From an uncultured Acidobacteriota bacterium (GTDB lineage Bacteria; Acidobacteriota; Polarisedimenticolia; J045), in assembly GCA_963702425.1 (NCBI GenBank), contig CAVPCQ010000039.1:84338-148337 (forward strand): 64,000 nucleotides of DNA, written 5' to 3'. Position numbers and translations under genes: made by a program. The notes under the pieces are model-generated. The model had not been told where the DNA came from and did no database searches. It saw nothing but the letters and a program-made list of their open reading frames with translations. Below, piece by piece: positions 1-64,000 of this stretch. Numbering within the stretch: position 1 is the first letter of the stretch; each line of letters opens with the position of its first letter.

Positions 1-1765
1 CCTGGCAGAAGGTCTGTACGGCTTCGACGACGCCGGTCGGATGACGACGCTGACGGTCGCGAACACGGCCTCCGGGACGGGGCTCCAGAACCAGGTCACG
101 CAACTGGAGTACGACGCCCAGGGCCGGCGGACCAAGCGCTGCCTGCCGGACTTCCGGCAGGAGGTGAGCGCGTACCTGTCGAGCGGGCAGCTGAACACGC
201 TGACGGTCACGAGCGCCGGGACGAATTGCAGCGCGCCCGGGACCAAGCAGATCGTGCAGACGTCGACCTGGGACGACGCGGGGCGCCGCACGCAACTGAC
301 GCTGACGACGCCGACGGCGGACGCCGCGCACTACGGCGGGACGAAGAAGCAGACCTGGATCTGGGACGCGCTGGACCGGCTGGAGAAGAGCACGGACGAG
401 AACGCGGACGGCAGCGAGAACGCGGACGACGACGCGATCGTGCGCAAGAAGTACGACAGCCTGGGCCGGCCGGTGGAAGAGGGCTTCGGGGAGTCGTCGG
501 GCGCGGCGCGCTGGAAGGTGCTCTCGGCGTACGACCGGCGCGGGGCGCGGATCTCGCTGAAGTACCCCGCCGCGAACGGGACCGTCGGCACGACGCTGAC
601 GCTGGCCGCGGACACTCTCGGTCGAATGACCGGAATCACGGAGGGCGCGACGATCGTCGCGACGCTGACCTACGTCGGGGCCGGCCGGCTGGCGAAGATC
701 GACTCGCAGGACGACTCGGTTTGGCAGGGTCTGGACTGGGACGCGGCGGGCCGGCGGACGCGCGGCAAGGTGACGGAGGGCGCGACGTCCGCTTCGAGGA
801 GGAGATCGCCTTCGACGCCGACGAACGGGTGCTGTCGGTCAAGTGGCCGCACCTGGTGAGCAGCGGCCGGCCGCAGGTCCAGCAATACGGCTACGACGAG
901 CAGGCCCGGCTGCTGAAGCTGGAGCAGGGGTACGCCGAACCGAGCGGGAGAAGCTGGACCTTCCCGGTGGGCTACTCGGCCTTCCACGACTTCCATCTCG
1001 ACGAGCAGGGCAACTGGGCCGAACATAAGGACGGCGCGGGGACGACGCTGGTGAGCCCGACGATCGCCAAGGACAACGCGTACACGGCCTGGCCGGTCTC
1101 GGGCGGGTCGACGCTGAGCTTCGTGCTGGACGACACGGGGAGGTTCGTGTACGAGCGGCCGGTAGCGGGGGGCGGGAAGTACCTCTACCAGCACGACGGC
1201 CTCGGCCGCCTGATCTCGGCGCAGCGGATCAGCGTGCCGGGCAAGGCCGACCTGACGACGACCTACGGTTACACCGCGGACGGCCGGCTGGCCTGGCGCA
1301 AGGAGGGCGCGGCGGCGCGGGAGTGGCTGATCTACGACGGGTCGCAGGCGGTGGTGCAGACGACCGACACCGCGCTGAGCTGGACCCACGTCTGGGCCGG
1401 AAGCCGGCTGGTGCGCTCGACGAAGCACCCGGCCGGACGGTCTACCAGCCGCACCAGGACCGGCTGGGCTCGATCGTGGTGTTGACGCGCAGCGGCGGCC
1501 CGGAACGGGCGCTCTACGACGCCTACGGCCGGCTGGTGGCGACGTTCTAGACGATCACGAACGACACATTCGCGATCCCCTACGGCTACGCCGGCGCGCG
1601 CTGGGAGGCGACGCGGGACTGTACGAGATGGGGGCGCGCTGGTACGACCCGGAGCTGGGGAGATTCATCGAGCAGGACCCGATCGGCGAGGCCGGCGGCC
1701 TGAACCTCTACGCCTACGTCGGGTCGAGCCCGACGCTGTGGGTCGATCCGACGGGGCTGGCGCGA
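1..1765 (+). pseudogene. Rhs/YD-repeat core, copy 1 (5' end outside window; frameshifts/stop in this assembly)
   Basis: YD/RHS repeats (YDAQGRR, YDSLGRP, YDEQARLL), HQDRLGSIV, and terminal GRFIEQDPIGEAGGLNLYAYVGSSPTLWVDPTGL (DPTGL at 1745-1759). Split over ORFs 41-859 and 226-1485; TAG at 1548. Confidence 0.9.
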
Positions 1766-2635
1766 GACCTAACAGAGTGAAGGTTAGCGTTTAAGCAGAG
1801 CTGATTATGGCGATACGCTCAGCAGAAGGAGAAGAAGATAAAAAAGGAGACAGAGTTACGTACATGCGAATGTAAAAAAAAAAAGAAGAGGATGGTTAGA
1901 TGACGGTGCATAGAGAGGTAAAAAGGTAAGCGGATGAGCATAAGAGTAACTCGAGAAGAGGGTTAAAAGGTGGTTACAAAGATGAGGTAAAGCTAGAGGA
2001 TAGAAGGTGAAGGAAGGTGTTAGGTAGATGATTTAGAGTTAGAGAAGGATGAGAAAGGGAAGGAAAGTAGATATAGTAGGTGGTTGAGAGACTGATAGAG
2101 CTTTTGTAGAGCTAGAAGGTAAGGGAGACTATGGATTTATAAGGTGAATAGGGCACTAAGATAATAGTTAGGATGGGAGATTTGAAGTCATTAATAGTAC
2201 AAAAAGACTGTAGAGTTCACTGTAGGTGGTTTAGTAGGTAAGATGTAGATAGAGGCGCAGTAAGAGTAGCTTGCACAACTGGACAGAGACGTAGCGGTAA
2301 GGGTTTAGGGTTATAGGTTTGCAGAAAAGTGGAGTAGGTGTAGGGAGTTTTAGATAACGATAGAAGAGAGTGCATAGGGGGTTAGGACAAAATTGTTGTA
2401 TTGTTGTGTTAAGATATCGCGCAAGAGATTGGGTATGTTGATAAGGTTCTCGCGATAAAGTGTAATAAGAGCAAGATGTGGTAGAGGCTGACAAGGTAAA
2501 AGGGAAGAAAGAGTATGAGTAAGATGTAGTAGAGCAGTATGAGAGTAGCTAATAGAAGGTGGCGCTTAGAGAACTCGGAATATAGAAGTAGGGTTATGAG
2601 GGAGTTAAGATGTGGATAAAGGTTATTATAATTCT
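1766..2635 (+). other. Cytosine-depleted, A/G/T-rich tract occupying the Rhs CT1 slot
   Basis: Many 60-nt lines have only 1-5 C (e.g. 1981-2100), against C-rich flanks. No long + strand ORF. Confidence 0.85.
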
Positions 2636-3136
2636 AGTTGTTTGTACGCTCTTCACTGGAGCGTCCGAGGGCGGTCAGCGACAGCTACCGCTGTCGCGCC
2701 TGCCGGAGGTGAGCCTCAAGTTTGACCGGATCTCCAAGATGAGCCGGCCAGAAGCAGATGAGAAGATTCGACAAGAACTTGCTGCGCGACTCGTAGCGGC
2801 CGGCGTGACGATCTCGGAGGAATCACATCAACATCTCGATTTCCGTGTCACGGAGACCGCCGTGCCTGGATGCTCGGAAATCGTACATCTCCGGCTTGAG
2901 GTCTGGCTTTGGGAGTCTGTCCTGCTGCCGCGACTGAACAGCGTCAAGTACGTAGTCGATACGTGAGCGCAACAGAGGACGAGTTCGTCTGCGCATCCGA
3001 GGTCGAGACAGAGTCTAGGAGTCGCCTCCTCTTCTTCGCGGATCGACACGTGATGACCGAGCTGGCGGCAATGCGAGAGATCGAGACGGAGAAGGGGACA
3101 CCGACGAAGGCGCCTGTCCCCGCGGGTTCGAAGTAG
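2610..3136 (+). CDS. Putative immunity protein 1, secreted (frameshift near 2965)
   Basis: MWIKVIIILVVCTLFTGAS signal-like N-terminus; directly follows the CT1 slot; ORFs 2610-2966 and 2909-3136 appear to join. Confidence 0.55.
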
Positions 3137-3191
3137 CGACACGTGGTGTAGAAGCGTCACGATCCAGGAACAACGTGTCACGACGCCACAG

Positions 3192-5248
3192 CTGCCCAAG
3201 ACGGAGCAGGAGGTCTCGGACCCGGGCGGGCTGGGGACGAAGACCTGGGTGACGGAGTTCGGGTTCGATGCCTGGGCCGGGCGGTGGAAGTGCGGCTGAA
3301 GGGCAAGCAGGACGCCGACCCGCAGCGGATCGTCAAGCGCACGCTCGACGCGCGGGGCCTGACGACGGCGCAGTGGACGCCGCTCGGGTCCGCGGCTGCG
3401 GGCGACGCCTACAGCACGAAGACGGTCTACGACGGGCTCGGCCGCAAGACGGAGGAGTAGCGCTACGTCGGAGCGACTCAGAGCTGGAGCGGAAACTGGC
3501 AGAAGGTGCTGTACGACTACGACGACGCGGGCCGGATGACGACGCTGACGGTCCCGAACACGGCTCGGGGGCGGGGCTCGAGAACCAGGTCACGCAGCTG
3601 GAGTACGACGCCCAGGGCCGGCGGACGAAGCGCTGCCTGCCGGACTTCCGGCAGGAGGTCAGCGCGTACCTGTCGAGCGGGCAATTGAGCACGCTGACGG
3701 TCACGAGCGCCGGGACGAGCTGCAGCGCGCCCGGGGCCAAGCAGATCGTGCAGACTTCCAGTTGGGACGACGCGGGGCGGCGGACGCAACTGACGCTGAC
3801 GACGCCGACGGCGGACGCCGCGCACTACGGCGGGACGAAGAAGCAGACCTGGTCCTGGGACGCGCTGGACCGCTTGGAGAAGAGCACGGACGAGAACGCG
3901 GACGGCAGCGCGAACGCGGACGACGATGCGATCGTGCGGATGATGTACGACAGCCTGGGCCGTCCGCTGGAGGAGGGCTTCGGGAACTTGTCCGGCGCGG
4001 CGCGCTGGAAGGTGCTCTCGGCCTACGATCGGCGCGGAGTCCGTACGTCGCTGAAGTACCTCGCCGCGAACGGAACGTCGGCACCACGCTGGCGCTGGCC
4101 GCGGACATGTTCGGCCGGATGACCGGGATCACGGAGGGCGCGACCAGCGTCGCGACGCTGACCTACGTCGGGGCCGGCCGGCTGGCGCGGATCGTCTCGC
4201 AGGACGGTTCGGTCTGGCAGGGTCTGGACTGGGACGAGGCCGGGCGGCGGACGCGCGGCCAGGTGACGGAGGGTGCGGCGGTCCGCTTCGAAGAGGAGAT
4301 CGCCTTCGACGCCGACGACCGGGTGCTGTCGGTCAAGTGGCCGCACCTGGTGAGCAGCAGCCGGCCGCAGGTCCAGCAATTCGGCTACGACGAGCAGGCC
4401 CGGCTGCTGAAGGTGGAGCAGGGCTACGGGACCTGGGATGGGACGACGTGGACCTTCACGGAGTACTCGGCCTTCCACGACTTCCATCTCGACGAGCAGG
4501 GCAACTGGGCCGAACATAAGGATGGCGCGGGGACGACGCTGGTGAGCTCGACGATCGCCAAGGACAACGCGTACACGGCCTGGCCGGTTTCGGGGGGTCG
4601 ACGCTGAGCTTCGTGCTGGACGACACGGGGAGGTTCGTGTACGAGCGCCCGGTAACCGGGGGTGGGGAGTACCTCTACTAGCACGACGGCCTCGGGTCGC
4701 CTGGTTCGGCGCAGCGGATCAGCGTACCGGGCAAGACCGACCTGACGACGACCTACGGCTACACCGCGGACAGCCGGCTGGCTTGGCGCAAGGAGGGCGC
4801 GGCAGCGCGTGAGTGGCTGATCTACGACGGGTCGCAGGCGGTGGTGCAGACGACCGACACCGCGCTGACCTGGACCCACGTCTGGGCCGGAAGCCGGCTG
4901 GTGCGGTCGACGAAGAATAGGGCTCGGGACGGTCTACATCCGCACCAGGACCGGCTGGGCTCGATCGTGGTGGTGACGCGCAGCGGCGGCCCAGACCGCG
5001 CACTCTACGACCCCTACGGCCGGCTGGTGGCGGCCTTCTCGACAATCACGAACGACACTTCGCGGTTCCCTACGGCTACGCCGGCGCGCGCTGGGAGGCG
5101 ACGGCGGGGCTGTACCAGATGGGGGCGCGCTGGTACGACGCAGCTGGGACGGTTCCTCGAGCAGGACCCGATCGGCGAGGCCGGCGGCCTGAACCTCTAC
5201 GCCTACGTCGGGTCGAGCTCGACGCTGTGGGTCGATCCGACGGGGCTG
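3192..5248 (+). pseudogene. Rhs core, copy 2 (orphan cassette, frameshifted)
   Basis: Near-identical to copy 1 from about 3500; DPTGL at 5234-5248; no clear start codon; several indels and TAG stops. Confidence 0.9.
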
Positions 5249-6150
5249 GCGAGGGAGAGTGCTACAACGTGGGAACCGCTGGCGGCGGCTCTGGAAACCG
5301 CATGACGCAGATGAACTGGTCCTTCAGCGGCGGGTCCACCAGCGATTGTCTGACCGGCGGCTCGGGCGGATGGATCGACGCTGCCTTTGGGCGCCAAGAT
5401 GACTACTAGGGTCCATCGAAGGACGAGCCTGGGTACCGCCTGACGACGCCGGCGCAGCGGCGGGCGGCCAAGAGGGCGGCGGAGAGCGCGACCGCGACCG
5501 CAGCCGCTGGCCAGTTCCCCGACAGCTTCGAAGCGATCATCGGATCATTCGAGAGGTTGGGAGCAGCGTCACCTGCGGGCATTCCTCTCCAATGCCACGA
5601 CATGTATGCGAACTCGAGTACGGCCGATCGCCTGGCGCGGAAGTTCGCTGGAATCCGGCCACCAGTTCCTGTGCATATCGGGGACGACGTGAGTCATACG
5701 ACCTTCGAGGAGACCCCGAGGGCCACGCGGCGCGTCCCAGTTCAGCACCGGTCGGGATGATCTGGATACGATCTCAGTCTACCGATGAGCAGGAGTGCCT
5801 CGACCTGGTGGAGGAGATGTGGCACGCGGTGGATGAGGCGAGTGTTGGCCATGTTGACCTGCCGGGATGAGCGAAACCGAATACAAGCAAGCGAAGCGCG
5901 ACAGAGAGGCCGATGCAGCAATCGCGTGATCACCGTAAAGCAAGAGTTGATGCGCGCGAACTTCCCGAGGGCTCGCGGACTTCGTGTGCCTCTTGAGGCC
6001 TCGTACCTTTCGATGATTCGCGCTGGCCTGTCCGCACAATCGCTTCGTCAGCATATTGGGGACCTCAAAGGAAAACTAGTCTTGCAGAATGGACTCACAT
6101 ACGAACAGAACTGGGAAACGGCGTGGCGGTCCGCTCAGCACGGGAGGTAG
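5249..6150 (+). pseudogene. Rhs CT2: metallopeptidase-like toxin domain homologous to CT3 (frameshifted)
   Basis: Linker STSDCLTGGSGGWID..QDDY*GPS..PGY..TPAQRRA matches CT3. LVEEMWHAV sits at the HExxH position, and it ends TYEQNWETAWRSAQHGR (stop 6150). Confidence 0.6.
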
Positions 6151-6152
6151 TC

Positions 6153-6860
6153 ATGCGCGGTTGGGTCCTGCAAACTGCTTCGGCTACTGTCGTCATGGCT
6201 CTGATGTGCAGCCTCATACATTCTGACGCTGACCGAACGGTCGAACTCGACGCGATGCGGCGCTTGCCTAGCATCACGCTTGCCGCCAGCCAGCCCGACC
6301 GCTCAGTGGCTCGGGCGGTGTCGGACATTCCGGACTCCGGCGACACTCCTGTCGCGTTGGGGTGCCGGCTTTTCTGGCTTTGTCCTGTGTGGAGGGTCGC
6401 CGATCGAGGGTGGGCTCTGGGCCGAGACGCCGCCCAACACACTCACTCCAATCTCACGGGGAACTGAACTGGTCGAGGTCTTCCGCTCCCACGTGGAGTG
6501 CTTAGCGATGCCGTCCAGGCTCTCGAGTATGGAAAGCTCTACGCGCTCGTCGAGAGCACGGCGCGAAATGTGCAGGTGATCGACCGAGAGCCCTCGCGGG
6601 GACCGGGTCCCAGGGGCCACTCGTCGCCGAACTGATTGGAGCACTAAGTCCCCACGGTGCGTCCAGTATTCGAGAACCGATCGTTGCGGGAATCGGCCCG
6701 TGGACGGTGACCCTTTACGTTCGAGGAGATGGATCGAATCGACAGAGACGTGTGCGCATAGCAGCGACAGGAGCGGTTGATTCGATCGAGAGGACTGAAG
6801 CTCGAAGTCGCGGACGATCAAGGGAGTCGCGATGCTGTGAAGCAGAGATCGGAAGTTCGC
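6153..6860 (+). CDS. Putative immunity protein 2, secreted (frameshifted, end approximate)
   Basis: ATG 2 nt after the CT2 stop with GGAGG upstream; hydrophobic N-terminus MRGWVLQTASATVVMALMCSLIHSDA. Confidence 0.45.
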
Positions 6861-6904
6861 TGGTCGGCGAGGGCACGGTGGGGTGTGTTGGCGGAATCAC
6901 GCAG

Positions 6905-8787
6905 TTCGTCGGGGAGATCGCCTTCGACGCCGACGACGGGTGCTGTCGGTCAAATGGCCGCACCTGGTAAGCAGCGGTCGCCCCCAGGTCCAGCAATTCG
7001 ACTACGACGAGCAGGCCGGCTGCTGAAGGTGGAGCAGGGCTACGGGACCTGGAACGGGACCGAGACGAAGTGGACCTTCACGCAGTACTCGTCCTTCCAC
7101 GACTTCCGTCTGGACGAGCAGGGGAACTGGGCCGAACATCAGGACGGCGCGGGAGCGGAAGCATCCTTGTGAACCGACGATCGTCCAGAGCAACGCCTAC
7201 ATAGAGTGGCCGGTGTCGGGCGGGTCGCCGCTGAAGTTCGTGCTGGACGACACGGGGAGGTTCCTGTACGAGCGGCCGGTGACCGGGGCCAGGAAGTACC
7301 TCTACCGGCACGACGGTCTCGGGCGCCTGGTCTCGGCCGAGAAGCAGAACGCGCAGGGCCAGATCGTGAGCACCACGACCTACGGCTACACCGCGGACGG
7401 CCGGCTGGCCTGGCGGAAGGACGGTGCAGCGGATCGGGAGTGGCTGATCTACGACGGGTCGCAGGCCGTCGTGCAGATCCAGCAACCGTCCCAGGGGGTC
7501 GCCGCCCTGACCTGGACCCACGTCTGGGCCGGAAACCGGCTGGTGCGGACGACCCGTCATCAAGGGCAGAGCGCGAGCTACGTGCGGCACCAGGATCGGC
7601 TGGGATCGATCGTGTTGCTGCGGACGCTCGGGGACGGGAGCCTCGAGAAGAAGCTGTACGATCCCTACGGCCGTGTGGTCGCCGTTCCCACCGACAGCAC
7701 GACGAGCCCGTTGCCGATCCCCTACGGCTACGCCGGCGCGCGCTGGGAGGCGACCGCGGGTCTGTACCAGATGGGGGCGCGCTGGTACGACCCGGAACTG
7801 GGGCGGTTCATCGAGCAGGACCCGATCGGCGAGGCCGGCGGCCTGAACCTCTACGCCTACGTCGGGTCGAGCCCGACACTGTGGGTCGATCCGACGGGGT
7901 TGGCGCGGCAGGGCGTTGGGGGATCCGTGATCGGTGGCGGCCCGGTGAACCGGACGAGTCAGCGTCAACTCCTCGTGGACGGGACGTCGACGAGCGACGT
8001 GCTGACGGGCTCGTCGGGCGGCTGGCTCGATTGGGGATCAAGGCACCAGACGGACTACTGGGGGCCCTCATACGACCAGCCCGGGTACGATCCGAAGACG
8101 CCCGCGCAGCGACGTGCTGAGAGAGGGGCCAGCGGGCAGGAGGCGAAGGGCGCGGCAGGCCAGGGCGGGGATACGGACCTTTACTCGATCATCGCGACCT
8201 TCCAACGCATCGGAGCGGAACTCGGCCCTTGGGCCAACAAGATCGACCTGCTCGCGATCAGCTCTCCCACGCTGCGGCAAGCCCTCGCCCTGGCGCAGCA
8301 GCACGACGCGCACTTCTCCGTCCGCGACAGAGCCACACCGAACTACTATCACGAGGGAAGTGAAAGCGACAACATCCCCGCGCGCACGATTCTCCTCCCG
8401 GGCACAACAGATGGCTACACGGCGGAAGATATCGCTCGAGCGATAGTCCACGAGACAACGCATCTCGAGCAACACATGACCGGGAGGTTCCCTGACATTC
8501 GACAATTGAGCGAGGACAAGTACGTTGCGGGCGTCCTGAAGGCCGAGGCCGAGGCGTTCACGCGCGGCATGAAAGCCACCGAGGAGTTCTCCCGAGCGGG
8601 ATTCGTGGTGGATAGGTCGTCTCTCGAAATGCACGTGGCAGCGTCAAGCGGGCTGCCGCAGGCGGGCGCGGCTTGGGAGCGGGCCGCGACGGCGGCAGCA
8701 CTCGCTTGGGTCAGCAACCCAGACGTATCGCCCTATCCGGCAAGAGCGCATGCAAACTGGAGGAGCTACCATGCCCAGGCGAAGTAG
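6905..8787 (+). CDS. Rhs core copy 3 (short orphan) plus CT3 HExxH zinc-metallopeptidase-like toxin domain
   Basis: ORF 7213-8787 runs intact through DPTGL (7888-7902) into CT3, with AIVHETTHLEQH (8449-8463) and a downstream EAEA; 6905-7200 is degenerate core sequence. Confidence 0.85.
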
Positions 8788-9541
8788 GAACGTGCATACC
8801 CCAACGGCGTGCTTGATCGTTGTGACGCTCGTGTTCCTTACGGGCTTGTCTGCGCATCCTCAAGAGCCTCTGTGCGAGCCTGGATTCACGATGAGCCTGA
8901 CGGGCAGCAAGGATCTGAAGTGGACCGTGCTCGATGACGAGGCTCGCCGAGAGCTGCTTGACCTGCTTTACAAGGAAGCTCCCCTTCTCGCCAAAGAGTT
9001 CCGATCGTGCGGGGAGCTGGCGCCGATTGTAGAGGTTCCGGCGCCATTCCTCCGCTCAGGCCGTCTCTACGCGGGGTGCCTTTGTCCTGATATGGAATGG
9101 TACTACTTTGGAGCTATCGACGATAGCGCCTACGCGCTCTACGGCAGTTCTACTCGACGCCAGAACTTCTACGCATTGACTGGATTGAGACTCGACCAAG
9201 CCGAAAACCGCCTATTGCTCGCGGTCTTCGATGTGACCGCGTCGCAAGCGCCGCCGAGGAGCTTCGTTCCAATCCAAGATCCGGGGAATCCGGGCGGAGA
9301 GCAGGCTCGGATCATGCGACGATGGAAGGGCTTCTTCAGCGAAGACCGAATGGAGCTGGTGAAGCGCAATCTGGACCGAGTGACGCCGCCGTGGCTGTGT
9401 TCCGAGGATTCGTGGTCGGGAGGCTTCTTCGCGACGGTTCCTTCGGGACTCCGGAGAATCGACTTCTCGATCTCCAAAGGCGGCGGCGTCAGTTTCGCGG
9501 TGACGGAAGTTGCATCGACGGACGAACTGCACGGTAGATAG
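8771..9541 (+). CDS. Putative immunity protein 3, secreted
   Basis: AGGAG-N5-ATG overlapping the CT3 end; signal-like ACLIVVTLVFLTGLSA; 256 aa intact ORF of lower GC. Confidence 0.7.
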   Translation: MPRRSRNVHTPTACLIVVTLVFLTGLSAHPQEPLCEPGFTMSLTGSKDLKWTVLDDEARRELLDLLYKEAPLLAKEFRSCGELAPIVEVPAPFLRSGRLYAGCLCPDMEWYYFGAIDDSAYALYGSSTRRQNFYALTGLRLDQAENRLLLAVFDVTASQAPPRSFVPIQDPGNPGGEQARIMRRWKGFFSEDRMELVKRNLDRVTPPWLCSEDSWSGGFFATVPSGLRRIDFSISKGGGVSFAVTEVASTDELHGR

Positions 9542-9639
9542 GAAGCGTGACGGCTGGTCCGTCTGTTTGATTGGCCGACGATCTGTGCCGACGGGAACGC
9601 GGAGACCCGTCGCGGCTAGCGAATGTGGATCGCGCACGC

Positions 9640-11103
9640 GCGCCGGGACGAGCTGCAGCGCGCCCGGGACCAAGCAGATCGTGCAGACCTCGACCTGGGA
9701 CGACGCGGGGCGACGGACGCAACTGACCCTGACGACGCCGGCCGCGGACGCCGCGCACTACGGCGGGACGAAGAAGCAGACCTGGACCTGGGACGCGCTG
9801 GACCGCTTGGAGAAGAGCACGGACGAGAACGCGGACGGCAGCGCGAACGCGGACGACGACGCGATCGTGCGGATGAAGTACGACAGCCTGGGCCGTCCGC
9901 TGGAGGAGGGCTTCGGGGAGTCGTCTGGCGCGGCGCGCTGGAAGGTGCTCTCGGCCTACGACCGGCGCGGAGTGCGTATCTCGCTGAAGTACCCCGCCGC
10001 GAACGGAACCGTCGGCACCACGCTGGCGCTGGCCGCGGACACTCTCGGCCGGATGACCGGGATCACGGAGGGCGCGACGAGCGTCGCGACGCTGACCTAC
10101 GTCGGGGCCGGCCGGCTGGCGAAGATCCAGTCGCAGGACGACTCGGTTTGGCAGGGTCTGGACTGGGACGCGGCCGGCCGCCGGACGCGCGGCCAGGTGA
10201 CGGAAGGCGCGACGGTCCGCTTCGAAGAGGAGATCGCCTTCGACGCCGACGACCGGGTGCTGTCGGTCAAGTGGCCGCACCTGGTGAGCAGCAGCCGGCC
10301 GCAGGTCCAGCAATTCGGCTACGACGAGCAGGCCCGGCTGCTGAAGCTCGAGCAGGGGTACGCCGATCCGAGCGGGAGCAGCTGGACCTTCCCGGTGGGC
10401 TACTCGGCCTTCCACGACTTCCATCTCGACGAGCAGGGCAACTGGGCCGAACATAAGGATGGCGCGGGGACGACGCTGGTGAGCCCGACGATCGCCAAGG
10501 ACAACGCGTACACGGCCTGGCCGGTCTCGGGCGGGTCGACGCTGAGCTTCGTGCTGGACGACACGGGGAGGTTCGTGTACGAGCGGCCGGTGGCCGGGGG
10601 CGGGAAGTACGTCTACAAGCACGACGGCCTCGGCCGCCTGGTGTCGGCGCAGCGGCTCAGCGTGCCGGGCAACGCCGACCTGACGACGACCTACGGCTAC
10701 ACCGCGGACAGCCGGCTGGCTTGGCGCAAGGAGGGGACGGCGGCGCGCGAGTGGCTGATCTACGACGGGTCGCAGGCGGTGGTGCAGACGACCGACACCG
10801 CGCTGACCTGGACCCACGTCTGGGCCGGAAGCCGGCTGGTGCGGTCGACGAAGCACCCGGCCGGAACGGTCTACCATCCGCATCAGGACCGGCTGGGATC
10901 GATCGTGGTGGTGACGCGTAGCGGCGGACCGGACCGCGCGATCTATGATCCCTACGGCCGGCTGGTGGCGGCCTTCTCGACGATCACGAACGACACTTTC
11001 CCCGTGCCCTTCGGCTACACCGGGGCGCGCTGGGAGGCGACGGCGGGCCTCTACCAGATGGGGGCGCGCTGGTACGACCCGGAGCTGGGGCGGTTCATTG
11101 AGC
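9640..11103 (+). pseudogene. Rhs core, copy 4 (in frame, truncated at GRFIE before the cleavage motif; no CT)
   Basis: Near-identical to copy 1 from AGTSCSAPG to ARWYDPELGRFIE, then abrupt loss of similarity. Confidence 0.9.
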
Positions 11104-11394
11104 CGGTGAGGCGGCCACATACGATGACGGGCTCAAAGCCCAATACTCGAATCGGCCGGCCCCGAGGTGAACGGCCCCCTCGCACCCAGCAGGTTGGTGA
11201 CGCGTCTCACCTCGTCCCTGGCCCGGTGCAAGGCCGGAGACCACGAGCGCCCGGCCGAGCCAAGTCCCTCGCCCGAACCACTCGCCGCCCCCTGATCTCG
11301 CCTGGTGCTGCAGCGTCCGCTGGTCCTTGGATCTGCTTCCCTTCGGAACAGCCCGCGCTGCCACGCGGACCGCGCTTCGCACAGAGTCGTACCC

Positions 11395-11510
11395 TGTACG
11401 ACGAGCAGGCCCGGCTGCTGACGCTTGAGCAGGGGTACGCCGACCCGAGCGGGAGCGGCTGGACCTTTCCGGCGGGCTACGCCGGCTTCCACGACTTCCA
11501 TCTCGAAGAG
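11395..11510 (+). repeat. Short Rhs core fragment (copy 5)
   Basis: Translates YDEQARLLTLEQGYADPSGSGWTFPAGYAGFHDFHLE, matching 10320-10435. Confidence 0.85.
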
Positions 11511-11864
11511 CTCCGGATCTCGGAGCCCGGCGTCGGCGTGAAGGACCTCTCGCCGCACGGCTGGAAGGTCCGCTTTGAGGCCGACGTCAAGGCCCGCCGC
11601 TACGAGATCCTCAGCAAGCTCACCGGCGCCGCCTGAGTCCGCCCGGCTGGCGGCTCCATGAAGGACGGGGTGGGGATCACAGAGCGGTTACGGTGAGTGG
11701 GCGAAAGGTCTGCCCGCTGGGGGTAGCCCCGAGCATGCGAACCGGACCACGGCGACGTAGGTCAGCCGCACGGGGCGGTCTGGGGGGACGGTCCACGCAG
11801 GCCGCTTCGTCGAGGGCGGGGTGGCGATCAGAAAACGGTGACGGACCCATGCCGGCGGGAGCGG

Positions 11865-12903
11865 TCAGCCGCGCTGCAGCGTGGCGCGCGTCGCGGCCTC
11901 GAGGGGGCCGGCCAGCGCGTCGCTCACGATCGGGACCGGGTCGGCCACGCCGGGTGCCAGGACGATCCGATGCGCGAAGAGCGGCACGGCCAGCGCCGCC
12001 AGGTCGTCGGTCGAGACGAAGGTCCGGCCGCGCCGCATGGCGCGCGCCTGGAGCGCCGGGACCGCCTGGACCAGCGAACGCGTGGACAGCCCCTGGGCGA
12101 CCCGCGGGTCGTCGCGCGTGGCCCGTGCCAGGTCGACCAGGCAGGCCCGCAGCTCGGCCGCGAAGTGGACCTCCCGCTCGATCGCGTCGCGCGCCGCGAG
12201 CAGCTCGTCGCGGGTGATCTTCGGCCGCGAGGAAGGCTGCGGGTGGAGCCGCTGGCGGTAACTGGCGACGACCTCGAGCTCGGCGCTCGCGCGCGATCGG
12301 CACCATCCGGATCTTGAACAGGAAGCGGTCGAGCTGCGGGGCCGGGAGCGGGAAGGTCCCGGCGAGGCCGAGCGGATTCTGGGTCGCGACGACCAGGAAG
12401 AGCGGGTCGAGCGGATAGGTCACGTTGTCGACCGTGACCTGGCGCTCGGCCATCGCCTCGAGCAGCGCCGACTGCACCTTCGGCGAGGTCCGGTTGATCT
12501 CGTCGGCCAGCACGACGTGCGCGAAGACCGGGCCAGGCACGAACTCGAAGCGGGCGTGCTCCGGGTCGAAGACCGAGACGCCGGTGATGTCGGAGGGGAG
12601 CAGGTCGGGCGTGAACTGGATCCGGCGGAAGGCCGAGAGGGGCGAGCCGTCGCCGTCGAGCGACTCGCCGAGCGCGCGCGCCAGCATCGTCTTGCCCGAG
12701 CCCGGGAAGTCCTCGAGCAGGACGTGCCCCCCCGCGAGCCAGGCGACGACGACGAGGTCGATCACGTCGTCGCGGCCGACGATCGCCTCGCCGAGCCGCG
12801 CAGCGACGCGTTGGGCCACCTCCGCGGCCTCGGAAAGTCCGGCGCCGTCCCGGCCGGTCTCCTCATCGCGCGCGGCGTCGATCGGATTCCTGTCAGGCTC
12901 CAC
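11865..12903 (-). CDS. moxR: MoxR-family AAA+ ATPase (frameshift near 12295)
   Basis: GHVLLEDFPGSGKT, RIQFTPDLLPSDITG, LADEINR, ATQNP, FPLPAPQLDRFL; C-terminal half in another frame ending at TGA 11865. Confidence 0.85.
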
Positions 12904-12923
12904 GTTCCGCCTCCGGTTTCACG

Positions 12924-15141
12924 TCAGCGCGTCCGCAACCAGCGCCAAGGGTCGAGCCGGCCCCACCATACCCTCCCGCGGGCTCCTCGTCGCGGGTCCG
13001 CCGCGCGCTGCCGCGCGACCAGGCGCGCCAGCTGCGCCGCGCGCACAGGGTCGGCGTCACGGGCGCCGAATCGCGCGGCGAGGTGGGCCGCGGTGAGCGG
13101 TTCGATCGCCGCCGCCGTTCCCGCCGCGCGCGCGGCGAAGGCCTCCCGCGTTTCGCCGGGGGTGCGGACCAGCCCGGCCTCGGCCAGCCGATCGAGCGCC
13201 GAGCGCAGCGCCAGGCGCGCAGTGCGGTCCCGCCGCGCAGCGACCGGGGCGATGCGCCGCCAGAGCTTCGCGGCGTGCCCCGCGCCGGCCCAGGCCAGCA
13301 GGGCCGACCCGAGCACGAGCAGCGTCTCGGCGCGCCCCGGCAACCGGTAGCGGGGCGGGCCGTCGCGCCCTGGCCCGCTCGCGCGCGGCCGCGCCAGCTC
13401 GCCCATCATCCGCTGGAGGTCGAGGCTCGGGGCCGCGAGCGGCGGATCGAGCGACGGCGGGGAGGGGTCGATCGGGACCCACCCGACGTCGTCGAGATAG
13501 ACCTCGGCCCAGGCGTGCGCATCGCCGGCGCGCAACATCAGCGCGGAGCCCCCAGCACGGTTCGCCTCCTCGTAGGCGTAGCCGGCCGCGACGCGCGACG
13601 GCAACCCCATCGCCCGCAGCAGGTAGGCCGCGGCGTGGGCGAGGTGCACGCAGTAGCCGATCCGGTCCCCGAAGAGGAACGACGCGGTCGGGTCGTCGGC
13701 CGCGGCGTGGTGCGAGCGCAGCGAGTACTGGGTGTGCCCCTCGAGCCAGATCGCAACCGCGAGCGCGCGGGCCCACGGATCCCCGGCGTACTCCGGCCGC
13801 AGCGTCGCGTCGATCTCCGCCGCCAGCGCCGCGTAGCGCGGATCGGCGGGCGCCTCGCGATAGGCGGCGTCGAGCGCGGCCGACCAGGCGGGGCTGCCTG
13901 CGGCGCGCCCCAGCAGTCGCGGCAGCCTTGCGGTCAGGACCATCGAGCGCGTGTCGTAGGTCCGGCGGAACAGCGCGGGGTCGGCGTTGGCGACCGACTC
14001 GAGCGCGAACCCCTCGGCCAGGACCGGCGGCAGGACGTGGTCGCGAACGAGCGAGACGGTGGCCTGGAGCGGGTCGCGGAAGGCCGCAGCCCGGGGGAAG
14101 CGCGTGCACCTCGGCCGCGCCCGCTGCAGGGAAGCGGGGAAACAGGTCGGCATCGGCCTCCTCTCCGGCCGTGCCGCCGCCACGCGCCTGGACCAGGCGG
14201 CGGCCGTTGTGGACCGAGAATGCGACCTGCCGGAAGTAGAGCACCCCGCCCGTCGGCGCGACGTCGTCGTGCAGCACGACGACCGCGACCGGCGCCTCGG
14301 CGCCGTTCGACGAGTAGTCGTCGCGGAAGGGCGCCATCTCATCGAGACGCTCGCCGTGTCCCGGGCCGGGGACGGTGAGGCCGAGCGGGTTCTGCTCGCC
14401 GCGCGCACGGGGCGGGCCCTCCGCGGTCGAACCGCCGCCGCGCTCCCCCTGCGGCTCACCGGACAGGCGGAGCGGATCCTCGGACGGCAACCGCAGCAGG
14501 CCGAGCGCGGGAGCGAAGCGAACCAGCGTCGCGGCAGCGACCAGCAACAGCAACGCCGCGAGCCAGGCGCGCCGGGCGCGGCCGGGGCGATAGAGCGCGA
14601 GCGAGCCGGCCACGCCCGCCACCGCGCCGAGCGCGGAGAAGACCAGCGCCGGGTGCCAGCCGGCGAGAAACGCGCGGTCCGAGACGGCGTAGGGCAGGTG
14701 GATCGCGCCGCCGCGGTGCGGCGCCAACAGCAGCGCCACCGCGCCGACGAGCGCGGCGAGCGGGAGCAGGCGCATCGCCGGGACGCGGGCCGCGGCGTGC
14801 GCGAGGAGCAGGGCCGCAGCGAGCACCGGGAGTCCGACGGTCAGCGCCTCGCGCGTCCGGGCCAGCAGGTCGGGCCACGGGACGAGCGCTGGCGGGAGGC
14901 GGTCGATCAGCGAGGCGACGAGCGGTCCCAGACCGGCGACGAGCAGCGCCGCCGCCGGGACGACCCACGCGCGCAGGCCACTGCTTGCGGTGCGGCTGCC
15001 GGCGAGGCCGCCGATCGTTGCGGCGACGATCGCCACGGCGAGTCCGGACGCGCTCGCCGCCGGTGCGAAGCACAACCCCGCCGCCGCAGCCAGGACCAGT
15101 GCGACCGGAAGTCCGTTCCCGAGGGTCCGGAGCGCGCTCAT
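12924..15141 (-). CDS. Membrane transglutaminase-like protein (frameshift near 14100)
   Basis: N-terminal TM helices; catalytic GYCVHLA, AHAWAEVYLDDVGWVPIDP; C-terminal RTPGET..FA motif. Confidence 0.8.
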
Positions 15142-16463
15142 CGCCCGCCTGCCGCGGTGACCGATTCGGGGCCGAGCAGGTCGGCGCCGGAGAGGACGGT
15201 CAGCCGGCCACCGACGCGGTCGGCGAGCACGAGGCGCACGCCGGTGGCGGCGAGCGGAGCGAGACCGCGCACCAGCGCGTCGAAAGCAGGCAGCGGGCGG
15301 TCCTCCCGCAGCAGGGCGCGCGCCAGGAGGCCGGCCGGCGGCAAGGCCAGGCCGGCATCCGCGGCGGCGACGATCGCGTATCGCGACGGATCGGCCGCGA
15401 CCTGGGGGAGGACCAGCGGGAGCCAGCCGCCGCTGCGCGCCGGGACGACGAGCAGGACCGGGCTGCCCGGCTCCGCGGCGCCGAGCGCGAGCGCGGCGGC
15501 AAGGTCGGCCCCCCCCCGCGCGCGGTGGCGCACAGAAGCGGCCAGGAGGTCGAGCGCGCGGCGCAGGTCGCGCACCGGGGCGGGAGCGCCGTCGCACGCG
15601 AACGGCAGGTCATCGCCGAACAGGCCGCTCTCGAGGATGACCCGCGCGGCCGCAGCCGCGGCGTCGTCGCCCTCGCCCGCGACGAGATAGAGCAGCGGCG
15701 TCCCCTCGGGGGAACGGGCCGGCTCGTGGGCTCGCACCATGAGCTGACGCGATCGGGCGTAGACCTTCCACAGGATCAGCCGCGCGGGATCGGACCGGGT
15801 GTAGGTCCGGAAGTCGACGAGGTCGCCCCGCGGCGGTCCCGTCGGCCAGGACAGGAGATCCCCGGTGGCGAGGCTCGTGGCCAGCTCCGCCGCCGACAGG
15901 CGCCCCGGGTCGGGCAGCGCGCGCACCGCGCGCGGTTGCGGCACACGGGCGGTGAAGCGCCAGAGCCCCAGCACGTCCTCGCCATGCAGCTCGCGCACGA
16001 TCTCGCCGGCCAGCGCGCGGTCGGGGAAGGTCACCTGCTCGACGCGCAGCGCGCTCCGCGCGCTGGGTGCGGCGACGGCCGCCGGGGCGATCCAGGCCAG
16101 CCGCGGGGTGGCGGCGAGGGGCACCACGCGCACCGGCAGCACGAGGCCCGACGCGACCGGCCGGCCCTCGACCGCCTCGAGCGGCGGCGCTCCCGAGGCA
16201 CTCGCGCGCTGGAGGTCGCGCCGGGCCAGCGCCAGTGACAGTGCCGCCGCCGCGCCGGTGCCGACCACGAGAGCGAGACCCCAGAGGGCCGCGATCGTGA
16301 CGACCAGATCGATCCGGCCGCGCCCGAACCAGTAGGCCGCGGCCGATGCGGCCAGCAGCAGGAAGCCGGCCGGCCGGATCGGAACCGCGCGGACCCACGC
16401 GAAAAGACGGCGGGCCAGAGGCACGCGGACGGGGGGCGGCGCCGCCTGGGGCGCGGTCGACAT
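15138..16463 (-). CDS. DUF58 domain protein
   Basis: GDLVDFRTYTRSDPARLILWKVYARSRQLMVR signature; N-terminal TM; stop overlaps the transglutaminase start. Confidence 0.8.
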   Translation of the reverse strand: MSTAPQAAPPPVRVPLARRLFAWVRAVPIRPAGFLLLAASAAAYWFGRGRIDLVVTIAALWGLALVVGTGAAAALSLALARRDLQRASASGAPPLEAVEGRPVASGLVLPVRVVPLAATPRLAWIAPAAVAAPSARSALRVEQVTFPDRALAGEIVRELHGEDVLGLWRFTARVPQPRAVRALPDPGRLSAAELATSLATGDLLSWPTGPPRGDLVDFRTYTRSDPARLILWKVYARSRQLMVRAHEPARSPEGTPLLYLVAGEGDDAAAAAARVILESGLFGDDLPFACDGAPAPVRDLRRALDLLAASVRHRARGGADLAAALALGAAEPGSPVLLVVPARSGGWLPLVLPQVAADPSRYAIVAAADAGLALPPAGLLARALLREDRPLPAFDALVRGLAPLAATGVRLVLADRVGGRLTVLSGADLLGPESVTAAGGR

Positions 16464-16604
16464 CCGCGCGAGTCTAGATGCGCGGCGCGCCGGGTGCGAG
16501 GCCGCGGGGGTCGGGGGCGCCCCCGGGCGGCTGGTCGCCGCGGCCGATTGCACTCACAATGCCCCGGTTGCCGGCCCGCTGGCCGGCCTGAGGTGAGTGC
16601 CGAC

Positions 16605-17753
16605 ATGAGCCATGCTGAAGCGGGACGGAGTGTGACGCGCGGGGCCCTCCTCGCGCTGGTCGTCGGGTGTCTGGCGTTCGCGGCCGGGTGCGGCAAAGGC
16701 AAGCCCGAGAAGCCGGAGTCGCCGCTCGACAAGATCCCGACCAAGGACGCGGTCGTGCTGGTCGGCGACAAGCAGATCTCCGGCGCGTGGCTCCGCAACT
16801 GGTGCGCGACGCAGGAACTGCAGTTCCTGCGCGGCGGGATGCCGGTCCAGGTCGACGAGTACTCGCTGATCACGGCGGGCCGCCAGATCCTGACCAAGAT
16901 CGTGCTGATCGCCGGCGAGGCCGAACGCCAGGGGATCACGGTCAGCGACCAGGAGATCCAGGACCAGCTGAGCAAGGAAATGAAGTTGTTCCCCTCGACC
17001 GAGGCCTGGCGCGACCGGATGACCGCGTCGGGGATGACGGTCGAGGAGCGGAAGGAACAGATCCGGCTCGAGCTGCTCTTCAACAAGTACCGCGAGCAGG
17101 TCGTGACGCCGGAGGTGCTGAAGACCCGCGCCAACATGGAGATGGCTCGCGAGTACTACGGCCGCTACCCGCAGCAGTTCCAGCGCCCGCGCGCGGTCCA
17201 CCTGGCGCACATCATGCGCTCGGTCGCCAAGGACGCGCCTCCCGACCAGCGCGACAAGGAACGCGCCAACATCGAGAAAGCGCGCGGCCGCGTCTCGAGC
17301 GGCGAGAAGTTCGAGGATGTGGCGCGCGAGGTATCGACCGACGTCTCGGCGATCAAGGGTGGCGACATCAAGTGGGTCACCGAACAGGCTCCGCTCGCGC
17401 CGGAGATCAAGGCGAAGGTGCTGGTCCTCAAGCCCGGCGAGATGACCGAGATCATCGAGAGCCCGGTCGGGTACCACCTGTTCCTGGCCCTCGAGGTCAA
17501 GGAGGCCGGGGTCGTGCCGTTCGAGGAGGCGCAGGAGGGGATCCAGAAGCAGCTGCTCGAGAAGTCGCTCCAGGTCTCGATGGAGCGCGCGGCGTCCGAC
17601 CTGCAGCAGCAGACCAAGGTCCAGTTCCTCGATCTCAAGCCGTTCATCGGCACACCGCCCGAGAAGGCGGCCGGCGCCCCGGCCGCGGGGGCGACCGCGC
17701 CACCCGCCGAAGGTGCCCCGCCGGTCCCCCAGCAGGCTCCCGCCAAGAACTAG
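16605..17753 (+). CDS. SurA/PrsA-like parvulin peptidyl-prolyl isomerase lipoprotein
   Basis: Lipobox-like AAGC; SurA-like GITVSDQEI; rotamase motifs HIM, FEDVAREVSTD, GGDI, SPVGYHL. Confidence 0.85.
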   Translation: MSHAEAGRSVTRGALLALVVGCLAFAAGCGKGKPEKPESPLDKIPTKDAVVLVGDKQISGAWLRNWCATQELQFLRGGMPVQVDEYSLITAGRQILTKIVLIAGEAERQGITVSDQEIQDQLSKEMKLFPSTEAWRDRMTASGMTVEERKEQIRLELLFNKYREQVVTPEVLKTRANMEMAREYYGRYPQQFQRPRAVHLAHIMRSVAKDAPPDQRDKERANIEKARGRVSSGEKFEDVAREVSTDVSAIKGGDIKWVTEQAPLAPEIKAKVLVLKPGEMTEIIESPVGYHLFLALEVKEAGVVPFEEAQEGIQKQLLEKSLQVSMERAASDLQQQTKVQFLDLKPFIGTPPEKAAGAPAAGATAPPAEGAPPVPQQAPAKN

Positions 17754-19972
17754 AGGAGACGCCGGCGCCACCGCACCAGGCCGGCCGCCGCGAGCGTCAG
17801 GAGCGGCAGACCGGCGGTCAACGCCACCGCGATCCAGGCCGTCTCGCGACGCGTCAGGGCGACCCGCGCCAGCGGACGCTCGCGGGCCGGGACGACGAGC
17901 GGGGCGTCCTCCGGCAGCAGCCACGCGGTGGCGTTCATCGCCAGACCGCGATTGGCGAGTTGGTCGATCGCCGCGTTCGAGAACAGATCGGCGTCACCGC
18001 TGGCGACGATCCGTCCCGCTCCCGCGCGGCCGCCGGCGACGATCGTCAACGGGCCGGCCGAGTCGCCGCCGTCGCGGGCGAAGCCGTCGGCGGCGTCACC
18101 GAAGGTGGTCTCGCCCCACGCCTCGGGCGAGGTGCGCACCAACGGACGCGGACCTTCGTGCCCGTCGCCGTCGCCCGCACCGCCTTCGTGCGCGGAACCT
18201 TCATATCCGCCGGGAGCCGCGATCGAGCGCACCAGCCGGACCAGGACCGGCATGTCGGCCACCGGTCTCGTGAGCGGGTCGTGCGGGTTGGCGAACGCAA
18301 AGAAGCTCTCGGGCCCGAAGGACGGCACGGCGTGCGCCGGGTCGAGCACGACGTCGTCGCGTGCCGCGAGGCCCGCCCGCGCCAGCAGCGGCTCGAGCCC
18401 GCTCGAGGCGAAACCGCCGCCGTCGGGCCGCGGCACCGGTTCGAGCATCACGAGCGCAGCACCGCCGGCGTCGAGGTACCGCCCGAGCGCGTCGCGTTCG
18501 CCCGGCAGCCAGGGCGCGAGTGGTCCGGCGACGATCACGAGGTCGGTCCCGGCGGGTACGGCGGTCGCGCCGAGCGCGTCCCAGACGCGGACGTCGAGGT
18601 CGGCGCGGGCCAACATCTCGGCCCAGCGCGACAGCCCGGCCTCGCCGGGCGCGCCCGAATCACGCTCGCCGTGGCCCGTCGCGAAGCGCACCACCGGGCG
18701 GCGCGCACGCGTGACCGCCCGGATCGCCCCGATCAACGCCTCCTCGGCGCGCAGCGCGCGGACCGCAGGCGCCCCTTCCCAGGTGATCGCGCCGTCGTAG
18801 AGGACGAGGTCCTCCGCGCGCAGCACGCGCCGGCGCCCGGCGCCCTCGACGACGACGACGTTGACGCTCTCGCGCAGCGGGTCGAGGCCGAGCTGGCGCA
18901 GGCGCAGCGGCTCGCGCAGCGGGTCGAGCTCCTCCAGGACGATCCGCCCCGGGGCCGCGGCCGCCAGCGTACCGGCGACGGTCCGCAACTCGGCCACGGC
19001 GTCCGCCGGCAACTCTGCCGAGGCGTGGAGCAGCGACACGACGCGCACCGTCTCGGGCAGCGTGCCGAGCGCGTCGACGGTTTCGGGCGAGAGCGTGTAG
19101 AGCCGCGACCCGGTGAGGTCCCACACCGGACCCCACCGGACCGCCGCGGCGTTGGCGAGCGCGAACAGGGCGAGCGCGAGAGCCAGCATCGCCGCCCCGG
19201 CCGCCCGCCGCGCCCCGCGCCCCGCGCCGCCGCGCAGGCGCTCGATCAGGCGCGCGGCGAGGAAGACGAAGAGGACCGTGCCCGAGAGCGGGTAGACGAG
19301 CCGTCGCGCCGCGACGAGGCCGCGCGAGAGCTCGTCCATCGTCGCGAGCAGGTTCAGCTGGTCCCACGCGGCGCGCGCCGCGGGAGCGCGCGCCATGCCG
19401 CCGGCTGCGAGCGGCAGCGTGAACAGCGCGACGAGGAAGACGAAGCCGAGGCAGGCGGCGACGACCTGATTCCGCGTCGCAGCCGAGGCGAAGAGGCCAA
19501 CCGCCAGCAGGTAGGCGCCGACCACCACGAGGCCGGCGAGCCCGGCGATCGCGGCCGAGAGATCGAGCGTGCCCGCGCTGCCGAGCAGGGCGAGGAACAC
19601 CGGGAACGGCGCCAGCAGCGCGAGGTAGAACACGAGCGCGCCGAGGAACTTCCCGGTCGCGATCTCGCCCGCGGTGACGGGCGCGGCCAGCAGGATCTCG
19701 ATCGAGCCGGTCTGCCGCTCCTCCGCGACGAGTCGCATCGCGATCAGCGGCAGCACGACGAGCAGCGGCAGCCAGAAGAGCGAGGCTGTGAACAATGCGC
19801 GCTGGACCTCGAGCAGCGGGGCCGAGGCGATGCCGGGGAGCGAGATCAGCGTGCCGAAGGCGTAGCCGAGCAGGGCACTCGTGGCGGCGAGAACGACCCA
19901 CGCCAGCGGCTGCTGGAACAGCGAGACGATCTCGCGCCGCGCGATGACGGCGACGTGCGCCGGGGCCCGCAT
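17750..19972 (-). CDS. ABC-2 permease fused to GldG-like auxiliary domain
   Basis: IARREIVSLF, AEERQTGSIEILL, GKFLG (GldF-like) followed by DLTGSRLYTLS, FATGHGE and SGDADLFSN (GldG-like). Confidence 0.8.
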   Translation of the reverse strand: MRAPAHVAVIARREIVSLFQQPLAWVVLAATSALLGYAFGTLISLPGIASAPLLEVQRALFTASLFWLPLLVVLPLIAMRLVAEERQTGSIEILLAAPVTAGEIATGKFLGALVFYLALLAPFPVFLALLGSAGTLDLSAAIAGLAGLVVVGAYLLAVGLFASAATRNQVVAACLGFVFLVALFTLPLAAGGMARAPAARAAWDQLNLLATMDELSRGLVAARRLVYPLSGTVLFVFLAARLIERLRGGAGRGARRAAGAAMLALALALFALANAAAVRWGPVWDLTGSRLYTLSPETVDALGTLPETVRVVSLLHASAELPADAVAELRTVAGTLAAAAPGRIVLEELDPLREPLRLRQLGLDPLRESVNVVVVEGAGRRRVLRAEDLVLYDGAITWEGAPAVRALRAEEALIGAIRAVTRARRPVVRFATGHGERDSGAPGEAGLSRWAEMLARADLDVRVWDALGATAVPAGTDLVIVAGPLAPWLPGERDALGRYLDAGGAALVMLEPVPRPDGGGFASSGLEPLLARAGLAARDDVVLDPAHAVPSFGPESFFAFANPHDPLTRPVADMPVLVRLVRSIAAPGGYEGSAHEGGAGDGDGHEGPRPLVRTSPEAWGETTFGDAADGFARDGGDSAGPLTIVAGGRAGAGRIVASGDADLFSNAAIDQLANRGLAMNATAWLLPEDAPLVVPARERPLARVALTRRETAWIAVALTAGLPLLTLAAAGLVRWRRRLL

Positions 19973-20901
19973 CACCGCGACCCCTCCCGGTCGGTGGCGG
20001 CGAGGAAGGCGTCCTCCAGGGAGGGGAGACGCCGAGACAGCTCGCGCAGCGCAATCCCCTGCGCGGCGGCGGCCCGGCCGGCGGCCTCGCGCTCGTCGCC
20101 AGCGGCGGCGAACTCGAGCCGGTGCCAGCCGTCGCCCAGGTCGAGCTCGGAGAGCGGAGGACCGAGCCGCGCGAGCGCGCCCTTCAGCGCCGGGGCGTCC
20201 ACGGCCGCGCACTCGACGCGGATCGCCGCCCCGGCCGTGCTGGCCCGCAGCGCGGCGACGGTGCCCGTCGCCGAGACCCGCCCGCCGGCGAGGATGACGA
20301 CGCGGTCGCACGCCTGTTCGACCTCGGCCAGCTGGTGCGACGAGAAGAGGATTGCGCGGCCGGGAGCGAGCGCGCGGATCAGCCCGCGCGTTTCGGCCGC
20401 CTGCTGCGGGTCGAGGCCGGCCGTCGGCTCGTCGAGCACGAGCACCGGCGGAGCGCCGAGCAGGGCTCCGGCCAGCCCGACGCGCTGTCGGAAGCCCCGG
20501 GACAGGGTGTCGACCAGGGCCCGCGCGGCAGCGCCCAGCCGGCAGGCCTCGAGCGCCTCGTCGATCGTGCGGGCGCGCTCGCGGCGCGGGATGTCCCGGA
20601 GGCCGGCGCGGAACTCGAGGTACTCGCGAACACGCAGCTCGGGCGGCAGTGCGAGCTGCTCGGGGAGGTAGCCCAGCCGGCGTCGCGCCTCCGTCGGCCG
20701 GGCCACGATGTCGATGCCGCCGAGGCGCGCCGTTCCCCCGTCCGGCACGAGCACGCCGGCGACGATCCGGAGCGTCGTCGTCTTGCCGGCGCCGTTCGGG
20801 CCGAGCAGCCCGACGACCTCGCCCGGCGCCGCGGTGAAGCTCACCTCGTCCACGGCCTGCACGGGGCCGAATCGCCGGGCGAGCCGGTCGGCCTCGATCA
20901 C
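19972..20901 (-). CDS. ABC transporter ATP-binding protein (GldA-like)
   Basis: GPNGAGKTT, LSRGFRQRVG, LDEPTAGLDP, SSH. Confidence 0.9.
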   Translation of the reverse strand: MIEADRLARRFGPVQAVDEVSFTAAPGEVVGLLGPNGAGKTTTLRIVAGVLVPDGGTARLGGIDIVARPTEARRRLGYLPEQLALPPELRVREYLEFRAGLRDIPRRERARTIDEALEACRLGAAARALVDTLSRGFRQRVGLAGALLGAPPVLVLDEPTAGLDPQQAAETRGLIRALAPGRAILFSSHQLAEVEQACDRVVILAGGRVSATGTVAALRASTAGAAIRVECAAVDAPALKGALARLGPPLSELDLGDGWHRLEFAAAGDEREAAGRAAAAQGIALRELSRRLPSLEDAFLAATDREGSR

Positions 20902-21797
20902 TCGGGCGGCTCGGCCCGGCGCTCCGGGATCGGCAGCCGGTCGGGAGCGTTCCACGTGAGGGGCGGGATCTCGTCCTTCACCTCGGTGCCGAAGAACCGG
21001 TAGTCGTCGTACGTGATCACCTGGCGCGAGACGGTGCGTCGCTGGTCCTCGTGCACGAGCTGGAAGGTGAGCAGCTCGGAACGCGTCGGATAGGTGTAAC
21101 CCTCGTGGTCGAAATCGAAATCGACGGTCAGCTCGATCCCGATCGGGGGCGGCGCGAACGAGATCCCGATGAACCGGAAGGCGGTGAGGTAGCGCGCCAG
21201 CTCGGTTCTCAGCCGCTCGTCCTGCAGGCTCGGCCGGGCCACGATGCGCACCAGGTTTCCGGAGCGGTACTCGACCTCCGCGGTGCCGGTCCACTCGGTG
21301 ATCCGCCGCTGGCCGGCCACCGGCGCGGAGGTCACCCACGAGACCGGGATCGCGAGCCTGTAGGGGGTGGTGTGCCAGTCGCCGACCGAGAAACGCAACG
21401 TCGAGCGGATCCCGGGCCGGAAGATCTGGGTCCAGAGCAGGGGTTCGGGGAAGGGGAGATCGACGCGCTCCTCCTTCGTCTCGCCGGGCCGGGTGCGGAA
21501 GGCCCGGAACCCCTCCGGGCCGGCCCCTTCACGCACCAGCAGGTAGTCGTAGACCTCGACCTTCTCGCGCTTCGCCTCTTCGTCCGAGTAGCGCGCCTGG
21601 CGCACGCTCTCCGTCACGGAGAAGCCGAGCGCGCGCCGTGCGTAACCGTTGGACTTGGCCTCCAGCACGTGCGCCAGCTCTTCGGGGAGCGGCGCCCAGG
21701 CGGGCGGGTACGGTCCGTCGTCGCGCGTGTCGGGCGGTGCGGCCCATGCGGCGACGACCAGTGCCAGGCCGACGAGCGCCGCGGCAGCCGGCCTCAC
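20898..21797 (-). CDS. Hypothetical secreted protein
   Basis: GTG start overlapping the deaminase stop; signal-like AAAALVGLALVVAAWA; beta-rich body. Confidence 0.7.
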   Translation of the reverse strand: MRPAAAALVGLALVVAAWAAPPDTRDDGPYPPAWAPLPEELAHVLEAKSNGYARRALGFSVTESVRQARYSDEEAKREKVEVYDYLLVREGAGPEGFRAFRTRPGETKEERVDLPFPEPLLWTQIFRPGIRSTLRFSVGDWHTTPYRLAIPVSWVTSAPVAGQRRITEWTGTAEVEYRSGNLVRIVARPSLQDERLRTELARYLTAFRFIGISFAPPPIGIELTVDFDFDHEGYTYPTRSELLTFQLVHEDQRRTVSRQVITYDDYRFFGTEVKDEIPPLTWNAPDRLPIPERRAEPPE

Positions 21798-22816
21798 GCC
21801 TCCCCCTGGCGACCGATGAAGGAGAAGCCGGCCGCCTCGCGGTGGATCCGGCGCAGCGTCGCGAGGGCACCGTGGCCGAGATGGGGCGCGAGGCGCACCG
21901 CTTCGAGATCCTGGTCGGTGGCGGAGACGACGGTGTTGTCGGTGCAGAGCGCGACCGGGACGCCGGCCTCGAGGAAGCGCAGGATCGGGTGCGGCGCCCC
22001 CCTGGCCACCGCGCCCGTCTGGTAGTTCGACGTGGGGCAGCACTCGACGCAGATCCGGTCCTTCGCAAGTCGGCGCAGCAGGGCGCGGTCGGTGATCGCG
22101 GAGCAGCCGTGGCCGATCCGCTGCGCACCCAGCTCGTCGATCGCCTCCCAGACGTACTCCGGCCCGGCCGCCTCACCCGCGTGCACGGTCAGCCCGAGCC
22201 CTCCCTTGCGCGCGATGTCGAACGACTCGCGGAAGAGGTGCGGCGGGTTGCCGCGCTCGGGACCGGCGATGTCGAAGCCGACGACCCCGGTCCGTTCGTG
22301 CAGGTGCTCGGCCTCGGCGATCGCCTGGCGGGCGAGGATCTTGGCGATGTGCGGCCCGTGCTGGCGCATCGCGATCACGACCAGGCCGCAGCGGATGCGG
22401 GGATGGGCCTTCTGGACGTGGTTGAAACCGGAGAGGACCGCGCGGATCGCCTGCCGCACATTGAGGCCGGCGTAGGTGTGGATGACCGGCGAGTAGCGCA
22501 GTTCCAGCACCTCGACGCGGTGGGCCAGGGCGTCGCGTACGATCGCGATCGAGGCCTCGCGCACGTTCTCGTAGAACTGCGTGATCCAGAGCGGGTAGTA
22601 GAACTTGTCGAGGTAGGAGAGGAGCGAGCCCTCCTCCTCCGGCTGCAGCACCAGCCGGCGGCGCATCTCCGCGGCCGTCTCGACCGGGTTCAGGCCGTGG
22701 TGCCGGAGCAGCCGCCATTGGGTCCGCAGCGGGATCGAGCCGTCGACGTGTTGGTGCAGCTCCACCTTCCGGAGCGCCTGGATCGAGGCGGGGACCTTCG
22801 GCCGGCGAACCGCCAT
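21794..22816 (-). CDS. add: Adenosine deaminase family protein
   Basis: KVELHQHVDGS, ELRYSP, GFDIAGPE, TVHAGE, RIGHG, CPTSN, TDN. Confidence 0.85.
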   Translation of the reverse strand: MAVRRPKVPASIQALRKVELHQHVDGSIPLRTQWRLLRHHGLNPVETAAEMRRRLVLQPEEEGSLLSYLDKFYYPLWITQFYENVREASIAIVRDALAHRVEVLELRYSPVIHTYAGLNVRQAIRAVLSGFNHVQKAHPRIRCGLVVIAMRQHGPHIAKILARQAIAEAEHLHERTGVVGFDIAGPERGNPPHLFRESFDIARKGGLGLTVHAGEAAGPEYVWEAIDELGAQRIGHGCSAITDRALLRRLAKDRICVECCPTSNYQTGAVARGAPHPILRFLEAGVPVALCTDNTVVSATDQDLEAVRLAPHLGHGALATLRRIHREAAGFSFIGRQGEA

Positions 22817-22820
22817 CGGC

Positions 22821-23081
22821 TCAGCGGTCCGCGGCTTCAACGTCGTCGGCGTCGCCGAACCCGGCGTGGGATCCGGGCGGTTCGACCGTCAGGAGGGCAG
22901 CCCAACGCGGCCGCGCGGGCGGCGCACCGAGCAGGCGCAGATTCGCGGCGCCCTGCCCGCAATCGGAGCAATCGGGGTTCGTCTGCCAGTGGTGGCGGAA
23001 GACGCAGTCCTTCATGTTGTACCAGACGCGGAACTTCCAGCAGTAGAAGTCGTCGCGTGGACCGCGCGGGCCGATCTGCAT
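22821..23081 (-). CDS. Small Cys-rich hypothetical protein (86 aa)
   Basis: GGAGG RBS; MQIGPRGPRDDFYCWKFRVWYNMKDCVFRHHWQTNPDCSDCGQG; stop 4 nt before the deaminase start. Confidence 0.65.
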   Translation of the reverse strand: MQIGPRGPRDDFYCWKFRVWYNMKDCVFRHHWQTNPDCSDCGQGAANLRLLGAPPARPRWAALLTVEPPGSHAGFGDADDVEAADR

Positions 23082-23148
23082 CGGCACACCTCCGGGATGG
23101 GCGGGCAGGATAACAAACGGTCCGGGGCGGGGCCAGAATGGGTGGACG

Positions 23149-24516
23149 ATGGCGGAAAGGGCGACGACCCGGGATGTCACGCGCGCCTTGCGGCGGGCCG
23201 GCATCGCGCTCGCCGCGGTGCAGGTTCTGATCGCCGGCTGGGCCTGGTGGCGGATGCTGCACCGCGGGGTGGGGCAGACCGACATCGTCGGCTCAGCCTT
23301 CGCCCTGCTGATCACGGCGCTGGCCGCGAGCCTCGTCGCGACCTGGCCGCTCGTGGCCCGCCGCGGGACGCGGGCAGCGGTGGCCTGGGTCGCCGCCGCC
23401 GTGCTGGCTTTGCCGGTCAGCGCTTGGCTCGCGCTGCGCTCCGCCGAGCCGCGCTACCGCTACGAGATCTCACTCTCGAGCGGCTCGTACGATGCACCGG
23501 ACGGTGCCTTCCGCTGGAGCGTCACGCTGGCCGAACCGTTCACCGCGGGTCATCACGCCCTGCTCGAGATCGAGCGCGACGGTCGCTCGACGACGTTGCC
23601 GATCGCGCTGCGGCGCTCCCCGCGCGACAACGTCGCCGCCGGGGCCTGGGGGCTGGCGCTGCGGCCGCTGGGCGAGGGGCGCTACTGGCTCACCGTCGGG
23701 ACCGCGTGGGCACGCGGCGGGCCGCAGTACTTCCTGCTCGAGTGGTCGGGGGCGACCCCGCGGCTGAAGGAGATCGTGCGTGGCCTCGTGGTCGAGGACG
23801 GCCGCGCGCGCTGGGACTGCGGCGTCTGGGGCGAGGAGCTGCGAGCCAGCCCGGAGCCGGACGACCTCTGCCGGCAGGACGGCACGCTGCCGCCGGTCCG
23901 CGCCTGCCGGCTGGAGCGCCTCGCGGCCGCGTGCGAGGCGGCGGTCGCGCCGGCTGCGGGATGTCAGCCCGAGCTCGCCGGCGACGCGCTGGCGGTCGTC
24001 GCGTGCCTGGAACGGCGGGCCCGGGATGGGGACCCGCTGGCCTGGGACGCGCTGGTGCTGGCCTCGACCGTGGGCCGCGACGGGGGCGCCCTCTACGACC
24101 TGCTGGCGCGCTCGCTCGCGGCCGAGCAGCCGCGTGATCCAGCCTGCGCCGCGCTGCGCCACGGTGCGCGGCAACTCGCCGCCGGTCGCCGGCTCGGGCG
24201 CTGGTGGGAGTGGGTGCGCCTCGACGGCGCCCGGACGCTACTGGAGGCGCATGGTGTCCCGGGGGCGGAGCGCGGGCGGTGTCCCTCGCTGCCACCGGTC
24301 GCCGCGGAACTCGCGCGCGAGCGACCGGCGCTGGCGTGGGAGGCAGCCCTGGTGGCGCGCGACGCGGGACGCGGCGACGAGTCGTGCTCCCGGGTGCTGG
24401 CCATGGCGGCGAGCGGCGAGATCGAGCGGCTGGCGTCGCCAGAGCGGGAGGCCGCCGACGCGTGGCGCGCGGCCTGCGCCGCGCGCGGCGCCGCTACCCC
24501 CGCTGCCGTGCGGTGA
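23149..24516 (+). CDS. Hypothetical membrane protein with Cys-containing C-terminal domain
   Basis: 455-aa ORF with three N-terminal TM segments and about ten Cys in the soluble part. Confidence 0.65.
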   Translation: MAERATTRDVTRALRRAGIALAAVQVLIAGWAWWRMLHRGVGQTDIVGSAFALLITALAASLVATWPLVARRGTRAAVAWVAAAVLALPVSAWLALRSAEPRYRYEISLSSGSYDAPDGAFRWSVTLAEPFTAGHHALLEIERDGRSTTLPIALRRSPRDNVAAGAWGLALRPLGEGRYWLTVGTAWARGGPQYFLLEWSGATPRLKEIVRGLVVEDGRARWDCGVWGEELRASPEPDDLCRQDGTLPPVRACRLERLAAACEAAVAPAAGCQPELAGDALAVVACLERRARDGDPLAWDALVLASTVGRDGGALYDLLARSLAAEQPRDPACAALRHGARQLAAGRRLGRWWEWVRLDGARTLLEAHGVPGAERGRCPSLPPVAAELARERPALAWEAALVARDAGRGDESCSRVLAMAASGEIERLASPEREAADAWRAACAARGAATPAAVR

Positions 24517-24725
24517 GGCGCCGAATGATCTCGTCCTCAGCCCGGAAAGTCACCGGACTGGTGCTTGCTGAAGACGAGGTCGCCCTCGGCGAAGATGTCG
24601 AACACCCCGCCCGAGCCGCCGACCAGCTCGGGCTCGGCGCCGACCTCGGACCGGATTCTGGCCGCGAGACTCGCAGCCCGGGGGAGGTAGTTTCAAGCCG
24701 TGCAGTAGACGATCCGGACTTTCAT
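24494..24725 (-). CDS. SelW/SelT/SelH (Rdx) family selenoprotein, CxxU
   Basis: MKVRIVYCTA-TGA(24693-24695)-NYLPRAASLA...GSGGVFDIFAEGDLVFSKH..GDFP; GGAGG RBS; SECIS-like hairpin after the UGA. As assembled it stops at 24537; removing one base extends it (AEDEIIRRL) to TAG at 24494. Confidence 0.85.
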
Positions 24726-24827
24726 CGGGCAGCCCTCCAGGACGGGTGTGGCCGGAGATCCTAGCCCGGAACTGCGGGACCGGCCCGGGTCCGTGCCACG
24801 GGCGCCCGGCGGCGGCGCGGGCCCGGC

Positions 24828-25763
24828 TCAGCGCCGGGCGAGCAGGCTGTCGGGTGCGAGCGCGACGCTGCGGTTCCGGCCCTGGTTCTTCGCGCTGTAG
24901 AGCGCCTGGTCGGCGGCCCGCAGCAGGTCCTCGGCTCCGACATCGATCGGGGGCTGCAGCGAGGAGACGCCGACGCTGATCGTCACGACCCCGGACGGGG
25001 GGTTTTCGGGGTGCGGAATCGCGAGCCGCTCGACCGCCTGGCGCAGGCGGTCGGCGACGGTGAACCCGCCGCGCTCGTCGGTCTCCGGGAAGATGCAGGT
25101 GAATTCCTCGCCGCCATAACGGAAACACTGGTCCGAGGTCCGCACCGTCTCGTCGATCGCGGCCGCGACGGCGCGCAGCGCGTTGTCTCCAGCCTCGTGG
25201 CCGAAGCGGTCGTTGAAGGCCTTGAACCGGTCGATGTCGATCATCGCGACCGAGAGGAAGCGCTGGAACCGTCGGGCCAGCTCGAACGAATGCCGATACT
25301 CCAAGTCGAAGTGCCGCCGGTTGCCGATCCCGGTCAGACCATCGACGCGCGTCATCCGCTCGAGCATCTGGTTCTTCTCCTGCAGTGCCGCCTGCAGGTC
25401 GAGGATCCGGCGGCCCGCCGTCAGGCGCGCCATCAGCTCGTCGCGGTGCCAGGGTTTGCCGACGAAGTCGTCGGCCCCCGCCTCGAGCGCCTCGGCGGCG
25501 TCGCGACTCTCCGACTTGGAGGTCAGGAGGATGACGTAGACGTAGCGGCCGAGTTCACCGCCGCGGATCTCTTGGACCAGCTGGAGGCCGTCCATCTCGG
25601 GCATCATCCAGTCGGTGACGACGAGACCGATCTGCTCGGCGCGCAGGACGTCCCACGCCTCGCGCCCGTCGGCGGCGGCGACGACGTCGTAGCCCATCCG
25701 CGCGACGGCTGCGGTCAGCATCCGCCGGGAGACCGGCTCGTCCTCGACGACCAGGATGCGCAT
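24828..25763 (-). CDS. Response regulator receiver-diguanylate cyclase
   Basis: [50 protein letters not shown]. Confidence 0.93.
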   Translation of the reverse strand: MRILVVEDEPVSRRMLTAAVARMGYDVVAAADGREAWDVLRAEQIGLVVTDWMMPEMDGLQLVQEIRGGELGRYVYVILLTSKSESRDAAEALEAGADDFVGKPWHRDELMARLTAGRRILDLQAALQEKNQMLERMTRVDGLTGIGNRRHFDLEYRHSFELARRFQRFLSVAMIDIDRFKAFNDRFGHEAGDNALRAVAAAIDETVRTSDQCFRYGGEEFTCIFPETDERGGFTVADRLRQAVERLAIPHPENPPSGVVTISVGVSSLQPPIDVGAEDLLRAADQALYSAKNQGRNRSVALAPDSLLARR

Positions 25764-26116
25764 CAGGCAGAGAACTCCCTCGTGAACGCGGCGACTCGCT
25801 CGAGTTCCGCTGCGAGGTCACCGGCCAGCGCGGCGAGCCCGGTCCCGTCGCCGGCCCGCCCGCGGCTCTCGATCGCGTAGGCGATGTCGCGGGCCCGGCC
25901 CGCCGCCAGGTTCGCGGCCGCTCCCTTGATGCTGTGCGCCGCCGAGGCGACCTCCTTCAGGTCCCCGGCGGAGAGCGCCCCCGCCAGCCGTTCGAGACGC
26001 TGGCGGGCGTCGTCGAGGAAGAGATCGAGCAGTTCCCGATAGAACTCGCGATCGTCCCCGGCGCGCGCCAGGCCATCCGCGAGGTCGACCGGACAAACAT
26101 CGCACGACACAGTCAT
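25763..26116 (-). CDS. Hpt (histidine phosphotransfer) protein
   Basis: [11 protein letters not shown] motif; TGATG coupling to the cyclase. Confidence 0.88.
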
Positions 26117-26289
26117 GTGTCCCTCTCGACCGGTGCGGGCCGGTCGGTCTGCGCCCCTCCCCCAGCGGGGACCAAAGAGAATGTAGGCGGCGCGGGGCGT
26201 TCGGCCCAGTCCGGCGTTGCGTTCCGCCGGCCGGCAGCCAGAATGGCGGAAACGCCGGGAGAACGCGCCCCCGGCGGGGAGTTCCGGCC

Positions 26290-26685
26290 GTGCCGCTCGC
26301 CCCTTCCCGCGACCTCGAAACGGTTCCCAACCCGGCACCGGAGCGGCCCTACCGGATCCGGATGGTTGCCCCGGAGTTCACCTGCCTGTGCCCCCGGACC
26401 GGTCAGCCCGACTTTGCGGCGATCGAGATCGACTACGTTCCCGGCCCGCGCCTGGTCGAGCTGAAGTCGCTCAAGCAGTACCTCTGGTCGTGGCGCAACG
26501 AGGGGATCTTCCACGAGGCGGTGACGAACCGGATCCTCGACGACCTCTGCCGGGTCCTCGACCCCGCCTGGATGCGCGTCACCGGTCACTTCAAGGTCCG
26601 GGGCGGGGTCACGACGACGGTTGCAGCCCAGCACGGGACGCCCCCTGCGACGATGCCGGAGTGCCCGGCGCCGCAGGGACTGTGA
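26290..26685 (+). CDS. queF: NADPH-dependent preQ0 reductase
   Basis: [35 protein letters not shown]. Confidence 0.93.
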
Positions 26686-26692
26686 GGCGGCT

Positions 26693-27016
26693 GTGGCCGG
26701 GCCGCGCGCGCGCGCGATCGAGATCTTCCCGAACGGCGAGGTGGGGATCGTCTGGGACGACGGTCGCGAGGATTTCCACTCCGCCCGGGCGCTGCGGCTG
26801 GCCTGCCCCTGTGCCGAGTGCGTCGACGAGCTGACCGGCCAGAAACGGCTCGACCCGGCGCGGGTCCACGCCGCGCTGAGGGCCCTTCACTGGGCGCCGG
26901 TCGGGCACTACGCGGTGCAGTTCCGCTGGTCGGACGGGCACGACACCGGGCTCTTCACGTTCGAGACCCTGCGCGCGCTCGGCGGGGCGGACGTGGCCGG
27001 TTCGAACGGTCCCTAG
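26693..27016 (+). CDS. DUF971 (GBBH N-terminal-like) protein
   Basis: WDDG, LRLACPCAEC, VGHYAVQFRWSDGHDTGLF. Confidence 0.88.
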   Translation: MAGPRARAIEIFPNGEVGIVWDDGREDFHSARALRLACPCAECVDELTGQKRLDPARVHAALRALHWAPVGHYAVQFRWSDGHDTGLFTFETLRALGGADVAGSNGP

Positions 27017-27068
27017 TCCGCCTCCGGTCGCACGGGGCCGGCAGCGCCGGCCCCGTGCGGGGGAAGAG

Positions 27069-27494
27069 TCAGTCCAGCAACGGCGCTCCGCGGCCGCCGG
27101 GGAGTGGAGCCTCGCCGATGCCGGCCCCGGTGGCGCCGAGCGGGAGCCAGAGCACCCGGGGGAGCGAGCCGGGGAGGAGCTCCAGGAACGGCTCCAGCCA
27201 CGGGACTCCGGTGGTCGGATCGGCCAGGGCGGTCGGCGGTCCGGCCGCGGTTGACCCCGGCGCGGGCGGGATCGACAGGGTCGACGGGGGGGATCCCGGC
27301 CCCGCTCCAATCGAAACCGGCCACGGGCTGCCAGCGTCGCCGCCGTACCGGTCGTGGTCGAGGGAGGGGTTCTCGGTCCTGTCGGGGGAGCCGCGGCCGT
27401 CAGGGCTCTGCTCCTGGGCCATGGCGGCGGACGGGAAGACGAGCAGGGCGGCGAGCAGAACGCGCCGCGGGACGACACAGAGGGTGAGTCTCAT
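27069..27494 (-). CDS. Small secreted Pro/Gly-rich protein (141 aa)
   Basis: GGAGG plus TGATG coupling to the upstream regulator; Sec signal MRLTLCVVPRRVLLAALLVFPSAAMA-Q. Confidence 0.65.
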   Translation of the reverse strand: MRLTLCVVPRRVLLAALLVFPSAAMAQEQSPDGRGSPDRTENPSLDHDRYGGDAGSPWPVSIGAGPGSPPSTLSIPPAPGSTAAGPPTALADPTTGVPWLEPFLELLPGSLPRVLWLPLGATGAGIGEAPLPGGRGAPLLD

Positions 27495-28678
27495 CAGCGG
27501 ACCTCCCTGGCGAGCGCGGGCACGACTTCGGCGTGACCGCGCGGTTCGAGCAGTGGGCGCACGTCCTCCGCGCCCGTGGGGAACGACTCCAGGAAACGAA
27601 CGACGTGGCGAAGCGACCGCAGCGCGGCGCGGGCCTCGGCCTGGTCGCGCTCGCGCACGCCCAGCCGCCAGAGCTCGAGGTAGACGTCGAAGAGCTCGGG
27701 CGCCAGGTCGAGCTTGCGCGCGAGCCGCCGGGCCTGGGCGAGAAGTGCGCGCGCCGCGTCGCTGCGGCGGCGGAGCCCTTCGACCCGCGCCTCCTCGACC
27801 AGCGCCTGAACGACCACCTGCGACAGCCCGCGAGCCTCGGCCACGGCCCGAGCCCGCCGTGCCCAATCGACCGCCTGGGGCAGGCGGCCGCGCCGCCGTT
27901 CGATCGCTGCCAGCGCGGCCATGCCGGCCGCCTCGAGCTGCAGCTCCCCGCCGCGCCGCGCTCCATCGATCGCTTGCAGCCAGGCCTCGAGGGCCGCGTC
28001 GAGCTGACCGTCTGCCTCGAGACACTGGGCGTTGAGCGCGGACGCGCCGGCCTCGATCTCCGCCGGCCACGGGCGTGGCACCTCGCGCAGCGCCGCGTGC
28101 GCGGCGCGCGCGAGCAGCGGCTGCCCCAGGCCGAAGGCGACGCGGACGACGAGGAACAGTGCCCAGGCCCGATCTTCCGGGGCCAGGGTCTCGGCCATCA
28201 GGTCGTCGAGGATGGCGCGCGCGGCGTGGAACCGACCGGCTGCCGCCAGCGCGCGCGCGGTGCCGATCCGGCTGCGGGCTCGCGGACGTGGGCTCCCCGA
28301 TTCGAGGGCCCGCACCTCGGCCTGTTCGTAGAGCAGCAGCGCGCGCGCGACCTCCCCGGCCAGGCCCGCCTGGCGGGCGCGCGCCAGGAGGTCATCCAGC
28401 GGCCACTGGTCGAGTCCCTCCTGTTCGAGCCGTGCCAGCTCGTGTGACAGTTCCAGCCGCTCTGCGAGCAGCCCGAGGCGGACGCGGTAGAGCCGCGACA
28501 GCGCCATGAGCTTGAGAGCGGAGACCCGGGCCTTCCCGTTCTCGAGTCGCGATAGCAGGGAGCGCGTGACCGGTTCGGGCTCCTGTAGCGTCAGCCGCTC
28601 GACGTCCTCGAGCGTCAGCCGCCGCGACTCTCGAAGGGCCCGGATGTAGCTCCCGAACCGCTTCGATCCTGCAACCAC
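27494..28678 (-). CDS. XRE-family HTH regulator with C-terminal TPR-like helical repeats
   Basis: GGAGG-N4-GTG; FGSYIRALRESRRLTLEDV..SLLSRLENG; repeated helical motifs (ALLLYEQA, GRFHAARAIL, GQLDAALEAW, GRLPQAVDWA). Confidence 0.85.
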   Translation of the reverse strand: MVAGSKRFGSYIRALRESRRLTLEDVERLTLQEPEPVTRSLLSRLENGKARVSALKLMALSRLYRVRLGLLAERLELSHELARLEQEGLDQWPLDDLLARARQAGLAGEVARALLLYEQAEVRALESGSPRPRARSRIGTARALAAAGRFHAARAILDDLMAETLAPEDRAWALFLVVRVAFGLGQPLLARAAHAALREVPRPWPAEIEAGASALNAQCLEADGQLDAALEAWLQAIDGARRGGELQLEAAGMAALAAIERRRGRLPQAVDWARRARAVAEARGLSQVVVQALVEEARVEGLRRRSDAARALLAQARRLARKLDLAPELFDVYLELWRLGVRERDQAEARAALRSLRHVVRFLESFPTGAEDVRPLLEPRGHAEVVPALAREVR

Positions 28679-29189
28679 TTGACCTCCCTTGCCGGGCGGC
28701 AGCGATAGCGCCCCCAACCTGGCGCCCAGGTCCACCCGGCGGCGGGAGAGGAATTACGCGGATACGCGGTGCGGATCGAGGGGTTCGCGGGGGAAAGGAC
28801 GCGGATGGCTCGGGGAATCCCCAAGCACGTGCCGAGTCGCGGTCGGCGGCGTCCCAGCACCGCAACGCCCGCTCAGAGCGCGGCACGAAGGCGGACCTCG
28901 GCGAAGCCGGGGTCGGGAGGCCGGGGAGGCCCAACGCAAGCCGGCTCGTCAGTTGAATCGGAGACAGCGACCGCAGGCCGAGCGGCCCGGGGACTCACCT
29001 CGCCGCGCACGGACGACCATCCGACGCCGGGCGGCTCTTCCCGCCCGGGCCCGACGCGCGGCCCGCGGATGCCGTGACGATGTCACGCGAAACGGCGGGC
29101 AAGCCAGCCACACCGCGCGTGTCATCCTGACAACGCGTCCCCTTCGATCCGGAACGGCGCACTCGGCCTGATGCTTTTCCGAGAGGCGG

Positions 29190-29435
29190 TCAGACCCCTT
29201 CTTCCGTCCGGGCGAGCTTCTCGCGCACCTTCTCGCGCACCTTCTCGCTGACCTCGCCGAGCTTCTCGCCGGCCTTGCCGTACTTCTCCGAGGCCCAGCG
29301 GCCCACCTGCTCGCGTGTCTCCCGCCCGCTCTTGGGCGAGGTCAGCAGCGCGATCCCGGCCCCGACGAGGCCACCGAGGATGAATGCACCGAGAATGGCG
29401 AGTCCGCCCGACCCACGATCGTCGTCCATTGTCAT
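29190..29435 (-). CDS. YtxH domain protein
   Basis: FILGGLVGAGIALLTSPKSGRETREQV signature. Confidence 0.85.
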   Translation of the reverse strand: MTMDDDRGSGGLAILGAFILGGLVGAGIALLTSPKSGRETREQVGRWASEKYGKAGEKLGEVSEKVREKVREKLARTEEGV

Positions 29436-29797
29436 TTCCTCCTGCGAAGAGTGTCGGTGCGGGGTTTCCTGAACAGCCAGCGCACCACTTTGTACGCCGC
29501 GACCAGCCCGGCCGCCAGCGGCGCGCGGCTTCTGAGCGACGACACCGCGCCTTCCAGCTCGTGTGCCAGCGGCGGGAGCTGGTTGAGCACATCGCTCGCG
29601 CGGGCGACCGCCTCGCTCGTCTTGCGGGCGTTCGCCAGCGTGATCTCGAGGTCGGGAACGAGGCGGGTCACGGCCGTGCGGATCTCCCGCACGGCGGCAC
29701 GCGCCTCGACGATGAGCTGCACGAGATAGACGGTGAGGACGGACAGCAGCGCAACGACCACGGCGGCCAGGACGATCCACAGCACCGAAGGGTTCAT
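29432..29797 (-). CDS. DUF948/YtxG-like membrane protein
   Basis: N-terminal TM then amphipathic helix; overlaps the YtxH start, matching the usual pairing. Confidence 0.7.
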   Translation of the reverse strand: MNPSVLWIVLAAVVVALLSVLTVYLVQLIVEARAAVREIRTAVTRLVPDLEITLANARKTSEAVARASDVLNQLPPLAHELEGAVSSLRSRAPLAAGLVAAYKVVRWLFRKPRTDTLRRRK

Positions 29798-29901
29798 ACG
29801 GACGTTGTACCACGCGCCGCGCGCCCGTGTCACCGCGCCGGAGGGCGCGCCCGGGGAACGGGCTAGCCCGGAGCTGCGGGCGGGTTAGAATCATCGGCTC
29901 G

Positions 29902-30882
29902 ATGACCCGATCGTCCCGCGTCTCCTCCGGACACGAGATCGTCGTGGCCTGCGCATCGCCCGCCGACGCCGGCGTGGCAGGAGCGCTGGCCCGGCACCCC
30001 GGCGTCCGCTTCGTCGAGCACCTGCCGCTCGCCGGCCCCGCGCTCGCCGCGGCGGCGGCCGAGGCCGACGTGCTCGTGACGCGGGCCTGGCAGCGCGTCG
30101 ATCGCGCCGTGCTCGGGGCCGGGAGCGGTCGCCTCCGGGCCGTCGTCCAGGGGTCGGCGGGACTCGACAACGTCGACCACGAGGCGGCTTCGGAGCTGGG
30201 GGTGGAGGTGGTCGCGGTCGATCCCGGCAACGCGACCGGGGTCGCGGAGCTGACGCTCCTGTCGCTGATCGCGCTCTGGCGCGGCCTCCCCGCGCACTGG
30301 AGCGCGACCGCCGCCGGCCGGTGGCCCGATCGCGAGCGGCTGCCCGACCGCGAGATCGCCGGGAAGACGCTCGGCCTGGTCGGGCTGGGCCGGGTCGGGA
30401 CCCGGGTCAGCCGCCGCGCCCGGGCCTGCGAGATGACCGTGCTGGCGGTCGATCCCTACATCCCCGCGGAGACGTTCCCGGCTTCCGGTGCGGTGCGGGT
30501 CGCCTCGCTCGAGGAACTGCTGCCGCGCTGCGATGCGCTCAGCCTGCACTGCCCGCTGACCGCCGAGACGCGGGGGATGATCGGTGCCGCCCAGCTGACC
30601 CGGTTGCCCGCAGGGGCGCTGCTGATCAACACCGCGCGCGGCGGGATCGTGGACGAGGCGGCCCTGGCGGCCGCGCTCGACGCCGGACGCCTCGCGGGTG
30701 CGGCGCTCGACGTGTTCGAGCGCGAGCCGGTCGTGGCTGCGGGGATCGCCTCGCACGCGAAGGTGCTCGCCACACCCCACCTCGCGGGTCACACGCTCGA
30801 ATCCCATCACGCCCGCGCCCGGAACCTCGCTGAAGCGTTGGAGGCGCTCGTCGTCCGCCTGGCTCCGGAGGACCGTCGATGA
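29902..30882 (+). CDS. D-2-hydroxyacid dehydrogenase (SerA-like catalytic domain)
   Basis: GLDNVD, GKTLGLVGLGRVG, LHCPLTAETRG, INTARGGIVDE, ALDVF, TPHLAG. Confidence 0.9.
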   Translation: MTRSSRVSSGHEIVVACASPADAGVAGALARHPGVRFVEHLPLAGPALAAAAAEADVLVTRAWQRVDRAVLGAGSGRLRAVVQGSAGLDNVDHEAASELGVEVVAVDPGNATGVAELTLLSLIALWRGLPAHWSATAAGRWPDRERLPDREIAGKTLGLVGLGRVGTRVSRRARACEMTVLAVDPYIPAETFPASGAVRVASLEELLPRCDALSLHCPLTAETRGMIGAAQLTRLPAGALLINTARGGIVDEAALAAALDAGRLAGAALDVFEREPVVAAGIASHAKVLATPHLAGHTLESHHARARNLAEALEALVVRLAPEDRR

Positions 30883-32945
30883 AGCAGGGCCGGGCCCGGC
30901 GCATCCTCATCATCGCGGTGCTCGCGCTGGTGCTCGCCGCCCTCGCGCCGGCGGATGCGGCAAAGAAGAAGAGCCGTAGCACCTCGAAGAAGAAGAGCGT
31001 CGCCGCCGCGCCGCTGCCGAAGCTTCCCGACGTACCACCCCTGGTGCTCGAGTCGGCCGGGCCGGGGGAGTTCGTCCGCGGCGTCGTCGTGCCGGGCTCT
31101 CGCCTTGCGGGAGTCGTCGTCTGGCCGCGGCGTGACGTGCTCGAGCGGCCGGGACTCCCGGCCGGTTCGGCGCTCGTCTCGGCCCAGCTCGCAGCGCTCG
31201 TCGCGGCCGCCGCGGAGCCGGGCGCGATGCCTCTCGTGGCACTGCTGCCGGACGGGATCGCGGTCGGTGCGCGATTCGACGCCGGCGACGAGGCCCGCCT
31301 CGCGCGCCTGCTGACGGCGCTGGCCACGCCGCGCCCGGCAGCCGACGCGCCGCGCCAGCAGGCGCTCGAGCGGCTGCAGAAGATGGCCGGCGAGCACTGG
31401 TCGAACCCGGAGACGGTCGCACGCCGCGCCGCGCTCGGGCTGCTCTATCCAGGGAGCGGGTTCCCGTGGGATCCGGTCCCGGGCCCGCAGGCGGTCAGCG
31501 ACGCCGACGCCGGCGCACGGGCCGTCGTGTTCGCCGCGGTGCGCGAGGCGCCGGTGCGGTTTCTCGTCGCCGGCCCCGCGGGCCTGGCGGGCCGACTGTC
31601 CGGCCAGCTTCCCCGCCGCAGCGGTGCGACCCCCGCGGCGGAGGCCCCGCTCCCGGCGGGGCGCGCGCCGCTGAGCGCGATCGTCGACGAGGAAGACGGC
31701 AGCGGGTCGCCGGGGAAGGTCGGGCTGGCGCTCGCGTTCTCGCTGGCAGGCTCCACCGCGGCCCCGACCCAGCGGGCGACGCTCGCCGTCCTGGCGGAAG
31801 GGCTGACCGAGGGCGAGGGCTCGCTGGCGCAACGCCTGAAGGTCGTGCTGGGCGAGCCCGCCCCGGCGCGGGTGGAGATCGTGCGCGGCAGCGGGAGTGA
31901 CGAGGCCCTTGTGATGAGCGCGCTCGTCCCCGCCCCGTCGGCCGGCCTCGCGTGGCGCGTCCTGAGCGGCGCCGTCGTTTCGGTCCGGACGATCGCGCTG
32001 CGCGACGACGCGATCTACCGCGCACGCCGCCGTCTGGTCGAGGAAGCACTGGCGCGGCGGGCTGACCCGGCCGCGGCGCTGCTCGACGCCTTCGCGGGCG
32101 GGACGGCCGCCGCCCCGTCGCCGCCAACGACGCGCGCCGGCGACGTGCAGCTCGCTGCGCAACAGGCCTTCGTTCCGGAGCGGCAGGCCTCGGTCGCAGC
32201 CGGACCGCTGGCCGACGAGATCGCGGAGATCCCGGAGTTCCAGCAGGCGCTGCGCCTGGCGTGGGAGCGCTTCGACCCGCTGTCGGAGACGATGATGCAG
32301 TCCGGCGACGCGGCCGAGCGCGACACCGCCGCGGCCCAGGAGCTGGCGCGGGCGGCGCTGGCTGCGCTCGCGGACGGGAAGCCCCCCGCCTTCGACCCGC
32401 GCTACCACGCGACCTACCGCGTGCGCGAGGAGACGCCGGCCGGCCCGATCGAGTCGACGCTCCGCGTGGTCGCCTCCGCCGAGGGGATCTCGTGGTCGAT
32501 CGACGCCGCGGACTGGACGATCGAGGCCGAGGAACGGCCGGGGAAGGGAAGCCCTTCGCCGGACGGCGTGATCCACCTGCCGCAGCCGAACCGTCTGCTC
32601 GGGATGGCGCTGCGCGAGCCGGCGATCCTGCTCGCGAGCGTGGTCGACGGTGCGGTGGCAGCGGAGGTGGTGCGCGCGGCTTGCGACGGTGCGCTGTGCC
32701 CGGCGCTGCGGGCGGAACTGGAGGACGGCTCGATCCTGACGCTCGTCCTCGACGAGACGACGAAGATGCCGCGCGCGCTGCGCACCTGGTGGCCCGGCAA
32801 GGACGAAAGCCGCGTGCCCGACGAGCAGGTCCGCTACATCGGCTGGCGCAAGGCCGGCCCGGTGCGCGTCGCGGAGCTGGTCTCGGTCGAGGACGCGCTC
32901 GGCACCACGCGCCGCATCTCGCTCGACGAGTGGAGCTGGCCGTGA
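30879..32945 (+). CDS. Secreted protein with degenerate M16 peptidase-like region and beta-rich C-terminal domain
   Basis: Signal peptide; LAVLAEGLTEGEGSLAQRL and DVQLAAQQAF resemble M16 C-domain motifs; no HxxEH. Confidence 0.5.
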   Translation: MKQGRARRILIIAVLALVLAALAPADAAKKKSRSTSKKKSVAAAPLPKLPDVPPLVLESAGPGEFVRGVVVPGSRLAGVVVWPRRDVLERPGLPAGSALVSAQLAALVAAAAEPGAMPLVALLPDGIAVGARFDAGDEARLARLLTALATPRPAADAPRQQALERLQKMAGEHWSNPETVARRAALGLLYPGSGFPWDPVPGPQAVSDADAGARAVVFAAVREAPVRFLVAGPAGLAGRLSGQLPRRSGATPAAEAPLPAGRAPLSAIVDEEDGSGSPGKVGLALAFSLAGSTAAPTQRATLAVLAEGLTEGEGSLAQRLKVVLGEPAPARVEIVRGSGSDEALVMSALVPAPSAGLAWRVLSGAVVSVRTIALRDDAIYRARRRLVEEALARRADPAAALLDAFAGGTAAAPSPPTTRAGDVQLAAQQAFVPERQASVAAGPLADEIAEIPEFQQALRLAWERFDPLSETMMQSGDAAERDTAAAQELARAALAALADGKPPAFDPRYHATYRVREETPAGPIESTLRVVASAEGISWSIDAADWTIEAEERPGKGSPSPDGVIHLPQPNRLLGMALREPAILLASVVDGAVAAEVVRAACDGALCPALRAELEDGSILTLVLDETTKMPRALRTWWPGKDESRVPDEQVRYIGWRKAGPVRVAELVSVEDALGTTRRISLDEWSWP

Positions 32946-34804
32946 GCGCACCGGCCGGCGATGCGCGTCCCGCGGAGGGAAGGCTGCCGCTCGACCGCGT
33001 CGTGGTCCGGATCGCGGGCGATTCGGGCGACGGGATCCAGGTCACCGGCGGTCAGCTGACGTCGACCTCCGCCCTCGCCGGCAACGACGTCGCGACGCTC
33101 CCGGATTTTCCCGCCGAGATCCGCGCACCGGCCGGGACGCTTCCCGGCGTCTCCGGGTTCCAGCTGCAGTTCTCCGCGTCGGAGATCATGACCCCCGGCG
33201 ACCAGGCCGACGTGCTGGTGGCGTTCAACCCGGCCGCGCTGAAGGTCCACCTCAAGGACCTCAAGCGTGGCGGGATCCTGATCGTCAACGAGGACGCCTT
33301 CGACGAGAACGGCCTGCGGAAGGCGGGCCTCGCCGCGAACCCGCTCGACGACGGCACGCTCGCCAACACCACGCTGCACCGCGTGGCGATCTCGCGCCTC
33401 ACGCGCGAGGCGCTCGCCGAGACCGGGCTCGGCGCCAAGGACGCCGAGCGCTGCAAGAACTTCTTCGTGCTCGGCATCCTCTACTGGCTCTACGGCCGGC
33501 CGGTCGAGCCGACCGCACGCTGGATCCGGGACAAGTACGCGAAGCGCCCCGAGCTGGCCGCTGCCAACGAGAAGGTGCTGCGCGCCGGCTTCAACTACGG
33601 CAACACGGCGCGCATCTTCCAGAGCGTCTACGAGGTCCCCCCGGCGCGGCTCGAGCCGGGGCTCTACCGCAACCTCGACGGCAACGAGGCGATCGCGCTG
33701 GCTCTGGCGAGCATCGCCCAGCGCTCGGGGCTGCGCGTCGTCCTCGGCAGCTACCCGATCACCCCCGCTTCGACCGTGCTGCACGCCTGCAGCCGGCTGA
33801 AGTCTTACGGTGTCGTCGCCTACCAGGCCGAAGACGAGATCGCGAGCATCGGGGCCGCGCTCGGGGCAGCGTTCGGGGGCGCACTCGGCGTGACCGCGAC
33901 GAGCGGGCCCGGGATGGCGCTCAAGGGCGAGATGCTCGGCTTGGCGACGATGGTCGAGCTGCCGCTCCTCGTTTTCGACATCCAGCGGGCCGGCCCCTCG
34001 ACCGGCATGCCGACCAGGACCGAACAGTCGGACCTGCTGATGGCGATGTTCGGCCGCCACGGCGAATCGCCGCTGCCGATCCTGGCGCCGGCGACCCCGT
34101 CGGACTGCTTCTGGATCACGCTCGAGGCGGCGCGGATCGCGGTCCGGTACCGCACCCCGGTGATCGTGCTCTCGGAGGGTTACCTCGCGAGCGGTTCCGA
34201 GCCGTTCCGGGTTCCGAGCCCGGAGCAGATCCCGGCGCTCGACCCGGCCTACCTGACCGACCCGGAGCGCTTCTCCGGGACCTACGCGCGCGACCCTCTG
34301 ACCCTGGCCCGCCCCTGGATCCCGGCCGGCACGCCCGGGCTCCAGCACCGGATCGGGGGGCTCGAGAAGGACGACCTCGGGCAGGTCTCCTATGACGCCC
34401 AGAACCACCAGCGGATGGTCGCGCTGCGGGCCGGCAAGATCGCGGGGATCGCGGCCGACATCCCGCCGGCGCATCTCGAGGAAGGGGCGATCGGCGACGA
34501 ACTCCTGGTCGTCGGCTGGGGCTCGACTTACGGCGCGATCACTCAGGCGGTGCGGGAGGAGCGCGCCGCGGGCCGGCGGGTGGCGAGCCTGCACCTGCGT
34601 CACCTGAACCCGCTGCCCGGCGGGCTCGAGCGGCTCCTGGGCGCATTCCCGCGGGTGCTCGTGCCCGAGCTGAACATGGGCCAGCTGCTCTGGCTCCTTT
34701 CCGCGCGCTTCCACCTCGACGCCGTCGGCTTCCACAAGGTGCAGGGCGTCCCGTTCCGCGTGGGGGAGATCCGCGCGCGCATCGCCGAACTGCTGGGAGC
34801 CTGA
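32942..34804 (+). CDS. korA: 2-oxoacid:acceptor oxidoreductase alpha subunit
   Basis: RIAGDSGDGIQ, PAEIRAPAGT, YPITPAS, QAEDEIA, ATSGPG, QRAGPSTG. Confidence 0.93.
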   Translation: MSAPAGDARPAEGRLPLDRVVVRIAGDSGDGIQVTGGQLTSTSALAGNDVATLPDFPAEIRAPAGTLPGVSGFQLQFSASEIMTPGDQADVLVAFNPAALKVHLKDLKRGGILIVNEDAFDENGLRKAGLAANPLDDGTLANTTLHRVAISRLTREALAETGLGAKDAERCKNFFVLGILYWLYGRPVEPTARWIRDKYAKRPELAAANEKVLRAGFNYGNTARIFQSVYEVPPARLEPGLYRNLDGNEAIALALASIAQRSGLRVVLGSYPITPASTVLHACSRLKSYGVVAYQAEDEIASIGAALGAAFGGALGVTATSGPGMALKGEMLGLATMVELPLLVFDIQRAGPSTGMPTRTEQSDLLMAMFGRHGESPLPILAPATPSDCFWITLEAARIAVRYRTPVIVLSEGYLASGSEPFRVPSPEQIPALDPAYLTDPERFSGTYARDPLTLARPWIPAGTPGLQHRIGGLEKDDLGQVSYDAQNHQRMVALRAGKIAGIAADIPPAHLEEGAIGDELLVVGWGSTYGAITQAVREERAAGRRVASLHLRHLNPLPGGLERLLGAFPRVLVPELNMGQLLWLLSARFHLDAVGFHKVQGVPFRVGEIRARIAELLGA

Positions 34805-34805
34805 G

Positions 34806-35819
34806 ATGGCCGCCCCCGAGACGCCGCCGCTGACCCGGAAGGACTTCGCCTCGGACCAGGAGGTGCGCTGGTGCCCCGGCTGCGGCGACTACGCGATCCT
34901 GAGCACGGTCCAGGCTGTCTTCGCGAAACTCGGCCTGGCGCGGGAGCGCACGGTCGTCGTGTCGGGGATCGGCTGTTCCTCGCGCTTCCCGTACTACATG
35001 AACACTTACGGCTTCCACACCCTGCACGGTCGTGCGCCGGGGATCGCGACCGGGCTCAAGTTGGCCAACCCGGGGCTCTCGGTGTGGGTCGTCACCGGCG
35101 ACGGGGATGCGCTGGCGATCGGCGCCAACCATTTCCTTCACGCGATGCGGCGCAACGTGGACCTGAAGATCCTCCTCTTCAACAACCGAATCTACGGGTT
35201 GACCAAAGGTCAGTTCTCGCCGACCTCGGCGCGCGGCCAGCGGACCCCCTCGACGCCGCTGGGGTCGCTCGACGCGCCGTTCAACCCGCTGGCCCTCGCG
35301 CTCGGGGCCGGAGCGAGCTTCGTCGCGCGCAGCGTGGACCGTTTCGGGCCCCACCTGGCGGAGGTTCTCGAGCGCGCGGCCGCGCACCGCGGGACGGCCT
35401 TCGTCGAGATCTTCCAGAACTGCAACATCTTCAACGACGGCACTTTCGGCTACCTGACGGACAAGGACGGCCGGGTCGATCACGCGCTCTACCTGAAGCC
35501 GGGCGAGCCGCTCCTCTTCGGCCGTGCAGGGGGAATCGGGCTCGGGCCGGCAGGGGAGTTGGTGCGGATCGACGCCGCCGCGGCCCCAGGGCAGGTGTTG
35601 CGGCATGACCCGGCGGCAGCGAGCCCGGCCCGCGCCTTCGCCCTGGCGCAGCTCGATCACCCGGCGTTTCCGGTCCCGCTCGGGGTCTTTCGCGCGGTCG
35701 AACGGCCGACGCTCGAGGGGGAGCACGAGCGGCAGGCGGAGGAGGCTCGGCGCAGTGCGCCGGCCGACCTCGCCCGGCTGCTGGCGGGCCCCGAGACCTG
35801 GGAGGTCGAGGGCGGCTGA
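34806..35819 (+). CDS. korB: 2-oxoacid:ferredoxin oxidoreductase beta subunit
   Basis: WCPGCGD, SGIGCS, GDGD, NNRIYGLTKGQFSPT. Confidence 0.93.
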   Translation: MAAPETPPLTRKDFASDQEVRWCPGCGDYAILSTVQAVFAKLGLARERTVVVSGIGCSSRFPYYMNTYGFHTLHGRAPGIATGLKLANPGLSVWVVTGDGDALAIGANHFLHAMRRNVDLKILLFNNRIYGLTKGQFSPTSARGQRTPSTPLGSLDAPFNPLALALGAGASFVARSVDRFGPHLAEVLERAAAHRGTAFVEIFQNCNIFNDGTFGYLTDKDGRVDHALYLKPGEPLLFGRAGGIGLGPAGELVRIDAAAAPGQVLRHDPAAASPARAFALAQLDHPAFPVPLGVFRAVERPTLEGEHERQAEEARRSAPADLARLLAGPETWEVEGG

Positions 35820-35855
35820 AGGCCCCGCCCGGGCGCCCCGCGCGGCAGCTCCGGG

Positions 35856-35884
35856 TTGACACGGGCCAGGGGGGCGGGTAGCCT
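35856..35884 (+). promoter_or_regulatory. Sigma70-type promoter for rplM operon
   Basis: TTGACA-N17-TAGCCT about 100 nt upstream of rplM. Confidence 0.75.
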
Positions 35885-35980
35885 TCCGCGGTTTTGTTTT
35901 TCGCGACCCCGCGCGGCGGGGCGAGGTGCCTTCCTGCGCCGCGCGGCGCTCTTCAGCCCGGATCGAAAGAGGAATGCAGC

Positions 35981-36433
35981 ATGCGCACGTACTTCCCGTC
36001 CAAGGGTGAGATCCCGCGCGAATGGTGGGTCGTGGACGCGACCGGGATTCCTCTCGGCCGCCTGGCCACCGTGGTGGCCCACCACCTCCGCGGCAAGAAC
36101 AAGACCGGCTTCGTGCCGTTTCTCGACACCGGCGACTTCGTCATCGTCGTGAACGCCGACAAGGCCGTCCTCACCGGGCGGAAGCTGGACCAGAAGATCT
36201 ACCACCATCACAGCGGCCACCCCGGCGGGATCTACCATGCCACCGCGCGCGTGATGCTGAGCCAGCGTCCCGAAAAGGCGGTCGAACTGGCGGTGTGGGG
36301 GATGCTCCCCAAGAACAAGCTCGGCCGACGGCTGTATACCAAGCTCAAGGTGTACCGCGGAGGGGACCACCCTCACCGGGCACAGAAGCCGAAGGTGCTC
36401 AAAGTCGTGGCCCCCGCCAGGAGTGAGTCATGA
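35981..36433 (+). CDS. rplM: 50S ribosomal protein L13
   Basis: [32 protein letters not shown]. Confidence 0.97.
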
Positions 36434-36825
36434 GCGCGATGATCCAGTACAACGGCACCGGCCGGCGCAAGGAAGCCGTGGCCCGCGTCTACGTCCGCCC
36501 CGGGACGGGCGTGGTGCGCGTCAACAACCGCCCCTTTGACGACTACTTCCCGCAGGCGACCCTGCGGATGATGATCGAAAAGCCGCTGGCTCTGACCGAG
36601 ACCCGCGACAAGCTCGATGTGATCGCGACCATCGCGGGCGGCGGCCCCACGGGCCAGGCCGGAGCCATGCGGCTCGGCATCGCCCGCGCACTGCTCGAGT
36701 TCGATGCCTCGCTCCGCCCGAAGCTCAAGGTGGAGGGGCTGTTGACGCGCGACGCGCGCGAAGTGGAACGCAAGAAATACGGCCAGCCGGGGGCGAGGAA
36801 GCGCTTCCAGTTCAGCAAGCGCTGA
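36430..36825 (+). CDS. rpsI: 30S ribosomal protein S9
   Basis: [12 protein letters not shown] ... [19 protein letters not shown]. Confidence 0.97.
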
Positions 36826-36931
36826 CGGTGCGCCCCCTCGGGCGTCGGGCCCGGGGGGTGCGGACCAGCCGACTGGCGACAACCCAAGGCGTCCGCCTTC
36901 CTCGAGGCGGAGCCTGCCATCGGAGGTATTC

Positions 36932-37819
36932 GTGGATCAGACCGTCGCAGTCAGCCTGCGCGAGCTGCTCGAGGTCGGCGCGCACTTCGGCCACCAGCGC
37001 AGCCGCTGGAACCCCGCCATGCGCCCGTACATCTTCGGGCTGCGCGGGGGCGTCTACGTCATCGACCTCCAGAAGACGGTGGTCCTGCTGCAGGACGCGA
37101 TCAACTTCACCCGCGACCTCGCGGCACAGGGGAAGATCGTGCTGTTCGTCGGCACCAAGAAGCAGGCCCAGGAGATCGTCATTCGCGAGGCCCGGCGCTG
37201 CGAGATGTTCTACGTCGACGAGCGCTGGCTGGGCGGCCTGCTCACCAACTGGGCCACCGTGAAGCGCTCGATCGACAAGCTCAAGGAGCTCGAGACTCTC
37301 GAGACCGACGCCAAGTTCGCGCACCTGACCAAGAAGGAGCGGCTCTCGCTGGCCAAGACCCGCGCGCGGCTCGACAAGACCCTGTCCGGCATCAAGGACA
37401 TGGGACGCCGCCCGGACGCGATCTTCATCGTCGACGTCGGCCGCGAGGCGATCGCCGTCGACGAGGCGAACAAGCTCGGCATCCCGGTGATCGGGATCGT
37501 CGACACCAACTCGGACCCGAGCCGGATCGACTTTCCGGTGCCGGCCAACGACGACGCGATCCGCTCGATCGAACTGATCACGAGCCGGCTCGCCGACGCG
37601 GTCAACGAGGGCCGGAACATCTGGCGCTCGCAGCGGCCCGAGCGCACCCAGCGCCCGGCGCGCCGGCGCACCGGACGCGACGACGCGGCGGTCGACACGG
37701 CCCCGGTCGCGGCGCTGGAGGAGACCGAGCTGACGGCCCCCGTGGCGCTGGACGCCCCCGAGCCGCCGGACAGCCCCGTGGCGCCGGACAGCCCCGGTCC
37801 GGTCATCGACCAGGCTTGA
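36932..37819 (+). CDS. rpsB: 30S ribosomal protein S2
   Basis: GAHFGHQ..RWNP, FVGTK, WLGGLLTN, PANDDAIRS. Confidence 0.97.
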   Translation: MDQTVAVSLRELLEVGAHFGHQRSRWNPAMRPYIFGLRGGVYVIDLQKTVVLLQDAINFTRDLAAQGKIVLFVGTKKQAQEIVIREARRCEMFYVDERWLGGLLTNWATVKRSIDKLKELETLETDAKFAHLTKKERLSLAKTRARLDKTLSGIKDMGRRPDAIFIVDVGREAIAVDEANKLGIPVIGIVDTNSDPSRIDFPVPANDDAIRSIELITSRLADAVNEGRNIWRSQRPERTQRPARRRTGRDDAAVDTAPVAALEETELTAPVALDAPEPPDSPVAPDSPGPVIDQA

Positions 37820-37867
37820 CCGGCCGCCCTGCGGCAAGCCCCGCGGGCCCGGCCTGAGAGGAATCCG

Positions 37868-38722
37868 ATGAACATTGCGGCGAGCGACGTGAAGAAACTC
37901 CGCGACATGACCGGCGCGGGCATGATGGATTGCAAGGAAGCCCTCGCGGCGAGTCACGGCGATTTCGACGAGGCGATCGACTTCCTGCGCAAGAAGGGAC
38001 TCTCCAAGGCCGCGAAGAAGACCGATCGCGAGACCAAGGAAGGCCTGGTCGATGCGAAGGTCGAGGGACGGCGCGGAGCGCTGATCCAGGTCGGCTGCGA
38101 GACCGACTTCGTCGCCCGGACCGACGACTTCACCGGCTTCGTCGCGGCGCTGCTGCAGAAGGCATTCCACGAGAAGGTCGGCTCCGCGGAGCAGCTGCTC
38201 GCCCGGCCGTTCAGCGGCGACGGTGGCGTCAGCGTCCACGACGTCGTCACGGAGAAGATCGCCAAGCTGGGCGAGAACATGCAGGTCGCGCGGGTCGCCT
38301 TCTTCGAGGCCCCGAAGGGCGCGGTCCATGCCTACATCCACCCCGGCAACCGGGTGGGCGTGCTGCTCGAGGTCCAGGCGGACGACGCCACGCTGTCCGC
38401 GCTCGCGCCGACGGTCCACGACATCGCGATGCAGGTCGCCGCCTTCGCGCCGTCCTTCGTACGCCGCGAGGAGGTCGACGCGGCGACGCTCGACAAGGAG
38501 CGCGAGATCGCGCGCGAGCAGCTCAAGGAGTCCGGCAAGCCGGCGGCGGTGATCGAGAAGATCGTCGACGGGAAGCTCGGCAAGTACTACGAGGAGGCCT
38601 GCCTGCTCGAGCAGCCCTTCATCCGGGACGACTCGAAGAAGCTCGCCGACGTGGTGCGGGAAGCGGCCGGTGGCAGGCCGTTCGAGGTCGTCCGCTTCGC
38701 ACGCTTCGCCCTCGGCGCCTGA
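37868..38722 (+). CDS. tsf: Elongation factor Ts
   Basis: LRDMTGAGMMDCK, CETDFVA, KLGENM. Confidence 0.97.
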   Translation: MNIAASDVKKLRDMTGAGMMDCKEALAASHGDFDEAIDFLRKKGLSKAAKKTDRETKEGLVDAKVEGRRGALIQVGCETDFVARTDDFTGFVAALLQKAFHEKVGSAEQLLARPFSGDGGVSVHDVVTEKIAKLGENMQVARVAFFEAPKGAVHAYIHPGNRVGVLLEVQADDATLSALAPTVHDIAMQVAAFAPSFVRREEVDAATLDKEREIAREQLKESGKPAAVIEKIVDGKLGKYYEEACLLEQPFIRDDSKKLADVVREAAGGRPFEVVRFARFALGA

Positions 38723-38731
38723 GGCGCGGCG

Positions 38732-39487
38732 GTGGACGCCGGCGATTCCGGGCGCGCTTCCCCGGCCAGCGGTGAGCCGCGCTATCGCCGCATCCTGCTC
38801 AAGCTCTCCGGCGAAGCGCTGCTCGGGTCCCGCGAATTCGGGATCGATCCGGCCGTCGTCCAGGAGATCGCCCGCGAGGTCGCAGCCGTCCACGCCCTCG
38901 GCGTGCAGATCGGGATGGTGCTCGGCGGCGGGAACATCTTCCGCGGCGTCGCCACGGCGGCGCGCGGCGGTGTCGACCGAGTCACCGGCGATCAGATGGG
39001 GATGCTGGCGACCGTCATGAACTCGCTGGCTTTCCAGGATGGGCTCGAGGCGGTGGGGATCGAGACGCGGGTCCTCTCCGCGGTTGCGATGCCCCAGCTG
39101 GCCGAGCCGTTCATCCGCCGGCGCGCGCTCCGCCACCTCGAAAAAGGCCGGATCGTGATCCTCGCGGCCGGCACCGGAAACCCCTACTTCACGACCGACA
39201 CCGCGGCGGCGCTGCGAGCCATGGAGCTGCGCGCCGAAGTGCTGATGAAGGCGACCCGGGTCGACGGAATCTACGACAAGGACCCCAGGCAGCACCCCGA
39301 CGCCGTGCTGTTCGCGGAGATCAGCTACCGCGAGGTGATGGCCCGGCAGCTGGCGGTGATGGATGCGACGGCGATCACGCTCTGCATGGACAACCGGATG
39401 CCGATCCTCGTCTTCAACCTGATGCGACCGGGCAGCATCGTCGCGGCGGTGAAGGGCGAGACGATCGGGTCGATCGTGAAGGAGTAG
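38732..39487 (+). CDS. pyrH: UMP kinase
   Basis: [29 protein letters not shown]. Confidence 0.97.
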
Positions 39488-39492
39488 CGACG

Positions 39493-40050
39493 ATGCTCGA
39501 GAAGGTCTTCACCGACGCCGAGAAGGGGATGGACCAGGCGGTCGACGCCGTGAAGCGCGAGCTGACCAGCCTGCGCACGGGACGCGCCTCGGTCTCGATC
39601 CTCGACGGGATCTCGGTCGACTACTACGGCTCGCCGACCCCGCTCGCCCAGATGTGCAAGTTGTCGACGCCGGACGCCGGGACGATCGTCGCCCAGCCGT
39701 TCGATCCGTCGGTGATCAAGGATGTCGAGAAGGCGATCAAGGCCGCCGACCTCGGTCTGAACCCGAGCAACGACGGCAAGGTCGTCCGGATTCCGATCCC
39801 GCCGCTGACCGAAGAACGCCGCAAGCAGCTCGTCAAGAAGGTCGGCCAGATCGTCGAGGACGGGAAGAACGGCGTGCGGCAGGTCCGGCGCGAGGCCAAC
39901 GACGAGGTCAAGCGGCTCGAGAAGGACGGGAAGGTGTCGGAGGACGAAGCACGCCGCAGCCTGGAGCGGGTGCAGAAGCTGACCGACGACCACTCGAAGA
40001 AACTCGACGATCTCGGCAAGGCGAAGGACAAGGAGCTGATGGAGTTCTGA
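39493..40050 (+). CDS. frr: Ribosome recycling factor
   Basis: LRTGRAS, YYGSPTPL, PPLTEERRK. Confidence 0.97.
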   Translation: MLEKVFTDAEKGMDQAVDAVKRELTSLRTGRASVSILDGISVDYYGSPTPLAQMCKLSTPDAGTIVAQPFDPSVIKDVEKAIKAADLGLNPSNDGKVVRIPIPPLTEERRKQLVKKVGQIVEDGKNGVRQVRREANDEVKRLEKDGKVSEDEARRSLERVQKLTDDHSKKLDDLGKAKDKELMEF

Positions 40051-41237
40051 TGCCGGACGCGGCGGCTGTGCTCCTGGCCGCCGGCTCCGGCCGTCGGCTG
40101 TCCGCGGGCCGACCCAAGGCGCTGGTGGCGGTCGGCGGACGACCGCTCGTTCAATGGTCGGCGGCGCTCTTCGCCTCCCTGCCGCAGTTCGAGGAGATCG
40201 TGCTCGTCGTGCCCGACGGTCCGGAGGGGTCCGGCGTCGCGCGCGCAGCCGGTCTCGGTCGCCGCGCCACGGTGGTGCCGGGGGGAGCGCGCCGGCGCGA
40301 CTCGGTGCGCGCCGGTCTTGCCGCGGTGCGGCGCGCCGAGTTCGTGCTGGTGCACGACACCGCACGGCCACTCGCCACGGCCGCACTCGTGGAGCGCGTC
40401 CTCGAGGCGGCCCGCGGTTCCGGCGCCGCCGTTCCAGGGGTCGCCGTCGCCGATGCGCTGGTTCGCTGTGCATCCGGGTCCGTCGCCGACGAGGTCTCGC
40501 GCGAGGCGCTCTTCGGGGTCCAGACCCCGCAGGGGTTTGCGTGCGAACTGCTGCGCGCCGCCCACGACCGGGCGCCGCTGGAATGGGACGCCGCGGATGA
40601 CGGCGCGCTGGTGCGGGCGCTGGGCCGGCCGGTGGTGCTCGTGATGGGCGAGGCGGAGAACATCAAGGTGACCTTTCCGGACGACGTCGCGCGCGCGGAG
40701 GCGATCCTCGCGGCCCGCGCCGCCGGACCGGCCGTGCAGGGAGATCGGGAGGCGATGACGTCGCGCGTGGGAATCGGCTGGGATGTCCACCCGCTCGTCG
40801 CCGGCCGGCCGTTCCGGCTGGCGGGGGTCGAGGTCAGCGCGGAGTTCGGGCCGGAAGGGCACTCCGATGGCGACCCGCTGGCGCACGCGGTGGCCGACGC
40901 GCTGCTCGGCGCCGCCGCGCTCGGAGACATCGGCCAGCTCTTTCCGGACACCGACCCGCGTTGCGCCGGGTTGCCGGGATGCGACCTGCTGCGGCTCACC
41001 GCGCTCCACCTTGCGGCGCACGGCTACCGCCCGGCGCAGGTCGACGCCGTGCTGGTGATCGACGCGCCGAAGATCGCTCCGCACCGTGAGGCGATCCGGC
41101 GGGCGCTGGCCGAAGCGCTCGGTCTCCCGGAGGATGGGGTCTCGGTCAAGGGAAAACGGACCGAGGGGTTGGGCGGCCTGGCCGGCGGCCGGGGCGTCGC
41201 ATGCCATGCCGTCGCGACCGTGACGCGAAGCGCCTGA
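40050..41237 (+). CDS. ispDF: Bifunctional IspD/IspF (MEP cytidylyltransferase / MECDP synthase)
   Basis: LAAGSGRR, VLVHDTARP, QTPQGF, NIKVT then in the same frame GIGWDVH, HSDGD, LGDIG, VSVKGKRTEGLG. Confidence 0.9.
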   Translation: MPDAAAVLLAAGSGRRLSAGRPKALVAVGGRPLVQWSAALFASLPQFEEIVLVVPDGPEGSGVARAAGLGRRATVVPGGARRRDSVRAGLAAVRRAEFVLVHDTARPLATAALVERVLEAARGSGAAVPGVAVADALVRCASGSVADEVSREALFGVQTPQGFACELLRAAHDRAPLEWDAADDGALVRALGRPVVLVMGEAENIKVTFPDDVARAEAILAARAAGPAVQGDREAMTSRVGIGWDVHPLVAGRPFRLAGVEVSAEFGPEGHSDGDPLAHAVADALLGAAALGDIGQLFPDTDPRCAGLPGCDLLRLTALHLAAHGYRPAQVDAVLVIDAPKIAPHREAIRRALAEALGLPEDGVSVKGKRTEGLGGLAGGRGVACHAVATVTRSA

Positions 41238-41250
41238 AGGGGAATCACCG

Positions 41251-42489
41251 ATGCCTCGAGATAGCCGGAAAGGGAAGCACGGCCCGGCGCGTCCGGGCGG
41301 CGGGCCGCCTCGCGGCGAGCGACGGGGACCGCCGGGCGGACCGCGCGGCTCAAAGGGCGCGGCCCGTCCCGCCGGCCGGCCGGGGCCGGCGGACAGGCCT
41401 GCGGCACGACCGGGGGGGAAGCCCCCGCGCGCCGGCGTTCGTGACGACGACCGGCGCCCGCCGCGCGCCGCCGCCGAATGGCAGTCCGGGCGCCCGCCCC
41501 GCGACGCCAGGGAGAGGAGCCCCGAGCGCGCCCCGCGCCGCAAGGGGGGCGCCCCCGAACGGGCTGCGCCGCGCCGGCGCGAGGAGCGCCCCCTGCGGGG
41601 AGTGCGCCCGGAGCGTGACGAGCGCCCCGAACGCAGCGCACCACGCGGCGCCTCGCGCCCCGGGTCCGCGCCGCGGCGGGCGCCCGCTCCCGCGACCATC
41701 GAGGCGGCGGGCGACGCGGCGGCGCGGGAGGGGATGGCGTACGGGTTTCACGCCGTGCGGACCGCGCTCACCCACTCGCCGCGGCGGGTCGAACGGCTGA
41801 TCTTCTCGCGCGGCAGCGAAGACGGACGGGTCCGCCACCTGGTCGCGCTGGCTCGCGAGGCCGGGGTGCCGTTCCAGGAGGTACCCAAGGAGGCCCTCGA
41901 CCGGATCTCCGACGGGGTCCGCCACCAGGGGGTCGCGGCCCGGATGGCCGGCGCTGACCTCCACCCCGCCGAGGAACTGATCGAGACGCTGCCGGACGAC
42001 GCCCTCGTCCTGGTCCTGGACGGGATCGAGGACCCGCGGAACATCGGGGCGATCCTGCGCAGCGCGGCCGCGTTCGGCGCGGCCGCGGTGTTCCTCCCGA
42101 TCCACCACAGCGCCGGGCTCTCCCCGGCCGCGATCAAGACCGCCGCGGGAGCGATCGACCTGGTGAAGGTGGCCCGGGCCGGGAACGTCTCGCGGCTGCT
42201 GGAGACGCTGACCGAGCGCGGGTTGACCCCGGTCGCCCTCGACCCCGATGCCGGGGTCCCGCCTTGGCAGGCCCCGCTCTCGGGCGGGATCGCGCTGGTG
42301 GCGGGGGGCGAGGAGAAGGGGATCCGCCCGACCGTGGCGGAGCGCTGCCCGATTCGGGTCCGGATCCCGATCCGGGACGAGGTGGGGTCGCTCAACGTCT
42401 CGGTCGCGGTCGGGATCGTCCTCGCCGAGACCCGTCGCCAGCGGGAGAAACCCCTTGCAATCCTTGACGATGGGAAGGGCCAGTGCTAA
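41251..42489 (+). CDS. rlmB: 23S rRNA Gm2251 2'-O-methyltransferase with long basic N-terminal extension
   Basis: YGFHAV, HQGVAA, LDGIEDPRNIGAILRS, GGEEKGIR, SLNVSVA (SPOUT). Confidence 0.9.
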   Translation: MPRDSRKGKHGPARPGGGPPRGERRGPPGGPRGSKGAARPAGRPGPADRPAARPGGKPPRAGVRDDDRRPPRAAAEWQSGRPPRDARERSPERAPRRKGGAPERAAPRRREERPLRGVRPERDERPERSAPRGASRPGSAPRRAPAPATIEAAGDAAAREGMAYGFHAVRTALTHSPRRVERLIFSRGSEDGRVRHLVALAREAGVPFQEVPKEALDRISDGVRHQGVAARMAGADLHPAEELIETLPDDALVLVLDGIEDPRNIGAILRSAAAFGAAAVFLPIHHSAGLSPAAIKTAAGAIDLVKVARAGNVSRLLETLTERGLTPVALDPDAGVPPWQAPLSGGIALVAGGEEKGIRPTVAERCPIRVRIPIRDEVGSLNVSVAVGIVLAETRRQREKPLAILDDGKGQC

Positions 42490-42492
42490 TCT
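42464..42492 (+). promoter_or_regulatory. Sigma70-type promoter of the tRNA-tuf operon
   Basis: TTGACG-N17-TAATCT with extended -10 TG, 14 nt before tRNA-Thr. Confidence 0.7.
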
Positions 42493-42506
42493 CCGCGCTT
42501 TGCTGA

Positions 42507-42581
42507 GCTGGCGTAGCTCAGCGGCAGAGCAGCTGATTTGTAATCAGCGGGTCGGGGGTTCGATTCCCTTCGCCAGCTCCA
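42507..42581 (+). tRNA. tRNA-Thr(TGT)
   Basis: Cloverleaf GCTGGCG...CGCCAGC-T-CCA, anticodon TGT, GTTCGA T-loop. Confidence 0.95.
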
Positions 42582-42702
42582 GCGCGCAGCGGGATGGCTG
42601 GCCGGGGTACAAGCGCCAGCCGGCTCAGAGACTTGGAGGACGTGCGGCGGGCCGAGCGGCTGGTGAGAGAGTCGTTCTGCGCGGCGCTCCATTGCCGTGA
42701 CT

Positions 42703-42787
42703 GGAGGGGTTCCCGAGCGGTCAAAGGGAGCAGACTGTAAATCTGCCGGCCACGCCTTCGGAGGTTCGAATCCTCCCCCCTCCACCA
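42703..42787 (+). tRNA. tRNA-Tyr(GTA)
   Basis: GGAGGGG...CCCCTCC-A-CCA, anticodon GTA, long variable arm. Confidence 0.95.
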
Positions 42788-42869
42788 CTCCCGAGCCGGA
42801 CGACCGGAGAGACGGGCAGCAACGCGCCAGGGGCCGCACGCGGCCCGGGGCCTTGGAAGTAAGGAGCAA

Positions 42870-42945
42870 GCGGGAATAGCTCAGTTGGTAGAGCATCAGC
42901 CTTCCAAGCTGAGGGTCGCGGGTTCGAGTCCCGTTTCCCGCTCCA
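42870..42945 (+). tRNA. tRNA-Gly(TCC)
   Basis: GCGGGAA...TTCCCGC-T-CCA, anticodon TCC. Confidence 0.95.
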
Positions 42946-42982
42946 GCCCGGAGGGCGGCTCCTCGCGACGGAGAGGGCCTGG

Positions 42983-43058
42983 GCCCATGTAGCTCAGTAG
43001 GCAGAGCACCTCCTTGGTAAGGAGGAGGTCACCAGTTCGAATCTGGTCATGGGCTCCA
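42983..43058 (+). tRNA. tRNA-Thr(GGT)
   Basis: GCCCATG...CATGGGC-T-CCA, anticodon GGT. Confidence 0.95.
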
Positions 43059-43129
43059 CTTGAATCACGGACGGACGACAGCATGACCCGCGGCGGATCG
43101 GAGCGCGGGGCCGGGCGCCGGAGGAAGCG

Positions 43130-44317
<1,188 letters not shown>

Positions 44318-44319
44318 CC

Positions 44320-44375
44320 GTAGGGGCCGCCCTCCGTGGCGGCCCGACCGTAGGGGCCGGCCTCCGTGCCGGCCC
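44320..44375. repeat. Tandem GTAG-type REP-like palindromes
   Basis: GTAG-GGGCCGCC-CTCCGT-GGCGGCCC (44320-44345) and GTAG-GGGCCGGC-CTCCGT-GCCGGCCC (44350-44375). Confidence 0.75.
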
Positions 44376-44400
44376 GGACGGCTGACGCGAGGCGACGACG

Positions 44401-44550
44401 ATGCGCGATAACATCACGTTGGCGTGCGGTGACTGCAAGCGCCGCAACTACACGTCGACGAAGAACAAGAAGACCACCCCGGACCGGCTGGAGAAGAAGA
44501 AGTTCTGCCGGTCCTGCCGGAAGCACACCGCGCACAAGGAAACGCGCTGA
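44401..44550 (+). CDS. rpmG: 50S ribosomal protein L33 (Zn-ribbon form)
   Basis: [17 protein letters not shown]...[17 protein letters not shown]; below the ORF-track length cutoff. Confidence 0.95.
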
Positions 44551-44561
44551 GCGCGGTCTGG

Positions 44562-44637
44562 ACGGGAGTAGCTCAACTGGCAGAGCAACGGTCTCCAAAA
44601 CCGTAGGTTGGGGGTTCGAGTCCCTCCTCCCGTGCCA
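44562..44637 (+). tRNA. tRNA-Trp(CCA)
   Basis: ACGGGAG...CTCCCGT-G-CCA, anticodon CCA; usual position before secE. Confidence 0.95.
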
Positions 44638-44671
44638 CCCGCGGGGCGTTCGAGAGGGTGTCGGAGGCGCA

Positions 44672-44872
44672 GTGAACTGGTGGACCAAGGTTCGGGATTT
44701 CTTCGAGAGCGTCTGGAAGGAGCTGAAGCGCGTCTCCTGGCCGACGAAGAAGGAGGTCTACGGCACGACGCTGGTCGTGGTCGTGACCATACTCATCTTC
44801 GCGGTCTACCTGGGGATCGTGGATCTCGTCCTCGCCTTCATCCAGAAGAACATTCTGATGCGCGCCGCGTGA
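44672..44872 (+). CDS. secE: Preprotein translocase subunit SecE
   Basis: [12 protein letters not shown] plus one TM; GGAGG RBS before GTG. Confidence 0.93.
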
Positions 44873-44900
44873 CGGCGGTGGAACCGGGGAGCGAACGATC

Positions 44901-45542
44901 GTGATCGGCGAGCTGGACGGCCAGGACCGCGTGCCGAACGCGGACGTCGGCGCTGCCGGCGACGCCGGAGCCGTGGCTCTCGGTGCGGGCGCAACCGGCC
45001 CCGACACGAGCCGGATGCAGTGGTTCATCATCCATACCTACAGCGGCTTCGAGAACAAGGTGAAGCAGTCGCTGAGGCAGCGCGCCGACGCGTACGGGAT
45101 GGGGGACAAGATCGGAGAGATCCTGGTCCCGACCGAAGACGTAGTCGAGGTGCGCGACGGGAAGAAGGTCGTGACCCGGAAGAAGTTCTTCCCGGGCTAC
45201 GTCCTGGTGCAGATGGAAATGTCGGACGAGGCGTGGCACGTGGTGCGCTCCACGCCGAAGGTGACGCGGTTCGTCGGCGGCTCCCAGAAGCCGATGCCGC
45301 TGACCCAGGAGGAAGTGGACCGGATCCTGAACCAGGTCCACGTCACCCAGGAGAAGCCGAAGCCGAAGTTCGACTACCGCGTGGGCGAGACCGTGAAGAT
45401 CACCGACGGGCCGTTCAGCAATTTCACCGGCGTCGTCGAAGAGGTCAACGAGGACCGTTCCACGCTGAAGGTGATGGTCAGCATTTTCGGGCGCTCGACG
45501 CCGGTGGAACTGGAGTTCCACCAGGTGAAGCGACCCGAGTAG
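44901..45542 (+). CDS. nusG: Transcription factor NusG (start may be 45015)
   Basis: [25 protein letters not shown] motif, [10 protein letters not shown]. Confidence 0.96.
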
Positions 45543-45671
45543 CTGCGGCGAGCCGGCCCCGGAACGGGGGCGGTGGAGAGTGTTCCGGCGTCTCACCCTG
45601 GCCGCCGGCGCGCGCACGAGCGCGCGGAACCCGAAGGGGAGGCGGGCCAGACCCCGCCGTAGAGGTCGCAG

Positions 45672-46097
45672 ATGGCGAAGAAAGTCGTCGCCCTGGTCAA
45701 GCTGCAGTGCCCGGCGGGGAAAGCTACGCCCGCGCCGCCGGTGGGCCCTGCGCTCGGTCAGCACGGCGTGAACATCATGGAATTCTGCAAGACCTTCAAT
45801 GCCCGGACCCAGGGGCAGGAAGGTCTGATCATCCCGGCACTCATCACCGTCTACTCGGACCGCACCTTCACGTTCATCACCAAGACGCCGCCGGCATCGA
45901 TCCTGCTGCTCCGCGCGGCGGGCGTCGAGAAGGGCTCCGGCGAGCCGAACCGCAAGAAGGTCGGCAAGGTGTCCCGTGCCCAGGTGGCGGAGATCGCGAA
46001 GACGAAGGCCCCGGACCTCACGGCCGGGGACGTCGACGCCGCGATCCGTACCGTCGAGGGCAGCGCGCGCAGCATGGGCATCGAAATCGTCGACTGA
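45672..46097 (+). CDS. rplK: 50S ribosomal protein L11
   Basis: [26 protein letters not shown]. Confidence 0.97.
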
Positions 46098-46126
46098 AGC
46101 GACGGCGAGCGAGAAGGAGACGGAGC

Positions 46127-46843
46127 ATGCCGCGGCACGGAAAGAACTACGACAGCGCGATCCAGCGCATGGACAAGCGCCCGTACATCATCGACGACGC
46201 CTTCGGGAAGCTGAAGGAGGTCGCCTACGCCAAGTTCGACGAGACGGTCGAGATCGCGATGCTGCTCGGCGTCGACCCCCGTCACGCGGACCAGATGGTC
46301 CGCGGCACGGTCAGCCTGCCCCACGGGACGGGCCAGACGCTGCGGGTGCTGGCGATCGTCGGCGGCGAGAAGTTCCCGGAGGCCCAGGAGGCCGGCGCGG
46401 ACATCGTCTGGACCGGCCCCGAGGCGGTCGAGAAGATCACCGCCGGGCAGCTCGATTTCGAGGCGGTCGTCGCGACGCCCGACGTGATGCGCGACCTCGG
46501 GAAGCTGGGCAAGGTCCTCGGCCCCCGCGGTCTGATGCCGAACCCGAAGACGGGGACCGTGACGACCGACATCGGCCGCGCGGTGCGCGAGATCAAGGGC
46601 GGCAAGGTCGAGTTCCGCGTCAACAAGACGGCGATCATCCACGGGATCCTCGGCAAGCGTTCCTTCTCGCCCGACCAGCTCGCGGAGAACTTCCGCGCGT
46701 TCGTGACGGCGGTGCAGCGCGCCAAGCCGTCGAGCTCGAAGGGTCGCTACATCAAGTCGGTGTACGTGTCGTCCACGATGAGTCCGAGCATCCAGATCGA
46801 CCTCGCGGACGTGGACAAGCTCCAGCAGGCCGAACGGGCCTGA
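46127..46843 (+). CDS. rplA: 50S ribosomal protein L1
   Basis: [33 protein letters not shown]. Confidence 0.97.
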
Positions 46844-46861
46844 CGCGGAAGGGAGTCGATC

Positions 46862-47401
46862 ATGGTCAGGACGAGGGCCGAGAAGAGCGCGATGGTGGAC
46901 AAGATCCGCCTGGTGTTCGACGGCGCCAACAGCCTGTTCCTGGTCAGCCTTGCGGGGCTGACCAGCAACGAGATCAACGGCCTGCGTGCCAATCTGCGCA
47001 AGAAGGGCGCGCGGATGGTCGTGGTCAAGAACCGCATCGCGCGGCGCGCAGCCGAAGGGGGCCCGCTCGCCCAGCTCGACGGGGAGTTCCGCGGTCCGAC
47101 GGCGGTCGTGCACCATCCGACCGAGCCGGCGGCGGCGGCGAAGAGCCTGTTCGACTTCGCCAAGGACCACCCGGCGCTGAAGATCCGTGCCGCGCTGGTC
47201 GACCGGACCGCCGCGGTGCGGGGCCCCGATGTCAAGGGAATCGCCGACCTGCCGACGATCGATCAGGCCCGGGCGATGCTGCTCGGCGTGATCCAGGCGC
47301 CGGCTCAGACGCTGGTGCGGCTGATCAACACGCCCGCCACGCAGCTCGTGTACGTGAACAAGCAGCGGGCGGACGGCGCCGAAGGCGGCGCAACGAACTG
47401 A
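46862..47401 (+). CDS. rplJ: 50S ribosomal protein L10
   Basis: GLT...LR, VVKN, GPT motifs; position between rplA and rplL. Confidence 0.93.
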   Translation: MVRTRAEKSAMVDKIRLVFDGANSLFLVSLAGLTSNEINGLRANLRKKGARMVVVKNRIARRAAEGGPLAQLDGEFRGPTAVVHHPTEPAAAAKSLFDFAKDHPALKIRAALVDRTAAVRGPDVKGIADLPTIDQARAMLLGVIQAPAQTLVRLINTPATQLVYVNKQRADGAEGGATN

Positions 47402-47491
47402 GGGAACGCGGGGCGCACCGGCGTTCCCGCTGAAGAAGACAACGACCATCGGGTTCGGCGGCCAGGCCGAACCGGCAGGAGAACCAGGACC

Positions 47492-47872
47492 ATGGCAGCA
47501 GACCTGAACCAGATCGCAGAGCAGCTCAGCGGGCTCACCGTCATGGAGGCCGCGAGCCTCGTGAAGGTGCTCGAGGAGAAGTGGGGAGTCTCCGCGGCCG
47601 CGCCGGTCGCGGTCGCCGCCGCGGGTGGCGGAGCCGCGCCGGCGGCCGCCGTCGAGGAGCAGACCGAGTTCGAAGTCGTGCTGACGGAGTTCGGCGCGGA
47701 CAAGATCAAGGTCATCAAGGTGGTGCGCGAGATCACCGCCCTCGGCCTGAAGGAAGCGAAGGACCTCGTCGAGGGGGCGCCGAAGACCGTGAAGGACGGC
47801 GTCACCAAGCAGGCCGCCGAGGACATGAAGAAGAAGTTCGAGGAAGTCGGAGCGAAGGTCACCATCAAGTAG
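47492..47872 (+). CDS. rplL: 50S ribosomal protein L7/L12
   Basis: [33 protein letters not shown]. Confidence 0.97.
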
Positions 47873-48117
47873 CGGCCCCGCGGAGAACCCGCCTTGCGCC
47901 GCACGTGCCTCAACGGCCGCCCGATCCCCCGTACCGGGATCGACACGCGACCGAGCGACGAACCCCGGTCGGTCGGGCCCCCGGCCCGACTCCGGGGTGT
48001 CGTGCGCCGCGCCGATCCGACGGGATCGCGCGCGGCGTCCTGCTCCTGATGTTCCCTGGCGTCCGGACGCTTCCCCGCGCGAGCGGGTCCGGACCGATCC
48101 GAGAAGGGTGACCTCCG

Positions 48118-52377
<4,260 letters not shown>

Positions 52378-52442
52378 CCGGCAACATCCTCGCCGGCCCC
52401 GCGCATCCCCGCGCGGGCGCCGTTCGGTAAGGAGGATCGGCC

Positions 52443-56663
<4,221 letters not shown>

Positions 56664-56687
56664 TCCGGACGCAAGTCCGGGGACGTC

Positions 56688-56718
56688 GGGCCGCCCCCCG
56701 GGGCGGCCCTTCGTTTTT
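56688..56718 (+). terminator. Rho-independent terminator after rpoC
   Basis: GGGCCGCCCC-CC-GGGGCGGCCC inverted repeat followed by TTCGTTTTT. Confidence 0.8.
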
Positions 56719-56782
56719 CGGGGCTTCCAACCCCGGAGGGGGCTGAGCCGTCGAGATGGGTGAAGGCCGTCAGGGAGAGGCG

Positions 56783-57268
56783 ATGGGCGAGTGGGACGAC
56801 GCCGCGGTGGCCATGGCCTACCGGCGTCACGCGCCCCGGCTCCTGGGGACGGCCCTCCGGCTGCTGCGGCAGCGGGAGGACGCGGAGGACACGGTGCAGG
56901 AGGCCTTCATCGCGCTGGTCCGGACGGCCCCGGCGATCGACGCCGAGGGGATCGGCGCGTGGCTGCACCGCGTGGTGGTCAACGGCTCGCTCGACCGGCT
57001 CCGCTCGCGCAAGCGCTGGCGGACCGAGGAGCCGGACGACGCCCAGCCGGCCTCGCCGGCCTCGGTGCCGAACCCCCGCTCGCTCGACCTGGCCCGCGCG
57101 GTGGAACGCCTTCCCGAGCGCGCCCGGCTCGTCTTCCTCCTCCACGACGTCGAGGGGCTGCTGCACGAGGAGGTCGGCGCGGCGCTCGGGATCGACCCCG
57201 GGACGAGCAAGTCCCAGCTGGCGCGGGCCCGCGCCCTGCTGCGCGCCTCGCTGGAGGGACGGCCGTGA
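56783..57268 (+). CDS. ECF RNA polymerase sigma factor
   Basis: DAEDTVQEAF, WLHRVVVN, LPERARLVFLLHDVEG, GTSKSQLARAR. Confidence 0.9.
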   Translation: MGEWDDAAVAMAYRRHAPRLLGTALRLLRQREDAEDTVQEAFIALVRTAPAIDAEGIGAWLHRVVVNGSLDRLRSRKRWRTEEPDDAQPASPASVPNPRSLDLARAVERLPERARLVFLLHDVEGLLHEEVGAALGIDPGTSKSQLARARALLRASLEGRP

Positions 57269-57958
57269 GCTGCGCCGACCTCGAACTGCTGCTCGCCTCC
57301 GACGACCCGCGCGACCGGGCCGCCGCGGCGGCGCACGCGGCGGGCTGCGCCGCCTGCGCCGAGCGGCTGCGCTTCGAGCGGGAGCTCGCGACCGAGGCGG
57401 CCGCGTGGGGCGGGGCGGCCGTCGTTCCGCCGCCGGAACTCGAGGCGCGGGTGCTCGCCGCGGCGCGCCGCGCCCGTCCGGCGCGCGGCGCCACCCGGCC
57501 CAGCCGCCGGCCGAGCGCCGGCCCGCCTCCCGGCCTGGGCCGCGCTCGCCGCGGCGGCCGCGTTCGGCTTCGCGGTGCTGGGCCTTTCCTTCCGCGGACC
57601 GGCGCCGGGCACCGCGACCGGCGGCAGGAGCCTGCTCGTCGCCGACGCGCTCGCGGCCGCGGAGCAGGCGGAGCACGCCCACGCGGCGGCGATCGCGCAG
57701 CTCACCCTCGCCGCCGAGCCGGTGCTCGCGCGCTCGTCCGACCCGGCGACGGCGCCGCGCGACGCCGCGCTGCTGCTGGCCTACCGCGACCGGCTGCGCT
57801 CCCTCGACCGGACGATCGGGGAGATCCAGGGGCACCTCGCGCGCAACGAGGGGAATCCCACCGCGCGCGCGCTGCTGCTGGCGGCCTACAGCGAGAAGAC
57901 GGAAGTGCTGCGCGATGTCCTCGCGCTCGGCGAGGGCCTGGAGAGAGGTGTGTCATGA
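57265..57958 (+). CDS. Zinc-binding anti-sigma factor (frameshift near 57490)
   Basis: GTG overlapping the sigma stop; HAAGCAAC (HxxxCxxC); TM then helical C-terminus in the second frame. Confidence 0.75.
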
Positions 57959-59595
57959 CGCATGGCCGTGCCCTGTCCCTGCTCCTGGCCGCGACGCTCG
58001 GTCTCGCCGGGCTCGGTCCGGGAGCCGCGCTGGCCCAGGCCGTCGCCCCGGCCGCCTCGCGCACCCCAGTCGCCGCCCGCCCCGGGCGTTCCGCCGGTCC
58101 CGCCGCGCCGCCGGCTGCCCCGCTCCGGCCCCGCCCCCCGCCGCGGAGCGCCTGCCGCTCGGGGCCGGGGCCGAGCGCGTGACGGCGGAAGCGGCCGCCG
58201 CCTGGCGCCAGCGCCCGGTGACGATCACCGCGCGTGCGGCCGACGTCAGGGTCCAGGGCGGGCCGGGGACCAGGTCCGGGCGACCGGAGAGGTCGAGTTC
58301 CTGTCGAGCGACGCCGAGTGGGCCTCCGCGGTGCGCCGGCAGTTCAAGATCGAGCTGACCGAGTCGGCGGACGAGATCCGCCTCGAGCCGAGCCTGCCGG
58401 AGCCGCCACGCTCGTGGTTCGGCCGCTCCAGGGGCTCCTACGCGATCCGCCTCACCGTCACGGTTCCGAAGGGGGCCGCCGTGCGGGTCGACGCCGCGTT
58501 CGGCGACGTGGTGGTGCGGGATACCGCGGGCGCCGTCCGGCTCGCGCTCTCCTCGGGGGACGCCGAGGTGCGCGGCGTGGCCGGCCCGGTCGAGCTGTCG
58601 AGCAGCTTCGGCGACCTGACGGTCGCCGACGTCGCGGGGGAACTGCGGGTGCAGGCCAGCAGCGGCGACCTCGAGGCCTCGCGGGTCCGCGGAGCGGTCG
58701 ACATCGAGACGAGCTACGGGGACGCCCGGCTGGTCGACCTCGGCGCCGGGCTCCGCGCTCTCCGCCGGGAGCGGGGACGTGACGATCCAGCGGGTGGCGG
58801 GCCCGGTCGACGTGTCGGTGCAGTACGGCGACACCGAGGTCTCGGGGGTCGGCGCCGGGCTGCGCTTCAACGGCTCGTCGGGGAGCCTCGTCCTGTCCCA
58901 GGTCCAGGGGCCCTCCGAGGTGCGCAACACCTACGGCGACATCGAGATCTCGGGGGCAGGGGCCGAGGTGAAGATCTACTCTGGTTCCGGCAGCGTGCTG
59001 GTCCGGGACGCCCGGGCCGGCGTCCGGGCCGAAACGAACTACGGCGACGTGGAACTGGAGCGGATCGGCGGCGCGGTCCAGGTGACGGCCGGTTCGGGCG
59101 GGGTGACGGTGACCGGCGCCTCCTCCAGCGTCGAGGTCCGCGCCACCCACAGCCCGATCCGGATCGGCAGGGCGGCCGGGCCGGTGACCGTGTTCAGCTC
59201 GAGCGGGCCGGTCGAACTCACCGAGATCGGCGGCGCGCTGAAGGTCGACTCCTCGGGGGGGCCGGTCAGCGTGCTCGGGATCCGCGGGGCGAGCGAGATC
59301 CGCTCGTCCGGCGGAGCGGTCGAACTCGGCGGATTCGCCGGCGGCGCCCTGTCCGCGACCCACGCCGTCTCCGCCGGGTCGGGTGACGTCGACATCGACT
59401 GGCCCGCCGCGGCCGGGGTGGCCTGGCGGCTGGAGTCGCTGGGAGGCGAGGTCACCGTGCTGCGGCCCGGCGAGGAGCCGCTCGAGGGGGCGACCGAGGG
59501 CTCGCGAGCCGTCCTGGAAGGCCGCTGGAAGGAGGGGCGGGGGGCGGGTCGAGGTGGCGACGCGCGGTGCGGACATCGCGCTCGACGTTCACTGA
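57955..59595 (+). CDS. Secreted DUF4097/adhesin-like beta-repeat protein (several frameshifts)
   Basis: Signal peptide MTHGRALSLLLAATLGLA; many repeats of the form SxGDxxVxxxxG (SSGDAEV, SFGDLTV, TYGDIEI, NYGDVEL). Confidence 0.75.
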
Positions 59596-59649
59596 CCGAG
59601 GTCAGAGTCAGCCCGCGCGCCCCCCTCGGCTCCGCGCGCCAGATGGCCC

Positions 59650-59678
59650 TTGACATCGCCGCGCTTTCCCTCTAGCAT
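59650..59678 (+). promoter_or_regulatory. Sigma70-type promoter of rpsL operon
   Basis: TTGACA-N17-TAGCAT. Confidence 0.75.
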
Positions 59679-60008
59679 CCGCGCTTTGTGTCGCCCCGGT
59701 CCCTTGCGGCCGGGGCGAATCCGGCGACGAACGGCTGGGCCCAGCGCACCTCGACCTTTCGGGGTGGGTGCCTTCCGGTCCAGTACGCGTCGGAGAAGAG
59801 AGTCCGGCCCGCAGCCGACCCTCGAGACGGGGCCCCGCCGAACGCCCCGTGTGAGGAGCTGCACCGAGCGGCCGGCTCGACGGCCAGAAACCGGAACCGC
59901 GTGTTCCGGCCGGGTCGTGGAACGCGGGAACAGAACCCTGCCGCCCGTGCGCGCGGGGACGCGTCATGCGTCCGTGCGCTCACCCGGCGGGCGATGGAGA
60001 CGGGACAG

Positions 60009-60383
<375 letters not shown>

Positions 60384-60397
60384 CGGGAGCCGACGCG

Positions 60398-60868
60398 ATG
60401 CCGAGACGTCGTGAAGTACCGGAGAGGCCGTCCCCGCCCGACCCGATCTACGGGTCGCCGGTGGTGACGAAGTTCATCAACTCGATCATGAAGGACGGGA
60501 AGCGCACGACCGCCGAGCGGATCTTCTACGATGCGATGGAGAAGATCCAGGTCAAGACGAGCGACGACCCGATGAAGGTCTTCCGCCGGGCGATCGACAA
60601 CGTCAAGCCGGTGATGGAGGTCAAGTCGCGTCGCGTCGGCGGGTCGAACTACCAGGTCCCGATCGAAGTCGCGCCGAAGCGTCGAACCTCGCTCGCGTTC
60701 CGCTGGCTCCTGCAGTACGCGAAGGCCCGCCCGGAGCGGACGATGATCGACAAGCTCGCGGCCGAGCTGATGGATGCGGCGGCCGAGCGCGGCGGCGCGA
60801 TCAAGAAGCGCGAGGACGTGCACAAGATGGCCGAGGCGAACAAGGCGTTCGCCCACTACCGCTGGTGA
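60398..60868 (+). CDS. rpsG: 30S ribosomal protein S7
   Basis: [30 protein letters not shown]. Confidence 0.97.
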
Positions 60869-60937
60869 TTCGACGCGGACGGCGCGCGCCGTCCCCCATG
60901 CCGGTCCCACCCGGCGCGTAACGGACAGGGAGAAGCG

Positions 60938-62125
<1,188 letters not shown>

Positions 62126-62142
62126 CCGACGGACGGGCCGTG

Positions 62143-62190
62143 GCAGGGGCCGCCCTCCGTGGGGGTAGGGGCCGGCCTCCGTGCCGGCCC
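62143..62190. repeat. GTAG-type REP-like palindromes (one degenerate, one intact)
   Basis: GCAGGGGCCGCCCTCCGTGG followed by GTAGGGGCCGGCCTCCGTGCCGGCCC (62165-62190), identical to 44350-44375. Confidence 0.75.
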
Positions 62191-62216
62191 GAACGCGGCA
62201 ACCCGAGGACCTGGCG

Positions 62217-62534
<318 letters not shown>

Positions 62535-62553
62535 GATCGAGGGGGACCCTGTC

Positions 62554-63192
62554 GTGGTGAACGGCCTGATCGGACGCAAGGTGGGAATGACCCAGCTGTT
62601 CATGGAGGACGGTCGCTTCGTGCCCGTCACCCTGATCCAGGCTGGCCCCTGCGTCGTCGTGCAGCGCAAGACCTCCGAGCGCGACGGCTACGAGTCCGCG
62701 CAGCTCGGCCTCGTCGAGACCAAGCCCTTCCGCAAGGCCAACCGGCCGGCGAAGGGGCATTTCGCGAAGGCGGGCGTTCCGCCGACGCGCGAGCTGCGCG
62801 AGTTCCGGCTGATCGCCGGCTCCGACCCGAAGCCGGGCGACACCGTGACCTGCGAGCTCTTCGCCCCGGGCCAGCTGGTCGACGTGATCGGCACCAGCAA
62901 GGGGAAAGGGTTCCAGGGTGCGATGAAGCGCCATCACTTCCGCGGCGGCGCCGCTACGCACGGCTCCATGTTCCATCGCGCACCGGGTTCGGTCGGCGCG
63001 TCGGCCTGGCCGTCGCGCACCTTCCCCGGGACCCGCGGGCCCGGCCAGATGGGCCAGGCGCGCATCACGCAGCGCGGCGTCGAGGTCGTCAAGGTCGACC
63101 CGATGCAGAACCTGCTCATCGTCCGCGGCGCCGTCCCCGGCGCGCGCGGCAGCCTGGTCGTGATCCAGCGGCCTTACGGCGCCACGGAGTGA
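62554..63192 (+). CDS. rplC: 50S ribosomal protein L3
   Basis: [30 protein letters not shown]. Confidence 0.97.
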
Positions 63193-63195
63193 TCC

Positions 63196-63825
63196 ATGGC
63201 TGAGATCGCCGTCGTCAACGCGAAGCGCCAGGAGGTGGGCACGCTGAGCCTGCCCGACACGGCTTTCGGCTACCCCTACAAGCGCCACCTCCTCTACGAG
63301 GCGGTGCGCCACTTCCTGGCCTGCGCCCGCGCCGGGACGCACAAGGCGAAGAACCGCACCGAGGTCAGCGGCGGCGGCAAGAAGCCCTGGAAGCAGAAGG
63401 GCACCGGTCGCGCCCGGCAGGGCTCGACGCGCTCCCCGCTCTGGCGCCACGGCGGCGTGGTCTTCGGCCCGGTCCCGCGCGACTACTCCTACGACTTCCC
63501 GCGCATGGCGCGGCGCCGCGCGCTGGCCTCCGCGCTGTCGGAGAAGGCCCGGCGCGGGCACCTGCTCGTGGTCGACGCGCTGCCGCTCGAGACGGTCAAG
63601 ACCAAGGCCGTCGCCGAGTACGTGCGCGCGGGCCTGAAGCTCGAGGGCAAGGTGCTGCTCGTCTTCGACGGCGAGAACCGGACGCTCGAGCGGGCCTCCC
63701 GCAACCACGCGGAGATCGGCGCGCTGCGCGCCCTGAACCTGCACGCCTACGACGTGCTGAACCACGACGCCGTCGTGATGAGCCGGGCTGCCGCCGAGCA
63801 GCTCGGGGAGGTTCTCTCCCGATGA
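63196..63825 (+). CDS. rplD: 50S ribosomal protein L4
   Basis: EVSGGGKKPWKQKGTGRARQGS, GGVVFGP. Confidence 0.97.
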   Translation: MAEIAVVNAKRQEVGTLSLPDTAFGYPYKRHLLYEAVRHFLACARAGTHKAKNRTEVSGGGKKPWKQKGTGRARQGSTRSPLWRHGGVVFGPVPRDYSYDFPRMARRRALASALSEKARRGHLLVVDALPLETVKTKAVAEYVRAGLKLEGKVLLVFDGENRTLERASRNHAEIGALRALNLHAYDVLNHDAVVMSRAAAEQLGEVLSR

Positions 63826-64000
63826 GCATGACTCTTGGCAGATTCTCCTCCGTCCCCGCCTGACGGAGAAGTCGACCCGGCTCAAGGAAGAGGCGGCGCG
63901 CTGGAAGAAGGCCGGTGAGACCTACGTCTTCGAGGTGCACCCAGCGCCAACAAGCTCCAGATCCGTTCCGCGGTCGAGGAGATCTTCGGCGTCGAGGGTC
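63822..64000 (+). CDS. rplW: 50S ribosomal protein L23 (partial; apparent indel errors)
   Basis: WQILLRPRLTEKS, YVFEVH, ANKLQIRSAVEEIFGV readable across frames; position after rplD. Confidence 0.85.

Follow-up and report, generated by a model that had tools for sequence, protein, structure and literature searches.

An rhs gene with an array of spare toxin/immunity cassettes in a probably error-ridden stretch of an uncultured acidobacteriotal genome

Organization of the Locus

The left part of the window (the whole 64,000-nt stretch of DNA analysed, to which all coordinates refer, negative values lying upstream) is an Rhs polymorphic-toxin locus in which one giant rhs gene is followed by three spare toxin/antidote cassettes. 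The array occupies a 19.4-kb segment from about -7510 to 11851, of which the window includes the 3' two-thirds. Its right boundary (11851/11852) was placed by comparison with genomes of the same genus, and since the two flanks abut within 0–4 nt in all three same-genus genomes that match both of them (G004, G003, and G001), the array represents a genomic island. Immediately outside it lies a MoxR-type AAA ATPase gene (11866–12903, minus strand).

Within the window the array runs along the plus strand and comprises the 3' end of the main rhs gene (core 1, 1–1759), orphan core 2 (3190–5248), orphan core 3 (6899–7902), and orphan core 4 (9640–11103), with slots for C-terminal toxin domains (CT) at 1760–2609, 5249–6152, and 7903–8787. 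A repeat search found 10 direct-repeat families within 1–12500, one of which has four 300-nt copies (at 1102, 4592, 7219, and 10530; 72–92% identical). The four Rhs copies are 78–94% identical in their cores, beyond what chance would give: by blastn, core 4 matches core 1 at 93.7% over 1472 nt, core 2 at 92.3% over 1475 nt, and core 3 at 78.7% over 928 nt, while cores 1 and 2 share 91.3% over 1768 nt. Core 3 diverges most, with 76–81% identity to the others. The starts of the copies are staggered, as a sequence-only reading of this DNA had proposed: homology of core 2 begins at 3190 and aligns to a point about 290 nt before the window, and the alignment places the starts of cores 3 and 4 at about 6899–6905 and 9640–9660. 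That reading also described three cores ending in DPIG-x19-DPTGL, each followed by a CT slot of about 0.85–0.9 kb and a closely coupled ORF, which agrees with the motif positions and ORFs found here. The motif (DPIGEAGGLNLYAYVGSSPTLWVDPTGL) occurs at 1676–1759 and 7819–7902, with a copy carrying one S for P at 5165–5248 in core 2. Core 4, located inside the open ORF 9510–11636, has no frame breaks and ends at about 11103 (RWYDPELGRFIEP), short of the DPIG motif, covering only positions 1–48 of the 76 of TIGR03696. Past core 4, the right end of the island (11104–11851, plus strand) holds unrelated sequence continuing the reading frame of that core, a 115-nt duplicate of a core segment (11397–11511), and a final ~120 nt that resemble positions 89752–89871 of contig C12 (C12:89752-89871).

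The genome itself is metagenome-derived (91% complete, 5.85% contamination). A whole-genome scan gave 13 matches to TIGR03696, four of them inside the array; two further contigs bear comparable Rhs arrays with open frames, and the other Rhs genes have open frames of 1560–2300 aa. The assignment to Acidobacteriota, initially made from the letters only, agrees with close homologues of the first immunity gene in an Acidobacteriota metagenome-assembled genome (MAG) and in a same-genus genome.

The Main rhs Gene and Its Possible Export

The expectation that the main gene would lie upstream of the window proved correct. It starts about 7.1 kb before the window (about -7112 to -7043), and the upstream ORF contains RHS/YD repeats (PF05593, E 2.8e-45; TIGR01643, E 1.3e-43). 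The main Rhs protein is about 3,200 aa long and contains a DUF6531 domain flanked by RHS repeats, and its N-terminus, like those of the Rhs proteins of G003 and G007, shows a hydrophobic stretch after basic residues; signal peptides, here and on the immunity candidates, were assigned by eye. The giant gene would thus encode a signal-peptide-bearing Rhs/YD-repeat shell ending in the DPxG...DPxGL autoproteolysis motif, followed by CT1 and an immunity gene.

Among the secretion determinants suggested earlier for the upstream region (signal peptide, PAAR/VgrG, or TcdB-like), an N-terminus that looks like a Sec-type signal peptide is seen, whereas profile searches of the 91% complete genome gave no match to PAAR (PF05488) or to the VipB sheath (PF05943). 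The zero PAAR and VipB matches, together with this N-terminus, argue against an Rhs effector delivered by a type VI secretion system (T6SS). Signal peptides on the three immunity candidates, combined with the missing sheath and PAAR matches, suggest instead that export runs through Sec and that the toxins have the periplasm or envelope as their site of action.

Toxin and Immunity Candidates

Cassette 3 is the only intact one of the array. The ORF 7213–8787, which spans the readable part of core 3 and its CT, scores 87.2 bits against TIGR03696 (cut-off 32.5). CT3 (7903–8787, plus strand), the only intact CT, consists of a linker and a domain with an HExxH motif (HETTH). It reaches 13.4 bits against DUF6782, below the cut-off of 27; its three full-length distant relatives all match this family (P0006 with 51.4 bits and P0007 with 29.3 bits, both above the cut-off), and one of them also carries WXG100. 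Fold searches gave weak matches to HExxH proteins including an oxygenase (best Z 5.7 and 5.3). CT3 therefore appears distantly like the metallopeptidase-type toxin domains of DUF6782 and is a putative peptidase, an activity that the sub-cut-off score and the weak fold matches do not establish. Its end is overlapped by 17 nt by imm3 (8771–9541, plus strand), which encodes 256 aa with a signal-peptide-like N-terminus. The predicted complex of CT3 and imm3 scores 0.84 (best control 0.00), a mark that 51 of 78 solved complexes and 2 of 108 mismatched pairs also reached; contacts agree between prediction runs to at least 92%, and the partner pLDDT is 87 or higher. Binding of CT3 by imm3 is thus predicted by modelling.

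The other cassettes are less readable. No plus-strand ORF reaches 60 aa in slot 1 as assembled. The candidate immunity gene imm1 (2610–3136, plus strand; ORF 2610–2966) encodes a signal-peptide-like N-terminus, and its frame breaks near 2961. Its homologue in a same-genus genome is 85–86% identical, and the MAG mentioned above, from an uncultured member of the phylum, holds the only close homologue among the genome contigs searched. CT slot 2 (5249–6152, plus strand) is split over several frames as assembled. The first ~95 residues of CT2 share 49% identity with the beginning of CT3, and a Pfam search with CT2 returned no match. The imm2 candidate (6153–6467, plus strand; 104 aa as assembled) has a signal-peptide-like N-terminus, matched no Pfam family, and may continue in another frame.

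Frame Breaks in the Array

From about -3300 to 7200 a frame break occurs roughly every 220 nt, so that some 10 kb, one whole toxin slot included, are affected, and this segment has probably been garbled by sequencing or assembly errors. Relative to core 4, the frame of core 1 is broken by 1-nt gaps at 786, 1436, and 1612 and interrupted by a TAG at 1548–1550; core 2 has many frame breaks and stops; and in core 3 four frame breaks precede 7180, the copy being intact from 7213 onward.

The opposing interpretation, that the array is real and decaying, with the 3' half of the main gene, cores 1–3, CT2, and imm1 as pseudogenes, cassette 3 and core 4 intact, and only the anomalous composition of CT1 (see below) an artefact, is unlikely but deserves to be weighed. 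Over 5.1 kb of the array the present assembly has 23 one- or two-nt gaps versus 6 in G003, and comparison of the flanks with G004 reveals 33 events of a length other than a multiple of three in 30.6 kb, a density that the breaks of the array exceed about 15–20 times, while core 4, also a repeat, CT3, and imm3 have none; decay of a part of the array may therefore be real. Substitutions specific to core 2 are spread almost evenly over the three codon positions (20/21/31), as in a pseudogene, versus 8/1/18 for the lineage-specific changes of core 4. Moreover, the stops at 1548 and 4679 arose by substitution, the rhs gene has been entirely lost in G004, and the orthologous array of G003 also has some frame breaks. 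Against decay, the breaks that could be checked are absent from independent metagenome contigs, although these may derive from other copies or strains: an extra C follows 2961 (imm1) in contigs of X1 and X2, and an extra C follows both 4936 and 5057 (core 2) in contigs of all four runs. The broken patch is continuous and encloses the corrupted tract of slot 1, and errors occur elsewhere in the same assembly, namely its composition-skewed tracts and one extra base at about 12285 that shifts the frame of the MoxR-type gene relative to G004.

That the array is the assembler's concatenation of strain variants of a single rhs 3' end is highly improbable. In its favour, the genome derives from a metagenome with the contamination stated above, the copies are 78–94% alike, and the best of the sequencing runs listed contains 14% of the sequence words; the staggered starts of the copies have unique junctions, however, and the junction between imm1 and the start of core 2 is kept in G004. 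A single X2 contig holds the core end, CT1, and imm1 (one side of the joint measuring only 29 nt), and one X1 contig (5502–6453) bridges CT2 and imm2. In addition, the separately assembled G003 has the same layout of main gene plus orphans, and the two other arrays of this genome have open frames.

The C-Depleted Tract of Slot 1

Slot 1 coincides with a tract of anomalous composition (1770–2650, plus strand; 7% C; A 318, C 61, G 287, T 205 in the 871 nt counted), with a left edge some 10 nt beyond DPTGL and a right edge some 40 nt into imm1, matching those of the CT slot. Independent metagenome contigs and the sister genome have C at 51 positions where the tract has A, T, or G. Within 2142–2498, 37 differing places were listed against contigs of X1 (depth 36) and X2 (depth 27), and these contigs carry C at 36 of them; in 2534–2650 the G004 sequence has C at 15 of the 20 differences. 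The same assembly contains other composition-skewed tracts, along with a poly-C run and a poly-A run; only one of seven loci of odd composition lies inside a frame-broken patch, which speaks against the artefact reading. A second, smaller C-depleted tract follows a HepT-like toxin gene on a different island of this genome.

The tract is very likely an artefact of basecalling or assembly, and behind slot 1 there is probably an ordinary GC-rich toxin gene whose sequence was corrupted. Which letter stands in place of C depends on the base that comes next (A 15, T 1, G 2 when that base is G; T 14, A 2 when it is A), a pattern (CG to AG, CA to TA; Fisher p = 6.8e-6) that is expected of signal-level miscalls and not of lesion bypass. 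A genuine tract, produced either by heritable hypermutation of cytosines on one strand of the toxin gene or by chemically modified coding-strand cytosines that the sequencer misread, would account for several features: the change is specific to C of the plus strand (relative to G004, 9 of 24 C are kept versus 34 of 37 G), register with the parent sequence is retained, gaps being rare (aligned contigs show 2 in 231 nt and 3 in 695 nt), the span is almost exactly that of the CT slot, and the second tract likewise adjoins a toxin gene. This explanation is nevertheless improbable. Besides the effect of the next base, about three quarters of the C are altered in a tract that otherwise hardly departs from the natural copy, the C-depleted form appears in none of the runs compared, and the genome holds no un-mutated template copy. 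Furthermore, other tracts lie at intergenic sites and convert differently, by C>T and A>T (mainly C>T, 32, and A>T, 10, for the tract on C11 versus G004) or by G insertions. Since the tract is read as an artefact, decay of the gene at slot 1 cannot be judged.

Taken as a whole, the region is best explained, with reasonable though not full confidence, as an Rhs toxin island overlaid by an error-ridden patch, in which most frame breaks and the C-depleted CT1 slot would be basecalling or consensus errors and not biology. Of the polymorphic-toxin reservoir proposed from the sequence, the main gene with its array of orphan cassettes stands on the repeats, blastn comparisons, and profile matches. 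Its usable state does not: CT1 is unreadable, and frame breaks affect the 3' half of the main gene, cores 1 and 2, the first part of core 3, CT2, and imm1. Since most of this damage is probably error, function of the array is neither affirmed nor denied.

Relation to Known Systems and to Genomes of the Genus

Main rhs genes accompanied by orphan rhs-CT/rhsI cassettes are described in Salmonella Typhimurium LT2, Escherichia coli, and Dickeya (Poole et al., 2011, PMC3150448; Koskiniemi et al., 2014, PMC3967940). As in the loci outlined there, a full-length gene precedes 3' core fragments, each with a CT and an immunity gene, the cores end in a DPxGL-type motif, and core homology could support recombination. 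The present locus differs from those accounts in its ~3,200-aa protein with RHS repeats flanking DUF6531 and a signal-peptide-like N-terminus, in having no PAAR, VgrG, or T6SS context, in its acidobacteriotal host, and in the signal peptides (by eye) of all its immunity candidates. Autocleavage by an aspartyl protease is described for T6SS Rhs effectors (Jurenas et al., 2021, PMC8636562; Gunther et al., 2022, PMC8765631); as reported for these, an Rhs_assc_core with two DPxG motifs precedes the toxin, whereas T6SS parts were not found in the present genome. CT3 resembles DUF6782/Tox-MPTase toxin domains in its helical HExxH motif and in the DUF6782 matches of its relatives, and differs from DUF6782 proper in its sub-threshold score.

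By analogy with the Rhs loci studied, the three orphan cassettes, with ever shorter 3' core pieces, each with its own CT and signal-peptide immunity gene and the fourth core truncated, would be unexpressed spares. Homologous recombination between cores could join orphan CTs to the main gene (the metagenome contigs compared contain no such joint), and the immunity genes may shield their host from kin armed with these toxins.

Genomes of the same genus hold the array in different states. G003 carries an orthologous main gene and two orphan cores, on another contig than the flanks. G004 retains only homologues of imm1 and imm3 (93.8% identical at the DNA level for imm3), fused to the 254-nt upstream region of the rhs gene, and no rhs core matching the array was found in it. 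This recalls the orphan immunity arrays left by effector loss or displacement in Vibrio cholerae (Kirchberger et al., 2017, PMC5361080) and Serratia Rhs loci (Hagan et al., 2023, PMC10539506); unlike the arrays presented there, the rhs upstream region is fused directly to imm1, from which the G004 state reads as a simple deletion of the toxin gene and not as displacement.

Concluding Remarks

A striking composition anomaly and apparent pseudogenization are here most likely assembly damage, and claims of decay, hypermutation, or odd non-coding elements on this assembly call for read-level support. Were the C-depleted tract real, it would point to dense cytosine modification, or to targeted hypermutation that silences a toxin while its immunity gene is spared. 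The locus adds to the known kinds a giant Rhs array that is T6SS-independent and apparently Sec-exported, with immunity proteins directed to the periplasm, in a poorly studied phylum of soil and sediment, and a single genus shows gain of the array, its relocation, and toxin loss with retention of immunity.

The Main rhs Gene and the Type of Locus

The Rhs cassettes at the left end of the window form part of a 19.4-kb polymorphic-toxin locus (about -7510 to 11851; the window is G000:C39:84338-148337, and negative coordinates are counted back from its start) in an assembled genome of 5.1 Mb (42 contigs, ~71% GC, 91% complete, 5.85% contamination). The only named record with a close homologue of imm1, the candidate immunity gene behind the first toxin slot, has a title naming an uncultured Acidobacteriota MAG, in keeping with the phylum proposed by the sequence-only reading. 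Among the sequencing runs listed for the window, the best matched 14% of the sampled words and none were RNA runs.

That reading had placed the main gene upstream of the window, where a single frame indeed runs from -7205 to -3024, broken only by an in-frame TGA at -4487 (about 13851-13853 of the fetched locus L001) that interrupts the N-terminal 1394 codons of the gene, which are open apart from it. The predicted N-terminus is signal-peptide-like, and profile searches of the upstream ORF matched RHS repeats at E 2.8e-45 and DUF6531 at E 5.4e-12. An intact homologue of 3400 aa, encoded in G007, a genome from the same family, is laid out alike: its signal-peptide-like start is followed by RHS repeats, DUF6531 and further YD shell. 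From this homologue a main protein of about 3,200 aa would be expected. Of the full-length gene and secretion determinant anticipated upstream, the frame and the signal-peptide-like start were seen, whereas PAAR (PF05488) and VipB (PF05943), the sheath protein of the T6SS, gave 0 matches each in the genome, which at its completeness means not found rather than absent. Judged by its sequence-level features, the array is of the Rhs family, and it does not carry those of T6SS-linked Rhs effectors.

Core Copies and Cassettes

Ten direct-repeat families occur within 1-12500, and tandem repeats in the array amount to one 16-nt array and nothing more. By blastn, the fourth core (9510-11636) is 93.7% identical to the first, the 3' end of the main gene, over 1472 nt, 92.3% to the second over 1475 nt and 78.7% to the third over 928 nt; cores 1 and 2 share 91.3% over 1768 nt, with homology extending 298 nt past the window start. 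The staggered starts proposed earlier were recovered by four-way alignment (before 1, at 3190, about 6899 and about 9640), as were the three cores ending in DPIG-x19-DPTGL (1676-1759, 5165-5248, 7819-7902); core 4 is truncated at about 11103, ahead of this motif. An aspartyl-protease role is assigned to DPxG motifs in two studies (PMC8636562, PMC8765631) and is putative for the array. The NCBIfam Rhs-associated core model TIGR03696 matches the ORF at 7213-8787 with 87.2 bits (cut-off 32.5), and 4 of its 13 matches genome-wide lie within the array. Behind each complete core stand, as had been described, a toxin slot (CT) of 850-904 nt and a small ORF (imm1, 2610-2966/3136; imm2, 6153-6467; imm3, 8771-9541), all three ORFs beginning, by eye, with basic residues followed by a hydrophobic stretch.

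Within the tail fused to core 4, a 115-nt segment of the core occurs again (11397-11511, 91% identical to 10320-10434), and the last ~120 nt of the tail (11512-11633) are 72% identical to C12:89752-89871 of the same genome; both look like rearrangement scars at the right end of the island. A lone 520-nt piece of the same core, 92% identical to cores 1 and 4, lies directly behind an Fpg/MutM gene at G000:C18:105370-105888 (L002), with neither CT nor motif. Further Rhs loci are found at G000:C30:65950-68438 and G000:C17:54225-54455.

It is unlikely that the array is a concatenation made by the assembler. The starts of the core copies are staggered and their junctions unique, the imm1/core-2 junction is retained in the same-genus genome G004, CT2 is bridged to imm2 by a metagenome contig of run X1 (5502-6453), and the separate assembly of a second same-genus genome, G003, has the same layout; independent support for the imm2/core-3 and imm3/core-4 junctions is none. 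Comparable arrays that look intact also occur on two other contigs of the same genome, with a 2275-aa frame and three orphans at G000:C40:55086-63176 and a 2300-aa frame and one orphan at G000:C33:82833-85226, the orphans having open frames of 547-661 aa.

The C-Depleted First Toxin Slot

Between 1770 and about 2650, C makes up 7% of the + strand, G 33%, A 36% and T 24% (GC 40%, GC skew 0.67), and the strand contains no ORF of at least 60 aa; this tract is the sole long C-depleted region of the genome. G004 is homologous from 2534 on. Between 2534 and 2650, 15 of 20 differences fall on a C of G004, read here as A at 7 places, T at 7 and G at 1, so that 9 of 24 C but 34 of 37 G are kept; past 2650 the differences are mixed (53 in 608 nt). 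Logan contigs of two freshwater-sediment runs (X1 record 1, 1082 nt, depth 36; X2 record 8, 1451 nt, depth 27) cover 2078/2108-2338 and 2448-3142. At 36 of the 37 differing places listed within 2142-2498 the contigs have C, where the window has A 16 times, T 18 times and G twice. Across the stretch as a whole, A>C and T>C account for 96 of the 199 changes in X1 and for 105 of the 249 in X2, as against 16 of 85 and 30 of 171 outside the tract in runs X3 and X4. The X2 contig also meets the end of the core at 1764, but its core side is just 29 nt long and the joint is rated weak; the same X1 and X2 contigs carry one extra C behind 2961 that mends the frame break of imm1. The C-depleted form was found in none of the runs compared, and the bins at 1874-2047 were without cover at 88% likeness in all four. 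Together with the dependence on the next base described below, these data show the tract to be a C-substituted rendering of ordinary sequence.

Which letter replaces C depends on the base that comes after it: ahead of G it is A in 15 cases, T in 1 and G in 2, and ahead of A it is T in 14 and A in 2 (Fisher p = 6.8e-6 over 51 places from G004 and the contigs). The register is preserved (2 gaps in 231 nt, 3 in 695 nt). This context, the kept register, the loss of about three quarters of C on a single strand and the near-zero divergence otherwise from a natural copy are as expected of a signal-level miscall, while replication past ~200 lesions in 870 nt would hardly yield such a tract. Other odd tracts exist in the assembly: three are C-depleted (G000:C11:45274-45429, G000:C31:18253-18390, G000:C38:63053-63148), one is a poly-C run (G000:C21:160005-160113) and one a poly-A run (G000:C36:77502-77605). 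Compared with G004, the C11 tract shows mainly 32 C>T and 10 A>T changes, and the C38 tract 14 G insertions with 7 C>G and 6 C>A changes; both are intergenic, judging from high-GC3 ORFs. In the right flank, a conserved MoxR-type AAA gene (11866-12903, minus strand) has one extra G at 12285-12286 relative to G004, probably an assembly error, which shifts the frame so that the ORF extends to 11677 rather than ending at about 11866. On the strength of the C present in G004 and the contigs, the next-base rule, the other odd tracts and this extra base, the tract is read as very probably an artefact.

Real strand-specific chemistry on the coding strand of the toxin gene (cytosine modification or hypermutation) would be a highly improbable source. 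It would fit the edges of the tract, which runs from ~10 nt after DPTGL to ~40 nt inside imm1, and the position of the C31 tract, directly 3' of a HepT-like (HEPN RNase) toxin gene in a stretch missing from three same-genus genomes; the gene fragment there (L027:471-665, G000:C31:18070-18264) scores 36.3 bits (cut-off 23.5), and its frame seems broken by eye. Both observations would, however, also be expected if strain-specific islands were thinly covered and if repeats were 'rescued' by paralogous reads in polishing. A DGR-like template was ruled out, since an FFT search of the whole genome and all loci for an un-mutated copy returned only the tract itself and, for its last chunk, the G004 stretch. 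Under a score in which C may have become A or T, the tract reached 17 and 17 against CT2 and CT3 (null 20.4 +/- 2.7), which gives no sign of homology to either. Matches under this score at the fetched loci L005 and L008 were rejected as C-rich composition artefacts only.

Frame Breaks Around the Tract

The tract lies within a patch rich in frame breaks. Against G003, 19 gaps of one nt and 4 of two nt occur in the stretch -3311..1767 (3 and 3 in G003), whereas -6875..-3514 has 3 (4 in G003). The bases missing at one-nt gaps (C 8, G 6, T 3, A 2) give no clear strand asymmetry. With core 4 as the reference, 3 gaps break the frame of core 1, which also contains a TAG; core 2 likewise contains a TAG, along with no fewer than 4 gaps, and core 3 has four breaks, each before 7180. 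Core 4, CT3 and imm3 are clean. A codon-phase scan found 11 phase changes in the 5 kb around the tract, a number attained by 1.2% of 3000 random windows, and the flanks show 33 non-3n indel events in 30.6 kb against G004, many of them paired. Lineage-specific substitutions at codon positions 1/2/3 number 8/1/18 for core 4, 13/8/26 for core 1 and 20/21/31 for core 2. The substitution spectrum of the cores has no C bias. Such features fit either true decay or a low-quality consensus; most of the breaks are taken to be errors, with less confidence than the tract is taken for an artefact. Odd tracts fall in frame-broken patches at 1 of 7 loci, that is, with no general coincidence.

The Readable Third Cassette

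Cassette 3 is the sole readable module of the array. CT3 (7903-8787) combines an N-terminal linker, 49% identical to the start of CT2, with a C-terminal domain containing HETTH. Its match to Pfam DUF6782 (13.4 bits) is under the cut-off of 27; in an exhaustive phmmer search, 4 of 1.84 billion representatives matched at E <= 0.001, and all three full-length relatives match DUF6782 (51.4, 29.3 and 22.5 bits), one also having WXG100 and a weak Tox-MPTase4 match. The HExxH helix is alignable across CT3 and these relatives. A word search returned one near match and two longer ones, one of these being the window's own protein, the rest covering the linker only. The AlphaFold model is middling (pLDDT 66.8, pTM 0.72), and Foldseek found 0 matches in the PDB at E <= 0.001. 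The best VIA-align rows are two HExxH proteins, 22ob_A with Z 5.7 (142 residues aligned at rmsd 5.0) and 8s5f_A with Z 5.3 (140 residues at rmsd 4.7), both under the trustworthy level of the tool; as one of the two is an oxygenase, a peptidase identity of CT3 is a lead only.

Complex prediction for CT3 with mature imm3 scored 0.84, a mark that 51 of 78 solved complexes attained, as did 2 of 108 mismatched pairs. The best of three controls scored 0.00; at least 92% of contacts were common to the runs and partner pLDDT was at least 87. The model supports binding of CT3 by imm3. Because the predicted interface takes in CT3 residues 80-87, just ahead of the HExxH helix (98-102 of the 205-aa piece), imm3 may cover the active-site cleft.

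Distribution in Related Genomes and Biological Meaning

Matches to -12060..-7510 and 11852..17000 adjoin within 0-4 nt in G004, G003 and a third same-genus genome (G001), and hence ~19.4 kb (-7510 to 11851) are missing at this site in all three; in a fourth (G002) the left flank only was matched. In G003, an orthologous main gene (77-80% identical in DNA) and two orphan cores lie on another contig, which terminates within the second orphan and whose flank matches neither the G004 immunity island nor any single place in the genome studied here. A core-protein search of G004 gave no match. Homologues of imm1 (91% DNA identity) and imm3 (93.8%) lie on another contig of G004 (G004:C2 ~115180-118400, loci L017/L018), where the 254 nt that precede the main gene here are joined straight to the equivalent of position 2534, followed by the imm1 homologue, ~1.5 kb of DNA and the imm3 homologue; the first ~68 nt of core 2 are retained behind imm1. 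This locus reads as one in which the toxin gene was lost and the immunity genes were kept. The genome flagged as unpublished (G034) underlies none of the conclusions. Relatives of imm1 occur in 2 of 119 genomes of the class, the present one included, and at two loci in genome_contigs (one, L020, with 29% identity in a 343-aa ORF), none being found in metagenome_contigs.

The assembled stretch from about -3300 to 7200 should not serve as an argument for decay, hypermutation or a non-coding element. By analogy with the main-plus-orphan rhs loci of Enterobacteria (PMC3150448, PMC3967940), the array would work alike, and the immunity-only remnant of G004 parallels the orphan immunity arrays of PMC5361080 and PMC10539506.
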